From: Thermoproteota archaeon
GTDB lineage: Archaea > Korarchaeota > Korarchaeia > Korarchaeales > Korarchaeaceae
Length of the DNA stretch: 64,000 nt
Assembly: GCA_027492205.1 (NCBI GenBank)
Contig: JAOZFN010000010.1
Location: 61,924 to 125,923 of the forward strand
Reading direction: 5' to 3'
Below are positions 1 through 64,000 of this stretch, piece after piece. A model generated the notes under the pieces. The model made no database searches, was not told the origin of the DNA, and saw nothing but the letters and a program-made list of their open reading frames with translations. The number at the start of each line of letters is the position of its first letter. The first letter of the stretch is position 1. A program made the translations under genes and the position numbers.

Positions 1-263
1 CTGTCGCTGTAGAAGATCACGTCGATGTTCGCCACCCAAGGCGGGAGGTTCGCCACCTCGTACCGTATGCCCGAGTCCAAGGCGAGCTTAGACGCGAGCA
101 CTACGACGGACTGCACGACCCACATCGACACAAGGATTTTCAGGCTGGACGCCCGCCCTAGCTTGACGTAGAGCTCCTTGCTTCCGATGAATGCCCCTCT
201 CAGGTACTCGCTGAACGTGTAGAAGGCCTCGGCTCCCAGCAGCCCCTCGCCCTCGGCATCCAC
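1..263 (-). CDS. Partial hypothetical membrane protein (runs off left edge)
   Basis: Manual translation from GTG at 263: MDAEGEGLLGAEAFYTFSEYLRGAF...KILVSMWVVQSVVVLASK..., open to position 1, one hydrophobic segment; 30 bp downstream of the protease gene on the same strand. Confidence 0.55.
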   Translation of the reverse strand, partial: MDAEGEGLLGAEAFYTFSEYLRGAFIGSKELYVKLGRASSLKILVSMWVVQSVVVLASKLALDSGIRYEVANLPPWVANIDVIFYSD

Positions 264-293
264 ACGGTGCCCGAGACGATCGCGGAAAAAAGG

Positions 294-1943
294 TTAACGA
301 TCAGTTCCGAACAGAATCCAAGCCCCCCTGAGGGGGTTGAAGTTCCAAATCAGGTCTTGCGAGCAGTTGAGGCACATCCACACTGGGTCGTACGAGTACC
401 CCTCGTCCCTCAACACCGACTCCCTGAAGAAGGCCAGGGCCTCCAGAATGCCGGCCCTCCCGGCGCCTCCCGGGAGATAGTAGTCCGGGTAGGAGAGGGC
501 AAAGGCGAGGAACTCGACTATTCGCGCGTACTCCCCGTCTATCAGCTGTCCCCTCGACGTGGTCGCTATGATCAGGGCCTGGCTGAGCCCCGACACCTCG
601 CGCGCGAAGTCTTCAGCTTCGCAGCCGTTCAAGAGGAGGACGAGCTTGCCGTAGCTCAGGTTGGCCAGCGCCCTCGATAGATACTCCGCAGTCAGGTTCC
701 CAGGGTCGAGGTCGACCCAGTCCCACCCTGCGCCGTGATGGGCGTCTATGACCACGAAGACGATGTCGTTCGGGTCCGACGGGAGGGAGGCGATGGCATG
801 AAGGGCCCTCTCCACGTCCTCCTCGGTCTGGATTATCAGGTCCGGGTAGATCAACCCGGCCGAGGGGGCCTTCCTCCTCCGGCCCCAGGGGACGTCGGAC
901 ATGTACATGCCGACTTGGAAGGGGCCAGCCCAGCCCCTGGAGAGGTGCGTCCAGTACAGGGCCGTGGCGTCAAGTCCCTCCTCGGTTCGGAGGGACGTCT
1001 GGCTGACGATGAGGAGTATGCTGTCCTCGCCGTAGCCGTGCCTCTTCGCGAGGTGGTAGAGCATGAGAGAGCCGCCGGCCCCTATCCTGCCTCCCTGAAT
1101 TATCACGAGATACCTCTGGGACCTCCCGTAGAGCGCGTTAAGTCTCGGATTGTCCAGATCGTTCATGGGATCAGTTCCAGCCTCCAGCTCCTCAAGGTTG
1201 GAGAAGCCATCCGAGTCCACGTCTCCGCGCAGGACCTCACCTCCCAACAGGCCCGACTGGCACAGGTCCACGACGTAGTAGAAGGGGAGCGCCTCCAGGG
1301 CGAGCAGAGCGGACGTCTCTCCGTCGTCGACCACCCCGTCGCTCAACACGGCATCCACAACCCTCGAAACGCAGCCGCGCGTCTCTTCCACAGCGAAGAG
1401 TCTAGAGTATTCTGGAGGAGGTCCGCGCAGGATACCCTCCACGACCCTGACAAGGGCCCACTCTCCTTCCTCCATCCTCCCGTCTGCCTCGAGCCGAGAC
1501 AGCATTCGATAGACCCACCTCTCCATCCCCGTGTGGATGGCGAAGGATAGGAGGGGGCTGGCCGAGAGCGGGTTGCCACCCCAGCTGAACTCGTCCCCGT
1601 CGCAGATCCCATCTCCATCCGTGTCCCAGAGTACGGGGGAGGTTCCAATCTTCACTTCGAAGCCGTCCATCAGCCCGTCTAGGTCCGTGTCGAACTTTCC
1701 CACCTTTGTCCTGTAGACCAGCTCCTCCAGCGCGTCGGCGAGCATGTCGTCATCTCTGTCCACCAGACCGAACGTGAGTGTGGTCAGGCTGTCCAGCTGA
1801 CTCAGCAGGAGCGCAAATGACAGGAGAGCACTTAGTCTCTTGGCCCTCGTCCTCCAGCGGATCAACCTCAGCGCGCTCAGAAGGCACGGGGGTGAACATA
1901 ACGATTTGCCCCAGACCAAAGCGGTCCTCCAGGCCTGATTCAA
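294..1943 (-). CDS. Secreted/membrane-anchored clan CD (C13 legumain-like, caspase-hemoglobinase fold) cysteine peptidase with TSP3-like Ca-binding repeats
   Basis: N-terminal hydrophobic helix; DxDxDG repeats (DTDLDGLMDGFE, DTDGDGICDGDE, DVDSDGFSNLEE); C-terminal IVFVVIDAHHG and LVLLLNGCEA match the His/Cys dyad contexts of C13 peptidases; true start may be downstream of 1943. Confidence 0.7.
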   Translation of the reverse strand: MNQAWRTALVWGKSLCSPPCLLSALRLIRWRTRAKRLSALLSFALLLSQLDSLTTLTFGLVDRDDDMLADALEELVYRTKVGKFDTDLDGLMDGFEVKIGTSPVLWDTDGDGICDGDEFSWGGNPLSASPLLSFAIHTGMERWVYRMLSRLEADGRMEEGEWALVRVVEGILRGPPPEYSRLFAVEETRGCVSRVVDAVLSDGVVDDGETSALLALEALPFYYVVDLCQSGLLGGEVLRGDVDSDGFSNLEELEAGTDPMNDLDNPRLNALYGRSQRYLVIIQGGRIGAGGSLMLYHLAKRHGYGEDSILLIVSQTSLRTEEGLDATALYWTHLSRGWAGPFQVGMYMSDVPWGRRRKAPSAGLIYPDLIIQTEEDVERALHAIASLPSDPNDIVFVVIDAHHGAGWDWVDLDPGNLTAEYLSRALANLSYGKLVLLLNGCEAEDFAREVSGLSQALIIATTSRGQLIDGEYARIVEFLAFALSYPDYYLPGGAGRAGILEALAFFRESVLRDEGYSYDPVWMCLNCSQDLIWNFNPLRGAWILFGTDR

Positions 1944-2085
1944 CGAACTCGCGCGGGCCCCAAGGTGGGCGATCCCACAACCCGCCTCTAGGCCCCCCGG
2001 GCGACGCCGTGGTCAGGTGCCAGTTGAAAGCCTCCGCTATACAAGAGGGGACGTCTCGAGGATGTAGGGTAGGTGTTGATTCCTG

Positions 2086-2110
2086 ACTAAAATCTTTAAT
2101 TAATTGATAA
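2086..2110 (+). promoter_or_regulatory. Archaeal BRE/TATA promoter of the 7TM-longin-GTPase operon
   Basis: AT-rich island CTAAAATCTTTAATTAATTGATAA about 40-55 bp upstream of starts at 2143/2152. Confidence 0.55.
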
Positions 2111-2142
2111 AGCAGAACGTTTGACGTACTCTCTTAGCTCTG

Positions 2143-2756
2143 GTGTGGTTCATGTTGGGCTTGAGCTTGTTGTGGAGGGTGGTGGCTTGGGAGTTCCTAG
2201 TGGCAGCCGCCGCCTATCTCCTAATGGCCGTCACAACCGGTCTTTCACCTAAGAAGTCCCCGCAGGTGGGATTCTTTGCACTTGGCTTTGTCTTTCTGTC
2301 GCTGGCCATGGCCGCCAGGTTCGTCTCCCTGTTTCTCCCCCCCCCGCCGTCAGGTGGAAGCTGACAATACCCTCTGGGGCCCTAGTCTTCATGTCGGCTT
2401 CGGCCCTCCTCAGCGGGTTCACCAGGCCCTCGTCAAGGCCGATTGCCGAGGCTGGGGTGATCGTTGCCGGGACCGCGGTACTGGCAATGGCTGGCAACGA
2501 TCCCTCCGGTCTGTCCCTGATTGAGTTCTGCTACGGCGTCGTATTCCTCATCCTGTTCGCCCTAGCGGCCCGGGTTTACTCAAAGTCTGGCCTGTCCACC
2601 CACCTCTTTCTAGCCTTGGGGCTTTTGCTGGTGGGCCTGTCCGGCCTGTTGCCCGCGATCACCCTCCCGCTCCTGTCTCACGCTCGTCTCCTCCTGACGG
2701 CCTCCCTTCACCTGGGCGCCGCCGTGTCATTCGTGTGGGCGCTCGCGGGGGTCTGA
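2143..2756 (+). CDS. 7-TM membrane protein (putative receptor/sensor), split by a 1-nt frameshift in a C9 tract
   Basis: ORFs 2143-2364 and 2391-2756 fuse if C9 at 2337-2345 is C10 (..SLFLPPPAVRWKLTIPSGALVFMSAS..), giving about 204 aa with seven hydrophobic segments. Confidence 0.7.
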
Positions 2757-2758
2757 GA

Positions 2759-3175
2759 ATGGGCCTGAGGGACGTCTACGTCTTCGAGGATCGCACGGGT
2801 AGGCTGGTGTTTGCCAAGTCGTACGGGAGTCTCAGGGGGGACGAGGATCTAATCTCAGGGTTCCTGTCCTCGATTCAAAACTTCCTCGCCGAGGTCGCGG
2901 AGGACGAGATAAAGGAAATCTCGGGAAGGAGGTTCAGGTTCCTGTTTAAGAGGGCGGGAGACTGCGTTGTTTGCGTCGTCGTTGACGGTAGCGAGGGCTC
3001 CGAGTCGTCCAAGAGGCTGCTGGACAGCGTTGCCAAGGCCTTCTTGAAGGCCAGCAGGGTGGCCGGTCTCAGGCGGCTGGATCAGTTCGAGAAGAAGTGC
3101 GACGAGATAGCGGAGAGCTGGGGGAAGCTGGTCAGATGGAGTGAGGCTCTAGACCAGCTCGATGAATGGGGGTGA
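2759..3175 (+). CDS. Longin-domain protein
   Basis: VYVFEDRTGRLVFAKSY...DEDLISGFLSSIQNFLAEV..EIKEI..: beta-beta-alpha-beta-beta-beta-alpha-alpha pattern typical of archaeal longin domains; ATG 2 nt after the 7TM stop. Confidence 0.8.
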   Translation: MGLRDVYVFEDRTGRLVFAKSYGSLRGDEDLISGFLSSIQNFLAEVAEDEIKEISGRRFRFLFKRAGDCVVCVVVDGSEGSESSKRLLDSVAKAFLKASRVAGLRRLDQFEKKCDEIAESWGKLVRWSEALDQLDEWG

Positions 3176-3878
3176 GACCCTGGGCCTCAGCGCCATAGAA
3201 CTCCTCGAGTCCCTCCTACCAGAGTTCGTCTCAGCGGTTACGGAGGCTCTCAAATCACTCGGCCTCTCCCCCGGGGATCAGCTGGACGACGATCACCTCA
3301 CGCAGATTTTCAGGGAAGTCTCCCGGTCTCTCGGTAAGGCGAGAGCTTACCAGGCGCTCCGCGAGGCGGGCGTAGTGAGGGGGATCACCAGGGTGAAGGC
3401 ATTCGTGGTGGGAGACGCCGCGGTGGGGAAGACGACGTTCTGCGTCAAGCTGGCGACGGGAAGGTTCAAAGAGGAGTACAAGATGACGGTTGGGGTCGAC
3501 TTCTACACGCTAGACCTGATAAGCGGTGGCAGGCTTGTGAAGCTTGTGCTCTGGGACCTAGCGGGCCAGGAGAGGTTCGGCCTGGTGAGACCGAATTTCT
3601 ACGCCGGATCCAGCGGGGGTTTCATTGCATTCGCCTTGGACAGGCCCGAGACCCTTCGCAGCGTGCCGGGGTGGGTCAGGGAGATAGAGGAGAACGTGGG
3701 AAGGAGGGTTCCGGCCGTTCTGATCGGCACCAAGCTGGACCTCTCCCCGAGTCTTCTCGAGGCCTCGAACATCGCCGAGGAACTGGACCTGGTGGGCTAC
3801 GTGCCCGTGGGCTCAAAGACCGGAGAGAACCTCATGAGAGCCGTCAGGATGCTCATTTCGGCCTGCGTCAACATCTAG
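3162..3878 (+). CDS. Rab/Ras-like small GTPase with about 75-aa helical N-terminal extension
   Basis: G1 GDAAVGKT, G2 YKMTVGVDF, G3 WDLAGQERF, G4 TKLD, G5 GSKTG; overlaps the longin stop by 14 nt. Confidence 0.92.
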   Translation: MNGGETLGLSAIELLESLLPEFVSAVTEALKSLGLSPGDQLDDDHLTQIFREVSRSLGKARAYQALREAGVVRGITRVKAFVVGDAAVGKTTFCVKLATGRFKEEYKMTVGVDFYTLDLISGGRLVKLVLWDLAGQERFGLVRPNFYAGSSGGFIAFALDRPETLRSVPGWVREIEENVGRRVPAVLIGTKLDLSPSLLEASNIAEELDLVGYVPVGSKTGENLMRAVRMLISACVNI

Positions 3879-3879
3879 A

Positions 3880-5181
3880 TTACTTCCTCCTACTCTCCTC
3901 GACGAATAGTGCGAACACCGCCAGGGCGGCCATGCCTATAGCAGATCCGATCCAGAAGGAGACCGAGATGCCCGGCAGGACGGCCCCCAGGATGTGGATC
4001 TCCCTACCTTGGCAGGACCTGTAGAGGTACCCGCCCAGTATCGGACCGATCACGGCCCCGACGTTGAAGGCAGCTTGCACGGTCCCGAATACCTTACCCC
4101 TCATGCTCTCGGGTACTAGGTCTGCCTGCAGAGCCCTCATGACCGGCTGAAAGGAGTTGAACGCCACGGACCTAGCGGTAGCCAGCGCGGTGAGATCCCT
4201 CACACTCTTGGCTATTGGGATCAGGGCCGTCATGACCCTAGAGGTGAAGCCCCCCGCTATCACTATGGCCTTCCTGCCCACGGCGTCCGAGAGCCTCCCA
4301 GCTGGGTATGCCGCGAGCATCCCCACCAGCCCAGATATTGTGGTGATCGCGGCCAAAGCGGCCGGATCCGCGTCAACGTACTGGACAACGAACAGCCCCA
4401 TCAGGGGCCCCGAGAACCCCATGGCTATTCCATTCGCCACGGCCATGAGGTAAATCGCGTTTATGCTCCTCCGGACGGAGGGATCGACCTCCCGATCCTC
4501 CGACTCCCACCCCCTGTGAGACGCCGGAAGGATCTCTCTCCTTGGCCCGACACGGGGTTCTCTGAGCAGGAGGGCTGCGGGGAGTCCGAGCAGGGAGAAA
4601 AGTGTCAAGAAGAGGAAGGGAAACTTGAGGGCCCTCTCGACGTCTCTGATTCCCAGGTAGAAGACTCCGAACTTGTAGGCCGTCACCCCGAGGGCCGGGC
4701 CGGTGATGAACGCCAGGTTGGTCGCGACCATGTACACCGCCATGGCCCTCCCCCTCCTCTCGCTCCCCGTCGAGTCCATCAGGAGGGCCTCGGCCACCGG
4801 CCAGACCATGGCTGAGGCGACTCCCTGAAGGCCCCTGATGAGGTAGAGCTGGTTGAGGCTGTTCGCCAGCAAGTATCCGAGGGAGAGGAGGACGTACATG
4901 ATCGAGCCAGATGCTATGAGCTTCTTCCTCCCAACCTTGTCGCTCAGGGATCCAAAGTATCGGGCCAGGAACGCCCTGGTCAGCATGAATGCCGATATGA
5001 GGGTGCCATACTCCACCGCGTAGCTCCCCGCCCCGCCAATCGTTCCAAGGGTCTCCGGAAGCTCTCTAAGCTCTCCGACGAGATACAGCATGTAGTATGG
5101 TATTATTCCCATGATGGCGCCGTAGCCTAGGCTGATGACGAACGCGAGCCAGGAGAGGAGGGTGAGATTTCGTCTGTACAA
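3880..5181 (-). CDS. MFS transporter
   Basis: 12-TM pattern, motif A twice (GSLSDKVGRK, GRLSDAVGRK); TTG start at 5181 follows an AT-rich promoter element. Confidence 0.9.
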   Translation of the reverse strand: MYRRNLTLLSWLAFVISLGYGAIMGIIPYYMLYLVGELRELPETLGTIGGAGSYAVEYGTLISAFMLTRAFLARYFGSLSDKVGRKKLIASGSIMYVLLSLGYLLANSLNQLYLIRGLQGVASAMVWPVAEALLMDSTGSERRGRAMAVYMVATNLAFITGPALGVTAYKFGVFYLGIRDVERALKFPFLFLTLFSLLGLPAALLLREPRVGPRREILPASHRGWESEDREVDPSVRRSINAIYLMAVANGIAMGFSGPLMGLFVVQYVDADPAALAAITTISGLVGMLAAYPAGRLSDAVGRKAIVIAGGFTSRVMTALIPIAKSVRDLTALATARSVAFNSFQPVMRALQADLVPESMRGKVFGTVQAAFNVGAVIGPILGGYLYRSCQGREIHILGAVLPGISVSFWIGSAIGMAALAVFALFVEESRRK

Positions 5182-5485
5182 GCTCGCGGGCCCTTCTGAA
5201 CGGGAGTTAATATTTCTTACTGAACGTGACCCAGCGGACAGCCCGCGGACCCCGAGACGCGCTTTAACTGAGATGAATCCGCGACCATTTGGAGTCACAT
5301 CAGATCAATACTCTCCCATTTTAGAGGCGAGCGGTTCAGCGCCCCCGGGGTTCGGGTGAATTCTGGATCAAACCGAGGCGCCGGACCTAGAGGCACTGTC
5401 TGTCGATTTCGACCGATTTGGTAAAGAAGTTTTTCCAGATTAGTTTAAATAGTGAAAAGAGGTAAGCACACGTGAAGTAATCGGA

Positions 5486-6823
5486 ATGAGTGAGGAAGGC
5501 GAGGTTGCGGGCGCGCCCCGCAGGGTGAGCCTCGGGGTAGACCCGCTTGACTTGTTGTTGGATGGGGTTCAGCCTGGATCGATTCTAACAATGTTAGGGC
5601 CGCCAGGATCTGGGGCGAGCACACTAGCCGTGGAATTCATGCTAAAAGACGTCGAGAGGGGGGAGAGGGCCGCGGTTCTCCTGACCACTCGGAGAACCTG
5701 GGAGCTCCTGAGGATCGCCGAGGCCTACGGGCAGGAACTGAAGAAGGGGTTGGACGGCAGGCTGATCAAGGTCGTGGAGATCGAAAACCCGTTCGCTCAG
5801 AGCGAAGTGAACGAGGTCCTGGTCGAGTTCTTCACGGCCCTTGAGGAGTTCAAGCCTAGCCGCGTCTACGTAGACGTGATAGACCCCCTCCTAGTGACCC
5901 TCGGACGAAGGGGTCTGATGTCGGGGCTCATAGGGCCGTTGATCGAACTCTCCCGCAGAAAGAAGCTTCTGACGCTCATCAGATGTGCGACGCCTAGGAC
6001 GTACTCTCTCCTCTCCCAGTTCTCGACGGGGGCCTTTAGACTGGAGTGGAGCCCCGAGACGAGGGAGGGGGGTAGCCTGAGGAAGCTGGTGCTGGACAAC
6101 CTCCGCGACATCCCGCACCTAGAGTCCTCGACCGAGTTTAAGTTAATTCCAGGGGACGGGATAAGGGCGATAAGGCCTGGAGAACTCCCTGAGTGGCTGG
6201 AGCGAATCCCCTCGGGACTCCCAGATCTGGACTCCGCCATCGGAGGCGGATACCCCTCGGGCTCGATGGTGCTGATCTCCGGCGGCTCTGGCTCCGGGAA
6301 GACCCTCCTCGCCCTCAAGTCCTCCGCGATTCTATCCAGTCGAGGACTGCGGGTTCTCTTCGTCAGCTTCGCGGAAGGTTCAGAGGACATCCTCAGGAGG
6401 GTCCGATCCCTTGGAGACGAGGTGACCGACTTCAGGGCCGTGGGAGCCGATCCCTCCATCGGATCCGTTGCGAGGCACATTCAGGAGCTGAAGGGGGCTC
6501 TCACTGAGCACAGCCCAGACGTCGTGGTCGTGGACGCCTTGGAACTCATGGTCTCCCTGCTGGACAGGTGGGAGGAGGGCCTGAGGTACCTGAGATTTCT
6601 GAGGGGGTGGGTCAGGGATTCAAAGGGACTGGCAGTCGTGTCGACAGGTAAGAATTCCTTTGTGGAGCTTGCCAGCCCACTGTTCGACGTCTCGCTGGAG
6701 CTGGAGGTCCTAGAGGTGGGCGACCGCCTCGTGAGGACGCTCAAGGTTCGGAAGGTGTCCTACGGTGGTGGGTCGGCGAGGAGGATACCCCTCTCCAGCT
6801 TAGACGGGTCAGGCCCGAGGTAG
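5486..6823 (+). CDS. KaiC/RAD55-like double-domain RecA-fold ATPase
   Basis: Two RecA domains: degenerate GPPGSGAS and intact GGSGSGKT; RIPSGLPDLDSAIGGG; R-x-L-x-V-x-K ends; TTTAAAT promoter at about 5444. Confidence 0.88.
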   Translation: MSEEGEVAGAPRRVSLGVDPLDLLLDGVQPGSILTMLGPPGSGASTLAVEFMLKDVERGERAAVLLTTRRTWELLRIAEAYGQELKKGLDGRLIKVVEIENPFAQSEVNEVLVEFFTALEEFKPSRVYVDVIDPLLVTLGRRGLMSGLIGPLIELSRRKKLLTLIRCATPRTYSLLSQFSTGAFRLEWSPETREGGSLRKLVLDNLRDIPHLESSTEFKLIPGDGIRAIRPGELPEWLERIPSGLPDLDSAIGGGYPSGSMVLISGGSGSGKTLLALKSSAILSSRGLRVLFVSFAEGSEDILRRVRSLGDEVTDFRAVGADPSIGSVARHIQELKGALTEHSPDVVVVDALELMVSLLDRWEEGLRYLRFLRGWVRDSKGLAVVSTGKNSFVELASPLFDVSLELEVLEVGDRLVRTLKVRKVSYGGGSARRIPLSSLDGSGPR

Positions 6824-6863
6824 TCGATCAAACCTTTATCCTGATCCGGGCTAATGGCCGCAC

Positions 6864-7634
6864 GTGCTCGGAGATCGAATTCTAGGCGTGCTTGGTGGAA
6901 TGGGGCCTGAGGCCACGGCGTACTTCATTTCCCTGATTACGGAACTCACCCCCGCCGAGAGGGACCAAGACCACATCCCCATGGTGGTGATCAGCGACCC
7001 CAAGATCCCAGACAGGAGCGAGGCCATCCTGAGCGGGGGTCCGAGCCCGGTAGGCAGGGCCCTCCAGGACCTCCGCATATTGGAGAGCCTGGGGGTGGAG
7101 CTGGTGGCGATCCCGTGCAACACGTTCTTCCACTTCTACGAGGAGGTTGCCCGGGGCACCCCCTTAGAGATAGTTCACATGCCCCGCCTGACGGCCGAGC
7201 TCCTCGCGGACGCCGGAGTTCGGGCGGTCGGCCTCTTGGGAACGACTGGACTAGTCAAGTCGGGTCTCTACCAGAGGCTCCTGGCGGACAGGGGGGTAGA
7301 GGTGGTCCTTCCTGACGAGCAGACGCAGGCCGAGGTGATGAGGGCGATATACGAGATCAAGGCGGGCCGAAAGTCGGGAGCGAGGCTGGCCCTGATCCGC
7401 GCGTCCCGTAGGCTCTTGGATCGTGGAGCCCAGCTGATCGTCGAGGGCTGCACCGAGGTCCCCCTCGTGCTCAGGGGCGAGCCCCTCCCCCTGCTGGATC
7501 CGATGGAGGTGATGGGCAGGGCGTGCGTGGACAGGTTCAAGGGCACGGCACTGCTGACCGAGCTGAGGGCCGAGCTTGCGGAGAGAGTCTCTCGAGCGCC
7601 GACCAGAGGGCTCTCCGGTGCTCCTCCCCGATGA
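6864..7634 (+). CDS. Aspartate/amino-acid racemase
   Basis: GVLGGMGPEAT, DQDH, catalytic PCNT and GCTE motifs. Confidence 0.92.
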   Translation: MLGDRILGVLGGMGPEATAYFISLITELTPAERDQDHIPMVVISDPKIPDRSEAILSGGPSPVGRALQDLRILESLGVELVAIPCNTFFHFYEEVARGTPLEIVHMPRLTAELLADAGVRAVGLLGTTGLVKSGLYQRLLADRGVEVVLPDEQTQAEVMRAIYEIKAGRKSGARLALIRASRRLLDRGAQLIVEGCTEVPLVLRGEPLPLLDPMEVMGRACVDRFKGTALLTELRAELAERVSRAPTRGLSGAPPR

Positions 7635-8076
7635 AGGTCACCCTCTGGAGCCTGCCGGCGTAAACCTCGGGCACCTCTCGGGACTTGCAGCCAGGTCCTA
7701 GGGATATCGGGATGGTCTCGGCGAGGCTCCCCAGCTCCCTGGCCCCCCTCTCGGAGTAGGCGTCGCAGGCCATACCCACAACCGCGTCGGGCCTCAAGAG
7801 TTCCACGATCTGAGCCACCTCGTCGTAGCTTACAACTATCTTGACAAGTACGTCGATTCCCAGCTCTCTCGCGCGGAGAGCCAGTCTCACGACGTCCCGA
7901 ACGCCGCAACCCTCCTCCGCGCACAACTCGCCTAGGCAGATGGAGTTGAGCCTCCTGATGCCCCTGCGGGGATCCACTGCGGGACACTTGGGAGACTTAG
8001 CGCAGGCGGGAACCAGCACAAGCACCTTGGGCAGCGGAACCACCGCCGAATATCGGATTGAGAAGCGAAACTCCAT
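7537..8076 (-). CDS. DUF116-like Cys-rich protein
   Basis: LVLVPAC...KC, C..C..CGV, DAVVGMAC, PI.L..GC pattern; likely ATG at 8076. Confidence 0.65.
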   Translation of the reverse strand: MEFRFSIRYSAVVPLPKVLVLVPACAKSPKCPAVDPRRGIRRLNSICLGELCAEEGCGVRDVVRLALRARELGIDVLVKIVVSYDEVAQIVELLRPDAVVGMACDAYSERGARELGSLAETIPISLGPGCKSREVPEVYAGRLQRVTFIGEEHRRALWSALERLSPQARPSARSAVPCP

Positions 8077-8248
8077 GCCGACAGACGATTCTTTTCGTAG
8101 GCGTCTCAGCGCGCAGACTCCTCCTAACTTCGCGTGCTGCGCGCGGCGGGCGCCATGGGGTGACGCCACTGTCTGCCTTTTTTTTGGGTTATGTGGGTCG
8201 GTGAGAGCAGCGATGCAGACGTCTCCAACCGCCCCAGGGGCCCTTCCA

Positions 8249-9135
8249 ATGAGGTTTCGTGCAGCTGCGGCCGCGATCTTGATCGCGCTGTTGACGGCCA
8301 CTTTGGGGCCATTTGCGGTCCCGGTCCAGTCAGAGAACCCCCAGTATCAGTCATGGTTCGGCTGTTTTCCGACGGCTGGGCCGACGTGGAACTCTCCGTC
8401 AACCTAACGAAGGCAGAGGCGTTCACAGTCCTCCCGCTGATGGGGGATCCCGAGGCCCTGCTGGCGGTGGACGAGGACATGTCTCCCCTCAACTACTCCC
8501 TGGAGCACGGCTCCATCCTAATCGCTACCATGGGGTCTCAGAGGGTCACGGTCTTCTACCAGACTCCCTCGCTCACGGCGAAGTCAGGAGGCGTCTGGAA
8601 CGTTACCGTATCACCCAACGTCGCCTCGTGGATAGCGATCACCCTACCCAATGGGCCACAGTCGTAGGTCTCTCCGACGTCCCCGAGAGGGTTGAGTCGG
8701 AAGGGGGGAGGATAACTCTCGCGTTCGTCTCGGACTCTGTGTGGGTCTCCTACGTGATCCCACCCCCCGGTCGAGTCGGGTCGAGGGACGGCCAGGTCGG
8801 GCTCGGGGGCAACCGAGGGTGCGGTTCAGCGGGCCTCTTGGTGGGTTCCCGCGGCGGGCCTGGCCGCGGCAGCGGGGGTTGGAGCTGCGATCGCGCTGTC
8901 AACTCGGAATCGCCGAAGACCCTCCCCCGCGGGCGAGATGGACTCCACCGACGCGGCCAACTCGAGGGCCTCGCCCGCATTGGGGGAGAGGCGTACCAGG
9001 CCGACCTGATAAAGTCCCTCGGGCTGCCGAGTCCACCGTCTGGAGGCGAATTAGGAGGCTGGCCGAGGTGGGACACGTGGAGAGCTCAGGGACGGGAAGA
9101 GGGGTAAGATCGTGAGGCTCAGACGAGCGGAGTGA
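8249..9135 (+). pseudogene. Multiply frameshifted COG2512-like protein (signal peptide, extracellular beta domain, TM, C-terminal wHTH)
   Basis: Pieces in three frames: MRFRAAAAAILIALL.. / DGWADV..YQTPSLTAK.GVW / VVGLSDVP / GGEAYQADLIKSLGLP / STVWRRIRRL; shifts at C5 (8338), G3 (about 8653), A (about 9029) and elsewhere. Confidence 0.7.
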
Positions 9136-9928
9136 CGCTCAGGGCGGCCACTCCAAACAGCCAGAGGGCCACAGGGAGGGTCAGCCCGGGCAAAACCCTC
9201 CTCTTGGAGTATAGGAGGTGAAGGGTCAAGACCACGCCCGTGTTGAGCAGGAGGAGGGTGAAGAGGGCGCCGACCAACCCGAACATCCTCGAAGAAGAAG
9301 CCGAGGCAAGAGAGTACGCGAACAGGTCACCCAACCCCATCGACACCCTTCCGTGGGTGACCATCATGGGCTTCAGCGGATCGTCGCGCAGGTTCCCGCC
9401 GTCTGACGCCCCCGCGGAGGAGAACATCTCTCCCAAGGGCCCCCTGAAGATGGCGTACGCATCGTAGAGGGCCAGGCTGCCCAAGAAGATGAACGTGAAA
9501 ACTTCGGGGAATGTGCTGACGAAGAGGTATGCCACCGCGGATGAGAGCAGGGCCTTCGAGGCGTTCCCGACCAAACCGGATCTCAGCCCCAGCCAGGTGA
9601 AGGCCGCGCCGAGCGGGACGGAGAGGGTCCACGGGAGGCCCAGGGAGTCGAGCACCTCCGCCAGCGAGAGCGCGGCCGCGTAGAAGAGGGAGATTAGCAG
9701 GAGCGCCTTTAGGACTATGAGCCTACCCGTCTTTAAGAGATACACCATGAGCGACGCCGTGGCAAAGAGCAGCAGGACGTAGAATGCGGAGAGACCTCCC
9801 GCCTGGACGGCCGTGAGTTCCACCTCTGGCCTAGGTCTCGTGGCTGCCACCATGGTCAGCGCAATGAGCTGAGCCAGACAAGGCCAGATCAGAACGGAGT
9901 ACGCCCTATCACCCTCCATCTCCCTCAC
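9119..9928 (-). CDS. Presenilin-like (A22) intramembrane aspartyl protease
   Basis: YD (LYDAYAI), GxGD (MGLGDL) and PAL-like (LPGL) motifs in a multi-TM protein. Confidence 0.88.
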   Translation of the reverse strand: MREMEGDRAYSVLIWPCLAQLIALTMVAATRPRPEVELTAVQAGGLSAFYVLLLFATASLMVYLLKTGRLIVLKALLLISLFYAAALSLAEVLDSLGLPWTLSVPLGAAFTWLGLRSGLVGNASKALLSSAVAYLFVSTFPEVFTFIFLGSLALYDAYAIFRGPLGEMFSSAGASDGGNLRDDPLKPMMVTHGRVSMGLGDLFAYSLASASSSRMFGLVGALFTLLLLNTGVVLTLHLLYSKRRVLPGLTLPVALWLFGVAALSVTPLV

Positions 9929-10406
9929 CCCGCCCCTTGAGGAGCTTTTCCTCCAGCTCGGGGTGCTTGGGGAGGACCTTAGAGAGAAACCGCTCGAGGG
10001 CGTTCAGCACGGCCCCATACCTGGACCAGAGCGTCTCCCCGGTCAGCTCGGATTTGGCAACCTCCGAGAACGCCACCGCGTAGCCGTCAGAAGTAGCCCC
10101 GCAGGCTGCCAGCCTGGCGTCGAGAGAGAGCCTCAGGAGGTCGGGGGCCACGGCGGACAAGTCCGTTGGGCTCAGCGGGAAGGGGAGGAGCGGCGCTGCG
10201 ATGAGCACAGAGTCACCCTCGTCCAGGATCTGAACGGAGATCACGAGCCTTCTGACGCTTTTCTCCAGGCTCACCTCGATTAGCTCGGTCACCAGCACGC
10301 TCATGCTCTCCTCGTCGACGTAGATCCTTTCGGGCTCCACCCCGACATCCTCGAGGAGCCTGCTGAGACCCCTGAGGGTATCCCCGACGCCGTCAGTCTC
10401 CGACAA
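9909..10406 (-). CDS. Hypothetical protein, possibly YbjN/T3SS-chaperone fold
   Basis: TTG with GGAGG RBS, coupled between mobB and presenilin; alpha-beta-alpha pattern only. Confidence 0.55.
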   Translation of the reverse strand: MSETDGVGDTLRGLSRLLEDVGVEPERIYVDEESMSVLVTELIEVSLEKSVRRLVISVQILDEGDSVLIAAPLLPFPLSPTDLSAVAPDLLRLSLDARLAACGATSDGYAVAFSEVAKSELTGETLWSRYGAVLNALERFLSKVLPKHPELEEKLLKGRGEGDGG

Positions 10407-10941
10407 CGCGACCAGGCCTCCCCAGGCTGTGGAGGATACGCCGAGTGATCTCCCGGATCTCTTGAGGTTCAAATCTGGGCGCGCCCCCCTTGTCCCTCGC
10501 GGCCCGAACTCTCCATACCTCCCCCCCTGCCGACTTGAGCATCTCCTCGATTCGGCGATCTCCCCCGATGACCACCTTCACGACGTCCTCCCTGGGGATC
10601 GCCTGGGACTTGAACCCCTCGATCAAGACCACCCTCGCGCCCGGGTCGACGCACCTCACCACGCCGAGCGCGCCCTCCAGGTCCGTGGGGGCGGACCTGA
10701 AGACCGCGATCAGGTTTGGAGACGCGAGCACGACCGTTGAGGCGCCGGCGGCAGCCATCCTCCAGCTGTCAGTGCCCGGCCTGTCGACCTCTGGGCTCGC
10801 CTCGTGCGTGTGCTTGATGGCGGCCGCCCTGACCCCCGCCTCGGAGAGCGCCCTCAGGATGGCCTCCACGAGGGTCGTCTTTCCCGCCGCCTTCCCTCCC
10901 ACGACGGCGACGAGCAGCGGCCCGCCGGGAGACTCGCTCAT
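10393..10941 (-). CDS. mobB: Molybdopterin-guanine dinucleotide biosynthesis protein B
   Basis: GGKAAGKTT, IKHTH, GTDSWR...GA, LIEGFK. Confidence 0.9.
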   Translation of the reverse strand: MSESPGGPLLVAVVGGKAAGKTTLVEAILRALSEAGVRAAAIKHTHEASPEVDRPGTDSWRMAAAGASTVVLASPNLIAVFRSAPTDLEGALGVVRCVDPGARVVLIEGFKSQAIPREDVVKVVIGGDRRIEEMLKSAGGEVWRVRAARDKGGAPRFEPQEIREITRRILHSLGRPGRVVGD

Positions 10942-11042
10942 CCTGCCTCGCCCACCGACCTCTATTTTAAACGGCCTTCCCCCGACCCCGCGGATCACGA
11001 GGGTTAATAACTCCGGACCGACCTCCTATTCTGGCGCAGCCC

Positions 11043-12137
11043 ATGCCCGAACCCTGTCCAGACGGGGTCGGCTCTCGAGTCAGGGCCAGCCTCCAAGAGC
11101 CCCTACCGGGCGGCCGAGTCAGGTGTCTCGCCTGCCCGCGCTATTGCGCCATCCCCCCGGGCCTCAGGGGCGCCTGCGGGACGAAGGTGAACGTTGGCGG
11201 GACCCTCTGTGAGGTCAACTACTCCAGGGTCAGCTCGGTAGCCATGGATCCGATAGAGAAGAAACCCCTCTTCCACTTCTACCCCGGCTCGTGGGCATAC
11301 AGCGTAGGGACGGTTGGGTGCAACCTGTTCTGCGACCACTGTCAGAACTGGCAGATCTCCCAGCCCGGGGTGAGGCCCGAGGACTTCCCGTGGCTCAGGA
11401 CGCTGACGCCGGAGGACGCCGTCCGGCAGGCGAGCGAGCTCGGGGCCGCTAGCATAGCCTACACGTACAACGAGCCCACCATAGTGAGCCTGGAGTGGGT
11501 TCTGGAGACCGCCAGGCTCGCCAGGAAGGCCGGGCTGAAGAACGTCAGCGTGACGAACGGGTACTGGAGCAGGGAGGCTAGGGAACTCCTCGCGCCGCTG
11601 ATGGACGCGGCCAACGTCGACGTGAAGGCCTTCTCCGACGATTTCTACAGGAGGGTCACCAAGGTGACGTCCCTGAGGCCGGTCCTGGAGACCGTGGAGC
11701 ACCTCAAGAGGGAGGGGGTGCACGTCGAACTCACCTACCTCGTCATCCCCGGCCTGAACGACTCGGAGGAGGAGATAAGGTCGTTCGCGGGGTGGGTCGT
11801 GGAGCGCGTGGGGGACGACACCCCCGTGCACTTCTCTAGGTTCCACCCGGACTTCCGAATGCTCGACAGGCCGGCGACGCCCCTCAAGACCCTCGAGATG
11901 GCCCACCGCGCCGCCAGGGACGAGGGGCTCAAGTTCGTCTATCTCGGCAACGTGCCGGGAGACCCGAGGGAGCACACATACTGTCCCGGGTGCGGGGCCA
12001 GGGTGATAGAGAGGTACGGGTTCGACGTCCACGGCTGCAGGCTCACCGAGGACGGGAGGTGCGCCAGCTGTGGAGAGCCAATCCCGATCGTCGGCGAGTG
12101 CAGGCGGTCCTCGGGGAGCTTCTACCTCGGCATCTGA
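11043..12137 (+). CDS. amrS: AmmeMemoRadiSam radical SAM enzyme (PFL-activase-like)
   Basis: CLACPRYC N-terminus, DPIEKKPLFHF, CNLFCDHCQN, YTYNEP, C-terminal CPGC/CASC. Confidence 0.92.
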   Translation: MPEPCPDGVGSRVRASLQEPLPGGRVRCLACPRYCAIPPGLRGACGTKVNVGGTLCEVNYSRVSSVAMDPIEKKPLFHFYPGSWAYSVGTVGCNLFCDHCQNWQISQPGVRPEDFPWLRTLTPEDAVRQASELGAASIAYTYNEPTIVSLEWVLETARLARKAGLKNVSVTNGYWSREARELLAPLMDAANVDVKAFSDDFYRRVTKVTSLRPVLETVEHLKREGVHVELTYLVIPGLNDSEEEIRSFAGWVVERVGDDTPVHFSRFHPDFRMLDRPATPLKTLEMAHRAARDEGLKFVYLGNVPGDPREHTYCPGCGARVIERYGFDVHGCRLTEDGRCASCGEPIPIVGECRRSSGSFYLGI

Positions 12138-12903
12138 CCGAGGTGGCGGGGGCAGGCGGTCGGAGTGGGAGATCGGCGTTCCCACCCTGCTGGAGTCGCT
12201 GGGGGCGTTCCTCCTAGCAGCCCCCGCGGTCGTCTGGATAGCCACTAGGTTGATCCCGGGCCCAACAGCGGGAGGAGGCCCTTCCCTCGGATTCACGCTG
12301 GCCTCGGCGATGATATTCACCCTGGCGGCGCACGAGGGGATTCACGCGGCGCTCTACCGGCTGTCCGACTCTGGGGCGAAGTTCGGGGTCGGCACACACT
12401 ACCTCTACGTGGCCGCCACGCGGCCGGTCACCCGCGAGACCTTCCTGCTGGTCAGCTTGGCCCCGCTGGCGGTAATAAGCGCCGCCACGCTGGCCGTCGC
12501 ACGGGCGTTTCCGAGCCACGCCGGGCTGCCCGCGGCGATCTTTGCCCTAAATGCCCTGGGATCGACCGGGGACGTCGTGCTCGCGGTCAAGGCGCTCGGC
12601 TCTCCACCGGGGTCGCCGGTCGCGGACAGGGGAGACCGGTCCGTGGTCATCCCACCCGACGGTCAGTACGGGCCGCCGGGCTGGTGGGCGTCTGTTGACG
12701 CCTTCCTAAGGATCTATCCGATCGCCCTCACCCTGGTGGGTGCTGCCCTGGCTCTGCTGGCCGGCGGAGCCACTATGGAGTTTCGCAGGGGCAGCGGGTT
12801 CCAGCTAGTCGTCGAGGTCGATCCCTCCGCGCCTGCGGCGGCCGTCCTGATCTCCGCGGCGGCTGCCCTCGTGATCTCCACGCGGCCCGGCCAGGGCGGT
12901 TAA
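12070..12903 (+). CDS. DUF3267-like membrane zinc metalloprotease
   Basis: HEGIH, LAPL, N..GS.GD motifs; real start probably after 12137. Confidence 0.7.
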   Translation: MESQSRSSASAGGPRGASTSASDRGGGGRRSEWEIGVPTLLESLGAFLLAAPAVVWIATRLIPGPTAGGGPSLGFTLASAMIFTLAAHEGIHAALYRLSDSGAKFGVGTHYLYVAATRPVTRETFLLVSLAPLAVISAATLAVARAFPSHAGLPAAIFALNALGSTGDVVLAVKALGSPPGSPVADRGDRSVVIPPDGQYGPPGWWASVDAFLRIYPIALTLVGAALALLAGGATMEFRRGSGFQLVVEVDPSAPAAAVLISAAAALVISTRPGQGG

Positions 12904-12909
12904 AAATCT

Positions 12910-14214
12910 GTGAGGGCCCCAGCAAGACCGATCGCCGTGGGTCGGACCGGCAGGGAGAGGAACGTCGTGGTCATCGCGCTGAGCTGGACCATGATGCGCC
13001 CGTTCGGAGCGGCCACGAGGACCTACTTCGCCCTCTACTTCCTCGAGCTGGGCGCCGACCCGGCCAGGATAGGCCTGATCACGATGGCGGGGTCCCTCAC
13101 CCTCGCGATCTCCAGGCTCCTCGGGGGATACCTGGCTGACGCCGTCGGCAGGAAGAGGCTCATCGTCTCGATGACCGCGGTCTACGCCTTCGCCTCCCTC
13201 CTGTACGCCCTGGCGAGGGACTGGACCTGGATACTCGCCGCAGAGGTGATCTCGTCCGCCACCCTCCTCTACCAGCCGGCCATAGCCGCGATATTGGCCG
13301 ACAGCCTGCCCTCCGAGATCAGGGGCAGGGGGATCTCGGCGGCTCGGACGGCCGCGACCCTCTCGTCCCTGGCCGGCCCTCCCCTTGCGGCCTTTCTGGT
13401 TGGCAGGATGGATCTCGTCCCGGCGGTCCGCCTCCTGTACGCCGCGAGGTCGGCAGCGGTGCTCGCGGCGGCGGTCGTGAGAATGACCCTCACGGAGACC
13501 CTGAGACTGGAGGAGAGGAGGCCAATCAGCCTTCGGTCGATCTTGGAGGATTACAGGAGAGCCGTGATCTGGCTTAAGGGTGATCTAGGGAGGTTGATCG
13601 CCGTGAACTCGGCCGCCATGGGATCTTACAGCCTGGCGGAGCCGTTCATACAGATCTTCGCGGTCAAGGAGGTCGGAATAGATCCGGAACTCTGGGGGCT
13701 TATCTCAACGGTCGTGCGGGCCGAGATCCTCGCGAGCATCAACCTCTCAGGATACATCGCCGACAAGCTGGGAAGGAACATATCCCTGGCCCTCGGGTAC
13801 GGCTCTGGCGCCGCTGGAATGCTAATGCTCCTGACCTCCCCGCCGGGCTCCGGCGCTTGGGTCCTGGTGTCCCAGCTTGTGTACGCAGCCTTTGCCTCGT
13901 GGCCAGCTAGGTTCGCCCTGTTCGCGGATCTTACGCCGGCGGAGACCAGGGGGAGGCTCACGGCGGTCAGGGGGCTCGTGGAGAACCTGTCCTCCAGCGC
14001 CGCCTCGGCGGCGGGCGGCGTGCTCTACTCTATCTCCCCCATTGCAGACCTGGGGCTGGCTTCCGCGGGCCTCACTCTCACGGCGCTGGCCGCCCTTAGA
14101 ATCCTCCCGAAGGTGGGCAGGCTTCCCGATCGGGCTACGGCCGAGATATCTGATTTAGAGCCAGCAGTTGTTCCCGGGTCAGCCTCCAACCTAGCGCCCC
14201 CGAGTTCTCCCTGA
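12910..14214 (+). CDS. MFS transporter (paralog of 15041-16252)
   Basis: GGYLADAVGRKR and GYIADKLGR motifs, 12 TM. Confidence 0.9.
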   Translation: MRAPARPIAVGRTGRERNVVVIALSWTMMRPFGAATRTYFALYFLELGADPARIGLITMAGSLTLAISRLLGGYLADAVGRKRLIVSMTAVYAFASLLYALARDWTWILAAEVISSATLLYQPAIAAILADSLPSEIRGRGISAARTAATLSSLAGPPLAAFLVGRMDLVPAVRLLYAARSAAVLAAAVVRMTLTETLRLEERRPISLRSILEDYRRAVIWLKGDLGRLIAVNSAAMGSYSLAEPFIQIFAVKEVGIDPELWGLISTVVRAEILASINLSGYIADKLGRNISLALGYGSGAAGMLMLLTSPPGSGAWVLVSQLVYAAFASWPARFALFADLTPAETRGRLTAVRGLVENLSSSAASAAGGVLYSISPIADLGLASAGLTLTALAALRILPKVGRLPDRATAEISDLEPAVVPGSASNLAPPSSP

Positions 14215-14947
14215 CGTGCTCCACCCTCGCGGCCTTGGGGATGGCCGCGACCTTGGGCTTGGATATCAGCCAGTTTAGGGCCACCTGAGCGGGGGTCCTC
14301 CCCACCGCGCGCGCCACCTCTGCCAGTGCCCTCGGGGGGTTAACCGCCAGGCGCCCCTTCTCGAGCGGCGTGTAGGCCATGATCAGGACCCCCTCCCGCT
14401 GACAGAACGGGAGGAGGTCTCTCTCAATCCTCCTGTCGATCAGGCTGTATCGGACCTGGTTTGCGGCTATCTCAACCTCTCTGGTGGCCTCCATGGCCCG
14501 CTTAAGGAGTGGGAGGTCGAAGTTGCTCACCCCTATGTTCCTGACCTTCCCCTCCACCACCAGCTCCTCCATGGCCCGGATCGTCTCCTCTATCGGCACC
14601 TCAGGGTTAGGCCAGTGCACTAGGTACAGGTCGATGTACCCGACCCCCAGCCTCTCGAGGCTCCCCTGGGCGGCCCTCAGCAGAGCTCGCCTGCTCAGGT
14701 TGGTGCTCCACACCTTGGTCACCACGAAGTACTCCTCCCTGTCGAAGGGCCTGAGCGCCTCGCCGATTATTCTCTCGACCCTACCCCAGCCGTACATCTC
14801 GGCCGTGTCGATGAGCCCCATGCCGAGGTCGACCGCCAGTCTTATGGCCTCAATCGCCGCCTGCGGGTTCTCCTCCATGCGATAGGTACCGATCCCGAGC
14901 TTGGGGATTCTGTCCCCGGTGCCCTTGAGCCTCTCCCACTCCATCAC
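14135..14947 (-). CDS. Aldo/keto reductase
   Basis: IDTAEMYG, VTKV, DLYLVHWP, IGVSNF, AIPK. Confidence 0.95.
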   Translation of the reverse strand: MMEWERLKGTGDRIPKLGIGTYRMEENPQAAIEAIRLAVDLGMGLIDTAEMYGWGRVERIIGEALRPFDREEYFVVTKVWSTNLSRRALLRAAQGSLERLGVGYIDLYLVHWPNPEVPIEETIRAMEELVVEGKVRNIGVSNFDLPLLKRAMEATREVEIAANQVRYSLIDRRIERDLLPFCQREGVLIMAYTPLEKGRLAVNPPRALAEVARAVGRTPAQVALNWLISKPKVAAIPKAARVEHVRENSGALGWRLTREQLLALNQISRP

Positions 14948-15040
14948 CCCACCCCTTCGGGCCTCCCGCTAAAACCCCATCCCCCGGCCTCTGACGGACT
15001 TTCGTTTGAATTTTTAACTCGCCTCGCGCGGCACAGCCCC

Positions 15041-16252
15041 GTGTCCCGGGAAGTGGCAAAGCGGAACATGACCATCATGGCGATCACGTGGGCCATGATG
15101 GGCCCCTTCTCCGCCGCCACTAGGGTTTACTCATCCCTATACTTCCTGGAACTCGGCGCAGGGGCGGCAGAGGTCGGCCTTATATCCATGGCCGGCCTCG
15201 TGACTCTCGGCTTCTCGAGGCTCATCGGAGGATACCTGGCTGACGCCGTCGGCAGAAAGAGGATAATCGTCCCCATGACCATGATCTACGGTGTGGCGTC
15301 GGTCCTATACGCCGTGGCGAGGGACTGGACCTGGATACTCGCGGCCTCCGTGCTCTCCTCCCTGGCCCTCCTGTACCAGCCGGCCATCCAAGCGATACTG
15401 GCCGACACGCTGCCGCCCGAGGTGAGGGGGAGGGGCCTCTCCCTCGCTAACATGGTCTCCCAGCTAGCCAGTCTAGCCGGCCCCCCGCTCGCGACGCTCT
15501 TGGTGGCTCGGATGCCCCTCGCCAGGGCCATGAGGATCCTCTACGCGGCCAACGCCGCCGCGATATTCGGGGCCGGGATAGTGAGGATGGCCTTCGTTGA
15601 GACGCTGGAGGAGAGGGTGAGGCCTAACTTCAGGGACGCCCTTCGGGGGTACGTCAGCGCCATCAGGGAGCTGCGCGGCGACCTGGGCAAGCTCATCTTG
15701 GTCTCCTCGCTGGCCCCGGCGTTCTACCAGATGGCATTTCCCTTCGTCCAGATATACGCCGTGAGGGAGCTCGGAGTGTCTGAGGAGTTCTGGGGACTGA
15801 TCTCCACGGTCGTGTCCGTCGAGTCCGTCGCGTCCATGCTCGCTTCGGGCTACCTCACCGACAGGATCGGCAGGAATCTGACCCTCGCCCTGGGGTACGG
15901 CTCCGGCTCCCTAGGCCTCGCCATCCTGGCCCTCTCCCCGCCGGGTGAGCCGTACCTGGTCCTGCTCTCGCAGGTGGTGGTCACTGCCTTCGCCTCCTGG
16001 CCCGCGAGCTTTGCGCTCATGGCCGACCTCACGCCGATCAGGCTCAGGGGCAAGATAATGGCCATAAGGGGAATGATACAAGGCAACCTATCCGGTCTCG
16101 GCTCCGGCCTGGGGGGCGCCCTGTACGAGGTGAACCCCGCCCTTCCGATTGCTGCCGCCGCGGCGGGCCTCTTGCCGCTGATAGTGATCTCAGCCAAGTG
16201 GCTGCCGGCCGGCGCCATCGAGAATGGGAAAGTTCGTAACGTAAACCATTAA
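15041..16252 (+). CDS. MFS transporter (paralog of 12910-14214)
   Basis: GGYLADAVGRKR, GYLTDRIGR; collinear with the upstream paralog. Confidence 0.9.
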   Translation: MSREVAKRNMTIMAITWAMMGPFSAATRVYSSLYFLELGAGAAEVGLISMAGLVTLGFSRLIGGYLADAVGRKRIIVPMTMIYGVASVLYAVARDWTWILAASVLSSLALLYQPAIQAILADTLPPEVRGRGLSLANMVSQLASLAGPPLATLLVARMPLARAMRILYAANAAAIFGAGIVRMAFVETLEERVRPNFRDALRGYVSAIRELRGDLGKLILVSSLAPAFYQMAFPFVQIYAVRELGVSEEFWGLISTVVSVESVASMLASGYLTDRIGRNLTLALGYGSGSLGLAILALSPPGEPYLVLLSQVVVTAFASWPASFALMADLTPIRLRGKIMAIRGMIQGNLSGLGSGLGGALYEVNPALPIAAAAAGLLPLIVISAKWLPAGAIENGKVRNVNH

Positions 16253-16287
16253 ACGGAAGCTCTCGCGGTCGCCTTTGGGAGTACGCT

Positions 16288-16626
16288 TTGAGCGCCTCGG
16301 GGGCAAGGGAGATCACCTGCCCGATATGCGGTCAGAGGCACAGGCCTCCCCTCAGCAGGGGGTGGAACTTCGTCCCCTGCAGCCAGGATCACGGCATAGT
16401 GGTCTTCGTGGACTCTGGCGGAAGCGTCAGGGAGGTCCACGGGGCCTCCCTCTCGAAGGCCGCGAGTGCCCTCGTGCTGGAGGAGGGGAAGCTCCACCTC
16501 GTCCCCAAGTGGATTAATGTGGACAGGATAAGGGCAGTCATCGAGGGCAGGGCGAGCCCCACCGAGGCAGACAGGGCGGGGATCTCCCTGCTCCTAAACC
16601 TGGGGATCTTGAAGAGGAGGACGTAG
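16288..16626 (+). CDS. Small putative zinc-binding protein
   Basis: CPIC..H and C..DH ligands; gene-like codon usage; 30 bp before next gene. Confidence 0.65.
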   Translation: MSASGAREITCPICGQRHRPPLSRGWNFVPCSQDHGIVVFVDSGGSVREVHGASLSKAASALVLEEGKLHLVPKWINVDRIRAVIEGRASPTEADRAGISLLLNLGILKRRT

Positions 16627-16656
16627 GTCATATGGTGATCTCGAGGAGGTGTTAGT

Positions 16657-17679
16657 TTGGCCCGCCCCGCCCTTGCAAAGCTCCTGTCCAAGCTCTCCGG
16701 GACGGCCGGGGGGGCTAGAGTCCCCTCCCACGTCCAAAAGGCCGCCTCGGAGGTCCTGGAGATCTGCGAGTACAGGCTGGTCCTTACGCTGGACTCGATG
16801 GGGTTCTTTAGGGATGTGGAGGGGATCAGCCCGGCAGAGGCGTCCCTGAAGTTCGCCGACAGGTCCCTCTTCTTCTCAATCATGGAGATCCTATCGCAGC
16901 TGGGGTACGTCTCCGTGAGAAGGGGATTTGGCTTCATGGACGGCAGGATTCGGCAGGTTCACGACCTCCCCCCCTCCCCGATGGCCACGACGCCCGAGGC
17001 CATCGAGTTCGACTCCGTCTTCACGGAGATAATCTCCTCCCTGCCGGACGCTCTGAAGGAGGGGAAGAGAAGCCTCCACGTCGCCTCATCGGAGAACAAG
17101 GCCCTCCTGGCCAAGATGTACGACTCAGAGGTCTTCAAGACCCTCCTCACGCTGGAGGTCAAGTCCCTGGGGATCTCCGACGTCCCGCCGCACGGGGTCA
17201 TAGTCTCGCTCGGCCCCGGCGTCGGGGCCGAGCTGCCAACCGTCCTCCTGGAGTCTGACGCCAGGGTGATATCGGTGCTGAGCAGCGAGGACGACGCGAG
17301 AATCGCAGAGCTGACGCTGTCCGGCCTGGGCCTCCTTAGCGATCAGGTCAGGTTCGTGGTTGGTCAGCCGGAGAGGCTCCACAGGATAATAGAGGAGGCC
17401 AAGACCGGCCCCGTCGACGCGGTCGTGGTGGTCCACTCGCTCCACTGGTCCAACGCGCCGGAGGCCTGCCTCAGAAACGCGTCGAAGGTGTCTCGGAGGG
17501 TTATGGTATCTCAGCCCGTCCTCAGCGAGGCGACCTGGCCTCTGTCCATAGCGAGCTACCTGCTGGGATCGAACATCCTCCCGAAGCCCGACCAGATAGA
17601 CTTCTGGGTGAACTCAGCCGGGCTGTCCGGGAGGACCCTGATGACGAACCCGATTTACTTGGCCCAGCTCGTGAGGTGA
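16657..17679 (+). CDS. Divergent class I SAM-methyltransferase-fold protein with N-terminal helical/wHTH-like region
   Basis: GGAGGTG RBS; IVSLGPGVG (motif-I-like, acidic residue lost), DAVVVVHSLHW, ILSQLGYV. Confidence 0.6.
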   Translation: MARPALAKLLSKLSGTAGGARVPSHVQKAASEVLEICEYRLVLTLDSMGFFRDVEGISPAEASLKFADRSLFFSIMEILSQLGYVSVRRGFGFMDGRIRQVHDLPPSPMATTPEAIEFDSVFTEIISSLPDALKEGKRSLHVASSENKALLAKMYDSEVFKTLLTLEVKSLGISDVPPHGVIVSLGPGVGAELPTVLLESDARVISVLSSEDDARIAELTLSGLGLLSDQVRFVVGQPERLHRIIEEAKTGPVDAVVVVHSLHWSNAPEACLRNASKVSRRVMVSQPVLSEATWPLSIASYLLGSNILPKPDQIDFWVNSAGLSGRTLMTNPIYLAQLVR

Positions 17680-17808
17680 CGGGAGAGATTTCGGGACGCT
17701 CCAGCACCCAGATCCAGTCTGAACTCATCTCTCCGACGGGTATACCGGAGTATGAAACTTGCGAGGGGCCCATTATATCTCGGCGGCCGCACTTCGGCGG
17801 GGAGCGCG

Positions 17809-18279
17809 TTGAGGCGGCTCAAGGTCATCTTCGCGGGCGAGTCAGGGGTGGGTAAGACCAGCGTGGCCGCGGCCATCTCGGCCGCCGGCCTGGCCAGCGG
17901 CGGGCCGACGATAGGGGCCGACTTCTTCGTCTCGGGTCCAGACGGGGTCAGGGCCGTGATCTTCGACCTGGCCGGGCAGGACCGCTTCGCACCGCTTGCC
18001 CCGCTGCTCTCGCGCGGCGCGAGGGTCGTCGTCCTCATATTCGACGTCTCCAGGCCGGAGACCCTGCTGGCAATTCCGGATTGGGCCGAGAGGGTTCTCA
18101 ACGGAACGGAAGACGCGAAGGTGGTCCTAGTGGGGAACAAGCTCGACGCGGGCCTCCGAGTGACGCCGGAGGACATCGCGTCTGTGGCGGCGGCGGTCGG
18201 CGCCCACAGGGTCATCCTGACGAGCGCTTCCACCGGATTCGGACTCAACGAACTCAGAGAGGAGCTCTTAGAGGCCTGA
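17809..18279 (+). CDS. Minimal Rab/Ras-like small GTPase
   Basis: GESGVGKT, PTIGADF, FDLAGQDRF, GNKLD, TSASTG; TTG start after TTATAT at about 17773. Confidence 0.9.
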   Translation: MRRLKVIFAGESGVGKTSVAAAISAAGLASGGPTIGADFFVSGPDGVRAVIFDLAGQDRFAPLAPLLSRGARVVVLIFDVSRPETLLAIPDWAERVLNGTEDAKVVLVGNKLDAGLRVTPEDIASVAAAVGAHRVILTSASTGFGLNELREELLEA

Positions 18280-18326
18280 CGAGATCCTGGGCTAAACCTA
18301 TAATGCGGACGAGGGAAGGTGGAGGG

Positions 18327-18632
18327 ATGAGGGGTACCCTCGCCCTCTTGACCCTTGGCGCTCTGCTCATCGCCGCCCTGGTGGCGGGCTTCTCACTGCT
18401 GAGGCTCTTGGCAATCTTGGCGGCGGCGGGGTTCCTCTCCGGCGCGGCGTTCGGCGCCGCCTCCTCATCGGGCGGCCTCTCCCGGAGAGTGAAGTGGGCC
18501 CTGAAGGGCGGCCTGATTCTGGGGGCCCTGATGCCGGTGGCCGCGGCCCTCGCTATTCCGCTGGCGGCCGCCGGGCTGGTCATAGCGGCCGCCGGCGAGA
18601 TCCTGTCTGCCCTCGACGAAGGCGGAGCTTGA
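18327..18632 (+). CDS. Small Gly/Ala-rich membrane protein
   Basis: GGAGGG RBS, ATG, 3-4 hydrophobic segments. Confidence 0.6.
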   Translation: MRGTLALLTLGALLIAALVAGFSLLRLLAILAAAGFLSGAAFGAASSSGGLSRRVKWALKGGLILGALMPVAAALAIPLAAAGLVIAAAGEILSALDEGGA

Positions 18633-19185
18633 CCCTCCTCCAAAACTCCCGCAGCTTGGACGGCTCCCTTGGGGGGTTGAGGAACACCGAGAGCGGTATG
18701 TCGCCCGTCGCCGCGGCGAGGGTGAACGCTTCGACGGTTCTGACGGCCTCTTCCTGCTCCCAGCTCTCCACGGCCCCGGGACGAACCCTCCTGACCTTCT
18801 CTATAGCCGCGCTGGCCGTCATGCCCCTGGTGAAGACGAGGTAGGCGGCCGCGAACATGCCCGACCTCCCCCTGCCGGCGAGGCAGTGAACCCCAAGGGG
18901 CCTCCCCATCGAGACGACCCTCCTCGCCCACAGGAGGGCGTTGATCAGCTCTTCAGGCTCCGGAGACCTCCTAGTCTCCGTCGGGAGGAAGTACGGCCAG
19001 ACGTCGTTGTCGAGCATGGCCCTCGCGAACAGGAGCACGTTTCCCCAGTACGTGAGGATCTCCCTCCCAGTCGCCAGGGACACGACCGCCCTGACTCCCT
19101 GGAGCCTGAGCTTCCTGACGGCCTCCCTGTCCACCGGAAAGCCGCAGATGGCCAGTTCACCCGGGATCACCCAGAGGACCCACAA
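18580..19185 (-). CDS. Dual-specificity/protein-tyrosine phosphatase
   Basis: HCLAGRGRSG (CX5R), VRRVRPGAVES..Q. Confidence 0.92.
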   Translation of the reverse strand: MWVLWVIPGELAICGFPVDREAVRKLRLQGVRAVVSLATGREILTYWGNVLLFARAMLDNDVWPYFLPTETRRSPEPEELINALLWARRVVSMGRPLGVHCLAGRGRSGMFAAAYLVFTRGMTASAAIEKVRRVRPGAVESWEQEEAVRTVEAFTLAAATGDIPLSVFLNPPREPSKLREFWRRVKLRLRRGQTGSRRRPL

Positions 19186-19199
19186 GGACCTTCACCCGC

Positions 19200-20087
19200 C
19201 TACCACCAGGGGGCGCTGGAGAGGACCTCCTCCAGGCTGGCCCTCACGAACAAGTGGAAGCACCTGCGCCTCCTGCGGTCCTGAGCCAGATCCACGTCCA
19301 GGAACCCCAGCCCCATCAACCTCTCAAAGACCTCCGCCGTCGCGGCCCTCCACTCTCGGAGTAAGTCCAGCCTTCCCTCCCTCCTGTACTCTGAGACGCT
19401 CCATGGGATCTCGACGAGGGCCAGCTCGGCCCTTGACCTCACTCCGATCACCCTGGGCCTCCTCAGCCGGTCCCCCTCCGGCCGAGAGTCCAGGCAGACG
19501 ACGGCCCCCCTGTCCAGGAGCTCGCCCGGCGTCGGCGGGGGTCTCTCGGCGGCCGTGATCGCCCTCACCCTCTCCGAGTCCAGGAACCACTCCGCCACGA
19601 CCCTGTCGGAGGGGATTCCCCTGTTCACCTCGTCAAGCATCTCCCCGTAGTAGCTCCTCACGTACGTTCTTATGACGGCGCCCAGCTTTCCCAGGTTGAG
19701 CCTGGAGTTTCCGCGCTGCAGGGGATCGAAGGTCCACCTCATGAGCCTCAGACCCTTGGAGAGGGCCGCCTCCCTCTGGGCCATCTTCAGCCTGAACCCG
19801 ACCCCCTTCCCCTGCCACTCAGGCACGACCCCCATCATGTGCGAGTAGTGATACGGGCCCTCCGGCCCTAGGCCGGTGAACCCGAAGACGAACCCGATCA
19901 GCCTTCCAGAAGACGGCTCGAACGCCCCCAGCACCATCCCCCCATTTTTCGCAGCGGCTATCAAAACGTGGGCGGGGACGCGCTCGATCTCGGGCATCCC
20001 CCAGGCGAGTTCCTGAACCTTCACCGCGTCCTCAAATTCCTCATACCGCAGGAGCGGGCGAATGACCACCTCCTCGCGTTCGGCCAT
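19200..20087 (-). CDS. GNAT acyltransferase (COG3375-like)
   Basis: YSHMMGV, QGKGVG, WTFDPL..N..LN..KLG, N.G..SDR. Confidence 0.85.
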   Translation of the reverse strand: MAEREEVVIRPLLRYEEFEDAVKVQELAWGMPEIERVPAHVLIAAAKNGGMVLGAFEPSSGRLIGFVFGFTGLGPEGPYHYSHMMGVVPEWQGKGVGFRLKMAQREAALSKGLRLMRWTFDPLQRGNSRLNLGKLGAVIRTYVRSYYGEMLDEVNRGIPSDRVVAEWFLDSERVRAITAAERPPPTPGELLDRGAVVCLDSRPEGDRLRRPRVIGVRSRAELALVEIPWSVSEYRREGRLDLLREWRAATAEVFERLMGLGFLDVDLAQDRRRRRCFHLFVRASLEEVLSSAPWW

Positions 20088-20178
20088 CCGGCTAGTCCCT
20101 CCCAGAGAGGGGAGTCCCGTGGGCAGCGCGTGGGTTCCGTCAGACGGCGGCTGGGTTTCCTCAAATCTTTCGGTGGAG

Positions 20179-20661
20179 TCACCCGCCGCTCAGCCAGTCC
20201 GCGCCTCCCCGCTTCGGTCTCAAGTGTACCTTACACGTCTCACCAGGTGTCAACCTCGCTTGGGCGCTCATCTGCTTACCCAGAACCTCGCCGACCATGA
20301 ATGCGAGCATTCCCCCCCAGGGGCAGGCCGTCCCCTCGAACTCGTACCCGCCCACCCTCTTCGGGCAGATGAGGCATCCATCAATGGTGGCCAAAACGGA
20401 GCCGTCATCCCCGACCTCGAACCTGAGGGACTCGGCGAGCCTGCTGGAGACCAGCGCCTCTGTCAGATCGTTCAGAGACTTCGGCTGACAGCCGCTCTCG
20501 GACATGTGCTTCACTATCTCCCTTCCGACAGCGTATCCCACCACGTTTATGACCGCCTGGGACGTCTTTCCCAGGACCCTCTCCATCCCGACCATGAAGC
20601 CTATGATCACGGCGTTGAGCAGATTCCCGGCGCACTTCGCAGGTGGGTCCAACCGAGACAC
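20179..20661 (-). CDS. V4R/Bet3-superfamily small-molecule-binding protein
   Basis: GYAVGREI helix, GCLIC, CPWGG, terminal CKV. Confidence 0.72.
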   Translation of the reverse strand: MSRLDPPAKCAGNLLNAVIIGFMVGMERVLGKTSQAVINVVGYAVGREIVKHMSESGCQPKSLNDLTEALVSSRLAESLRFEVGDDGSVLATIDGCLICPKRVGGYEFEGTACPWGGMLAFMVGEVLGKQMSAQARLTPGETCKVHLRPKRGGADWLSGG

Positions 20662-20714
20662 CTCTCCCCTGGGCTTTCAAAGACTCTCGGGGATTGTAGG
20701 TCCCGTCCAGCCTG

Positions 20715-21524
20715 CTACTTATTGAGATTACTCGAGGGGCGACTCACCCAGGCGGTCAGCGCCGCCGGAACGGCGCCGGCCGCGAGCCCGACTGTGGACG
20801 CGATCAGGGCCTCCACCCAACCCGCCTGGCTCGCTCGCCCAACTAGAACGGTGCCCACGAGCAGGTCCCAGGAGGAGTGCATAGCCACGGGCCCCCACAG
20901 GTTATCGGTCGCCTCGAGGTACAGGCACATCAGGAGTCCGAACCCGAACACGGTGTACAGGTGCCAGGCCGCCTCCAGCGGAGGGAGCCTGTGGACGAAC
21001 ACATCGATCGGCAGGTGAGAGACCGAGAAGAGCGCAGCCGACGCGATCGCCGCAATGACTGCACCCCTCCGGCTGGCTAAGTCCCTCTTCAGCTCCAAGT
21101 AGATGTATCCGCGGTCCATGGCCTCCTCGGAGAGGCCGACGACGCCCAAGACGTAGGCGGCATAGGCGACCCACGCCCAGTCCAGCCCAACCAGGCTCAG
21201 TCCGGGCCATCCAGAAAAGGCTGAGGGGACAAGGACCTCCTCCACCATCCAGGAGGCCGCCGCTCCGATCACGCCGACTGCGACCGCCCGAGGGCCCCCC
21301 CTGCGCGTGAGCCGCAGGTACGACAGTCCGCCTCCGTCGAAAGCCCTGGCGAATAGTACCGTCAGGCCGAATATCCCCGCGAGCTTCACGGGAATGTCGA
21401 GCAGGTAGAGCCAGACTCCTGGGCCCACGTAGACGCCTGTGAGGTAACGGTAGGGCGTCCACGTCGCCATGTGAGCTAGGTAGAGTCCGAGAGCGTGCCT
21501 CCAGTGCTTGGTCTGGCTTGCCAT
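20715..21524 (-). CDS. CPBP (Abi/Rce1-like) intramembrane metalloprotease
   Basis: EEAMDRG, FSVSH, HSSWD motifs. Confidence 0.9.
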   Translation of the reverse strand: MASQTKHWRHALGLYLAHMATWTPYRYLTGVYVGPGVWLYLLDIPVKLAGIFGLTVLFARAFDGGGLSYLRLTRRGGPRAVAVGVIGAAASWMVEEVLVPSAFSGWPGLSLVGLDWAWVAYAAYVLGVVGLSEEAMDRGYIYLELKRDLASRRGAVIAAIASAALFSVSHLPIDVFVHRLPPLEAAWHLYTVFGFGLLMCLYLEATDNLWGPVAMHSSWDLLVGTVLVGRASQAGWVEALIASTVGLAAGAVPAALTAWVSRPSSNLNK

Positions 21525-21578
21525 GCGACGCGGCCGACCCTCGCAACAGCCAAAAAATAAGGCCGGGGGGAGGCCCCG

Positions 21579-22109
21579 ATGAGGATAACCTACCGGGGCG
21601 TCGAGATCTCAGTGGTCGAGGGGGACATAACGGCCCAGGTTGTCGACGCGATCGTAAACCCGGCGAACCGGAGGCTGGTCATGGGTGGAGGGGTTGCAGG
21701 AGCCATAAGGAGGGCTGGAGGGGAGGAGATAGAGAGGGAGGCAGTGTCCAAGGGCCCCATCGAGATAGGTGAGGCCGTCGCCACCACCGCGGGGAGGCTG
21801 CCCGCCAGGTACGTGGTACACGCCCCGACCGTCAGGGGCCCGGGCGGGCGGGCGTCGCTCAGCTCCGCACGGGCGGCGACCCGGGCCGCCCTCCGACTCG
21901 CCGACAGGCTGAACCTGGAGTCGATCGCCTTCCCGGGCATGGGCACGGGCGTCGGCGGGTTGAGGATCTCCGAGGCCGTGAGGGCCATGGCGGAGGAGGT
22001 GAAGAGATTCATAGACGGGGGAACCGGGCTCAAGAGGATCGTCTTCGTGGCCTACGGCGAGGGCGCCTTCAGGGAGTTCCAGGAGGAAGTCAGGAGGGTC
22101 TTTGGGTGA
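21579..22109 (+). CDS. Macro domain (ADP-ribose-binding/hydrolase) protein
   Basis: GDIT, AIVNPAN, GGGVAGAI, FPGMGTGVGG. Confidence 0.95.
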   Translation: MRITYRGVEISVVEGDITAQVVDAIVNPANRRLVMGGGVAGAIRRAGGEEIEREAVSKGPIEIGEAVATTAGRLPARYVVHAPTVRGPGGRASLSSARAATRAALRLADRLNLESIAFPGMGTGVGGLRISEAVRAMAEEVKRFIDGGTGLKRIVFVAYGEGAFREFQEEVRRVFG

Positions 22110-22121
22110 ATGCCATCCCCT

Positions 22122-22403
22122 TCAGAGCCTGAGGCCGAGGGAGTCGAACAGCCTCTTCATCCTCCTGAGCTCCACGAGCAGACTGAATCCATCCTCGGTG
22201 AGTTCGTACCCCGTCCTGCCGCCCTCGACCTCCACCTCCCTGATGACGCCCCTCTCGAGCAGGTGGAAGAGGTACTCCCTCAGCCTAACGTGGGGGAGGT
22301 TGACCTCTTGGGTCAGCCTCGAGGGACCCAGGGCCCCGTGGGCCGACAGGGCCTCGAGCAGGTCGAGGATGATGGCGGCCTGAGAGCGGTAGGACCTCCG
22401 CAT
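22122..22403 (-). CDS. Winged-helix transcriptional regulator (COG3432-like)
   Basis: RS...IILDLL, NL....REYL..L...G.I, YELTEDG. Confidence 0.85.
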   Translation of the reverse strand: MRRSYRSQAAIILDLLEALSAHGALGPSRLTQEVNLPHVRLREYLFHLLERGVIREVEVEGGRTGYELTEDGFSLLVELRRMKRLFDSLGLRL

Positions 22404-22408
22404 TGGGC

Positions 22409-23020
22409 TCAGCCCCGCCAGCTCCTGACGAGTATGGCCAGCAGAGGTAGGAAGCCCGCCGCCTTGAGGGTCTCTCCGGCGAGGAACAGGGCTGGCCTGC
22501 CCAGAACGCCGGACAGGAGCAGGACCGCGTGTCCCGCCAGGAGGATGGAGTATCCGAGCGGCGCGAGCGGTGAACCCCTGAACTCGCCTCTGGAGGTGTA
22601 GGCTAGGAGGAGACCGAGCGGGATGAGGGCCAGGGCGTCGAACGCCATCCGGAGCCTCTCCGCGACGAACAGCGGGACGGCCGCCAACCTGACCTCAACC
22701 CCCTCGTGCGACACCACCAGGAGGGAGTACCCGAGCGGAAATGCCAGGCCGTGTAACGTCCACACGAGAGCCTGAGTCCCAGTTGGAGCTCTGAGCCACG
22801 GGGACCCCAATCCGACCCGGTGGTGGAGCCCCGCAGAGAGCGTGATGTAGCTCCCGAGCGCGGCCCCGAGGGCCAGCACGGCGAATCCAAGGGCCGCCCA
22901 CGCGAGGTGACGTGCCCCATACCTCCAGGCCCTGAGCGACAGGAGTGCCAACGCTGAGAGCGTGATCAGAGAGATCAGTTCGAGCAGACACACTATGAGG
23001 GAAAAATGAGGAGGGAGCAA
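22409..23020 (-). CDS. Multi-pass (6-7 TM) membrane protein, putative sensor
   Basis: Hydrophobic repeats LGFAVLALG / LGYSILLAGH; directly upstream of the wHTH gene. Confidence 0.65.
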   Translation of the reverse strand: MLPPHFSLIVCLLELISLITLSALALLSLRAWRYGARHLAWAALGFAVLALGAALGSYITLSAGLHHRVGLGSPWLRAPTGTQALVWTLHGLAFPLGYSLLVVSHEGVEVRLAAVPLFVAERLRMAFDALALIPLGLLLAYTSRGEFRGSPLAPLGYSILLAGHAVLLLSGVLGRPALFLAGETLKAAGFLPLLAILVRSWRG

Positions 23021-23039
23021 GGCAATACCTCTCCCTGCC

Positions 23040-23492
23040 TCATCCACCGAACCGGGAGGCCGTGAACCCGTCGTACCGCAATTCGGTGGCCATCCAGGCA
23101 CCCCAAGTCTCGCTGTAGTGGCAGGTCACCTCCACGCTCGTTCCTGGCCTTAGCTCGTCCACCAGATCCTCCCAAGAGATCCTCTGGCCATCGGTGTACC
23201 ACACGCCCCTGATCAGGACGTCGACGCTTTCGCCCGACGGGGTCCGAACGGTCAACCGCCCCACCGACTCTTCCATCTCGACTACGACTCCAATGACCGT
23301 TGAGGTCTCTTCGTAATATTCGCGCTCCTCCGCGTCGTGTCCATGATCCTCAGCGCCCGCTTCTGCCCACCACGGTCCATGGGCCTCCTCGCCCCCACCG
23401 GTGGAGCTCACCACCCTGGGCCCCCACAGCGGCACCGTGGCGATGACGACGGCCGCCGTCAGCACCAGGGCGAACTCGACTGCGTCGCTCAT
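23040..23492 (-). CDS. Membrane-anchored protein with His/acidic linker and OB-fold-like (DUF5666-like) domain
   Basis: N-terminal TM, EDHGHDAEE, GVVVE..., LRPGTSVEV, ATEL. Confidence 0.6.
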   Translation of the reverse strand: MSDAVEFALVLTAAVVIATVPLWGPRVVSSTGGGEEAHGPWWAEAGAEDHGHDAEEREYYEETSTVIGVVVEMEESVGRLTVRTPSGESVDVLIRGVWYTDGQRISWEDLVDELRPGTSVEVTCHYSETWGAWMATELRYDGFTASRFGG

Positions 23493-23493
23493 C

Positions 23494-23778
23494 TCAAGAC
23501 CTCCCGAACAGCCTCTTCACGAAGACCTTCAGGGGCCTGAAGTTCAGGTAGACGTGCAGCGTCACCAGTCCCCCCATGAGGAAGCCTGAGTAGTCGTGGA
23601 TGGTCTCCCAAGTACGCTTCTCCAATCCCAGCAGCTGGATATCCCCGCTGCCGGGGGCGTGGGGGGCAAAGTACAGGACTACGCCCGACAGTAGAAGTAT
23701 GGCGCCGAGGACCACCTGAGACAGGGACACGGCGGCGCGAACCTTCAGTATCCGAGAGTCGAAACTCACTCGCATCAC
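23494..23778 (-). CDS. DUF4405-family small membrane protein
   Basis: SGVVLY, W..IH..SG, LHVYLN (two TM His). Confidence 0.75.
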   Translation of the reverse strand: MMRVSFDSRILKVRAAVSLSQVVLGAILLLSGVVLYFAPHAPGSGDIQLLGLEKRTWETIHDYSGFLMGGLVTLHVYLNFRPLKVFVKRLFGRS

Positions 23779-23906
23779 CGAGATGTAAGTGATCGGAGGG
23801 GGTATATCGGGAATTCGGACAATTTGTCTGGAGACCGCATTCCAGTTGGCGACCGCGGCGGAGAGTTATCATAATATACCCGCGCGCGTGGCACTCGACC
23901 TCACAC

Positions 23907-25232
23907 ATGCGGAAGAGGTCCCTTAAGTGGGTCCTGCTGGCTGAGATGGCGCTCAGCGCGCTCTACACGGCGCTGACTAGGAGCGTCTTCCTGATCTACT
24001 TGGCCGACCTGGGGCTCGACCTGTCGGGCGTGTCTTACGTGTCGATATGGGGAGGCGCCCTAGCCCTCTTGGTAGGCGCCTACGCCTACAGGAGGCCGAG
24101 GGCCATCTCGAGGAGGGTGAAGCTGAAGCTCCTCGCGTCGCACCTCCTGGAGAGGCTCTGCTGGATTCCGATCGCCCTGGGCAAGACGGTGGGGGTGGTT
24201 GCCGCCGCCTACTCGGCCTACTCGGCCTTCCAAGCCCTGACTACGCTCGGGATGAACCTCGTGATCTTCGGCTCGTTCGACGAAGAGGGGGTTCAGGACG
24301 TCGTGGCTGGCAGGATCTCTAGCGGGGCGGCGGCGAGCATAGTGGGCATGATCCTCGCGACGGGCCTCCTGAGTCTGCTCAAGGGACCCGCGAAGTTTGA
24401 GGTGATCTTCTTCCTGGGCTCTGGGTTCGGGATCCTCTCTACCGGTCTGCTGGCCACTCAGGATCTGTCTCACCTCGAGGGAATCAGGGTCCCGGAGAGG
24501 GTGAGAGAAGAGGAGAGGATCTTCGCCGCCTCCGCCTACCAACTGGCCTTGGCCTCCTCCGGGGCTCTGTTCTCCATGTCCTGGATCCCCTACCTCATCC
24601 GCGTCGTCGACTACCCGGACTACCTCGTGGCCGCCATGACGCTCGTCGGCACGGCCACCAGCATATTCGGCGCCCCGATATGGAGGCACGTTGACCCCAG
24701 GAGGTACAAGCTGGGCGTGCTCGTCAACGCGATGACTCCGGTGCTCGTGCCCCTGTCGCCGCTTCCCGCCGTTCAGTTCGGGCTCTACGCCGCGGCCGCG
24801 TTCTCATTCAACGCGGCCAGCCTCTTGGGGACCTACCTGTTCGCGAAGTACAACAGGTGGCTGGGCTCCGTCAGGTCGAGCGCGCTCACGCTGGCGATCT
24901 CCGGGGCCGCCCAGCTCGGCGCCTCGGGGCTGGGGCTGTTCCTGGGATCCAGCTTCGAGCTGGCCTTCGCCCTCGCGGCGGCGCTCAAGTTCGCGGCCCT
25001 CGCGCTCTCAGCGCTGATCGTGCCAGAGGTGGCCGTCGTCCCGCCCCACCTGGCAAAGGCGTACGCCAACGCGGCCTACGGGGCGACGCTAATGGGCTAC
25101 AGGGTGAGCGTCGCCATCACCAGAGAGACCCTCGTGGCCACGCTCAGGATGATCGCGCTGACGCTCGCCCTCCTCACCCTATACATCATATACAGGATCG
25201 CCGCGCTGCTGCTCACTGCGGGGGTGAGCTGA
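23907..25232 (+). CDS. MFS-like membrane transporter
   Basis: 12+ TM segments, 441 aa. Confidence 0.7.
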   Translation: MRKRSLKWVLLAEMALSALYTALTRSVFLIYLADLGLDLSGVSYVSIWGGALALLVGAYAYRRPRAISRRVKLKLLASHLLERLCWIPIALGKTVGVVAAAYSAYSAFQALTTLGMNLVIFGSFDEEGVQDVVAGRISSGAAASIVGMILATGLLSLLKGPAKFEVIFFLGSGFGILSTGLLATQDLSHLEGIRVPERVREEERIFAASAYQLALASSGALFSMSWIPYLIRVVDYPDYLVAAMTLVGTATSIFGAPIWRHVDPRRYKLGVLVNAMTPVLVPLSPLPAVQFGLYAAAAFSFNAASLLGTYLFAKYNRWLGSVRSSALTLAISGAAQLGASGLGLFLGSSFELAFALAAALKFAALALSALIVPEVAVVPPHLAKAYANAAYGATLMGYRVSVAITRETLVATLRMIALTLALLTLYIIYRIAALLLTAGVS

Positions 25233-25251
25233 TCTGCAGGCAGAGCACGTC

Positions 25252-25950
25252 GTGACGGTGATTGAGGATGTGCTGAGGCAGCTGGCGCAGGAACTCGCCG
25301 ACCTGGCGCCCAGGCTGTTCCTCGCCCTCGCGGCGATCATGGCCACGCTGGTGTCCGTCAAGGTGGTCAACATCTACCTCAGGAGACTCCTTAGGTTCTC
25401 GAGGGTCGACGAGGCCGTGGAGAGGTTCGCCGGTGGGAGGCCCCCGATCCTACTCTCCAGCGTCATCGTCGGGGCCGCAGACCTGGGTCTGGGGTTCATA
25501 GGGATCTACCTCGTCCTGGATCTCCTCCTCCCCCCGGACGTTATGGGGAGGGTCGACTCGGCCGCGCTTTACGCGGCCAGGGTGCTCAGCGTCCTGGCCA
25601 TGATCGGATTCGTTCTGCTGGCCTTCAACATGCTGATGAGCAGGATAAGGCTCGAGACGAAGCTCAAGAGCTACATGACGTTCATCTCGTTCCTCCTCGC
25701 CACGGCTCTGCTCATCGACGTCGTGGCGCTGTCTGACCCGGTGAAGCAGGCGCTGGTATCGGGCCTGGCGATCGGCATAGGCCTCTCCATCGCCGTGTTC
25801 GCCGCCTGGTTCTTCTTCTCGGACTACATAGAGCGATACGTCCGCGCTGTTGAGGATGGGCTCACCGGACCGGGGCGGAGTGAGGCACCGAATGAAGCCT
25901 CCGCCACCATGCCGGAGCAGAAACGCCCCCACAATGGGGTTAAGGGTTAA
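25252..25950 (+). CDS. TM-helix membrane protein (MscS-associated/CmpX-like)
   Basis: PRLFLALAA..., SRVDEAVE, GLAIGIGLSIA motif. Confidence 0.6.
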   Translation: MTVIEDVLRQLAQELADLAPRLFLALAAIMATLVSVKVVNIYLRRLLRFSRVDEAVERFAGGRPPILLSSVIVGAADLGLGFIGIYLVLDLLLPPDVMGRVDSAALYAARVLSVLAMIGFVLLAFNMLMSRIRLETKLKSYMTFISFLLATALLIDVVALSDPVKQALVSGLAIGIGLSIAVFAAWFFFSDYIERYVRAVEDGLTGPGRSEAPNEASATMPEQKRPHNGVKG

Positions 25951-26111
25951 AAGCCTGCTATGTCCGCTACCGGCGAACTGCCTAAGGGTGGCCCGAGTTG
26001 CCCAGGGGGGACGCTAGGGAGTCCACTGCTGCGTGGGTTCCCGCCTTCGCTCGTTACCCATCTTCCAACTGGACGGCGTCGTCCCCCTCCTTTAATCCCC
26101 TGTCCGTGATA

Positions 26112-26696
26112 ATGGACCGGTTCGGCTCCCTCTTAGGGACGCTGCTGGGTGTGATTCCACCCCTGGCGTTCCTGTACGGAGGGAGGAAGAGGGACAGGCC
26201 AGTTCTGAACCGAGTCCTCATTAAGTGGGATCCCGCGAGGGACAGAGTCGACGAGCTGGTCTCCGCCGTAAAGTCGCTCTGCGCCGGGAGGCCTTCCACG
26301 ATACTCACCAGAAGGGGCAGCCCCCTGGCCACCCAGATCAAGGGGGAGTTCGGCGAGAGGGGAAGGCTGATCTATCTGAAGCAGGGGGTCTCATACCCGA
26401 TCTCCACCGAGGACGCCCTCATAGCCGCCCCCACGACGCCGCACGTGATTAGCCTGATAAGAAGGGCCAGGGTAGAGTTCGGCGGGCCCATCGCCGTAGT
26501 GATAGACAGCCTCACGGATCTCGCGATGATCCTCGGAACCAAGAAGGCATACGAGCTCGTTCGAGAGATGCTGGACTCGCTGGAGGAGGAGGACAGGGTG
26601 GCCGCCATACTCGTGGGTGGGGCCCAGGGAGAGAGGGAGGAGATGCTCTTCAGATCCCTCTTCCCGAACGAGTTCCCCCTCGGCAAGCTAAAGTGA
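26112..26696 (+). CDS. Membrane-anchored DUF835-like inactive KaiC-type ATPase domain
   Basis: N-terminal TM; IAVVIDSLTDLAMILG...ELV, E...FRSLF; no Walker A. Confidence 0.6.
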   Translation: MDRFGSLLGTLLGVIPPLAFLYGGRKRDRPVLNRVLIKWDPARDRVDELVSAVKSLCAGRPSTILTRRGSPLATQIKGEFGERGRLIYLKQGVSYPISTEDALIAAPTTPHVISLIRRARVEFGGPIAVVIDSLTDLAMILGTKKAYELVREMLDSLEEEDRVAAILVGGAQGEREEMLFRSLFPNEFPLGKLK

Positions 26697-26714
26697 GCAT
26701 CGAGTTCTCTAAGA

Positions 26715-27068
26715 TCAGGGCACCCTAACCCTGACGCTTCCTCCGGGGAGCCTCCCGACGGCCTCGGCCGCCCTCCTCGCCCCCAGCATCAGCGCCTCGA
26801 AGAGTTCCTCGGGGCTCACGCCGAGCTTCTCGGCCGACTGCAGGAGGTCGTAGGCCCCCCTGACCCACACGGTCACCATCGATCCAAAGAGGCCGATCCT
26901 CAGGTGAGTCGGGACGTTCACGCCGGCGGGCATCAGCGCGAACCCCTCGGCCCTCCTCTCCGCCACGAATCCGGTGGATTCGATCACCCTCACAAGCTCC
27001 ATGGCCAGGTCCATCGCGTCTCCGGGCCCGGCGTCGGCCACGATCTCGACGCCAGCCAGCCTGGACAT
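26715..27068 (-). CDS. Hypothetical protein
   Basis: ATG with GAGGAG RBS, gene-like codon usage. Confidence 0.55.
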   Translation of the reverse strand: MSRLAGVEIVADAGPGDAMDLAMELVRVIESTGFVAERRAEGFALMPAGVNVPTHLRIGLFGSMVTVWVRGAYDLLQSAEKLGVSPEELFEALMLGARRAAEAVGRLPGGSVRVRVP

Positions 27069-27176
27069 CAGCTCCTCGGCGGGTCCGTGTTCGGGCAGAC
27101 TCTCACCGTGAAGAATCCCGCGACTCGTGTCAATTAACCTTTGTCCGCCGGGGACCAAAAAAGAGGGGGCCGGGGG

Positions 27177-28802
27177 TCAGGTCGGAGGGATCTCGTGGAA
27201 CAGCGTCCTCACGTCGACGCCCCTCCTCCTGTTGTAGACCATGTAACCCACGAAGATGGACGCTCCGGCCCCGTAGAAGAGCGAGATCCAGAGCATGTCG
27301 GAGATGGCGGCCCCCGACCCGATGAGGCTCAGGTAGAGCCAGAAGTTCAGCACCATCGTCGCTATCCCCGCGGCGGACATCAGGGGGATTCCAGCCACCT
27401 CGTGCCTCAGGGGGCTCCTCTCGTAGAGGTCGGACCTCATGAAGGGGAGGACCGTCGCGGCCGCGCCTCCGAAGACCGACGGGAACCACCACAGCAGGGT
27501 TGAGAGTCCGTCAAGGGTGTTGATGAAGCCGATCGCTCCCACGTAGTGAAGCTTCTCCGCGGCGTACCACCAGACTACGCTGAGCTGCCCAAGAACGGTC
27601 GCGAGCAGCACGGCCCTGGTGGGCGAGCCGTACCTGTTGACCTCCGCCAGGCTCTCCGGGAAGAACCTGTCGAACGACCAGGCAAACGGGAGCCTCGTGC
27701 TGACCAAGTAGAAGGCGGGGACGTCGTTTAACAGCCAGAGGGCGGCCATCAGGGCAACCAGGAGCTGTAACGCGGGCTGACCGGGCATGAGCCCCGCGGC
27801 GAAGAGCGGGAGCATGGGCCTCCCAGAGTAGGGCATCACCTCCGCGAGCCTGTCGCCCGCCTCGAAGAAGGCGCAGGTGTAGGCGCTGACGAACTCCCCG
27901 TAGGCCCCGTACAGCAGGAAGGCCGCGGAGACCATGTAGGCCGCGATGACCGCGACGGCCATGACGCCGCCCCAGACGGCGCTCTTCTTGACGTCCCTCA
28001 CCTCCCCGCCGATGTACGTGACCATGGCCCAGCTCCCCACGAACGCGAACATGGGGGACAGCAGGGCCCCGGCCGTGGCGTCCCAGCTTGACCTCACGTA
28101 GGCGGCGGGGTCCCACCCGGCCTCCCTGGCTATAGTGAGTATGGCGTCCCAGGTCCCGACCCCGAAGGTCGCGTCCCATAGGGCGTGGGCACGCCCAAGC
28201 CCCCTGATCATGGCCCAGAAGAAGGCGGCGCTCCCGAGCACGGGTATGGCGAAGAGAAGCCAGATCAGCCTGCTGTAAGCCCTGAGACCGAAGATGGAGA
28301 CCAGCCCCATGCCCAGCGTTATTGCGGTGCCCAGCGCAAGCATCCACTCGGGGCTCGTGGCGAGGAGGTCTCCGACTCGGAGCAGGGTCTGGCTGCCGAT
28401 CGCTCCTCCCGCGATCTGCAGAGAGAGGCCCCAATACCAGACGTCCCAGAAGGCTATGGTCCCGACGGCTATGGCGGTCGCGATCCAGTACCCCCAGCTC
28501 AGCACGAACCCCAGCAGGGGGTTGATGGTCCTGGAGATGTACACGTAGTCCCCGCCGGTCCTGGGCATGGCCATCAGCAGGTAGGTGTAGGCCAGCGCGG
28601 TCACTATGGCCGCCGCCCCGACTATCAGGAAGGCCAGGGGCACGTTGGCGCCGGGGTGGTCGTAGGAGACCTTCACGAGGAGCCAGTTCACCCCTCCCCC
28701 AATGGTCCAGGACATGGCCGTGGCTAGGGCCGTCCAGGGCCCCACGGTCCTGACCAGGCCGGAGGCCCTGCGCACGAACAGGGTGGGTCTACCAGACTCC
28801 AC
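27177..28802 (-). CDS. APC-family amino acid/polyamine permease
   Basis: FVRRASGLVR, MPRTGGDYVYISR, GEVR, FAWSFDR, FHEIPP. Confidence 0.92.
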   Translation of the reverse strand: MESGRPTLFVRRASGLVRTVGPWTALATAMSWTIGGGVNWLLVKVSYDHPGANVPLAFLIVGAAAIVTALAYTYLLMAMPRTGGDYVYISRTINPLLGFVLSWGYWIATAIAVGTIAFWDVWYWGLSLQIAGGAIGSQTLLRVGDLLATSPEWMLALGTAITLGMGLVSIFGLRAYSRLIWLLFAIPVLGSAAFFWAMIRGLGRAHALWDATFGVGTWDAILTIAREAGWDPAAYVRSSWDATAGALLSPMFAFVGSWAMVTYIGGEVRDVKKSAVWGGVMAVAVIAAYMVSAAFLLYGAYGEFVSAYTCAFFEAGDRLAEVMPYSGRPMLPLFAAGLMPGQPALQLLVALMAALWLLNDVPAFYLVSTRLPFAWSFDRFFPESLAEVNRYGSPTRAVLLATVLGQLSVVWWYAAEKLHYVGAIGFINTLDGLSTLLWWFPSVFGGAAATVLPFMRSDLYERSPLRHEVAGIPLMSAAGIATMVLNFWLYLSLIGSGAAISDMLWISLFYGAGASIFVGYMVYNRRRGVDVRTLFHEIPPT

Positions 28803-29034
28803 GCTGACACCTCCCGAGTGACGAGCCGAGGCCGCGAGACGAGAGTGGCTACCGCGGCCTCAGCCCTGGCCTGGCTCTGGGCCTGGGATCTCTATCTGGG
28901 ACTCAGACGGCCCGCTGATTCCAGCGAAAAGCAGGAAGGCGTTCACGCGGGCCGCCCTCACCGCACAGACCTCCCGGCCAGGGCCGGGGGGCCGCCGAGC
29001 GACAGATATTAAGGGTTTCTCTAGCGGGCTCCGG

Positions 29035-29997
29035 GTGCCCGGATCTGAGGAGGTCAGGGGCTACGCCGCGCTCCTCGGCGCCGCCGCGCTCTGGTCCACC
29101 ACCGGCGTCGCCAGCAGGGCCGCGGTGATGTGCGGGTCAAACCCCTGGACCAACGCCTTCATGAGGGCGGGCTTTGGGGCCCTGGTGGGCGGGCTGATCG
29201 CCCTCTCTGGGATTAAGGTGAGGTTCTTGGACGTCAGGATGGCGGCCTACGGGCTCCTGCTCTCAACCCCGCTCTACTCCTCCTACCTGGCCGCGGTGGA
29301 GCGCCTTGGTGCTGGGGTGGCAGCGGTCCTCCTGTACACCGCGCCTCCCATCGTGGCGGTGGCCTCGGGCCCCCTGCTGGGGGAGCCCGTGACCAGGGTG
29401 AGGGCGGCTTGCGTGGGCTTGAGCTTCCTGGGGGTCGCGCTGATTCAGCTCGGCCACTCCTCTTCCGGTGGGTTCGACCTCGCCGGGGTGGCCCTGGGTC
29501 TGACCTCAGGCGCCTCTTACGCCGGCGTGATCCTTGCCTCGCGGGCCCTGGTGACCAGGGGGTGGGCGCCCACCGAGGTCGCCTTCGGCCCGCTCCCCTG
29601 GGCCGCCCTTGGGACCGGCCTCGTGGCGGCCCTCAGGGGAGCACTCCGGGTGCCCCCGGCGGGCGGCCTCCTCTGGGGCGCCTACTTGGGCGCCTTCACG
29701 GCGGCGGGGGCGTACCTGCTCCACGCCTCCGGACTGTCCAGGGTCCAGGCCACCCCGGCCGGGGTCGTGTCCAACCTCGAGCCCGTTCTCGCGATAGCGC
29801 TGGGCGCGGTCTTTCTCGGGGAGGCCCTGAGCCCCCTCAGGCTGGCCGGGGCGGCGCTGGTCATATCCTCCGCCGTTGCCGTCTCGGCCGAGGACGTGCT
29901 TCACGAGCCCACGTCCAGGTACCTGGAGAGCTCCCACTCGCTCACGGCCAGGCGCGTGGATCCCCAGTCGCCGACCTCCCGCAGGTACTCCCGGTAG
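29035..29997 (+). CDS. DMT/EamA transporter
   Basis: Two EamA repeats (LLYTAP..LGE; LEPV..LGE). Confidence 0.9.
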   Translation: MPGSEEVRGYAALLGAAALWSTTGVASRAAVMCGSNPWTNAFMRAGFGALVGGLIALSGIKVRFLDVRMAAYGLLLSTPLYSSYLAAVERLGAGVAAVLLYTAPPIVAVASGPLLGEPVTRVRAACVGLSFLGVALIQLGHSSSGGFDLAGVALGLTSGASYAGVILASRALVTRGWAPTEVAFGPLPWAALGTGLVAALRGALRVPPAGGLLWGAYLGAFTAAGAYLLHASGLSRVQATPAGVVSNLEPVLAIALGAVFLGEALSPLRLAGAALVISSAVAVSAEDVLHEPTSRYLESSHSLTARRVDPQSPTSRRYSR

Positions 29998-31136
29998 TCC
30001 GCCTCCAGCCTGCCCGCTATAGCGTCGACCACCCTGTCGGTCAGCACCCTCCTCGCGAACCCGCTGGACCTGAGCTCCCTGGCCGCCTCCCCTGGATCGG
30101 CCGGGAGCGTCTCCAGGCCGTCCGCCTCGTACACGTTCACCCTGGCCTCCTCCGGGGGAGTCAACCCCTCCTCTATCCCCTCGAGGCCCGCCGCGATGGC
30201 GAGGGCGGCCACGAGGTGCGGGCTGGAGGACGAGTCGGGCACCCTGAACTCGATGCGCTCGAACGACCCCCCGTACCATGGGACGCGTACGAGGGCGCTC
30301 CTGTTGGACCTCCCCCAGGCCAGGTACACCGGGGCCTCGTGCCCGGGGACTAGCCTCTTGTAGGAGTTGACGGTGGGCGCTGCTACTGCCGTGATCTCCC
30401 TCGCCCTCCGAAGGAGGCCCGCCAGGAACGAGAGCGCCACCTTGCTGGGGCCACCACCGTCAAGGAACGCACTTCTACCGTCCCTGAGCAGGCTCAGGTG
30501 GAGGTGCATGCCGCTCCCGTTGACACCCGAGAAGGGCTTCGGCATGAAGGTCGCCCCCATGCCGGCCGCCTCGAACTCCCGTCTAACCAGCGCCCTCAGC
30601 GCGACCACGGAGTCGCAGACCTCCAGGGGGTCGCCCCCGGCCGGGACGATCTCGTACTGCCCAGGCGCGACCTCGTGGTGAAACTTGACCACCCTCAGCC
30701 CCAGCTCTCCGGCCACCCTCGCTATCTCGAGGAGCGCGCTCTCGACCTCCTTAGGTGGAAGGGAGAAGTAGCCCAGGCGATCCACTGGCCGTATCTCACC
30801 GGCGCGCCCCCTCCGGATCGCGAAGAACTCAGGCTCGAGCCCCAGCCTGACCTGAAACCCCATCTCGGAGGCCGACCTCAGGACCCTGCGGAGTGTCTCC
30901 CTGGGAGAGTGCTCTAGCGGCCTCCCCGTCGGCCCCAGGATCTCGGCGAAGGCGAGCGCGCCTCCCACGTTAAACTCCAGGCGAACGTCGCTGTCGTGAA
31001 TGTCGGCCAGCCAGCTCACGGACGAGCCGTCCAATCCAGTCTGCCGCTCGTCCCCCCCGAAGAGGTAGACGACCCTCAGGGCGCCGGTGTGGTCGGGTAC
31101 TGCGACCATGACGGGACCGCGCGACTGTTCGGCCAT
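29901..31136 (-). CDS. Glutamine synthetase family protein (possibly gamma-glutamyl-amine ligase)
   Basis: DGSS, EPEFF, HHEVAPGQYE, FMPKP..NGSGMH.H, NSYKRL, NRSALVR, RIEFR. Confidence 0.9.
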   Translation of the reverse strand: MAEQSRGPVMVAVPDHTGALRVVYLFGGDERQTGLDGSSVSWLADIHDSDVRLEFNVGGALAFAEILGPTGRPLEHSPRETLRRVLRSASEMGFQVRLGLEPEFFAIRRGRAGEIRPVDRLGYFSLPPKEVESALLEIARVAGELGLRVVKFHHEVAPGQYEIVPAGGDPLEVCDSVVALRALVRREFEAAGMGATFMPKPFSGVNGSGMHLHLSLLRDGRSAFLDGGGPSKVALSFLAGLLRRAREITAVAAPTVNSYKRLVPGHEAPVYLAWGRSNRSALVRVPWYGGSFERIEFRVPDSSSSPHLVAALAIAAGLEGIEEGLTPPEEARVNVYEADGLETLPADPGEAARELRSSGFARRVLTDRVVDAIAGRLEADYREYLREVGDWGSTRLAVSEWELSRYLDVGS

Positions 31137-31231
31137 TGGCGCTCGGTTCGGCGTGGTCAGTAATATGCCATTCGTTGACTTCGCCGAACGAATGAACGGT
31201 TTTTAAGCTTTAGTTCGGACAGTCGTATCCC

Positions 31232-31729
31232 ATGGCTCCCGGCCGCCGGCTGGAATCGGATCTGGACGAGCTGGACCTGAGGTTGATAAGGGCCATCTCA
31301 ACTTACCCGGGCGCCTCGATAAGGACGCTGGCGGGCATTCTGCAGGCGTCTCCGTCGACCGTCTCGAAGAGGGTGAGGAGGCTGAGGGAAGCCGGGGTCC
31401 TGAGAGGGCGCGGCCTTAGGCCCCTCTTCGACTACGAGAAGCTGGGATTCGACCTTACGGCCATTGTGGAGGTGACCGTTTCTGGAGGCAAGCTCTTGGA
31501 GGTCGAGAGGAAGATAGCGGAGGATCCCCACGTGACCGCCGTCTACGACGTGACCGGCCCGTCCGACGTGATAGTGGTGGCGAGGTTCGAGGGGAGGGCC
31601 CAGCTGAGCGAGTTCGTGAAGGGGCTGCTCGCGATGCCCAACGTCGAGCGGACGAACACGAGGGTCGTCTTGAACGTGATAAAGGAGGACGACTCCGGCC
31701 TAATCGACCTCCTCACGTCGAACGCGTGA
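31232..31729 (+). CDS. Lrp/AsnC family regulator
   Basis: LDELD..LI, HTH, VYDVTG..D RAM domain; divergent from the glnA-like gene. Confidence 0.92.
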   Translation: MAPGRRLESDLDELDLRLIRAISTYPGASIRTLAGILQASPSTVSKRVRRLREAGVLRGRGLRPLFDYEKLGFDLTAIVEVTVSGGKLLEVERKIAEDPHVTAVYDVTGPSDVIVVARFEGRAQLSEFVKGLLAMPNVERTNTRVVLNVIKEDDSGLIDLLTSNA

Positions 31730-32224
31730 TCAGCCCCTTATGGCGGGTGCGGTCAAGATCCCCATCCTGATGGCGTCCGGGAGAACCTCCCTCACCCGCC
31801 TAAGCAGCTTGGACGTCTTGCCGGGGTCCTCGTAGGAGGAGACCAGCCTGTCTATGGTCTTCCTCACGTGCTTGGGAAGCATCAGCTTCCTCCTCCTGAA
31901 GGCGGGAGACGCCATCAAGATGCTGGCATCCTCTCCACCCTTTGTGAGGATTCCCGACTCGGAGAGCTCCTCCGCCACGGCTCTTACCTCATCGGAGGAG
32001 GGGAGTCCAGAGGCCAGCTTCCACTCCAGCCCCAATCCGGGCTTCCTCCTCCTCGCGAGCTCAAACTCCGCCAGGAAGAGGATCAGCTGGAGCCTCATCA
32101 GAGTCAGCCCCTCCCTCGCCTTTGCCAGCGCGTAGACCACGAGCGAATCCGTCTTCACCGCATCCAGCCCCGCCGATTCATCCTGTGTGAACGTGGAGGC
32201 GCCCGTGAAAGGCGACATGCTCAA
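31730..32224 (-). CDS. SocA/Panacea-like winged-helix protein (degenerate)
   Basis: LMRLQLILFLAE...W...GLPSSDEV...L...G resembles LxKLxY...GP motif. Confidence 0.5.
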   Translation of the reverse strand: MSMSPFTGASTFTQDESAGLDAVKTDSLVVYALAKAREGLTLMRLQLILFLAEFELARRRKPGLGLEWKLASGLPSSDEVRAVAEELSESGILTKGGEDASILMASPAFRRRKLMLPKHVRKTIDRLVSSYEDPGKTSKLLRRVREVLPDAIRMGILTAPAIRG

Positions 32225-32306
32225 GACACCCTCCTCAGAGGCCCGGTCGGTCGAGTCCTCGCGCTACAATATAGGGTTTTTCAGCACCTTTTCCACCGCC
32301 CGCCCC

Positions 32307-33128
32307 TCAGCTTCCCTCTCCCCTCAGGAGCGAGATCAGGTAGAATGCGGCGCTCACCATCCCAGCTACGGCGCTTGGGGACACGCTGACGATCGCCGAC
32401 AGCAGGAGCCCCGTGGCTATCGAGCCAGCCGAGATCAGGAAGGCCAGGGCCATGCAGTGCTTCGGACCCCTCGCGAACCTCACGGCCGCTCCGGCCGGGG
32501 CGACGACGAGGGCGTAGACTAGTATGGCGCCGACGGCCTTGGTCATGGCCGACACGCTGAGGGCTATGACCGTCAGCATGATCCAGTCGTAGAGGCCGAC
32601 CCTCAGACCGTGGGCCTCAGATCCGACCGGGTCGAAGGAAGAGTAGACGAACTCCCTGTAGAAGGCCGTGATAGCCGCCAGCGAGAGCGTCGCCGTGAGC
32701 GCTATGGTGGCCAGGTCGACCGGGGACAGCAGGAGGATGTCCCCCACCAGGTAGCCCCACACGAGGGGGAGCTTCTCCGGCGGGAGCCAGTACATCAGGA
32801 GGACCGTCAGGCTCATGGAACCCGCAAAGGAGACGCCCACCGCCACCTCCATCGACTCGCCGCTCCGACCCCCCCTCCCCGCGGCGCCGACGACCGAGGC
32901 CACTACGACGGCCATCCCCGCGGCCCCGAAGGTTGGGTCCAGCCACGGCAGCCTCGACTGTAGGAGCAGCGCTAGGGCCGCCCCTCCAAGTGCGGCGTGG
33001 GCGGCGGCGCTCACCAGGAAGGACAGCCCCCTGTACACCACCAGCGGGCCAAGCGCGCCGGCGGACACGGACACCAGCAGGCCGGCGACGGCGGCCAAGA
33101 GGATCGTCTCGATCGCCACCCGCATCAC
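32307..33128 (-). CDS. znuB: Zn/Mn ABC transporter permease
   Basis: HAALGG, YLVGDIL, SFDP..A.G, VGAILV.AL..P. Confidence 0.9.
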   Translation of the reverse strand: MMRVAIETILLAAVAGLLVSVSAGALGPLVVYRGLSFLVSAAAHAALGGAALALLLQSRLPWLDPTFGAAGMAVVVASVVGAAGRGGRSGESMEVAVGVSFAGSMSLTVLLMYWLPPEKLPLVWGYLVGDILLLSPVDLATIALTATLSLAAITAFYREFVYSSFDPVGSEAHGLRVGLYDWIMLTVIALSVSAMTKAVGAILVYALVVAPAGAAVRFARGPKHCMALAFLISAGSIATGLLLSAIVSVSPSAVAGMVSAAFYLISLLRGEGS

Positions 33129-33129
33129 C

Positions 33130-33918
33130 TCACCTGTGAGCGTCGCCCACGATCGCGTAGCATATTCCGCCCACCTCCACGACCTTCGCCACGGGCCCGT
33201 AGATCTTCCTCAGGTTCTCCGGGGTCAGGGTGGCCGCCAGGGGTCCAGCCGCGACGAGCCTCCCCTCGCTGAGCAGGGCGACGTAGTCCGCGATGGGAGC
33301 CAGAGGGTTGACATCGTGGGTTACCACCACGGACCCAACCCCCTTCTCGTCTCTCAGCCTGGCCAGAACCTCCGCGATCTTCCTCCTGCTCTCAGCGTCG
33401 ACGGCAGAGAGGGGCTCGTCGAGGAGGAGGAGTTCCGGCTTGGAGGCGAGCGCCCTGGCAATGAGGACCCTCTGCTGCTGGCCGCCAGAGAGCTTCTTGA
33501 AGCACCTGTCCCTGGCCCAGAGCATGTCCACGAACTCCAGAGCCTCCTCCGCGGCGTCGACATCCTCCCTCGTGGGCCTGCGCGGCGGTCCCTTCTTGAT
33601 CAGCCTGGCCATGAGGGCGACGTCGATGACCCTGAGGGGAACGCCCCAGGACACCTCCTCCTTCTGGGGGACGTAGGCGACCCGTCTCCGGACCTCCTCT
33701 AACCTCCCTGGCACCGGGACCCCGAGGACCCGAATTTCCCCGCTCAGGATCCTTGCCAGGCCTAGGGATGCCTTGAGGAGCGTGGTCTTCCCCGCCCCGT
33801 TTGGGCCCATAATCACGGAGACGGAGGGGTGGGGGATTGCGAGGTCAACACCCCTGAGGACCGGCCGGCTCCCATAACCCACGTCGAGCCCTCGGGCCTC
33901 GATGGCGCGGCTCGGCAC
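33130..33918 (-). CDS. znuC: Zn/Mn ABC transporter ATPase
   Basis: GPNGAGKTT, YVPQ, LSGGQQQR, LDEP, VTHD. Confidence 0.92.
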   Translation of the reverse strand: MPSRAIEARGLDVGYGSRPVLRGVDLAIPHPSVSVIMGPNGAGKTTLLKASLGLARILSGEIRVLGVPVPGRLEEVRRRVAYVPQKEEVSWGVPLRVIDVALMARLIKKGPPRRPTREDVDAAEEALEFVDMLWARDRCFKKLSGGQQQRVLIARALASKPELLLLDEPLSAVDAESRRKIAEVLARLRDEKGVGSVVVTHDVNPLAPIADYVALLSEGRLVAAGPLAATLTPENLRKIYGPVAKVVEVGGICYAIVGDAHR

Positions 33919-33935
33919 TCAAGACCACCCCCAGC

Positions 33936-34937
33936 TCACGCGGCCTTCCAGAGGGCCACCGCCAGCCCCAGAATCGCCACCGCGGAGGCGGCCACCACGC
34001 ACATGGCCAGCGACCACCCCCCGCCCCCGGTCGGCGTGGCCCTCAGGCTGGAGTCTATGGAGCCAAGGTTCCACGCCCACAGGGCCTCATAGCTCGATAG
34101 GCCGCTGGACAGGACCCTGACCCTGAGAACAGTGGCCCCGTGCTCCTCGGCGAGTTGTACAGCCATCTGACCCGGCTTAAGCCCCTCGCTGACCTCTGAC
34201 ACGGTGACGAACCTCACCTCCCCCCTCTCCACCGCGCGCCCGAGCTGGTCCAGCTCCCCGGCTCCGATCACCGCGCCCGGACCCCTGCCGATGGTGTCGA
34301 CTGGGATCATCCCGAGGGTCGAGGCGATGTAGGCCTCCGCCGGAACGGACACGATCACCTTCTGGGCCCTCAGCCCTCTGGATGACGAGAACGAGTTGAT
34401 GGTCTCCTTTAGACTCTCGATCTTCCCCCTGAACTGGGACAGCGACTCCTCATAGGCTTCGGCTCCACCCGGATCTATCCTCTCCAGCGCCTCGACCGCC
34501 GCCTCCCCTATGGCGAGGGCGTTGTTGGGGTCCAGCCAGAAGCCGTGGATGTCGTCCCCGCCCTGCCCGGGAACGGGAATAAGCCTCAGCCCGTGCCTCT
34601 GGTAATCCTCCATTCCTATCACTGGAGCGTCGGTCACCTCCGCGACCTGCTCCTCCACGGGGAGGTGGGCGACCGTGACTATGAGCGCCGCTCTCTCCAC
34701 GGCCTCAATGACCTCCGGGGTTGCCTGGTAGGTGTGCGGCTCCGCCCCCTCCGGCACTATCACGAACACGTCAACGTGGCCGCCCGTGGCCTCGCTCACT
34801 ATGGCCCCCAAGGGCTCCAAGCTCACCGCCACCAGCACGCGCCCGTCGTCCGACGAGGCGGGCGCGATTGAGGGGGAGAGCAGGGTCAGCCACAGGGAGG
34901 CCAGGATCAGGAGGGCTCGCCCTCTCTCGAGCCTCAT
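33936..34937 (-). CDS. znuA: Zn/Mn ABC substrate-binding protein with C-terminal TM anchor
   Basis: Signal peptide, EPHTY, HGFWLDP. Confidence 0.88.
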   Translation of the reverse strand: MRLERGRALLILASLWLTLLSPSIAPASSDDGRVLVAVSLEPLGAIVSEATGGHVDVFVIVPEGAEPHTYQATPEVIEAVERAALIVTVAHLPVEEQVAEVTDAPVIGMEDYQRHGLRLIPVPGQGGDDIHGFWLDPNNALAIGEAAVEALERIDPGGAEAYEESLSQFRGKIESLKETINSFSSSRGLRAQKVIVSVPAEAYIASTLGMIPVDTIGRGPGAVIGAGELDQLGRAVERGEVRFVTVSEVSEGLKPGQMAVQLAEEHGATVLRVRVLSSGLSSYEALWAWNLGSIDSSLRATPTGGGGWSLAMCVVAASAVAILGLAVALWKAA

Positions 34938-35356
34938 GGGACCACCTCCGGGTGAGGGATCGGCCGCCCGTGGGGGCAGACGCGCGGGTGCCCCATCCTC
35001 TCGCAGAGCCTGACGAGCGACTCACGGGGCAAAAGCATCTCGAGCCTCGTCGCCGCCTCGCAGGCCGTCTCCGAGTCGATCCCAAGCTCCCCGCAGAGGA
35101 AGGACTCTATCACCCTGTGCCTCCACAGGAGCTCCTCGGACACTGAGAGGCCCTCGGGGGTGAGCGTCACGCCCTCCCCCCGCCGGTACTCGACGAGTCC
35201 CATCCCCTCCAGCCTCTTGAGCGCCGAGATGGCTGTGGGGAGGCGAACTCCGAACTCTCGAGCGATCTCCGTGGGGGAGAGCCTACCCTCGCTGTCCCGG
35301 AGGAGCCGGAGGTACCTGCAGTCCCGCGCCGTCAGCCCGAGGTCTTCTGGAGTCAT
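34934..35356 (-). CDS. DtxR/MntR metal-dependent repressor
   Basis: HTH, RHRVIESFL, EA..LE, CPHG.PIP. Confidence 0.92.
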   Translation of the reverse strand: MTPEDLGLTARDCRYLRLLRDSEGRLSPTEIAREFGVRLPTAISALKRLEGMGLVEYRRGEGVTLTPEGLSVSEELLWRHRVIESFLCGELGIDSETACEAATRLEMLLPRESLVRLCERMGHPRVCPHGRPIPHPEVVP

Positions 35357-35358
35357 CA

Positions 35359-35403
35359 GTTAGCGCGGCGCTAACGGCCTCAAAAACCTAGCGCCGCGCT
35401 AAC
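35359..35403. promoter_or_regulatory. Two 17-bp palindromic DtxR-type operators
   Basis: GTTAGCGC-G-GCGCTAAC (35359-35375) and CCTAGCGC-C-GCGCTAAC (35387-35403) directly upstream of the repressor ATG. Confidence 0.8.
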
Positions 35404-35482
35404 GACCGGCGAGGGGCTACGCTCACCGTCGATGTAGGTTATGGTTATTACAGAAACCCCCAGGGGCCCAGCAGGTGCGAGC

Positions 35483-36733
35483 ATGAGCAAGGGCCAACTG
35501 ATTGGAATCCTGGTGGTGCTGATAGTGATCGTGGCTGGCGTGTGGTACGCGACCAGGCCGAAGGCTCCAGCGACTCCCGCCCCCACCACCCCGGCCCCGA
35601 CCACGGCCGCGCCCACAACGACCGCGCCTCCGCAGACCACCGCCCCCCCGAAGAAGGTCAAGGTCGCCGTCATGTTCGACATAGGCGGCAGGGGCGACCT
35701 GGGGTTCAACGACATGGCCTGGATGGGGGCTGAGAGGGCCAAGAAGGACTTCGGCGTCGAGGTCACCTACGTCCAGCCCAGGTCCGAGGCCGACTACATC
35801 CCTAGGCTCAGGGAGCTCGCCGGCAGCGGCGAGTACGACCTGATAATAGGGGTCGGCTTCCTGCTGACCGACGCCATCCACCAGGTGGCCCAGGAGTACC
35901 CGAACCAGTACTTCGCCATCGTGGACTCCCTCACCCCAGACCCCAACGTAAGGGGGATCCTGTTCAAAGAGAACGAGGGATCCGCCCTGGTCGGAATCCT
36001 GGCCGCCTACGTGACCGAGAACAACAAGGTGGGCGTCGTCCTGGGGATGGAGATCCCCGTGCTGTACCACTTCGAGGCCGGCTTCTACTGGGGAGTCAAC
36101 TACGTCGAGAACAAGACCGGAAAGGACGTCCAGATCATATACAAGTACACCGGGAGCTTCATTGACAGGGCCCTCGGGAAGCAGGTGTCCGAGGGCATGC
36201 TGGCCCAGGGTGCTGACGTCCTGTACAACGTCGCCGGCCTGACCGGCCTGGGCGTCCTCGACGCGGTCCACGACTTCAACGTCCAGCACGGCAAGGAGTT
36301 CGGTCCCCCGTTCGCCATAGGCGTCGACAGCTGCCAGGACTGGATGTACCCAGGCCACGTCATAGCCAGCATGATGAAGAGGGTCGACAACGGCGTCTAC
36401 TACGCCATCAGGGACGTGGTCTACGGCAACTTCACCGGCGGCATCGCGGCCTACGGGATCAAGGAGGGAGGCGTGGGCATCAGCGGACTGGAGGAGCTCC
36501 AGGCCTTCATGCAGATAGCCCAGGAGATGGGCACCGAGCTTCCCGACGCGCCTGAGAACATCGTCGCGAAGTGGCAGCAGATGAGGGCCATGTACCCCGA
36601 GGAGGTCTGGAACACCATCGAGGAGGTCAAGCAGAAGATCATCAGCGGCGAGATCCAGGTACCCACAACCGACTCTCCCGAGGAGATCCAGGCCATCAGG
36701 CAGAGGTACGGCGTCGGAGTGCTGGGAGGCTGA
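35483..36733 (+). CDS. BMP-family (nucleoside) ABC substrate-binding protein with Pro/Thr linker
   Basis: GGRGDLGFN, FKENEGS.L.G, AIGVD, SMMKRVD; N-terminal TM then PTT repeats. Confidence 0.92.
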   Translation: MSKGQLIGILVVLIVIVAGVWYATRPKAPATPAPTTPAPTTAAPTTTAPPQTTAPPKKVKVAVMFDIGGRGDLGFNDMAWMGAERAKKDFGVEVTYVQPRSEADYIPRLRELAGSGEYDLIIGVGFLLTDAIHQVAQEYPNQYFAIVDSLTPDPNVRGILFKENEGSALVGILAAYVTENNKVGVVLGMEIPVLYHFEAGFYWGVNYVENKTGKDVQIIYKYTGSFIDRALGKQVSEGMLAQGADVLYNVAGLTGLGVLDAVHDFNVQHGKEFGPPFAIGVDSCQDWMYPGHVIASMMKRVDNGVYYAIRDVVYGNFTGGIAAYGIKEGGVGISGLEELQAFMQIAQEMGTELPDAPENIVAKWQQMRAMYPEEVWNTIEEVKQKIISGEIQVPTTDSPEEIQAIRQRYGVGVLGG

Positions 36734-36811
36734 GTTCCCGGCCCTTCCTCCTCTCTTTTTAATTTCTGGCCGCACACCGCCCAGTCGTCTGACTGGTGAA
36801 AGGACGGTGAT

Positions 36812-38389
36812 TTGACGTTGGCCGAGTACGCGATTGAGATGCGCGGGATGGTGAAGATCTACCCTGGTGGCACGGTCGCCCTGAAGGGGGTGGACTTCGC
36901 CGTCCGTGAGGGTGAGATACACGGGCTTCTCGGCGAAAACGGGGCCGGCAAGACCACCCTCATGGAGATCCTCTACGGCACCAGGAGCCCCACGGAGGGA
37001 GAGATATTCGTCCGCGGGAGGAGGGTCGAGATAAGGAGCCCCAGGGACGCCATGGCGCTTGGCATAGGCATGGTGCACCAGCACTTCACCCTCATCCCCG
37101 TCTTCACGGCACTCGAGAACGTGGTCCTGGGAGACGAGCCGGTCAGGTCTGCGGGCCTCCTGGACGTCCAGGCGGCCAGGGCCAGGGTGGAGGAGCTGAT
37201 GGATCAGACCGGCCTCCACGTCCCCCTGGACGAGCCCGTCGAGAACCTGTCCACGGGGGAGAGGCAGAGGATCGAGATCCTCAAGATGCTCTACCGCAAC
37301 GCAGACATCCTAATCCTAGACGAGCCAACGGCCGTCCTCACCCCCCTGGAGACCAAGGAGCTGTTCGCCTTCCTGAAGCGGATGAGGGGGGAGGGCAAGA
37401 CCATAGTCTTCATCACCCACAAGCTCAGGGAGGTCAAGGCGATCACCGACCGCGTGACCGTTCTCAGGAAGGGCGAGGTCGTCGGAACCGTGGACACGGC
37501 AGAGGTCTCAATGGAGGAGCTGGCAAGGATGATGGTCGGCAGGGAAGTTCTGTTTGAGCTGGAGAAGAAGCCTAGGGAGCCCGAGGAGCCCAAGCTGATC
37601 GTCGAGGACCTCTGGGTGAGGGGCGAGGGCGGAGACTACGCGGTCAAGGGCGTCTCCTTCGAGGTGAGGGGGGGCGAGATATTCGGCATTGCCGGCGTTG
37701 AGGGCAACGGGCAGACCGAGCTGGTTGAGGCGATAACCGGCCTCAGACTGCCGGATAGGGGCAGGGTGCTGTTGGCGGGAGAGGACGTCACCGGGGCGAG
37801 GCCCCATCACCTCTACGCCAGGGGGCTCGGTCACATACCCGAGGACAGGCACAGGAGGGGGATAATCCTGGAGTTCACCGTCGCCGAGAACTCCATATTG
37901 GGCCTGCAGAGGCTCCCGCCCTTCATGAACAAGTGGGGCGTACTGCAGGAGTCCGTGGTCAGGGACTGGGCCAGGAAGGTCGTCGAGAGGTTCGAGATCG
38001 ACACGCCAGGCATCGACGCCCCGGCCTCCGCCTTGAGCGGCGGGAACCAGCAGAAGCTCATCGTCGGCAGGGAGATAATGAAGGACCCGAAGGTGGTCGT
38101 CGCCGCCCAGCCGACCAGGGGCCTGGACGTGGCGGCCACCGAGTACATCAGGAGGACCCTCCTCAGGATGAGGGACGAGGGTAGGGCCGTCCTCCTGGTG
38201 TCGGCCGACCTGGACGAGGTCCTCATGCTGAGCGACCGCGTCGGGGTGATGTACGAGGGGGAGCTGATGGGGGTCGTGAGGCCGGAGGAGGTCACCCTGG
38301 AGGAGATCGGAATGATGATGGGGGGGGTGAGGCTAGAGGACATCAAGAGCGGCGGAGCGAAGGCTGAGGCCGAGTCGACGGGTGGGTGA
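36812..38389 (+). CDS. Nucleoside/sugar ABC ATPase (tandem domain)
   Basis: GENGAGKTT, MVHQHF, DEPTAVL, LSGGNQQK, QPTRGLD. Confidence 0.93.
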   Translation: MTLAEYAIEMRGMVKIYPGGTVALKGVDFAVREGEIHGLLGENGAGKTTLMEILYGTRSPTEGEIFVRGRRVEIRSPRDAMALGIGMVHQHFTLIPVFTALENVVLGDEPVRSAGLLDVQAARARVEELMDQTGLHVPLDEPVENLSTGERQRIEILKMLYRNADILILDEPTAVLTPLETKELFAFLKRMRGEGKTIVFITHKLREVKAITDRVTVLRKGEVVGTVDTAEVSMEELARMMVGREVLFELEKKPREPEEPKLIVEDLWVRGEGGDYAVKGVSFEVRGGEIFGIAGVEGNGQTELVEAITGLRLPDRGRVLLAGEDVTGARPHHLYARGLGHIPEDRHRRGIILEFTVAENSILGLQRLPPFMNKWGVLQESVVRDWARKVVERFEIDTPGIDAPASALSGGNQQKLIVGREIMKDPKVVVAAQPTRGLDVAATEYIRRTLLRMRDEGRAVLLVSADLDEVLMLSDRVGVMYEGELMGVVRPEEVTLEEIGMMMGGVRLEDIKSGGAKAEAESTGG

Positions 38390-39503
38390 TGTCATGAGGC
38401 TCGACCTGAGGCGGTACGCAAAGCCCCTGGCGGAGTCCGCCCTGTCGGTGCTGATAGGAGTCGCGGTCGGGACCCTGCTGGTGATCCTCGCCGGCTACAG
38501 CCCGGTGGTGTTCTTCAAGGCGCTGTTCGGCGGGGCGTTCAGGAGCAGGAACGCCTTCTTGGACACGCTGAGCTACATGGTACCCCTGACGCTGACGGCA
38601 ATCTCCTTCGCGGTCGCTGCGAGGGCCTCTGTGTTCAACATAGGCGCGGAGGGTCAGATGTACATTGGGGCGCTCGTGGCGAACGCCATAGGGGTTATGG
38701 CACTCCCCAACGGGGCGCACCAGGTCGTCGCGATACTGGCGGCGTTCCTCGCGGGAGGCCTCTGGGGCTGGATCGCCGGCATCCTGAAGGCCAAGAGGCA
38801 GGTAAACGAGGTGGTCTCGACCATAATGCTCAACTGGCTCGCCTTCTACCTCGTGAACTACGTCGCCACCTACCACCTCTACGATCCGAAGGCCCCCTAC
38901 AAGACGGAGTACGTCAGGGAGACCGCGAGGCTGCCGGAGCTCATTCCGAGGACCTCCCTGACGCTAGACTGGGTTCTCACGATACTCATAGCCTTCCTCA
39001 TGTTCTTCCTGGTCTGGAAGACGTCGCTCGGATACGAGATAAGGGCCACGGGGATAAACCCGACCGCCGCGGAGTACGGGGGCGTGGACCCATCCAAGGT
39101 TATCTCAATCTCGATGTTCCTCAGCGGGGGGGCCGGCGGCCTGGCCGGGGCCTTCCTGGTGCTGGGGAGGTTCGGGTTCATCACGACCACGCTGACCAAC
39201 ATACTAAACTGGGGCTTCGACGGCATAGCGGTCTCGCTGGTCGGGAGGAACCACCCGATCGGCATACTGTTCTCCGCCCTGTTCTTCGCCCTCCTCTACA
39301 ACGGGGCCCTGGAGGTTCAGGTCGCCACTGCGACCGGAGGGAAGACGGGAGTGCCGATAGAGCTCGTCCTGGCCGTCATGGGGATCATAGTCATCGCCGT
39401 CGCGGTTCCTGGCCTGTGGGACATGGTCCAGGAGAGGCTCCTCCTCAGGAGGAAGAGGGTGGAGGTCCGGGGGGAGGCGGCCGGGACAGTGGGAGGTGAG
39501 TGA
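38382..39503 (+). CDS. Nucleoside ABC permease
   Basis: FNIGAEGQ, NEVVSTIMLN, GFDGIAVSL. Confidence 0.92.
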   Translation: MGDVMRLDLRRYAKPLAESALSVLIGVAVGTLLVILAGYSPVVFFKALFGGAFRSRNAFLDTLSYMVPLTLTAISFAVAARASVFNIGAEGQMYIGALVANAIGVMALPNGAHQVVAILAAFLAGGLWGWIAGILKAKRQVNEVVSTIMLNWLAFYLVNYVATYHLYDPKAPYKTEYVRETARLPELIPRTSLTLDWVLTILIAFLMFFLVWKTSLGYEIRATGINPTAAEYGGVDPSKVISISMFLSGGAGGLAGAFLVLGRFGFITTTLTNILNWGFDGIAVSLVGRNHPIGILFSALFFALLYNGALEVQVATATGGKTGVPIELVLAVMGIIVIAVAVPGLWDMVQERLLLRRKRVEVRGEAAGTVGGE

Positions 39504-40404
39504 GTTGCAGGTGGCTGAGCTCCTGAGGTTCCTGCTCTACCCCACCTTCTACGCCGGGATGCTGAGGATGATGGTCCCGATAACGCTCGGCGCGGTGGGC
39601 GAGATCATCAGCGAGAGGTCGGGGGTCGTCAACATCGGGCTCGAGGGCATAATGATGCTCGGCGCGCTGGTCTCAACATACGTGGGCCACTTCACGGGCA
39701 GCATGGTCCTGGCGGTGGTGTCTGGCCTGGTCGTGGGCCTGGCGGCCGGGTTCCTCCACGCGGGGATAGCCGTGAACCTGGCGGGCGACCAGATAATCGA
39801 CGGCGTCGGTCTGAACCTGTTCGCCGTGGGCATCGGGGAGGTCCTCCTCTACCTGACCTGGGGCAGCTTCGCCACCAGCCCGCAGCTCCCGCCGGAGGTG
39901 AGGGTTCCGAGCATCCACGGCTTCAGCCCGTTCGTCGTCCTCACCCTCCTGGTCGCAGCGGCGACCTGGGTCGTGGTCGAGAAGACGAGGTGGGGCCTCA
40001 GGCTGAAGGCCGTCGGAGAGGACCCTGTGGCCGCCGAGGCGGCGGGCATAGACGTCTTCAAGGTCAGGACGATCGCGACCGTCGTCGGGTCACTCCTCAC
40101 GGCCAGCGCGGGGGTGTTCCTGTCCCTCGACTGGCTGGGCGCCTACACGAAGAACATCAGCGCCGGCAGGGGCTTCATAGCGCTGGCCCTCGTGGTCTTC
40201 AGCAGGTGGAACCCGCTCACGGCCCTCCTGGGCGGCCTCATATTCGGCTTCCTCTTCCAGCTGAGCCAGTCGATACCCAGCGGCGTCGTCCCGGACCAGA
40301 TACTGTGGGCCCTGCCGTACCTGGTCACCCTGCTGATATCGGCCGGCTTCCTGGCCAAGGCCAGGCCGCCTGGCGCCGTGGGGAGGCCTTACAAGAGGGT
40401 CTGA
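39496..40404 (+). CDS. Nucleoside ABC permease
   Basis: SERSGVVNIGLEG, GRGFIALA, LPY.VT. Confidence 0.92.
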   Translation: MSELQVAELLRFLLYPTFYAGMLRMMVPITLGAVGEIISERSGVVNIGLEGIMMLGALVSTYVGHFTGSMVLAVVSGLVVGLAAGFLHAGIAVNLAGDQIIDGVGLNLFAVGIGEVLLYLTWGSFATSPQLPPEVRVPSIHGFSPFVVLTLLVAAATWVVVEKTRWGLRLKAVGEDPVAAEAAGIDVFKVRTIATVVGSLLTASAGVFLSLDWLGAYTKNISAGRGFIALALVVFSRWNPLTALLGGLIFGFLFQLSQSIPSGVVPDQILWALPYLVTLLISAGFLAKARPPGAVGRPYKRV

Positions 40405-40448
40405 CGGGGGCCTCCCCCGCCTTCCCCTCCACCACTTTCCCCGCGCAC

Positions 40449-42098
40449 TCAGATCTCCTCGCCCGAGCACGCCCTGAGGAAGGCCGTGAAGAGCGGATGC
40501 GGCCTCAGGACCCTGGACTTGAACTCCGGGTGGGCCTGGGTCGCCACGAAGAACGGGTGGTCAGGCAGCTCGATGAACTCGACGAGCCTCCCGTCGGGGG
40601 AGGTCCCGGAGAAGACGAGCCCGCACCCCCTCAGGAGGTCGTGGTACCTGGGGTTCACTTCGTACCTGTGCCTGTGTCTCTCGAAGACCAGGTCCTCGCC
40701 GTAGATCCTGTGCACCAGCGTTCCAGGCCTCAGGACAGCCGGATGCGCGCCCAGCCTCATGGTCCCACCCTTCTCTCCGACCCCCCTCTGCTCCGGCAGG
40801 AGGTCGATCACCGGGTGTGGGGTCTCCGGGTCGATCTCGGTGGAGTTCGCGCCCTCGAGGCCGCAAACGCTCCTGGCGTACTCCACGACGGCGAGCTGGA
40901 GGCCAAAGCACAGGCCCAGGAAGGGTATCCCCTCCTCCCTCGCCACCCCGATGCTCTCCACCTTCCCCTCGGCCCCCCTCCTGCCGAAGCCACCCGGGAC
41001 CACGATTCCCTGGACGCCATCCAGCTCCCTCCTCACGTCTATCAGCCCCCTCTCGACGTCGGACGCCTCGATCCACCTGACGTCCACCCTGAGGGACAGG
41101 TGCATGCTGGCGTGCTCTATCGCCGCCAGGAGCGAGGCGTAGGCGTCCCTCAGGTGCGTGTACTTTCCGACTATGGCCACGGCGACGGACTCCCGGGACG
41201 ACTCCCAACGGTCAAGCAGACGCCTCAGCTCCGCCAGGTCCCCCTCCCCGTGCCCCGGGGCCTGGGACTTGGCCGGGCTCAGCCCGAGGACCTCGGCAAC
41301 ACGCTCCGCGAGCCCCTGCTCCCCCAGCATGAGGGGGACCCTGTAGATCGACCCGACGTCCGGGTCCGAGATCACGTTCTCCTCCCTCACGCCGCAGTAC
41401 AGGGCGATCTTCTGACGGGCCTTCGGCTCCAGCGGCCTCCTGGACCTGGCCACTATGACGTCAGGGTCTATCCCCATGGACCTGAGCACCGAGACCGAGT
41501 GCTGGGTTGGCTTGGTCTTCTGCTCTCCGGAGGGGAGCTCGGGCACCAGGGTGACGTGCACGAAGGCGAAGTTCTCCCTGCCGAGCTCGTTGGAGAGCTG
41601 GCGAATCGCCTCTATGAAGTAGGCGTTCTCGATGTCGCCGACAGTCCCGCCCACCTCGACTATGACCACGTCCGCACCCTGCTCCTCGGCCACCCTCAGG
41701 ATCCACCGCTTCGCCTCGCCCGTCACGTGGGGTATGAACTGGACCGTCTTGCCGAGGTACTCCCCCCGCCTCTCCTTCGAGATGACGCTCAGCAGGAGCT
41801 TGCCCGAGGTTATGTTGTTGTCCCCCTTCAGCGTCACGTCCATGAACCTCTCGTAGGTCCCGAGGTCCATGTCGCACTCGGTCCCGTCGTCGAGCACGTA
41901 GACCTCGCCGTGCTCGTACGGGTTCATCGTGCCCGCGTCGACGTTGAGGTAGCCGTCGAACTTGATGGGCGTCACCCTGAGGCCCCTGGACTTCAGGAGC
42001 ATCCCCAGGCTGGCCGCGACCAGGCCCTTGCCCAGCCCGGACAGCACCCCACCCGTGATCACGACGAACTTCGGCGCGCCGCCGCTCAACGAGCACAC
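40449..42098 (-). CDS. pyrG: CTP synthase
   Basis: GGVLSGLGKG, KTKPTQHSV, GLCFG, ERHRHRYE, HPEF. Confidence 0.98.
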   Translation of the reverse strand: MCSLSGGAPKFVVITGGVLSGLGKGLVAASLGMLLKSRGLRVTPIKFDGYLNVDAGTMNPYEHGEVYVLDDGTECDMDLGTYERFMDVTLKGDNNITSGKLLLSVISKERRGEYLGKTVQFIPHVTGEAKRWILRVAEEQGADVVIVEVGGTVGDIENAYFIEAIRQLSNELGRENFAFVHVTLVPELPSGEQKTKPTQHSVSVLRSMGIDPDVIVARSRRPLEPKARQKIALYCGVREENVISDPDVGSIYRVPLMLGEQGLAERVAEVLGLSPAKSQAPGHGEGDLAELRRLLDRWESSRESVAVAIVGKYTHLRDAYASLLAAIEHASMHLSLRVDVRWIEASDVERGLIDVRRELDGVQGIVVPGGFGRRGAEGKVESIGVAREEGIPFLGLCFGLQLAVVEYARSVCGLEGANSTEIDPETPHPVIDLLPEQRGVGEKGGTMRLGAHPAVLRPGTLVHRIYGEDLVFERHRHRYEVNPRYHDLLRGCGLVFSGTSPDGRLVEFIELPDHPFFVATQAHPEFKSRVLRPHPLFTAFLRACSGEEI

Positions 42099-42309
42099 TC
42101 TGCTCCTGGGCTAGGCTAAAAGCGGCCCGAGGGTGACTTCCGATCCGCTGCCGCGGTGCCCGGGGCGGGCGCCCGGCGCCCGGCGCCCGGGGGCCCTTAA
42201 GCGGGTGAGGCCCACTGCCCGCCTCGGGGCTGCGAAGGGTGACCCCCCCGGCCCCTACCGGCCCTGCTTAGAGGGCAGGCGCCGAACCGAACTGGGAGGT
42301 GATTCCTGC

Positions 42310-43008
42310 TTGACCGCCTCGCTTCGCGGGCGCGTCCAAAGGTCAACGCTTTCGACGTTTGTTCCCCTCGCCGCCCTGACCGTCGCGCTGACGGCGCCCG
42401 GGGCCTCCGCCCTCTAGCAGACAGAGGCCCCCAAGGTGACCGTGGTCCTCGCGCCCTACGGCGACGGCTGGGTCGACGTGATCATAGGGGCGAAGCTGCC
42501 GGAGGAGGCCTTCGTCGTGCTCCCGCTGCTCGGGGATCCTGACGCCGTCCTCGTGACCAGCGGCGACGGCGTCCCCCTGAGTTGCACGATCGGGGACGGG
42601 GCGGTGGTGGTCGAGGCAATGGGCGAGCGAGAGTTCGTCGTGTCCTACCAGACGCCCGACCTGGTGAAGAGAGTGAGGGGCGTCTGGGAACTCTCAGTGG
42701 ACGTCCCGACGGCCTCCAGGCTCGAGGTCCGCCTGGCAGCCGACGCGGTGATAGTGGGCCTCTCGCCCGTGCCAGCGGAGGTCGAGAGGGGTTCCAACGC
42801 CCTGACGATCACCTTCGACTCGGGGACGGCCAACGTCACCTACGCCCTCGCCAACTCCCAAGATGGGAGCTCGGCGCATTCGGCCGCGAACCCCTCTGGC
42901 TCGCAGGCCGTCGAGGGGGCCGCTTCGGGGGCGTCTCCTTACGCAGTGGCAGGGTTGGCCGCCGCGGTCGCCCTCGTCGCCCTCCTGGCGGCCGGTAGGA
43001 GGGGGTGA
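42310..43008 (+). pseudogene. Surface protein paralogous to 8249-9135, interrupted by an in-frame TAG after its signal peptide
   Basis: GGAGGTGA RBS, TTG 42310, signal ..PGASAL, TAG 42415-42417, then in frame QTEAPKVTVV..DGWVDV..YQTPDL..GVW..IVGLS.VP and a C-terminal TM. Confidence 0.72.
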
Positions 43009-43233
43009 CCATCCCCTCCCGTGCCCTTTCTTTGGATCCCGCCCGGCGGTTGGGCTGCGCCCCTCGGGGTCGTGGGGCCGCTCTCAGCGCGGGAAGGGGG
43101 GTGTCCCCTCTGAGGAGGGCCCCGCTTCCCCCAGCTTATTCGGGGGTGCTTAGTCCCATCCCGATCGAAGCGCTCAAACCGCCCTCGGTGGAATCCGCGC
43201 CTCGCCGCGTCGAGGCAGATCGGGCCGCGGCCG

Positions 43234-43545
43234 CTACACCTCCCTGCACTCTCCCTTCACGAACCTCAGGTACCAGCCCCTCCAGGACTCCTCGCTCACC
43301 ACGTGCACTTCGAAGGGGTGGAAGAGGCCCAGCCTCTCCCTGAGCTCCGCCCTGAACGTGGCCCTCTCGGACTCCGTGGGCCCCCTGTCAAGGACCACGG
43401 CGACGTCTATGTCGCTGAGCGCCGTGGTCCCCCCTCAGGGTGCTCCCGAACAGGTAGACCCTCACCCCAGGCCCAAAGCGCTCTCGGGCGAGGTCCCTTA
43501 TCGCGACGAGGTGCCTCCTCAGGCTCCGCCTTTAGGCCTCCACCA
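43234..43545 (-). pseudogene. Minimal nucleotidyltransferase (MNT) remnant
   Basis: Manual translation: RVYLFGSTLRG, frameshift in a G run at about 43430, TTALSDIDVAVV...HPFEVHVV..WY..F; also in-frame TAA near the 5' end. Confidence 0.75.
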
Positions 43546-43943
43546 CCTCCGCCGACCCTGGGCGTTAAGATCGCTGGCCGCGGCCGCGGGGCGGGGTGGG
43601 GCCCACCCCGCCCCACCCGGAACTCCGGCGCCCTTGGCAGCTCCACGAGGTACAACCACACCTCCCTCGGCAGCCTGCCCCTATTCAGCCTCCTGACCTC
43701 CTCCAGCCACTCGTCAACGCTGTCGAAGCCGCTCAGCAACACGTAGTCCTCGAGCTTGTCCCTGTCCTCCGGCAGCCTTAGGCGGCCCCACTCCGTCACG
43801 GTGACCTCGAGCGTCGCCGGGAGGTCCCTGCGGATCTTGACCCCGTGCCTCCCCCCGCTCCTCCTCCTGGCCCTGAGAGTGAGGACGAAGCCGTGCCGGT
43901 GAAGAAACTCAAGCGCCCTGGCGCTCTTGAAGTAGATCACCAA
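43407..43943 (-). CDS. ASCH/PUA-like protein (C-terminal third is probably run-on)
   Basis: IYF...L...G.V.TLR, SGFDSVDEWLEE, WLYLV. Confidence 0.55.
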   Translation of the reverse strand: MVIYFKSARALEFLHRHGFVLTLRARRRSGGRHGVKIRRDLPATLEVTVTEWGRLRLPEDRDKLEDYVLLSGFDSVDEWLEEVRRLNRGRLPREVWLYLVELPRAPEFRVGRGGPHPAPRPRPAILTPRVGGGGGGLKAEPEEAPRRDKGPRPRALWAWGEGLPVREHPEGGPRRSAT

Positions 43944-44104
43944 GCCGCCGGCCCCCCGATCCGACGTCCGCGGTCGGCCTCATGAGCGTTGCGGCGGGTT
44001 CCGGGATCGAGTCACAATGTAACCCGCGCGGGGGAGGGCCCTCCCGACCTTCTTTCTCATATTATGTCGCATCTTTATATATAAGCGAAGTGAATTGGAA
44101 CTAG

Positions 44105-44962
44105 ATGCTCACGGGGGCTGGCATGAGGGCGCTCCGGGCCGTGGCCGTGGAGGGGGCCTCGAGCCCGAGGGAGGTGGCCCGGCTCCTGGGCCTCAGCGTG
44201 AGGCAGGCTCAGAGGCTGCTAGGGAGGCTCGAGCGCGAGGGCCTCGTCGAGAGGGAGAGGGGCGCCGTCCGGCTCGCCAGGACGCAGCACGCCCTCGCCC
44301 TCGCCAGGCTCCTGGCCGGGGGGCTGGAGTGGGGGAGCCCCGCCTCCCTCCTCCTCACGGGCCCCGGGTTGAGGATCTCCCTGGCCTCCCCCAGGCCCCT
44401 GGACCTGGGCCAGGTGCTCAGGCTGTCCGGCCTGCCGAGGTCCACCTTCTACCGCGTGCTCCCCCGGATGGTGGACTCCGGCTGGCTGCTGGAGGTGGGG
44501 CCGAGGCTCTACGTCTCCTTCGCCTGGGCCGGAGGGGGATCCGCTGGCGACCTGGCGGACGTGGTGAGGGGGTACGCCTCCTTCCTCGCGTTGAGGTTCT
44601 CCAGGCCCGGGGCTGTCGTGCTCTGGACTAACGGGGATCGTGCCGTTGTGAGGGCCAGGGCGGGCTTCTCGGAGGGGGAGCCCACGGCGTTCTCGGCCTT
44701 CCCGAAGTTCGGGATTCCGGTGCTCCTGCCCGAGTCCAGGGAGTACGCCCTGCCCAAGAGGGGGCTGGGCCCGCAGGAGGTGTTCGACCACGCCTGCCTG
44801 CTGGCGGACGACTACAGGCTGAGGGCGCTCTGCCTCGCCTTCTACTCGAGGAACAGGCGGCTCCTGGCCAGGCACGAGGCCTTCGAGAGGGTCCTGCGGG
44901 GGGAGGAGCTGGAGGGCTGGCCTACTCCGGGGGAGCTGAGGGGGATCGGGGTGGTCTCTTGA
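44105..44962 (+). CDS. Tandem-HTH protein, putative type IV TA antitoxin/regulator
   Basis: Two wHTH motifs (SPREVARLLGLSVRQA; LSGLPRSTFYR), TAFSAF..FGI; strong TTTATATA promoter at 44074; coupled to NTase gene. Confidence 0.7.
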   Translation: MLTGAGMRALRAVAVEGASSPREVARLLGLSVRQAQRLLGRLEREGLVERERGAVRLARTQHALALARLLAGGLEWGSPASLLLTGPGLRISLASPRPLDLGQVLRLSGLPRSTFYRVLPRMVDSGWLLEVGPRLYVSFAWAGGGSAGDLADVVRGYASFLALRFSRPGAVVLWTNGDRAVVRARAGFSEGEPTAFSAFPKFGIPVLLPESREYALPKRGLGPQEVFDHACLLADDYRLRALCLAFYSRNRRLLARHEAFERVLRGEELEGWPTPGELRGIGVVS

Positions 44963-45618
44963 GGGCCTGGGGGGCCGGGGATCTTGCTCGCCTGCTTGAG
45001 GGTGTAGCGGAGAGGTACGAGGCCCTAGCAACTAGGGCCTACGCGCTCAGAGGGACCGCTCTGACCCTCCTGGGCCTCAAGGCCTCCACGCTCGACGTCG
45101 ACCTGGCGTTCGAGGGCTGGGGTGGCGTCAGGGCGTTCGCCTCGGCGCTGAGGTACTCGGGCCTGGAGGAGCTGTCGGGCCTCGAGGTGTCCGAGGACGA
45201 GCGCGCGGGCCTGGCCGTCGCCGAGTCCAGGAGGGCGGGGGTCAGGTTCGACCTCTACGCCGGGAGGGTGATGGCCGCCGCGATCTCACCCGGCATGGTG
45301 GAGAGGAGCGTTGACTACGCGAGCCTGGGCTGGCTTGAGCTCAGGGTTCTCTCCCTGGAGGACGTTGCCCTGCTCAAGCTGGCCGCAGGGAGGGAGAAGG
45401 ACAGGGAGGACCTGGTCGCGGCTCTGAGGGTCAGGAGGGTAGACTGGGACGTGGTCGCATCGGAGCTTGACTGGCAGGCGGCCAACTCCCCGAGGGGGGA
45501 GGAGCTGCTCTCCAAGGTGTCGGCCTCCCTGCGGGAGTGGCGGGACGTGCCGGCTCTCCACTGGATCAGGGGCAGGCTGGGGCTTCGGGACCCCTCCCCC
45601 GACGCCGAGGGGCGCTAG
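44959..45618 (+). CDS. DUF6036/AbiEii-like nucleotidyltransferase
   Basis: GTAL...G.K.ST.DVD, EDVALLK..AGREKD..D. Confidence 0.78.
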   Translation: MRAWGAGDLARLLEGVAERYEALATRAYALRGTALTLLGLKASTLDVDLAFEGWGGVRAFASALRYSGLEELSGLEVSEDERAGLAVAESRRAGVRFDLYAGRVMAAAISPGMVERSVDYASLGWLELRVLSLEDVALLKLAAGREKDREDLVAALRVRRVDWDVVASELDWQAANSPRGEELLSKVSASLREWRDVPALHWIRGRLGLRDPSPDAEGR

Positions 45619-45792
45619 GCGGACCCGAGCGTAGCTGGCCCTCATGAACGTTGAGGCGGCGCGGAGGGGTCGTTGACCGATGGCGGTCAACGATCCTCCG
45701 AGGGACCTGCGCCTCTGCGCGGTCGCGTGGGGGGAACCCGCTGGGACGGCACACTTAATAGGCGAGAGGACCCGCGCCGAGGTGAAGGAGGG

Positions 45793-46056
45793 ATGGTTGA
45801 GACGTCCCTGCTGGAGCTCGACCTGAGGAGGGTCCTGAGGAGGGTCGAGGAGCTCAGCGGGGTGCGACTGCCGGAGTCGGTCTTGGAGGTCTCCCTGGAG
45901 CCCGACCTCGGGCTCCTCTGCGTGAGGTTCGGGAGGCCCAAGGGGGAGGAGCTCGGAGAGCCCGTGCACCTCGGAATCCACCTATTCAGGGACTCCGAGA
46001 CCGGAGAGATAACCGCTGTGGAGGTGCTCGAGCCTAGCAAGCTCTTGAACGAATAA
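45793..46056 (+). CDS. DUF2283-like small protein
   Basis: D..LLCVRF, GI.L..D..TGEITAVEVL; GGAGGG RBS. Confidence 0.65.
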   Translation: MVETSLLELDLRRVLRRVEELSGVRLPESVLEVSLEPDLGLLCVRFGRPKGEELGEPVHLGIHLFRDSETGEITAVEVLEPSKLLNE

Positions 46057-46171
46057 GGAGCTTCGAATCGACTTTTTTCTGAGAGGCGCCTTTACATCTC
46101 CGCGAGAGGAACGAGAGAGTGAGTCTTCTCTTTCACGGCCGGGCGGGCCGCCGGCGGACTGCGCGACCTAC

Positions 46172-46336
46172 GACGTATACGACTGCGCGTACCTCGCCCT
46201 GGCCCTGCAGGAGGGGGCCTCGGCCATAGTCACCATGGACACGGACTTCGAGCGCCTCGCCCCGGCGGTCGGGCTGAGGTACGAGAACCCGGTCCCGCCC
46301 GAGGTCTTGAGGAGGTTCACGGCCTTCGGCCGGTGA
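46172..46336 (+). pseudogene. 3' fragment of a PIN-domain (VapC) toxin
   Basis: Manual translation DVYDCAYLALALQEGASAIVTMDTDFERL...ENP; no 5' half or start. Confidence 0.75.
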
Positions 46337-46459
46337 GTCGGGACAGGCATCCGGACCCTCCTCCCTCGTCTTTCTGGAGTCACCTCTCCCCCCTCGGTTC
46401 CCTGATACTTCTCCTTTATGTGACGTGGCGGGGCAGGAGGAAGGTGGGAGGCGAAGGCC

Positions 46460-47199
46460 GTGGGTAAGAGGAAGATTTCCCTCTTTGATCTGTTCCTCTG
46501 GGTTCTCTACGCGATCGCGTGGATCATAGTCCTAGGGACTGGGTGGCTGCACGCCGCGTTTCCAGTGGAACGGGTTCCGCCTACCTTCACATCCTTTTCC
46601 CTCACGCTGGCTCTCGTTCTAGTCGCAGCAGGAGTTGGGGGAGCCTTGGGGTCTTGGCTGAGGGTGGGTCGCCTGAAGGCCATGGCCCTCCTGCTTACTC
46701 TCCTAGTGATAGGAAGTGGAGCCTACGCGATGATTGCTTCCCCCGCTCCGCGGCTATTTGTTCTTCACGAGGCGGACGGAGTGAACGGGATTCTGGAGGA
46801 AGGCATCCACACGCTGAGTGGCGGGAAACTCGCGGTGTTGTACGCCGCCGAGCCAGAGACAGATGCCTATGTGGCGTTCGACTGGGGCAAATCTCCCTCG
46901 TGCGACTTCCCCCAGATGAAGAGCAACTTGGCTGGAATTCCGCAGAACTGGACTGTCGGAGAGATAGCGTTGACCGAAATACACTCCCAAGTCCGCTTTT
47001 GTGCCAGCGTCGAGGATCGGTTTCTCAAAGAGAGGTACGAGGTCGCGGCACCATTTACCCGCTAGATGAATCCTGGAGGATCAGCCTCCGATACAGCTGG
47101 GAAGATACCGAGGCATCCTTTGCCGTGTGGTTAGCGGCGGCCTCCGTGGTGGCCAGTACCATCCTAGGATATCTAGTTGAGAGAAGGTTGAAGAGTTGA
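46460..47199 (+). CDS. Lower-GC multi-pass membrane protein, apparently frameshifted near 47050
   Basis: Three TM plus a loop in ORF 46460-47065; a C-terminal TM (FAVWLAAASVVASTILGYLVERR) in another frame ending 47199. Confidence 0.55.
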
Positions 47200-47278
47200 A
47201 GAAGTGAGGCTCTAGGCCATGATCACTCCGTCTGCCACGGCCTGGAGGGTGAGAAAAATGGTTGTTAGAGGTCGGCGC

Positions 47279-49207
47279 TCACTCTCCGCCCTCGTAGAGG
47301 GCCTTGAACTCCTCGTACGCCTTCTTGACCTCCTCGACAGAGGCCTCGTCCTCTAGCGTGGTGAGGTCCCCGACCTCCTCCCCAGAGACCACGGCCCTCA
47401 GGACCCTCCTCATGATCTTCCCGCTCCTGGTCTTCGGGAGCCTCTGGACGAAGTGGACCTCGCTTGGCACGTACAAGGGGCTGATCTCCCCGCGTATGAA
47501 CTCCCTGATGGAGTCTCTCAGCTCGGGGCCGGGAGAGAACCCCTCCCTCAGGAGCACGAAGGCCACTGGCGTCTCCCCCTTGACGGGGTGCGGCTTCCCC
47601 ACCACAGCGGCCTCGGCCACCGCCTCGTGGGACACGAGAGCGCTCTCGAGCTCCATAGTGCCGATCCTGTGCCCCGAAACCTTGAGCACCTCGTCGGCCC
47701 TTCCCAGCAGCCAGAAGTATCCGTCCTCGTCTCTCATGGCGTAGTCTCCCGTGTAGTACCACCCGGGGAACTTGGACCAGTAGACCTCCCTGTACCTTAC
47801 GGGGTCCCTGTACACCCCGAGGAGCATGGAGGGCCACGGCCTCTTGATCACCAGGTACCCCCTCACGCCCGGGGGGACGGGATTCCCGCCCTCGTCGACC
47901 ACGTCGGCCTCGACTCCGGGGAGGGGCAGCGTGGCCGACCCGGGCTTCAGCGGCACTAGGGATATCCCGGGGCAGGGGGCGATCATGTTGGCCCCCGTCT
48001 CGGTCTGCCACCATGTGTCCACTATCGGGCACCTCTCGCCCCCTATCACCCTGTAGTACCACCTCCACGCCTCGGGGTTGATGGGCTCGCCCACAGTCCC
48101 CAGAAGCCTCAGGGAGCTGAGGTCGTGCCTCTTCGGCCACTCCTCCCCGTACCTCATGAACATCCTTATCGCGGTGGGCGAGGTGTAGAGCACCGTCACC
48201 CCGTGCCTCTCGACGATGGACCACCACCTGTCCGGCGAGGGGTAGTCCGGGGCGCCCTCGTACATCACGGTCGTGGCCCCGGTGACGAGTGGCCCGTAGA
48301 CGATGTAGCTGTGCCCGGTTATCCACCCGATGTCCGCGGCCGTCCAGAAGATGTCCTCGTCCCTGACGTCGAACACCCACCTCATGGTGGACTCCACGCC
48401 CACCAGGTAACCGCCGGTGCCGTGGACGATCCCCTTGGGCTTGCCCGTCGTGCCGGAGGTGTAGAGGATGAACAGCGGGTGGGTGCTCTCGACGGGCTCG
48501 GGCTCGACGTAGTCGCGGGCCCCCTCCATCAGGTCGTGCCACCAGTAGTCCCTGCCCTCCTGCATCGACACCTCTGAGCCAGTCCTCCTGACGACCACGA
48601 CGGTCTCTATGGACGGGGCCCTGTCGACGGCCTCGTCCGCGATCCTCTTCAGCGGCACGACCTTTCCCCTCCTGTACCCGCCGTCGGCCGTGACCAGGAC
48701 CTTGGCCCTCGAGTCGTTGATCCTGTCGGCGAGGGCCGTCGAGCTGAAGCCCGAGAAGACCACCGTGTGCACGGCGCCGATCCTGGCGCACGCCAGCATA
48801 GCCACCGGCAGCTCGGGGATCATGGGGAGGTAGATTGCCACCCTGTCGCCCTTCCTGACGCCCAGGTCCTTCAGCACGGAGGCGAACCTGTTGACCTCCC
48901 TGTAGAGCCTGTAGTAGGTTATCACCTTCTCGTCGCCGGGCTCTCCCTCCCAGATTATCGCGGCCTTGTTCTTCCTCCAGGTGGCCACGTGCCTGTCGAG
49001 CGCGTTGTGGCTGGCGTTGATCCTCCCGCCGACGAACCACCTGGCGTACGGCGGGTCCCACTCCAGCACCCCGTCCCAGGTCTTGAACCAGTCGAGCCTC
49101 TTGGCCTGCTCCGCCCAGAAGCCCTCTGGGTCTCTCATGGACCTCTCGTACACCTCCTCATATCTCCTGGGCCAGATTCTCGACTCGGTCGGGAGCGGTC
49201 CCTCCAC
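47279..49207 (-). CDS. acs: AMP-forming acetyl-CoA synthetase
   Basis: [37 protein letters not shown]. Confidence 0.97.
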
Positions 49208-49534
49208 CGCGCGTCACCCCCGGTCTCGGCAACTCGAGTTCTCGGATAGATTGCGGCAATCGGTCTGGCTGGCAGCCTAACCGCTCAGCCTGGAGCGCTG
49301 ATCGTCCGGCGCGATCGAGGGGACCGAAGAAGGTTGCTGGGCGCGAATTCAAGAATTATATAAATATTACTCTAAACAGCTTTTCCAAAAAATCTCGCGG
49401 AGGCGCCCCGCCCGGCTTTGGGAGACGAGCACCCCGCGCCTCGCCCAGGGCGTTGGAGTTGATCTTTGAGAGCGCCGGTTCCCGCGAACCACACCTCTGT
49501 GGGCGACTCTCAATTGAGACAGGGGACTCACTGC

Positions 49535-50017
49535 TCACTCGATCAGTATCAGGCCGTAAGCGGCCCTCTCAGAGAAGTCGAACTCGAGCAGCGAGTCGAG
49601 CTCCAGCCCAACGGCACAGGTGGCCGGCCTGACCAGGTGGGGGGTCGGGCACTCACCCCCACCCCCTCCCTCCGCGGCGGGACACGGATCGCAGAGCCTG
49701 CAGGGCCCCGGAAACAGGGCGAAGGCGTAGAGCTTTCCGCTGAGGGTGAACTCACGCTCCCTCTCGAGCAGCCACCTCTGGGCCTCGGCCTCAAATCTCT
49801 CCCTGGGCTCTCCTCCCTCCGGCTCGAACCTCACCACCAGGGCCCGACTGAAGTGGGAGGCCCACTCCCTCGCCTCCCTCCAGCTAGGAGAGGCGGGAGG
49901 GCAGGACGGGGATCTCCCGCGGAGTTCACACGCCAGGCACTTCCAGACCGGCCTGGGCGTGAACCTCAGGCCCCGGGCCTCGACCTCCCTCGCCCAGGTG
50001 ACCCTCAACCGACACAT
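49535..50017 (-). CDS. DUF2284 Cys-rich metal-binding protein
   Basis: KC..C......CPP, GPC.LC..C, C..P...RP...G. Confidence 0.8.
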   Translation of the reverse strand: MCRLRVTWAREVEARGLRFTPRPVWKCLACELRGRSPSCPPASPSWREAREWASHFSRALVVRFEPEGGEPRERFEAEAQRWLLEREREFTLSGKLYAFALFPGPCRLCDPCPAAEGGGGGECPTPHLVRPATCAVGLELDSLLEFDFSERAAYGLILIE

Positions 50018-50071
50018 CACCCACTTGACCCCGGGGCGTCCGCCTATATTCACCACCCACCGCGGCCGCCC

Positions 50072-50818
50072 GTGGACCAAGTCGCGCTCGGATTCCTCGG
50101 AAGCCTGGCGGCCGGGCTGATGACGGCGCTAGGCGCGCTCCCCGCCCTCCTGCTGCACGGAGAGGTGCCAGACAGGGTGATGGACGTGCTCTACGGCCTG
50201 GCGGCCGGGGTCATGCTTGCGGCCAGCGCGTTCAGCCTACTCGTGCCCGCCCTGGAGGCCGGCTCCGTCCAAGAGGTCACCGCGGGGTTCGTCCTCGGCG
50301 GCGCGCTGATCGAGGCCGGAGACAGGCTGATACCTCACGTCCACCCCGTGTACGGTGAGGAGGGTCCCCCGTCCAGGCTCCGGAGGGTCTGGCTCCTCGT
50401 GCTGGCGATGACGATCCACAACTTCCCGGAGGGCATGGCGGTGGGCGTGGCCTTCGGCTCGGGGGAGCTGGGTAGGGCTACGGCGCTGGCGACGGCCATA
50501 GGCATACAGAACGTGCCTGAGGGGCTGGCCGTCTCCGCCCCGCTGGTCAGAGAGGGTTACGGGGGCCTGAGGGCCACGGTGTACGGGGCGCTGACGGGGC
50601 TGGTGGAGCCGGTGGGCGGGCTCATCGGGGCCCTAGCCGTCACCCGCGCGTCTGCCGTGCTGCCGATGGCGATGGGGCTCGCGGCAGGAGCCATGATATT
50701 CGTCGTGAGCGACGAGATGATACCGGAGAGCCACAGGAAGGGGCACGAGAGGTGGGCCACCGCCGGTGTGATACTGGGCTTCGCCCTCATGATGTTCTTG
50801 GACAGCGCATTCGGCTGA
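50072..50818 (+). CDS. ZIP-family (GufA/ZupT) metal transporter
   Basis: HNFPEG, QNVPEG, EMIPESH; GTG at 50072. Confidence 0.93.
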   Translation: MDQVALGFLGSLAAGLMTALGALPALLLHGEVPDRVMDVLYGLAAGVMLAASAFSLLVPALEAGSVQEVTAGFVLGGALIEAGDRLIPHVHPVYGEEGPPSRLRRVWLLVLAMTIHNFPEGMAVGVAFGSGELGRATALATAIGIQNVPEGLAVSAPLVREGYGGLRATVYGALTGLVEPVGGLIGALAVTRASAVLPMAMGLAAGAMIFVVSDEMIPESHRKGHERWATAGVILGFALMMFLDSAFG

Positions 50819-50938
50819 CGGTCGGAAAGAGGACCTGACCCCGCCGGCCACGCCTCGCCGCCCGCCCACATGCCTCGCGCAGGCCGCCTCTCACCAGACT
50901 CTCAAAGAGCCTCCGGGCATATGCCCAATGACCTCGCC

Positions 50939-51352
50939 CTAGCCCAGAGAGCGGGGGTCTATCCTAGACACGCTCGGCACCGTATCGTAGGCCTCATCCA
51001 CCGAGATTATCTTCCCGTCGAAGAGGATCGCCGAGGCGCAGTGGAGAGAGTCGAAGTACGTGAGCCCGTGCCTCTCCCTCAGCTCCGAGGCGAGGGCGAC
51101 GGTCTCAGTCGTCAGCGGCTGCTCCCCCAGGTTCCTGATCCTCGTAAAAGCCCTCAGATCCCCTCTGACCTCGGCCTCGGCCACGCCCCTTGACCTGAGG
51201 AGGAGCTCGTACTCCAGCAAGGCGGACACCGCGATCCTGACGCTCCTGAGCCGCCCCTCTCTCAGGGCCCGAAAGAGCCTGTCCGCCGCCTCGTGAAGGG
51301 GGTCTGAGGAGTTAACCAGGGCTATCATCATGTCCAGCTCCACCACCGGCAA
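50939..51352 (-). CDS. vapC: PIN-domain toxin
   Basis: ELD, E, FDSLHCA, SVD..YD acidic set. Confidence 0.88.
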   Translation of the reverse strand: MPVVELDMMIALVNSSDPLHEAADRLFRALREGRLRSVRIAVSALLEYELLLRSRGVAEAEVRGDLRAFTRIRNLGEQPLTTETVALASELRERHGLTYFDSLHCASAILFDGKIISVDEAYDTVPSVSRIDPRSLG

Positions 51353-51596
51353 TGGCTTCCCCCTCCAGCAGCCTGTCCGCCTCTCCCTCCAGCCTCTCGT
51401 AGGTCAGCTCCGGATTTCTGTACTTCCCCCTCAGCCTCTCGTACGGGTCCCTCTCCACCCTGACGACAATCTCCCCGCCCTTCTTCACCTCCCAGAGCAG
51501 GAGGTCCCCCTCCTCAATGCCGACCGCCCTACGGACGGCGGAGGGTACGGTCGTCAGCCCCTTCCTGCTGACCCTGCTCACTGCCACGGTCATCAT
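51312..51596 (-). CDS. vapB: AbrB/MazE-type antitoxin
   Basis: VSRKGLTTVP..VR...GI.EGD; overlaps vapC. Confidence 0.88.
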   Translation of the reverse strand: MMTVAVSRVSRKGLTTVPSAVRRAVGIEEGDLLLWEVKKGGEIVVRVERDPYERLRGKYRNPELTYERLEGEADRLLEGEAIAGGGAGHDDSPG

Positions 51597-51607
51597 AGTT
51601 ACCAGTC

Positions 51608-51653
51608 TGTCTTAGAAATAATAGATTACTATGAAAAATTCGACTCTAAGACA
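51608..51653. promoter_or_regulatory. 9-bp inverted repeat bracketing the vapBC promoter
   Basis: TGTCTTAGA (51608-51616) and TCTAAGACA (51645-51653) around an AT-rich spacer. Confidence 0.55.
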
Positions 51654-51778
51654 TACGCAGGGGCCGGGCAACCCCTCGCGTCCATCCCCGGGTGCCCCAC
51701 GCAGGAATGCGAGGAGCCCACCTGTCCGCGGTAGGTGTCTCTCCTGGTGGACGCTATCAGATCGCCTGATCGGGCCGG

Positions 51779-52333
51779 TCAGAGGGTGCGCTCCTCCCTC
51801 CAGACGTTCCCCCTCGGGTGGTAGCCCCTGTCCTCCCAGAACCCACCCGGGTAGCCCTTGGTGAACTCCACCCTCGTCAGCCACTTGGCGCTCTTCCAGG
51901 CGTACAGGTGCGGGATGATCGGCCTCGCCGGGAACCCCATCTCCTCCGGGAGGGGCCTGCCGTTCACCTCGAGGGCCACGATGGCGTCCTCGACCAGCGC
52001 GTCCTCCAGGGGGACGGACGTGTCGTACCCGTCCAGGCTCACGAACCTGACCCAGCGGGCCTCGGGCCTCACGCCAGCCATCTCGGCCAGCCTCGCGATC
52101 CTGACGCCCCTCCACCTGACCTCCCTAACGCTCCACCCGGTGACGCAGTGAAAGTCCCTGACGATCTCCACCTGCTCGAGGGACCTGAGCTCCCTGTAGC
52201 TGAGTGACAGCTCTCTCTCCACAAGCCCGGTCACGGTCAGCCTCCACTCCTCCAGGTTCACGCTGGGCCTCCCGAGCGCCGAGTACTCGATGAAGTCGCC
52301 GACCCACCTCTGTCCGGGCGGAAGTTCCGGCAC
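51779..52333 (-). CDS. Sulfite-oxidase-like molybdopterin oxidoreductase (YuiH/MsrP-like)
   Basis: LPPGQ, DFHCVTGWS, YAWKSAKW, GFWE.RGYH. Confidence 0.92.
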   Translation of the reverse strand: MPELPPGQRWVGDFIEYSALGRPSVNLEEWRLTVTGLVERELSLSYRELRSLEQVEIVRDFHCVTGWSVREVRWRGVRIARLAEMAGVRPEARWVRFVSLDGYDTSVPLEDALVEDAIVALEVNGRPLPEEMGFPARPIIPHLYAWKSAKWLTRVEFTKGYPGGFWEDRGYHPRGNVWREERTL

Positions 52334-52402
52334 GCGCCGCTCACTCCCTCGAGCCTAATATCCTAAATTCCATCAATACCCGACCCTCCACCCTCGATGG
52401 GG

Positions 52403-52987
52403 TCAAGGGGAGACCTCCCTCTCGGTGGAGGGGTCCACGGTCACGTACCTGTCGCTCCCCAGGTATAGGGTGGGCCTCACCCTGCCCAGGTCGACCGTCG
52501 CGTCCTCTCGAAGGGAGTCGGAGGCCAGGAGGGATCTCACCTCCCCCACGAACCACGTGTGATCTCCCCATACCCTGGAGTCCACCACTCGGCACTCGAG
52601 GGCGACGTAGGCCTCGTCGAGTATCGGCACCCCGAGTTCGGGGCCCCCGAACACCCCGATCCCGGCGGCCCTGAGCTTGTCCCACCTCTCCCTCAGCGAC
52701 ACCCTGCCGACGAAGTGTATCTTTTGGACCAGATCGAAGGGCAGGAAGTTCACTCCGAACACGCCCGTGCTCCTCACGTTGTCGTGGGTGGCCCTCTTGG
52801 GGCTGATTGAGACCCCGTAGAGGGGAGGCCTGTGGGAGATGGGAGAGTGCCAGGTGGCCGCCATGGCGTTGGGCTCACCCTCGGGGGACAGGGAGGTTAT
52901 TACCGCCGTCATCCTGGGGTTAACGGCTGCGAAGAACCTGCTCACGCCGATCCTCCGCATCACCATGGTTATCCTCGGGCCGGACAT
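52403..52987 (-). CDS. Flavin reductase-like FMN-binding protein
   Basis: NAM, PP, F.VN, LEC.V, GDH..FVGEV. Confidence 0.9.
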   Translation of the reverse strand: MSGPRITMVMRRIGVSRFFAAVNPRMTAVITSLSPEGEPNAMAATWHSPISHRPPLYGVSISPKRATHDNVRSTGVFGVNFLPFDLVQKIHFVGRVSLRERWDKLRAAGIGVFGGPELGVPILDEAYVALECRVVDSRVWGDHTWFVGEVRSLLASDSLREDATVDLGRVRPTLYLGSDRYVTVDPSTEREVSP

Positions 52988-53069
52988 AAACCCACCTGGT
53001 TGAGAATCGGCGAGGGCCCCGCCCCTTCAACCTCCCTTTAAAAGGAGGGACGCGCGGGGCCGCCCCGTA

Positions 53070-54530
53070 ATGGACCAGCGCAGGACGCCCCTGGTCGACT
53101 TCCTGAACGAGGAGGTCCAGACTTACTACAGGTGGTGCACCCCCTCGGTCCTCCTCGAAGCCCCGCGGGTGGGGGACGTCTACGCCACGGACGTGAGCGC
53201 CTCCCTGTCGGTGAGGGGGACGCTGGCAGACAACTCCGGAATATTCGAGGAGGCTCACAGGCTTGCCGCGGAGGCCTACGGGGCGGATCACACCCTGTTC
53301 AGCGTCCACGGCTCCACGGGCAGCGTGTACGTCGTGCTGAGGTACCTGAGCCTTATGTACGGTACGCCGCTGATCCTGGCGAGCAGGAACATACACATCA
53401 GCGTCCAGAACGCCTGCGAGGACTTTGGGGTGAGGTACAGGTTCATCAGGAGCCACTACGACCCTGAGTTCGACGCCTTCGTCCCGCCGAAGCCGGAGGA
53501 GGTCGTGGAGGCCCTCGAGAGGTATCCGGAGGCTAACGCGGTGCTCCTCTCCAACCCCACGTACGAGGGCCTGTCCTGCCGCCTGAGGGAGACGGTGGAG
53601 GCGATCAGGGGAGTCAGCGAGGACGTCCTCGTGATAGTCGACGAGGCCTGGGGGGCGCACTTCAGGTTCAGCGACAGGCTCCCGGAGACCGCGATGGAGG
53701 CGGGGGCGGACATCAGCATTCAGAGCACCCACAAGCAGGGCGGATCGCTCCAGCAGACCGGCATGATACACTGGAGGGACGAGCGGGTCGACTACGACGT
53801 CATGTGGGAGGCCTACCGGGGCTACGTCACCACGAGCCCCTCTTACCACCTGATGGCCTCGCTGGACGCCGCTAGGGCCCACATGGTGGAGAGGGGGGGC
53901 GAGGAGATCGACAGGCTGATACGCCTCTCCGAGAGGTTCAGGGGGATGCTGAGGGAGAGGCTGCCGAGGCTGGGCGTCCTCGACTCCGACTACCTCGAGA
54001 GGTGGTCTGAGCACGTCGGGGGGATCGACCTGACCAAGACCCTCCTCTCCCTCACCTCCTACCGGGTTACGGGGTTCTGGCTGGACGAGGAGCTGCAGAG
54101 GAGGTTCAGGGTCGTCCCCGAGACCGCCAACTACAACTCGCTCTTGTTCATAGCCACGTTTCAGCTGCCCGAGGACGCTGTTGAGATGACCGTGGACGCC
54201 CTCGGAAGCCTGCTCGCCGGGGCCGAGGTACCTGGCGGGAAGAGGCTCCTGACCCCGCCCCTCATGGACAGGCCCCCGAAGATAGAGCCCTACCTTCTGA
54301 GGAGGATGCCGAAGAAGCTGATCACTCAGAAGATACCGATCGACCTGGCGGTCGGCATGATCTCGGCGGAGACCGTAGTCACCTACCCCCCCGGCGTGCC
54401 CATACTCATCAAGGGACACAGGATCGAGAGGGAGGCGGTCGAGTACCTGAAGGCGGTGAGGGACGCTGGCGGGCTGCTGATAGCCAGGGACCCCACCCTC
54501 AGGGAGGTGGAGGTCCTCAAGTTCCCCTGA
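53070..54530 (+). CDS. Orn/Lys/Arg-family PLP-dependent decarboxylase (wingless)
   Basis: GST, RN.H.S, PTYEG, VDEAWGAH, QSTHK, TTSPSY, YPPG.P. Confidence 0.9.
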   Translation: MDQRRTPLVDFLNEEVQTYYRWCTPSVLLEAPRVGDVYATDVSASLSVRGTLADNSGIFEEAHRLAAEAYGADHTLFSVHGSTGSVYVVLRYLSLMYGTPLILASRNIHISVQNACEDFGVRYRFIRSHYDPEFDAFVPPKPEEVVEALERYPEANAVLLSNPTYEGLSCRLRETVEAIRGVSEDVLVIVDEAWGAHFRFSDRLPETAMEAGADISIQSTHKQGGSLQQTGMIHWRDERVDYDVMWEAYRGYVTTSPSYHLMASLDAARAHMVERGGEEIDRLIRLSERFRGMLRERLPRLGVLDSDYLERWSEHVGGIDLTKTLLSLTSYRVTGFWLDEELQRRFRVVPETANYNSLLFIATFQLPEDAVEMTVDALGSLLAGAEVPGGKRLLTPPLMDRPPKIEPYLLRRMPKKLITQKIPIDLAVGMISAETVVTYPPGVPILIKGHRIEREAVEYLKAVRDAGGLLIARDPTLREVEVLKFP

Positions 54531-54550
54531 TCTCAGCCTAGGCCGGGAGA

Positions 54551-56626
54551 TCAAAGGCTCGGGCGCCAGCGGAGCCTCAGCAGGAGCGCGTTGGCCACCA
54601 CTATGATGGAGCTGGCCGACATCACGAGGGCAGAGATCTCCGGCGGTATCAGTATCCCGTACCGGCCGTAGAGGGCTCCGGCCGCCAGGGGAATTGCCAC
54701 GGCGTTGTAGCCGGTGGCCCAGAACAGGTTCTGGACCATCTTGGAGTAGGCCGCCTGGGAGAGCTCGAAGAGCCTGACCACGTCCAGAGGGTCGCTCCTA
54801 ACCAGCACCACATCCGCGGACTCCATGGCGACGTTCGTGCCCGCTCCTATGGCCACGCCCACGTTGGCCCTGGCCAGCGCGGGCGCGTCGTTTATGCCGT
54901 CGCCTACCATCACGACGACCTCTCCGGCCTCCTGGAGCCGGGCTATCGCTCTCTCCTTGTCCTCCGGCATGACCTCCGCCACGAACCTCTCTATGCCAAG
55001 CTCCTGGGCTATGGCCTCGGCCGTGGCCTCGTTGTCGCCCGTGAGCATCACCACCGAGAGGCCCATCCTCAGGAGCCTCTGGACGGCCTTCCTCGCCTCT
55101 GGCCTGGGCGTGTCCGCGACGGATATCACGCCGAGGAGCCTTCCCTCCGAGGCCACGCAGGTTACGGTCCTGCCCCTGGACGCCTCCTCAGCTATGGCGT
55201 CCTCCAGCTCGGAGACGTCGACCCCGTACTCACTCACGAACCCAACGCTGCCGACGAGGATCTCCCTGCCGTCCACCGTTGCCACTGCCCCCCTCCCCGG
55301 CACGGCCCTGAACCCGTCGGCTGGCCTGGGCGAGCCGCCCGCCGCCTCCACTATCGCCTTGGCTATCGGGTGCTCTGAGCTGGCCTCCACGGAGGCCGCG
55401 AGGACCAGGAGCTCGTCCTCCCCAACCCCGCGGGCGGGCCTGACGGAAACCACCCTGGGCCTGCCCTCTGTCAGGGTCCCGGTCTTGTCGAACACCACCG
55501 TTGTGGCCGTCCTGAGCCGCTCGAAGACCCCGGCGTCCTTCACGAGGATGCCCATCCTCGCCGCCAGGCCGGTCGCGAGCGTGGTCACGACGGGCATCGC
55601 CAGGCCCAGCGCGTGGGGGCACGTGATCACCATGACCGAGATCGCCAGGGACAGGGCGAACACTCCCCCAGCCCCCTGCGCGAGCGCCCAGTACGAGTAG
55701 GTCGCCAGGGCCGCCACCACGGCTATTATCGTCAGGTAGTGGGCAGCCCTGTCCGCGAGCCTCTGGAGACTGGGCTTGCTCTCCTCGGCCTCCCTCACGA
55801 GCCTCACGATCTGGGCGAACGCCGTGTCCTCCCCGACCCTGACCGCCCTCACCTTCACGGCCCCGTGGGCGTTTATGGTCCCGGCGGCGACCTCGTCGCC
55901 CCGGCCCTTCCTGACCGGCCTGGACTCGCCGGTGAGCATGCTCTCGTCCGCGTAGGTCTCTCCCTCGACGACGACGCCGTCCACCGGGAAGGACTCCCCG
56001 GGCCTGACCAGCACTATGTCCCCGACCCTGACCTCCTCCGCCGGGATCTCTAAGATCCCCCCGTCCCTCACCACCCTGGCGGTGACGGGCGTCATCTCCA
56101 TCAGGGCGTCCAGGGCCGTCCTGGTGCGCCTGAACGCCTTCATCTCCATCCAGTGCCCGAACAGCAGGAAGACTGTGAGCGTGGTGACGGCCTCAAAAAA
56201 ATCGTCCCCCCCGAAGACGAACGTGGCCCCGACGCTGTAGACGTACCCGGAGAGGAGGGCCAGGCTCACGAGCACGTTCATCCCCAGCAGGCCCCTCTTC
56301 AGGGTGGAGTAGGCCCCCCTGAAGAACGGCCATCCGCCGTAGAAGACGACCACCGTCGACAGCGCGAAGATCAGGTACTCCATCCCCGGGATCTCGGGGA
56401 GCCTCAGCCCCAGAAGGCGGGCGAACCTAGAGTACAGGAAGACGGGAGTGGTTAGCACTAAGGAGACGAGGAACCTTTTCCTCATGTCGCGCTCCATGGC
56501 CCCGTGGTCGTGTCCGGCGTGCGCACTCCGCCTAGAGGAGATCCTCGCTGCGTGAGTCCCTCCGTGGCCGTGGCTCACGGGGCCAGCGTGACCCCCTTCG
56601 GACGAACCTTCCGCCATAACCATCAT
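54551..56626 (-). CDS. copB: Copper-exporting P1B-3 ATPase
   Basis: His-rich N-terminus, TGES, CPH, DKTGT, SEHP, GDGINDAP, YN and MSASS motifs. Confidence 0.92.
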   Translation of the reverse strand: MMVMAEGSSEGGHAGPVSHGHGGTHAARISSRRSAHAGHDHGAMERDMRKRFLVSLVLTTPVFLYSRFARLLGLRLPEIPGMEYLIFALSTVVVFYGGWPFFRGAYSTLKRGLLGMNVLVSLALLSGYVYSVGATFVFGGDDFFEAVTTLTVFLLFGHWMEMKAFRRTRTALDALMEMTPVTARVVRDGGILEIPAEEVRVGDIVLVRPGESFPVDGVVVEGETYADESMLTGESRPVRKGRGDEVAAGTINAHGAVKVRAVRVGEDTAFAQIVRLVREAEESKPSLQRLADRAAHYLTIIAVVAALATYSYWALAQGAGGVFALSLAISVMVITCPHALGLAMPVVTTLATGLAARMGILVKDAGVFERLRTATTVVFDKTGTLTEGRPRVVSVRPARGVGEDELLVLAASVEASSEHPIAKAIVEAAGGSPRPADGFRAVPGRGAVATVDGREILVGSVGFVSEYGVDVSELEDAIAEEASRGRTVTCVASEGRLLGVISVADTPRPEARKAVQRLLRMGLSVVMLTGDNEATAEAIAQELGIERFVAEVMPEDKERAIARLQEAGEVVVMVGDGINDAPALARANVGVAIGAGTNVAMESADVVLVRSDPLDVVRLFELSQAAYSKMVQNLFWATGYNAVAIPLAAGALYGRYGILIPPEISALVMSASSIIVVANALLLRLRWRPSL

Positions 56627-56814
56627 ATCATGAGTTAATACATCAAATATAAACATATAAGCCGGACCGCAGACACGATGATGAGACGAACGCAGTGGAA
56701 GCACACGAAGGTCCCGCCATCGTGGACGTGAACGCGGGAGGCTGGGATTCTCGAATTGTCGGACATCCTGCCATCCGTCAATGTTTAAATACAATATATC
56801 TGGAATAGACTTAG

Positions 56815-57561
56815 ATGAGCGATATGAACTCGAGGGTGGCAGGCGCGGCCTTGCTGGTAGGGGCCGCCGTCGGATTGACCGCGCTCTACTGGACAATGCC
56901 GCTTGTGTCCTACAGGGGGTCTACGACACGCTGGTACCCCCCGCTCCACTGGACCGGCGGACCCGCCTACTCCCCCATGGTCGGTTCAGGCCCGGCGATG
57001 GGACACGGGTGGTCGAGGCCGGGCGGGCCCCCCGCAGGAGCCTACGTGAATCGGCCCACGACTGAGATGGACGACGCCGTCAGCGCGTTTGAGGAGTACG
57101 TCTCAACCTATCTGGGGGACGGTTACGCCCTGCGGGAAGTGATGGAGTTTCAGAACAACTTCTACGCGGTCGTCGTGGAGAGAGACACAGGCATGGGAGC
57201 GCTCGAGCTCCTCCTGTGGAAGGATGGCGGGAGGATAGCCCCAGAGCCCGGGCCGAACATGATGTGGAACCTGAAGTACGGCATGCGCCCCGCGTACGCC
57301 AGGGAATACTCGGCTAGCGTGGGCCCCGAGCGGGCGTCGGAGATCGCCGTGGGCGCCTTGGGGGAGGCGTTCCCGGGAGCCGAGGTTGAAGTTGAGGAGC
57401 CGATACCGTTCTACGGGTACTACACTATGGACTACAAGCTGGGCGGGGAGATGTACGGGATGCTGAGCGTGAACTCCCTAACGGGGGAGGCCTGGTTCCA
57501 CACCTGGCACGGCGGCTTCGTTCAGGAGGTCGAGCTGGGTCCCGGGGAGGGTGAGCACTGA
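56815..57561 (+). CDS. Secreted Met/Gly/His-rich PepSY-like protein
   Basis: N-terminal TM; EVMEF.NNFY, EPGPNMMWN.KYG, FYGYYT, GMLSVN..TG..W.HTWHG. Confidence 0.7.
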   Translation: MSDMNSRVAGAALLVGAAVGLTALYWTMPLVSYRGSTTRWYPPLHWTGGPAYSPMVGSGPAMGHGWSRPGGPPAGAYVNRPTTEMDDAVSAFEEYVSTYLGDGYALREVMEFQNNFYAVVVERDTGMGALELLLWKDGGRIAPEPGPNMMWNLKYGMRPAYAREYSASVGPERASEIAVGALGEAFPGAEVEVEEPIPFYGYYTMDYKLGGEMYGMLSVNSLTGEAWFHTWHGGFVQEVELGPGEGEH

Positions 57562-57722
57562 TGTGCCCGTGCTGGATTTGGGGATCAGGCGGAGGGTGGA
57601 TGTTGGGCCCCGGTTGGCTCGTGTGGTGGCTGCCCGGACTCCTCGTGGGGCTCGGCGTACTCGGGGCGATCCTGCTCCTCCTCGGCGGATCGCGTCGGCG
57701 GGCGGAGCGCGAAGTGTCTTAA
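57561..57722 (+). CDS. 53-aa membrane peptide with N-terminal CPC (absent from ORF track)
   Basis: ATG overlaps upstream TGA; MCPCWIWGSGGGWMLGPGWLVWWLPGLLVGLGVLGAILLLLGGSRRRAEREVS. Confidence 0.65.
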   Translation: MCPCWIWGSGGGWMLGPGWLVWWLPGLLVGLGVLGAILLLLGGSRRRAEREVS

Positions 57723-57745
57723 ATTGACATTGGGTGGCCGGGTGG

Positions 57746-58252
57746 ATGGACGAGGGGTTCAGGCCCAGGGGCCTCATAAGGACGCTGATACTCCTATCCC
57801 TCTACAGGGGGAAGAGGCACGGCTACGGCATCATGGAGGATGTAGAGAGGATCACCGGAAAGAAGCCCAGCGCCGGGGAGGTCTACCCCTTCCTGCAGAG
57901 GCTGGAGAGAGAGGGCTACGTTAGGGTTGAGAGGGACAGGACCGGCAGGAGGAAGCTGTACGAGCTCACCGAGGCGGGTCGCCTCCTGGTGGAGGACACG
58001 GTAGAGAGGATGTCTGGTATCATCGAGGCCATAGTGGAGTCCAAGCTGAGCGTCTGCGCAAATTGCGGGGTCAGGATCTACGAGGGCGGCGTGGAGGTGG
58101 AGGTTAAGGGACAGAGGCTGGTGTTCTGCTGCGAGCACTGCGCCGCCAACTACCTGACAAAGAGGGGGATAGTGAAGGCCGTCCTTCGCCCACTGGGAGG
58201 GCGGGGCGCCGGGCACGGGCAAGACCACGAGGGGCGCCAGCCCCAGGCCTGA
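57746..58252 (+). CDS. PadR-family regulator with C-terminal TRASH metal-binding domain
   Basis: HGYGIM, G.VYP.L.RLE..G, RKLYELT..G; CANC...FCCEHC. Confidence 0.9.
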   Translation: MDEGFRPRGLIRTLILLSLYRGKRHGYGIMEDVERITGKKPSAGEVYPFLQRLEREGYVRVERDRTGRRKLYELTEAGRLLVEDTVERMSGIIEAIVESKLSVCANCGVRIYEGGVEVEVKGQRLVFCCEHCAANYLTKRGIVKAVLRPLGGRGAGHGQDHEGRQPQA

Positions 58253-58309
58253 CATCGGCCTCCCCAGGATCCCTAATCCTTTTTGCCCGCCGCGGCTGGG
58301 GCGTGGTCG

Positions 58310-59527
58310 ATGACCTCTGACGTCAGGAGGCTGCTCGAGGCCCACGGGAGGGCGGAGCGAGAGGTCTACATGGACAACGAGAACTCCGGACAGGTTCCGC
58401 CAGAGGTCGTAGAAGCCATGCTGCCGTACTTCAACCAGGTTGGGTACGGCCACCCGTCCATCACCAACAGGCCGGGCTGGGAGGCCTTCGAGGTGGTTCA
58501 GGAGACCGCCGAGGCAGTGGCCAGGACCATAGGCGCTGACCCCGAGGACGTCCACTTCACCCACAGCGGCACGGAGGCCAACAACCTCGCAATCCTCGGA
58601 GTCGCGAGGGCGAACCGCTCGAGGGGGAGGAAGATAGTCGTGTCCGCGGTGGAGCACCTCAGCGTGATACTGCCGGCGGAGTCGCTCGAGGACGCCGGCT
58701 TCAAGGTCGTCAGGGCCCCGGTCGACGAGGAGGGCTTCGTGGATCAGGACGTCCTGGCCGAGCTGGTGGACAGGGAGACCGTGCTGGTGTCCGTTCAAAC
58801 GGTCAACCACGAGATCGGCACCATCCAGAGGGTGAGGGGGCTGTCTGAGGTCGTGAGGGACAAGAACGCAGACGTCATATTCCACACGGACGCGTGCGAC
58901 GCCTACGGCAGGGTCAGGATTGACGCGGACGCCATGGGCGTCGACATGATAACCCTGAGCTCCCACAAGATACTCGGTCCCAAGGGCGTGGGCGTCCTGT
59001 ACGTGGCGGACGGGGTGAGGGTCGAGCCCGTCCTCAGGGGCGCCTTGAGTTCACAGCCCCTCTGGCCGGGGGTGGAGAACGTCCCGGCCATGGCTGGGTT
59101 CAAGAGGGCGATAGAGCTCGCCTTCGAGGACTTCGACGGGGCCAACGGGAGGGTAAGTGGGCTCAGGGATCGCCTCATGGACTCCATACTGGATCGGGTG
59201 CCAGACGCCCTCCTCAACGGGCCTCGAGGAGAGGAGCGAGTCTCAGACAACCTGAACGTGAGCTTCCTTCACGTCGAGGGCGAGGCACTGACCGTCGAGC
59301 TCAGCATGCGAGGGGTCTACGTGTCCAGCGGGAGCGCGTGCACCAGCCGGATCCTAGAGCCCAGCCACGTCATGCTGGCCATAGGGAGGAGATACGAGGA
59401 GGCCCACGGGAGCATCCTGTTCAGGCTCACCCGGTACCACACCCGAGACGACGTAGACTACGTGGCCAGGCAGGTCCCCGAGGCCGTGGAGAGGCTTAGA
59501 CGGATCAGCCCTCTGGGCAAGGGGTAA
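58310..59527 (+). CDS. iscS: Cysteine desulfurase, group I
   Basis: SGTEANN, HTDA, SSHK..GPKG, SSGSAC, PSHV. Confidence 0.93.
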   Translation: MTSDVRRLLEAHGRAEREVYMDNENSGQVPPEVVEAMLPYFNQVGYGHPSITNRPGWEAFEVVQETAEAVARTIGADPEDVHFTHSGTEANNLAILGVARANRSRGRKIVVSAVEHLSVILPAESLEDAGFKVVRAPVDEEGFVDQDVLAELVDRETVLVSVQTVNHEIGTIQRVRGLSEVVRDKNADVIFHTDACDAYGRVRIDADAMGVDMITLSSHKILGPKGVGVLYVADGVRVEPVLRGALSSQPLWPGVENVPAMAGFKRAIELAFEDFDGANGRVSGLRDRLMDSILDRVPDALLNGPRGEERVSDNLNVSFLHVEGEALTVELSMRGVYVSSGSACTSRILEPSHVMLAIGRRYEEAHGSILFRLTRYHTRDDVDYVARQVPEAVERLRRISPLGKG

Positions 59528-59566
59528 ATACCCTCCCTGATTACCTACGTTATAGGAGGGTCGATA

Positions 59567-60073
59567 ATGAGCACGAGGGTTCCGCTGCCATACACGCCAA
59601 AGGTGCTCGAGCTCTTCAGGAATCCGAAGAACCTCGGCAAGATGGAGAACCCAGACGCCGCCGCCCAAGCTGGAAGCCCCGCGTGCGGCGACGTAATCAG
59701 CCTCTACCTCAGGATAGCTCGGGGGGACCGCGTGGAGGTAATCGAGGATGCCAAGTTCGAGAGCTACGGGTGCGCCGCGAACGTAGCGGCGGCCAGCATG
59801 CTGACGGAGATGATCAAGGGCAAGACGTTGAGGGAGGCGTGGGAGGTGGAGTGGCAGGAGGTCGCCGAGGCCCTGGGGGGCCTGCCGCCCGTCAAGAGGC
59901 ACTGCAGCATCCTGGCAGTTGGGGCCCTGAGGAGGGCCATAAGGGCATACTACGAGCACAGGGATCGAAAGCCGGACTGGCTGCCCGAGGAACTCACGAT
60001 GGCCGAGAAGCAGGCCCTGGAAGAGGAGGAACTCATTGAGAGGATGTACGGTGGTAGGCTTGGTCGAGGCTGA
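59567..60073 (+). CDS. iscU: Fe-S scaffold IscU/NifU-N
   Basis: PKN.G, PACGD, YGC, LPPVKRHC. Confidence 0.93.
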   Translation: MSTRVPLPYTPKVLELFRNPKNLGKMENPDAAAQAGSPACGDVISLYLRIARGDRVEVIEDAKFESYGCAANVAAASMLTEMIKGKTLREAWEVEWQEVAEALGGLPPVKRHCSILAVGALRRAIRAYYEHRDRKPDWLPEELTMAEKQALEEEELIERMYGGRLGRG

Positions 60074-60359
60074 GGGAGGAGGCGGCCGAGGCGATCGGGG
60101 GGAGGTCGCGGCAGGAGACTACTCGGTGGTGGCCGAGCTGGACATATCCGGGAGGTCGAAGAAGTGCGTCGAGTCCCCCCTGATCTCCCTCACCAGGGCG
60201 ATGTCGGCCCTCCGACCGGGTGAGGCCGTGCTCGTGAGGTTCGACCCGGAGAGGACCCCAGCCAGGGCCATTCGTCTGATGGCGACCAAGAGGCGTCTGG
60301 GATTTGCTCTTCTGAGCACGGGAGAAGTTTACTCCTGCCTCATCTACTCTCCGCGGTGA
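60060..60359 (+). CDS. TusA/SirA-like sulfur carrier
   Basis: ELDI.G...C..P.I...RA...L.PGE; follows iscU. Confidence 0.65.
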   Translation: MVEAEGGGGRGDRGEVAAGDYSVVAELDISGRSKKCVESPLISLTRAMSALRPGEAVLVRFDPERTPARAIRLMATKRRLGFALLSTGEVYSCLIYSPR

Positions 60360-60465
60360 TAACCGGTGGTGAGCCGGGCCCTCTCTGAGGAAATCATATT
60401 ATATGGCCGGCGATGGCCGCTCCTTCGGTGTCGGGGAATTGATGGGGTTCATACTGGAGGGGGCA

Positions 60466-60810
60466 GTGTGGAAGGGTACGGCCATATTCGGCAGCATAGG
60501 GCCCACCGAGATCATCCTGCTGCTCATCCTGGCCCTGATACTCCTCGGGCCCAGCAAGTTGCCTGAACTCGCCAGGAGCCTCGGCCAGGCCATTAACGAG
60601 TTCAAGAGGGCCACATCCCAGGCCATGGAGACCTCCCCAGCGACCCCCGCTCCGGCTCAGGCTCAGGTGCAGGAGGTCGCCCCCGCGAAGCGGGAGAAGA
60701 GCGTCAGGGAGCTGGCCAGGGAACTCGGCATCGACACCACTGGCAAGACGGACGAGGAGATTGAGAAGGAGATCATAGCCCTCGTGAAGAAGAGGGAGTC
60801 GTCTGAGTAG
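60466..60810 (+). CDS. tatA: Twin-arginine translocase TatA/E
   Basis: IG.TEI.L.L..ALILLGPSKLPELARSLG.AI.EFK. Confidence 0.92.
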   Translation: MWKGTAIFGSIGPTEIILLLILALILLGPSKLPELARSLGQAINEFKRATSQAMETSPATPAPAQAQVQEVAPAKREKSVRELARELGIDTTGKTDEEIEKEIIALVKKRESSE

Positions 60811-60896
60811 GGCAGGCAGGGCCGGGAGGGCCTGGATGGCCCCTCAGATGGGGGCTGACCGCCTGATTTTTACCTCTCCCCTCTGCGTGGGGAGGG

Positions 60897-62138
60897 GTGT
60901 TCAGCCTGCTCGACGTTGAGAAGATTCGGGAAGATTTTCCGATACTCTCGAGGGTGATCTCAGGTCGGAGGCTGGTCTACTTCGACAACGCGGCCACTAC
61001 CCAGAGGCCCCGCCAGGCCATCGAGGCCGTGAGGGGGTTCTACGAGGAGCACAACGCCAACGTTCACAGGGGGCTCCACACGCTCAGTCAGGAGGCCTCC
61101 GAGCTCTACGAGGAGGCCCACGAGATCCTTGCGAAGTTCATAGGGGCCTCCGGGATGGAGGAGGTCGCCTTCCTGGCGGGAACGACCGACGCGCTCAACG
61201 CCGTCGCCGACGGCTGGGCGTGTAGAAACCTGGGTCCAGACGACAGGATAGTGACCACTGTGCTTGAGCACCACAGCAACATGCTCCCCTGGAGGAGGGC
61301 GGCCCAGAGGACCGGCGCCGAGCTCGTCTACGTCGACGTCACGGAAGGCGGGCTGCTCAGGTGGGACCAGCTCGAGAACGCGATCAACGAGAGGACCCGG
61401 CTTGTCGCGATAACCGGGATGTCCAACGTGACGGGCCAGATCGTGGACGTGGCCGAGGTGGCCAAGCTGGCCCACGAGGTCGACGCCGTCTTGGTGGTGG
61501 ACGGGGCCCAGGCGGTGCCCCACATGCCCGTGAACGTCCGCCAGGCCGGGATAGATTTCCTGGCCTTCTCGGGGCACAAGATGCTTGGTCCCACTGGGAT
61601 AGGGGTCCTCTACGGTAGGCGGGACCTCCTGGAGCGCATGGACCCTCCGAGGGTCGGCGGGGGAATGATCAGGGACGTCACGCTTGACGGGGCCGAGTGG
61701 GCCGACCTACCCTGGAGGCTCGAAGCGGGCACGCCCCACATCGCCGGCGCCGTGGGGCTCGCCGAGGCGGCGAAGTACCTCATGGACCTCGGGATGGAGG
61801 CGGTCAGGGAGCACGAGAAGAGGCTCACGGAGCTTGCGCTGAGGCTCATTGAGGACAGGCTCCCCGAGGAGGTCGAGGTCTATGGGCCTAGGGACGTTGA
61901 GGAGAGGGGAGGGATAGTTACCCTCAACGTCAGGGGCCTCGACCCCCACATGACGGCCTCCCTGCTGGACGCCTTCGGGATAGCGGTCAGGTCGGGGCTA
62001 CACTGCGCCCACCCGCTGCACCGGAGGATCGGCGCGGCGGAGGGCACCGTGAGGGCGAGCTTCTACGTGTACAACACGGAGGAGGAGGTAAGGACGTTTG
62101 TGGACGCATTGGTCGAGATAGCCGAAACGGCGAAGTGA
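60897..62138 (+). CDS. sufS: Cysteine desulfurase, group II
   Basis: REDFPIL, YFDNAAT, EHHSN, SGHKM.GP, RSGLHCA, RASFY.YN. Confidence 0.95.
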   Translation: MFSLLDVEKIREDFPILSRVISGRRLVYFDNAATTQRPRQAIEAVRGFYEEHNANVHRGLHTLSQEASELYEEAHEILAKFIGASGMEEVAFLAGTTDALNAVADGWACRNLGPDDRIVTTVLEHHSNMLPWRRAAQRTGAELVYVDVTEGGLLRWDQLENAINERTRLVAITGMSNVTGQIVDVAEVAKLAHEVDAVLVVDGAQAVPHMPVNVRQAGIDFLAFSGHKMLGPTGIGVLYGRRDLLERMDPPRVGGGMIRDVTLDGAEWADLPWRLEAGTPHIAGAVGLAEAAKYLMDLGMEAVREHEKRLTELALRLIEDRLPEEVEVYGPRDVEERGGIVTLNVRGLDPHMTASLLDAFGIAVRSGLHCAHPLHRRIGAAEGTVRASFYVYNTEEEVRTFVDALVEIAETAK

Positions 62139-62327
62139 CGACCGATTTCCCCGAGGATCCGCCCGCGGTGGACTCCCCGAAGCGTGGTGACGTGAAATCA
62201 CAAGCCCCCAGGGGGGCATAAGGGCAAAACTATCACCAACTTCCTCTCACAGGCGGTCGCTCGGACCTGAAGTGGCGGATCAATCCATAAAATGGTCCGA
62301 TGTTTCTCCTAAGCCTGAGGCGGACAG

Positions 62328-64000
62328 ATGGCGGAGGATCAGCCGACCCCGGAACGCCCCCAGGTTGACAGGGTCATCAAGAGGGATGGCAGGGAAGTCC
62401 CGTTTGACGTCCACAGAATTCGACGCGCCATAACCCGGGCAATGCGCGAGGTGAATCAGTACGACGAGAAGAAGCTCAGTCAGGTCGTCGACTACGTGGT
62501 CCAAGTCATCAACGAGAGCTACAACAGGGAGACCCCGCCCCACGTGGAGGACATCCAGGACATCATAGAGTACTCACTCGTGAAGCACGGCCTCTTCCAG
62601 GTGGCCAAGGCGTACATCCTCTACCGCAAGGAGAGGGAGAGGATCAGGAAGGAGAAGATGGCCATCCTAGGGAAGGAGTACGCCGACGAGGTCGACAAGA
62701 GGCTCTCCCTCAACGCGATCAGGCTCCTCGCCTCGAGGTACCTGATGAAGGACGAGGAGGGCCGCCTTATCGAGGACCCCAAGGGCATGTTCGTCAGGGT
62801 CGCGGCCCTCGTGGTCATCCCCGACTTACTGTACGACCCCAGGGTCTACGACAAGACGGGGGGGCAGCCGGTCCACCCGCGCGAGGACTTCGACCCCGAG
62901 GAGTGGGAGGGCAGGGTCGGCCTCGCGGGAATTGGGGGGCCGGAGTTCGCGTGGAACCTCTACCACTTGGAGAGGATGAAGGCGCTGTACGACGAGCTGA
63001 ACTCCCAGGGCAAGATGAGGGTTTCCTGGTCCAGGCTCTGGGACATGATCCTCGCTGGAGAGTTCGACGACCACTACTGGGACTTCCTCGAGTACTACCG
63101 GCTCATGGCGGAGCTGAGGTTCCTGCCCAACTCCCCGACCCTGTTCAACGCGGGAACGAGGCTGGGTCAGCTATCGGCCTGCTTCGTCCTAGACATGGAG
63201 GACAGCCTCGACTCCATCATGAAGGCCGCCGTGGACGCCTCCAAGATATTCCAGAGCGGAGGCGGGATAGGGATCAACTACTCAAAGCTCAGGCCCGAGG
63301 GCGACATAGTCCGCTCGACCAACGGCAGGGCCAGCGGCCCGGTCTCCTTCATGAGGATAATCGACGTTATCACCGACGTCGTTAAGCAGGGAGGGCGCAG
63401 GAGAGGCGCCAACATGGGGATACTGGAGGTCTGGCACCCCGACATCTGGAAGTTCATCGAGTGCAAGGGCAAGCCCGGCCAGTACGAGAACTTCAACATC
63501 TCGGTCATGATCACAGGTGACTTCTGGGAGGCTTACGAGAGGGATGAGCCCTATCCGCTGATCAACCCACGGAACGGCGAGGTCTGGGGGACCGCCAATC
63601 CAAGGGAACTCTTCAGGAAGATAGCCGAGCTGGCCTGGAAGACCGGGGACCCGGGGGTCCTGTTCGCCGACAACATTAACAAAAGAAATGTACTCAAATC
63701 CGCACTAGGTGAAATAAAATCCACAAACCCCTGCGGGGAGGAGCCTCTATATCCTTATGAGTCCTGCAACCTAGGAAGCATCAACCTCTACGCCTACGTG
63801 AGGATAGACGAAGACACCGGCGCCGCCGAGTTCGACTGGGAGGCCTACGCGAGGGACATCAGGCTGGCCCTCCACTTCTTGGACAACGTGATAGACGTGA
63901 ACAAGTTCCCGCTCCCGGAGATAGAGAGGCAGACCAAGCTCACAAGGAAGGTCGGGCTGGGCCTGATGGGCCTAGCTGACGTGCTCTTCGCCCTCGGGAT
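62328..64000 (+). CDS. nrdJ: Class II (AdoCbl-dependent) ribonucleotide reductase with ATP-cone, partial
   Basis: Manual translation: VIKRDG ATP-cone, PNSPTL.NAG, QLSACFV, QGGRRRGANM, TNPCGE, SCNLGSIN, R.VGLG.MG; open to window end. Confidence 0.95.
   Translation, partial: MAEDQPTPERPQVDRVIKRDGREVPFDVHRIRRAITRAMREVNQYDEKKLSQVVDYVVQVINESYNRETPPHVEDIQDIIEYSLVKHGLFQVAKAYILYRKERERIRKEKMAILGKEYADEVDKRLSLNAIRLLASRYLMKDEEGRLIEDPKGMFVRVAALVVIPDLLYDPRVYDKTGGQPVHPREDFDPEEWEGRVGLAGIGGPEFAWNLYHLERMKALYDELNSQGKMRVSWSRLWDMILAGEFDDHYWDFLEYYRLMAELRFLPNSPTLFNAGTRLGQLSACFVLDMEDSLDSIMKAAVDASKIFQSGGGIGINYSKLRPEGDIVRSTNGRASGPVSFMRIIDVITDVVKQGGRRRGANMGILEVWHPDIWKFIECKGKPGQYENFNISVMITGDFWEAYERDEPYPLINPRNGEVWGTANPRELFRKIAELAWKTGDPGVLFADNINKRNVLKSALGEIKSTNPCGEEPLYPYESCNLGSINLYAYVRIDEDTGAAEFDWEAYARDIRLALHFLDNVIDVNKFPLPEIERQTKLTRKVGLGLMGLADVLFALG

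Follow-up and report, generated by a model that had tools for sequence, protein, structure and literature searches.

We analysed a 64,000-nt stretch of Korarchaeal DNA (the window; all coordinates are positions within it, and a window gene or protein is one of the copy of the operon studied here). Three genes are packed at 2143-3878 behind a conserved archaeal TATA-like box, and they encode a membrane protein split by a run of nine C, a 138-aa longin-fold protein and a 238-aa Rab-like GTPase. In our judgement the chances are about even that the three form one membrane-bound small-GTPase switch, in which the longin protein would serve as the regulator platform. The host is Korarchaeal and lies outside Asgard. 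The interpretation given in an initial annotation of this DNA, a relay from a membrane receptor through a longin exchange factor to the GTPase, is partly supported. The features of the locus are as follows.

2089..2101, + strand: predicted promoter-like element with a purine run (BRE-like) and a TATA-like box, AAAA-T-CTTTAATT, about 40 nt 5' of the GTG start.
2143..2756, + strand: gene for a seven-helix membrane protein (about 203 aa), split into ORFs 2143-2364 and 2391-2756; from the frames, the read-through and intact orthologues.
2337..2345, + strand: C9 homopolymer breaking the frame, two C shorter in relatives; from comparison with relatives.
2759..3175, + strand: stand-alone longin-fold protein, 138 aa; from AF2 topology, Foldseek and VIA-align.
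3162..3878, + strand: Rab-like small GTPase, 238 aa, with a helical-looking N-terminal extension of about 75 aa and a G domain; from Pfam Ras and PDB matches.
5486..6823, + strand: two-domain KaiC-like ATPase, a possible associate only; Pfam KaiC, 4.1e-28.

The trio is co-oriented, and its packing is too tight for internal promoters: only 2 nt separate the membrane gene from the longin ATG (2759), and the GTPase ATG (3162) precedes the longin stop (3175), giving a 14-nt overlap. Similar gene overlaps were seen at the sister-genus loci. The promoter, gap and overlap had been listed in the initial annotation and are all present in the sequence; the element AAAA-T-CTTTAATT is invariant in all four genus members and its flanks diverge. 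As archaeal promoters go, this predicted element would be a BRE/TATA pair. A scan for bacterial-type promoters and terminators found none, as expected for an archaeon. Between the GTPase gene and the KaiC-like gene the window carries an antisense MFS transporter gene; in G004 the KaiC-like gene lies about 530 bp downstream of the GTPase gene, and KaiC-like genes flank the nearest Asgard Rab-like/longin pairs at loci L041 and L043.

The product of the third gene matched Pfam Ras (PF00071) at 111.6 bits (cut-off 21.6, E 3.7e-32) and TIGR00231 small_GTP at 51 bits against 42.5. Its motifs are GDAAVGKT (P-loop), YKMTVGVDF (switch I Thr) and WDLAGQE (DxxGQ), at positions invariant in all eight orthologues, and the last of them extends to WDLAGQERF in the window. 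The best PDB matches were Rab-43 (4.7e-27), a Thorarchaeota Rab (1.5e-22) and Rab-4B and Rab-1A/B (about 1e-21), followed by Ran (about 1e-20). The RabF motifs look partly kept (VGVDF). The initial annotation had called the third gene a Rab-like GTPase with TVGVDF and WDLAGQERF, and the solved structures nearest to it, Rab-43, the Thorarchaeota Rab and Rab1, bear this out. The G4 motif is TKxD, not the guanine-specificity NKxD, throughout the eight orthologues (T189 invariant). These come from two genera, and all of them conserve the motifs together with the N-terminal extension (75 aa in the window). A C-terminal Cys (prenylation motif) is not conserved; it occurs in three of the eight (window, G001, G004) and is missing from G003 and from 4/4 sister-genus sequences.

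In a GTPase tree, which took in no eukaryotic sequences, the GTPases of both genera formed one clade (SH-aLRT 96, nine rows) apart from the other small GTPases of these genomes. This clade was sister to Thor and Hermod sequences with a support of 81, on a poorly supported backbone and without a clean root. A scan of the genome collection with the GTPase alignment found the nearest GTPases elsewhere to be Asgard Rab-likes, with 36-44% identity over the G domain. An origin of the GTPase by transfer from Asgard was considered and set aside, because the backbone and the root allow no direction of transfer to be claimed.

The second gene had been described as a stand-alone longin, and the fold agrees with this by three approaches. 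The AF2 model (pLDDT 71.6) has the order strand-strand-helix-strand-strand-strand-helix-helix (E3-10, E16-21, H29-45, E52-55, E59-66, E69-76, H81-99, H105-120). Foldseek returned 73 PDB matches to this model at E ≤ 0.001, led by AP-2 sigma (1.3e-6), zeta-COP and the VAMP7 and Sec22b longins. VIA-align gave Z 12.2 for the VAMP7 longin (112 residues aligned, rmsd 2.8), 11.9 for synbindin and 11.1-11.2 for the TRAPP core; its best 21 rows were longin-type domains; the best-matching longins aligned over 112-123 residues and Roadblock domains over 91-100. MglB, MglC and Roadblock chains reached Z 9.2-9.6 over 95-98 residues in the same comparison, and SRX and LAMTOR chains were also among the structural matches. 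By sequence, Pfam Fuz_longin_1 scored 19.1 bits (E 0.0015), below its cut-off of 26.1, and the longin profile found nothing better than E 0.33 among PDB sequences. No fused longin forms (533-2000 aa) appeared at E ≤ 0.01 in a search that is itself weak evidence. Across both genera, no Arg is invariant in the longin alignment.

The membrane protein (203 aa when read through the break) is nearly all helix in its AlphaFold2 model (pLDDT 73.3, pTM 0.73): seven long helices are joined by very short loops, and a soluble domain is absent. Hydropathy was scored for three genus orthologues; two gave seven hydrophobic segments, and the third gave six at the threshold used. The earlier description of a repaired protein with seven helices and no soluble domain is correct. 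Within the genus 92 of 205 alignment columns are invariant and the transmembrane helices are strongly conserved; invariant residues are concentrated in the loops that follow helix 1 (LSPK-K-PQVGFF) and helix 3 (PSSRP). Applied by eye, the positive-inside rule would put the N-terminus on the outer side and the C-terminus on the inner side. The protein matched no Pfam or NCBIfam family and has neither a kinase nor an ATPase domain. Among 1.84 billion representatives, a profile search returned one protein, its own cluster, and no relative outside the genus. The Foldseek search suggested for the repaired protein gave no match at E ≤ 0.001 (best E 0.053). Against a designed GPCR-like fold the model scored Z 14.8, where helical bundles reach about 13-14 by arrangement alone, and against class C GPCR 7TM domains Z 10.4-11.6 (mGlu1 11.6) over about 180 residues, in the range of unrelated helical bundles. 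Judged from the model, any likeness to GPCR-type 7TM domains would therefore lie only at the level that helical bundles reach by chance. The feature cluster nearest to the protein carries the automatic name 'Histidine kinase family protein' (0.95), which is a lead only, as is an Atlas hit to HisKA_7TM (0.79).

In the window this gene is broken. The ORF at 2143-2364 (73 aa) lies in frame 1 and that at 2391-2756 (121 aa) in frame 3, with the C9 run between them. Reading the run as two four-base steps yields a 203-aa product that matches the intact 203-aa G001 orthologue (L002:477-1088) residue for residue around the break and is 94% identical to it, with no other stops in the gene. This confirms the earlier view that both ORFs belong to a single gene interrupted at the C run. 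Three congeners have an intact gene, which codes for seven helices in 203-205 aa (203 aa at L002, 205 aa at L003; at L004 the ORF spans 230 aa from an upstream TTG, of which 202 aa were used). The window has two C more than both G001 and the contig of a related strain (run X1, at 2337), so that the module is either inactive in this strain or misassembled here. X1 was the only run found for the stretch (share 0.07), and it contains the relative, as contigs; no RNA data set was found for the stretch. At this position G001 has a shorter run in frame, G004 a different run and G003 no Pro run at all; programmed frameshifting, considered as the main reading of the run, was rejected because the run is not conserved among relatives. 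We give a little less than an even chance to the break being a sequencing or assembly artefact, or to the consensus having fixed a minority variant, with the gene intact in the population. The otherwise stop-free gene, the 94%-identical read-through and the two intact flanking genes suggest this, and homopolymers are classic error sites; the C9 run is one of only three of at least nine bases in the 1.94-Mb genome. However, an excess of two bases is unusual among short-read errors, and only 16 indel events, mostly outside such runs, separate the window from G001 over 11.7 kb aligned; homopolymer errors are therefore no general feature of this assembly. A real mutation is also suggested by G009, where other copies of the module have decayed.

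The initial annotation had proposed searching relatives for a conserved gene order. All three gene kinds were found together at nine of the 11 loci with upstream context, in an order that differs between the genera: membrane-longin-GTPase in the window, G001, G003 and G004, and longin protein-membrane-GTPase in the sister genus (two copies in G005, and G012, G015 and G018). The GTPase of the sister genus is orthologous. The first gene there encodes a 304-aa protein whose first approximately 125 residues align with the stand-alone longin, and PF13774 scored only E 0.026-0.055 with the longin proteins of that genus; the second domain of the 304-aa protein showed no relation to the longin (hhalign probability 0.1%). 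The membrane protein there has eight helices and no sequence likeness to the seven-helix protein detectable by hhalign (probability 0.2%). As a lead only, the Atlas model of this eight-helix protein is similar (TM 0.69-0.77) to membrane modules found at the N-terminus of bacterial GGDEF, EAL and histidine-kinase proteins.

Three of the 11 loci are damaged: the window by its frameshift, G009:C30 by a deletion joining the membrane and GTPase genes, and G009:C34, which retains a GTPase remnant without partners. Among 43 genomes searched in the phylum, nine had this type of longin, all of them from two genera, and 34 did not; its pairing with a Rab-like GTPase occurs in two of the ten genera searched. 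The damaged loci and the absence from most of the phylum imply that the module is dispensable. Profiles of the two membrane families matched only ORFs at Korarchaeal loci among the 80 loci searched, never apart from the GTPase, and a homologue of either protein was present at none of the 71 non-Korarchaeal loci. None of the eight non-Korarchaeal loci whose ORFs were examined had a many-pass membrane gene adjoining the GTPase gene. Three Asgard ORFs matched the longin profile: two immediately follow the matched Rab-like gene of their locus, and the third immediately precedes a further small GTPase gene. In its own genome, the window's membrane gene is single-copy and located at this locus.

For the proposed membrane-bound switch we suggest the following mechanism. 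Since the GTPase has no lipid-anchor motif, it would reach the membrane through its partners. The longin domain would be the GTPase-binding platform that sets the nucleotide state, more likely by promoting exchange than hydrolysis, because the GTPase keeps its catalytic Gln and the longin lacks an invariant Arg. The seven-helix protein may hold the longin at the membrane via its strongly conserved loops 1 and 3, which we would place in the cytoplasm, and may pass the state of the membrane or of a ligand on to it. The GTP-bound GTPase would then act on an effector, possibly the nearby KaiC-like ATPase. Signalling in the direction from receptor to GEF is putative. In a bolder version, which we think unlikely, the seven-helix protein would be a true receptor of GPCR-like fold relaying its signal via a longin exchange factor to the Rab-like GTPase, with an interchangeable MASE-like eight-helix sensor in the sister genus. 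If true, an archaeon outside Asgard would have a prokaryotic receptor-GEF-small-G-protein pathway. This would also be the first operon-defined pairing of a longin with a Rab-like client and a membrane input, and would serve as a working model of the way in which Rab-type switches first became attached to membranes.

The polytopic protein could also be a passive tether of the longin-GTPase pair with no sensing at all, which we consider somewhat unlikely. Comparable anchors are lipidated LAMTOR1 for Ragulator-Rag and SR-beta, the membrane anchor for the SRX longin of SR-alpha, and both SRX and LAMTOR chains were among the matches of the longin model. A GTPase without a lipid anchor and a membrane protein of very short loops without a soluble domain fit such a role. 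The absence of likeness between the membrane proteins of the two genera, with seven and eight helices, is what is expected if any tether will serve; the partner may have been replaced, and a generic anchor would then fit as well as a specific receptor. On the other hand, one helix is enough to anchor, yet seven or eight are kept in both genera, the transmembrane helices are strongly conserved within the genus (nearly half of the columns invariant), and the eight-helix protein resembles, as a lead, sensor-type membrane modules of bacterial signalling proteins.

We see two further explanations. The longin might act as MglB does and turn the GTPase off, either as a GAP or with GAP and GEF activity combined, and the membrane protein might mark a site in the cell, so that the module would serve polarity or localisation and relay no outside signal. 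A Ras-like GTPase and a Roadblock partner in one operon are a known prokaryotic pattern (PMC4316618, PMC10933270), and longin-domain complexes are reported also as GAPs in eukaryotes (PMC10933270, PMC12290439). MglB, MglC and Roadblock chains do match the longin model, but longins align with it over more residues and score better; the longin has no Arg invariant across both genera, and the GTPase is Rab-like, not MglA-like. We regard this role as improbable. Less probable still is that the membrane protein has an unrelated function of its own, such as that of a small transporter or an enzyme, and has only a transcript in common with the longin-GTPase pair. Its lack of a family assignment and the nearest Asgard longin/Rab-like pairs, which have no adjoining membrane gene, would be in keeping with chance neighbours. 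However, a polytopic membrane gene lies inside the cluster at all nine complete loci of the two genera despite rearranged order and overlapping frames, and in the 80 loci both membrane families were seen only alongside the GTPase, the window's gene being single-copy in its genome.

The initial annotation knew of no characterised system with such a layout, but the actinobacterial conservon has a comparable logic (PMC4316618). It comprises a membrane histidine kinase, a Roadblock/MglB protein, CvnC and a small GTPase (PMC4316618), and its describers likened it to a G-protein-coupled system (PMC4316618, citing Komatsu 2006). The conservon (CvnA-CvnD in Streptomyces; the Mfp locus in mycobacteria) is the closest characterised layout, in that one operon unites a membrane-embedded input protein, a protein of the Roadblock/longin superfamily and a small GTPase of the Ras superfamily. 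The differences are these: where the window has a bare seven-helix protein, CvnA is a histidine kinase that includes HAMP and ATPase modules, CvnB is a Roadblock/MglB protein and not a longin, CvnD is of MglA type and not Rab-like, CvnC (DUF742) has no counterpart among the three window genes, and the host is actinobacterial rather than archaeal. A weak DUF742 match belongs to a relative of the other GTPase module in the window and not to the longin module. The MglA-MglB pair likewise encodes a small Ras-like GTPase together with its regulator, and MglB scored Z 9.6 against the longin model; in the window, however, the partner has longin and not Roadblock topology, the GTPase is Rab-like with the DxxGQ Gln, and a membrane protein belongs to the cluster.

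Among archaea, operons of a Roadblock/longin protein and a Rab-like GTPase have been predicted in Asgard (LAMTOR1-like Roadblock, Rab-like GTPase and DENN protein; 10.1101/2020.10.19.343400), although they are described as uncommon in MK-D1, a cultured Asgard archaeon (PMC10933270). They share with the window a Rab-like GTPase adjoining a candidate regulator of the Roadblock/longin superfamily, but the Asgard GTPases lack the N-terminal extension and the window operon lacks a DENN protein. In eukaryotes, longin and Roadblock dimers are described as the GTPase platforms of TRAPP, Mon1-Ccz1 and Ragulator, as they are of MglB (PMC10933270). The longin regulators of Rabs (the TRAPP core Bet5/Trs23 and the tri-longin Mon1-Ccz1, Fuzzy-Inturned and HPS1-HPS4) pair a longin with a Rab-type GTPase as the window does, and the longin model aligned with CPLANE at Z 10.9, BLOC-3 at 9.7 and Mon1-Ccz1 at 8.6-8.9 (VIA-align). 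These regulators are multi-subunit or tri-longin, whereas the window has a single 138-aa longin whose sequence does not place it among them. With 7TM receptors (GPCRs and the bacterial 7TM and MASE-type modules) the window protein shares its seven helices, but it has neither an extracellular nor a cytoplasmic domain, and Pfam, NCBIfam and the 1.84 billion representatives gave no sequence relation to any receptor family. A GPCR couples to a heterotrimeric G protein, whereas coupling in the window would be to a small GTPase via a longin.

We found no published description of a Korarchaeal membrane-longin-Rab-like operon in the literature searched, and the supplementary tables of surveys may list the genes. 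In a cultured Asgard archaeon, such genes are described as lying mostly outside operons (PMC10933270), so that partners cannot be matched. The operon-defined trio names a specific longin, GTPase and membrane partner, so that binding, exchange and localisation become directly testable, and the proteins are probably thermostable. Studies of how eukaryotic membrane traffic arose rely on Asgard Rab-like GTPases and longin/Roadblock proteins, and a pairing outside Asgard is relevant to the question of whether Asgard invented these parts or they were exchanged more widely. Two hot-environment archaeal genera outside Asgard keep a Rab-like switch, a longin-fold partner and a many-pass membrane protein clustered, a natural matched set for testing how such switches were tied to membranes before eukaryotes.

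Three co-oriented genes, coding for a membrane protein, a longin-domain protein and a Rab-like GTPase, occupy positions 2143-3878 of the window and are packed tightly: the longin gene starts 2 nt past the stop of the membrane gene, and the GTPase gene overlaps the longin gene by 14 nt. The sites relevant to the expression and reading of the first gene are as follows.

Sites at the membrane gene
2089-2101, AAAA-T-CTTTAATT, BRE/TATA-like element, ~40 nt upstream of the first start codon
2337-2345, C9 homopolymer between the two ORFs of the membrane gene

The upstream element is identical in 4/4 members of the genus and its flanks are divergent, a pattern as expected for an archaeal BRE/TATA element; it is a putative promoter. 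Upstream of the operon lies a divergent gene on the minus strand (294-1943), whose 549-aa product carries bacterial TSP3 repeats (E 2.8e-9) and weakly matches peptidase C13 (legumain-like); the start of this gene is kept upstream of the membrane gene in the related genomes G001 and G003.

In the window, the membrane gene is split into two ORFs in different frames, 2143-2364 (73 aa) and 2391-2756 (121 aa), and they are separated by the C9 run; the 1.94-Mb genome has just three homopolymers of at least 9 bases, this run included. Reading this run as two four-base steps yields a continuous 203-aa product. The initial annotation had repaired the gene at this tract, and it was right to do so, because the orthologues are intact in G001 (203 aa), G003 (205 aa) and G004 (202 aa used; the ORF as listed starts at a TTG further upstream and has 230 aa), and because two sequences are two bases shorter here: G001, the closest genome compared (97.3% DNA identity over 11.7 kb), has two C fewer and agrees in the residues next to the break, and a related-strain contig from the single public run that was found is also two bases short at 2337. 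No second copy of the membrane gene was found in the window's own genome. The break is either real in the window strain or an assembly error.

The GTPase query matched in 13 of 41 related genomes, with clear orthologues throughout the window's genus (4/4, the window's genome not counted) and its sister genus (5/5) and none in the genomes of two other genera of the phylum (0/10 and 0/4). The longin profile matched in 9 of 43 genomes of the phylum, all from the same two genera, and missed G002, which is 72% complete. The gene order is membrane-longin-GTPase in the window's genus; in the sister genus it is a 304-aa protein, an 8-helix membrane protein (250-267 aa) and the GTPase, in frames that overlap or abut. 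The stand-alone longin aligns with the first ~125 residues of the 304-aa protein, and no sequence likeness was found between the membrane proteins of the two genera. The linkage of the three gene kinds is tight, rearranged but persistent. Upstream context was available for 11 loci: all three gene kinds are present at 9 and 3 are damaged, so the genes are kept together, yet dispensable. The damage in the window is the frameshift; the other two cases are both module copies of one genome, G009, where a deletion on contig C30 (L021 4066-5137) fuses the membrane gene to the G domain of the GTPase, the join lying between membrane-protein residue 193 and GTPase residue 74, and contig C34 (L015 1474-2169) retains a GTPase remnant with a stop, the longin and membrane genes being gone.

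The GTPase belongs to Pfam Ras (3.7e-32); among solved structures its best matches are to Rab-43, a Thorarchaeota Rab, Rab-4B and Rab-1, with Ran next. The P-loop, the switch I Thr and DxxGQ are present, and the G4 motif is TKxD in 8/8 orthologues, among which no conserved C-terminal Cys was found (n=8). The ~75 residues N-terminal to the G domain are conserved in both genera and match no family. Directly after the start codon there is a 1-nt indel (window 3162-3185 against L002 1494-1515), so that the ATGs of the window's genome and G001 differ; the first ~8 residues are unlike between the two, so translation may really begin slightly downstream.

Two further small GTPases (175 and 168 aa) are encoded in this genome (window 16288-18279; L029 2776-5696, on contig C11), each downstream of genes for a 112-aa zinc-ribbon-like protein and for one or two 340-350-aa proteins that resemble methyltransferases; these sets look like a second, different GTPase module. 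In G007, a 139-aa protein encoded two genes upstream of the small GTPase gene starts with a similar Cys-pair motif and weakly resembles DUF742, the family to which the conservon protein CvnC belongs, with an E value of 1.1e-5 that falls just short of the cut-off. Convergent with the second small GTPase gene and ~300 nt past its end is a minus-strand gene (18583-19185) for a dual-specificity/PTP-type phosphatase (PTP-SAK 2e-13).

The model of the 138-aa longin protein (pLDDT 71.6) has the topology strand-strand-helix-strand-strand-strand-helix-helix. Foldseek returned 73 PDB matches at E<=0.001, headed by AP-2 sigma, zeta-COP and the VAMP7 and Sec22b longins, with LAMTOR and TRAPP subunits lower in the list. 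VIA-align placed the VAMP7 longin at the top (Z 12.2), then synbindin (11.9), the TRAPP core (11.1-11.2) and CPLANE (10.9); MglB and Roadblock domains scored lower and aligned over fewer residues. Sequence evidence for the assignment is weak (Fuz_longin_1, E 0.0015, under the cut-off).

Hydropathy gave seven segments in two of the three membrane-protein orthologues scored and six in the third at the chosen threshold, and AlphaFold2 with six sequences predicted seven long helices joined by very short loops (pLDDT 73.3, pTM 0.73). No family matched in Pfam or NCBIfam. A word-based search of 5.8 billion clusters returned four, all close relatives (71-100% identity); the source of one of them gives it the label Candidatus Korarchaeota. 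A profile search of 1.84 billion representatives matched one protein, that of its own cluster. Foldseek against the PDB gave no match at E<=0.001, the weak list consisting of GPCR and rhodopsin 7TM bundles. In VIA-align, ~180 residues superposed on the 7TM domains of class C GPCRs (mGlu1 Z 11.6, GABA-B 11.5, GPRC5D 11.1) and, with Z 14.8 and rmsd 3.6, on a designed GPCR-like fold. As the tool warns, arrangement alone brings helical bundles to such Z values, so we take the model for a 7TM bundle with a GPCR-like shape and claim nothing beyond that. As leads rather than tests, its nearest feature clusters are unnamed 200-aa Bacillota proteins, one auto-named 'Histidine kinase family protein', and the ESM Atlas model of the sister-genus protein resembles N-terminal membrane modules of bacterial GGDEF/EAL/histidine-kinase proteins (TM 0.69-0.77). 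Residues invariant within the genus cluster in the loops following helix 1 and helix 3; judged by eye from the positive-inside rule, these loops would be cytoplasmic and are a candidate docking surface.

A scan with one genome per species returned 80 loci, 9 of them Korarchaeal; nearly all the others hold Asgard Rab-like GTPases with 36-44% identity over the G domain and without the N-terminal extension. Among the ORFs of these loci, the profiles of both membrane families matched in Korarchaeal loci only, and the longin profile matched three Asgard ORFs in addition. At L077 a 143-aa longin gene immediately precedes a small GTPase gene, and at L041 and at L043 of Borrarchaeum, longin-matching proteins of ~400 aa are encoded directly 3' of Rab-like genes whose products are among the closest relatives of the module GTPase. 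A G-domain tree was built from 115 sequences, after 5 fragments had been removed from a set of 120. It joins the nine Korarchaeal module GTPases in a single clade with support 96 and separates them from the remaining small GTPases of the same genomes, but it gives the clade no firm place among the Asgard groups. A contig titled Candidatus Nanopelagicaceae bacterium (L091) is probably misbinned: it encodes a multidomain Rab-like protein (~550 aa at other loci, truncated here by the contig end) together with a small GTPase, a pair that is typical of Asgard archaea and almost the same as at Promethearchaeota loci. KaiC-like ATPase genes recur close to the module-type GTPase and flank the Rab-like/longin pairs of L041 and L043 on both sides, with response-regulator genes also nearby.

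KaiC-like genes
Window 5486-6823, KaiC-like ATPase gene, 1.6 kb downstream of the GTPase gene
L004 2-964 (G004), KaiC-like gene after the GTPase gene
L041 3178-3858 and 5815-6570, flanking genes
L043 3173-3853 and 5819-6571, flanking genes

Among characterised layouts, that of the actinobacterial conservon comes closest (PMC4316618): a small GTPase is combined there with a membrane histidine kinase, a Roadblock/MglB protein and CvnC. For Asgard archaea, operons have been predicted in which a Rab-like GTPase goes together with a LAMTOR1-like Roadblock protein and a DENN protein (10.1101/2020.10.19.343400); in MK-D1, the cultured Asgard archaeon, operons of this sort are described as uncommon (PMC10933270). 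A 2016 survey lists five Rab-like proteins outside Lokiarchaeum, none from Korarchaeota (PMC4915359). The present module differs from these systems in its host, in having within the operon a separate gene for a bare membrane protein of 7 or 8 helices, and in the N-terminal extension of its GTPase. Of the possible readings, a membrane-bound small-GTPase switch has the best support; for it we infer the protein contacts, the direction of regulation (GEF or GAP) and the sensing: the longin would be the platform of the GTPase and the regulator of its nucleotide state, the polytopic protein would attach the longin to the membrane and probably provide the input, and the GTPase would be the output.
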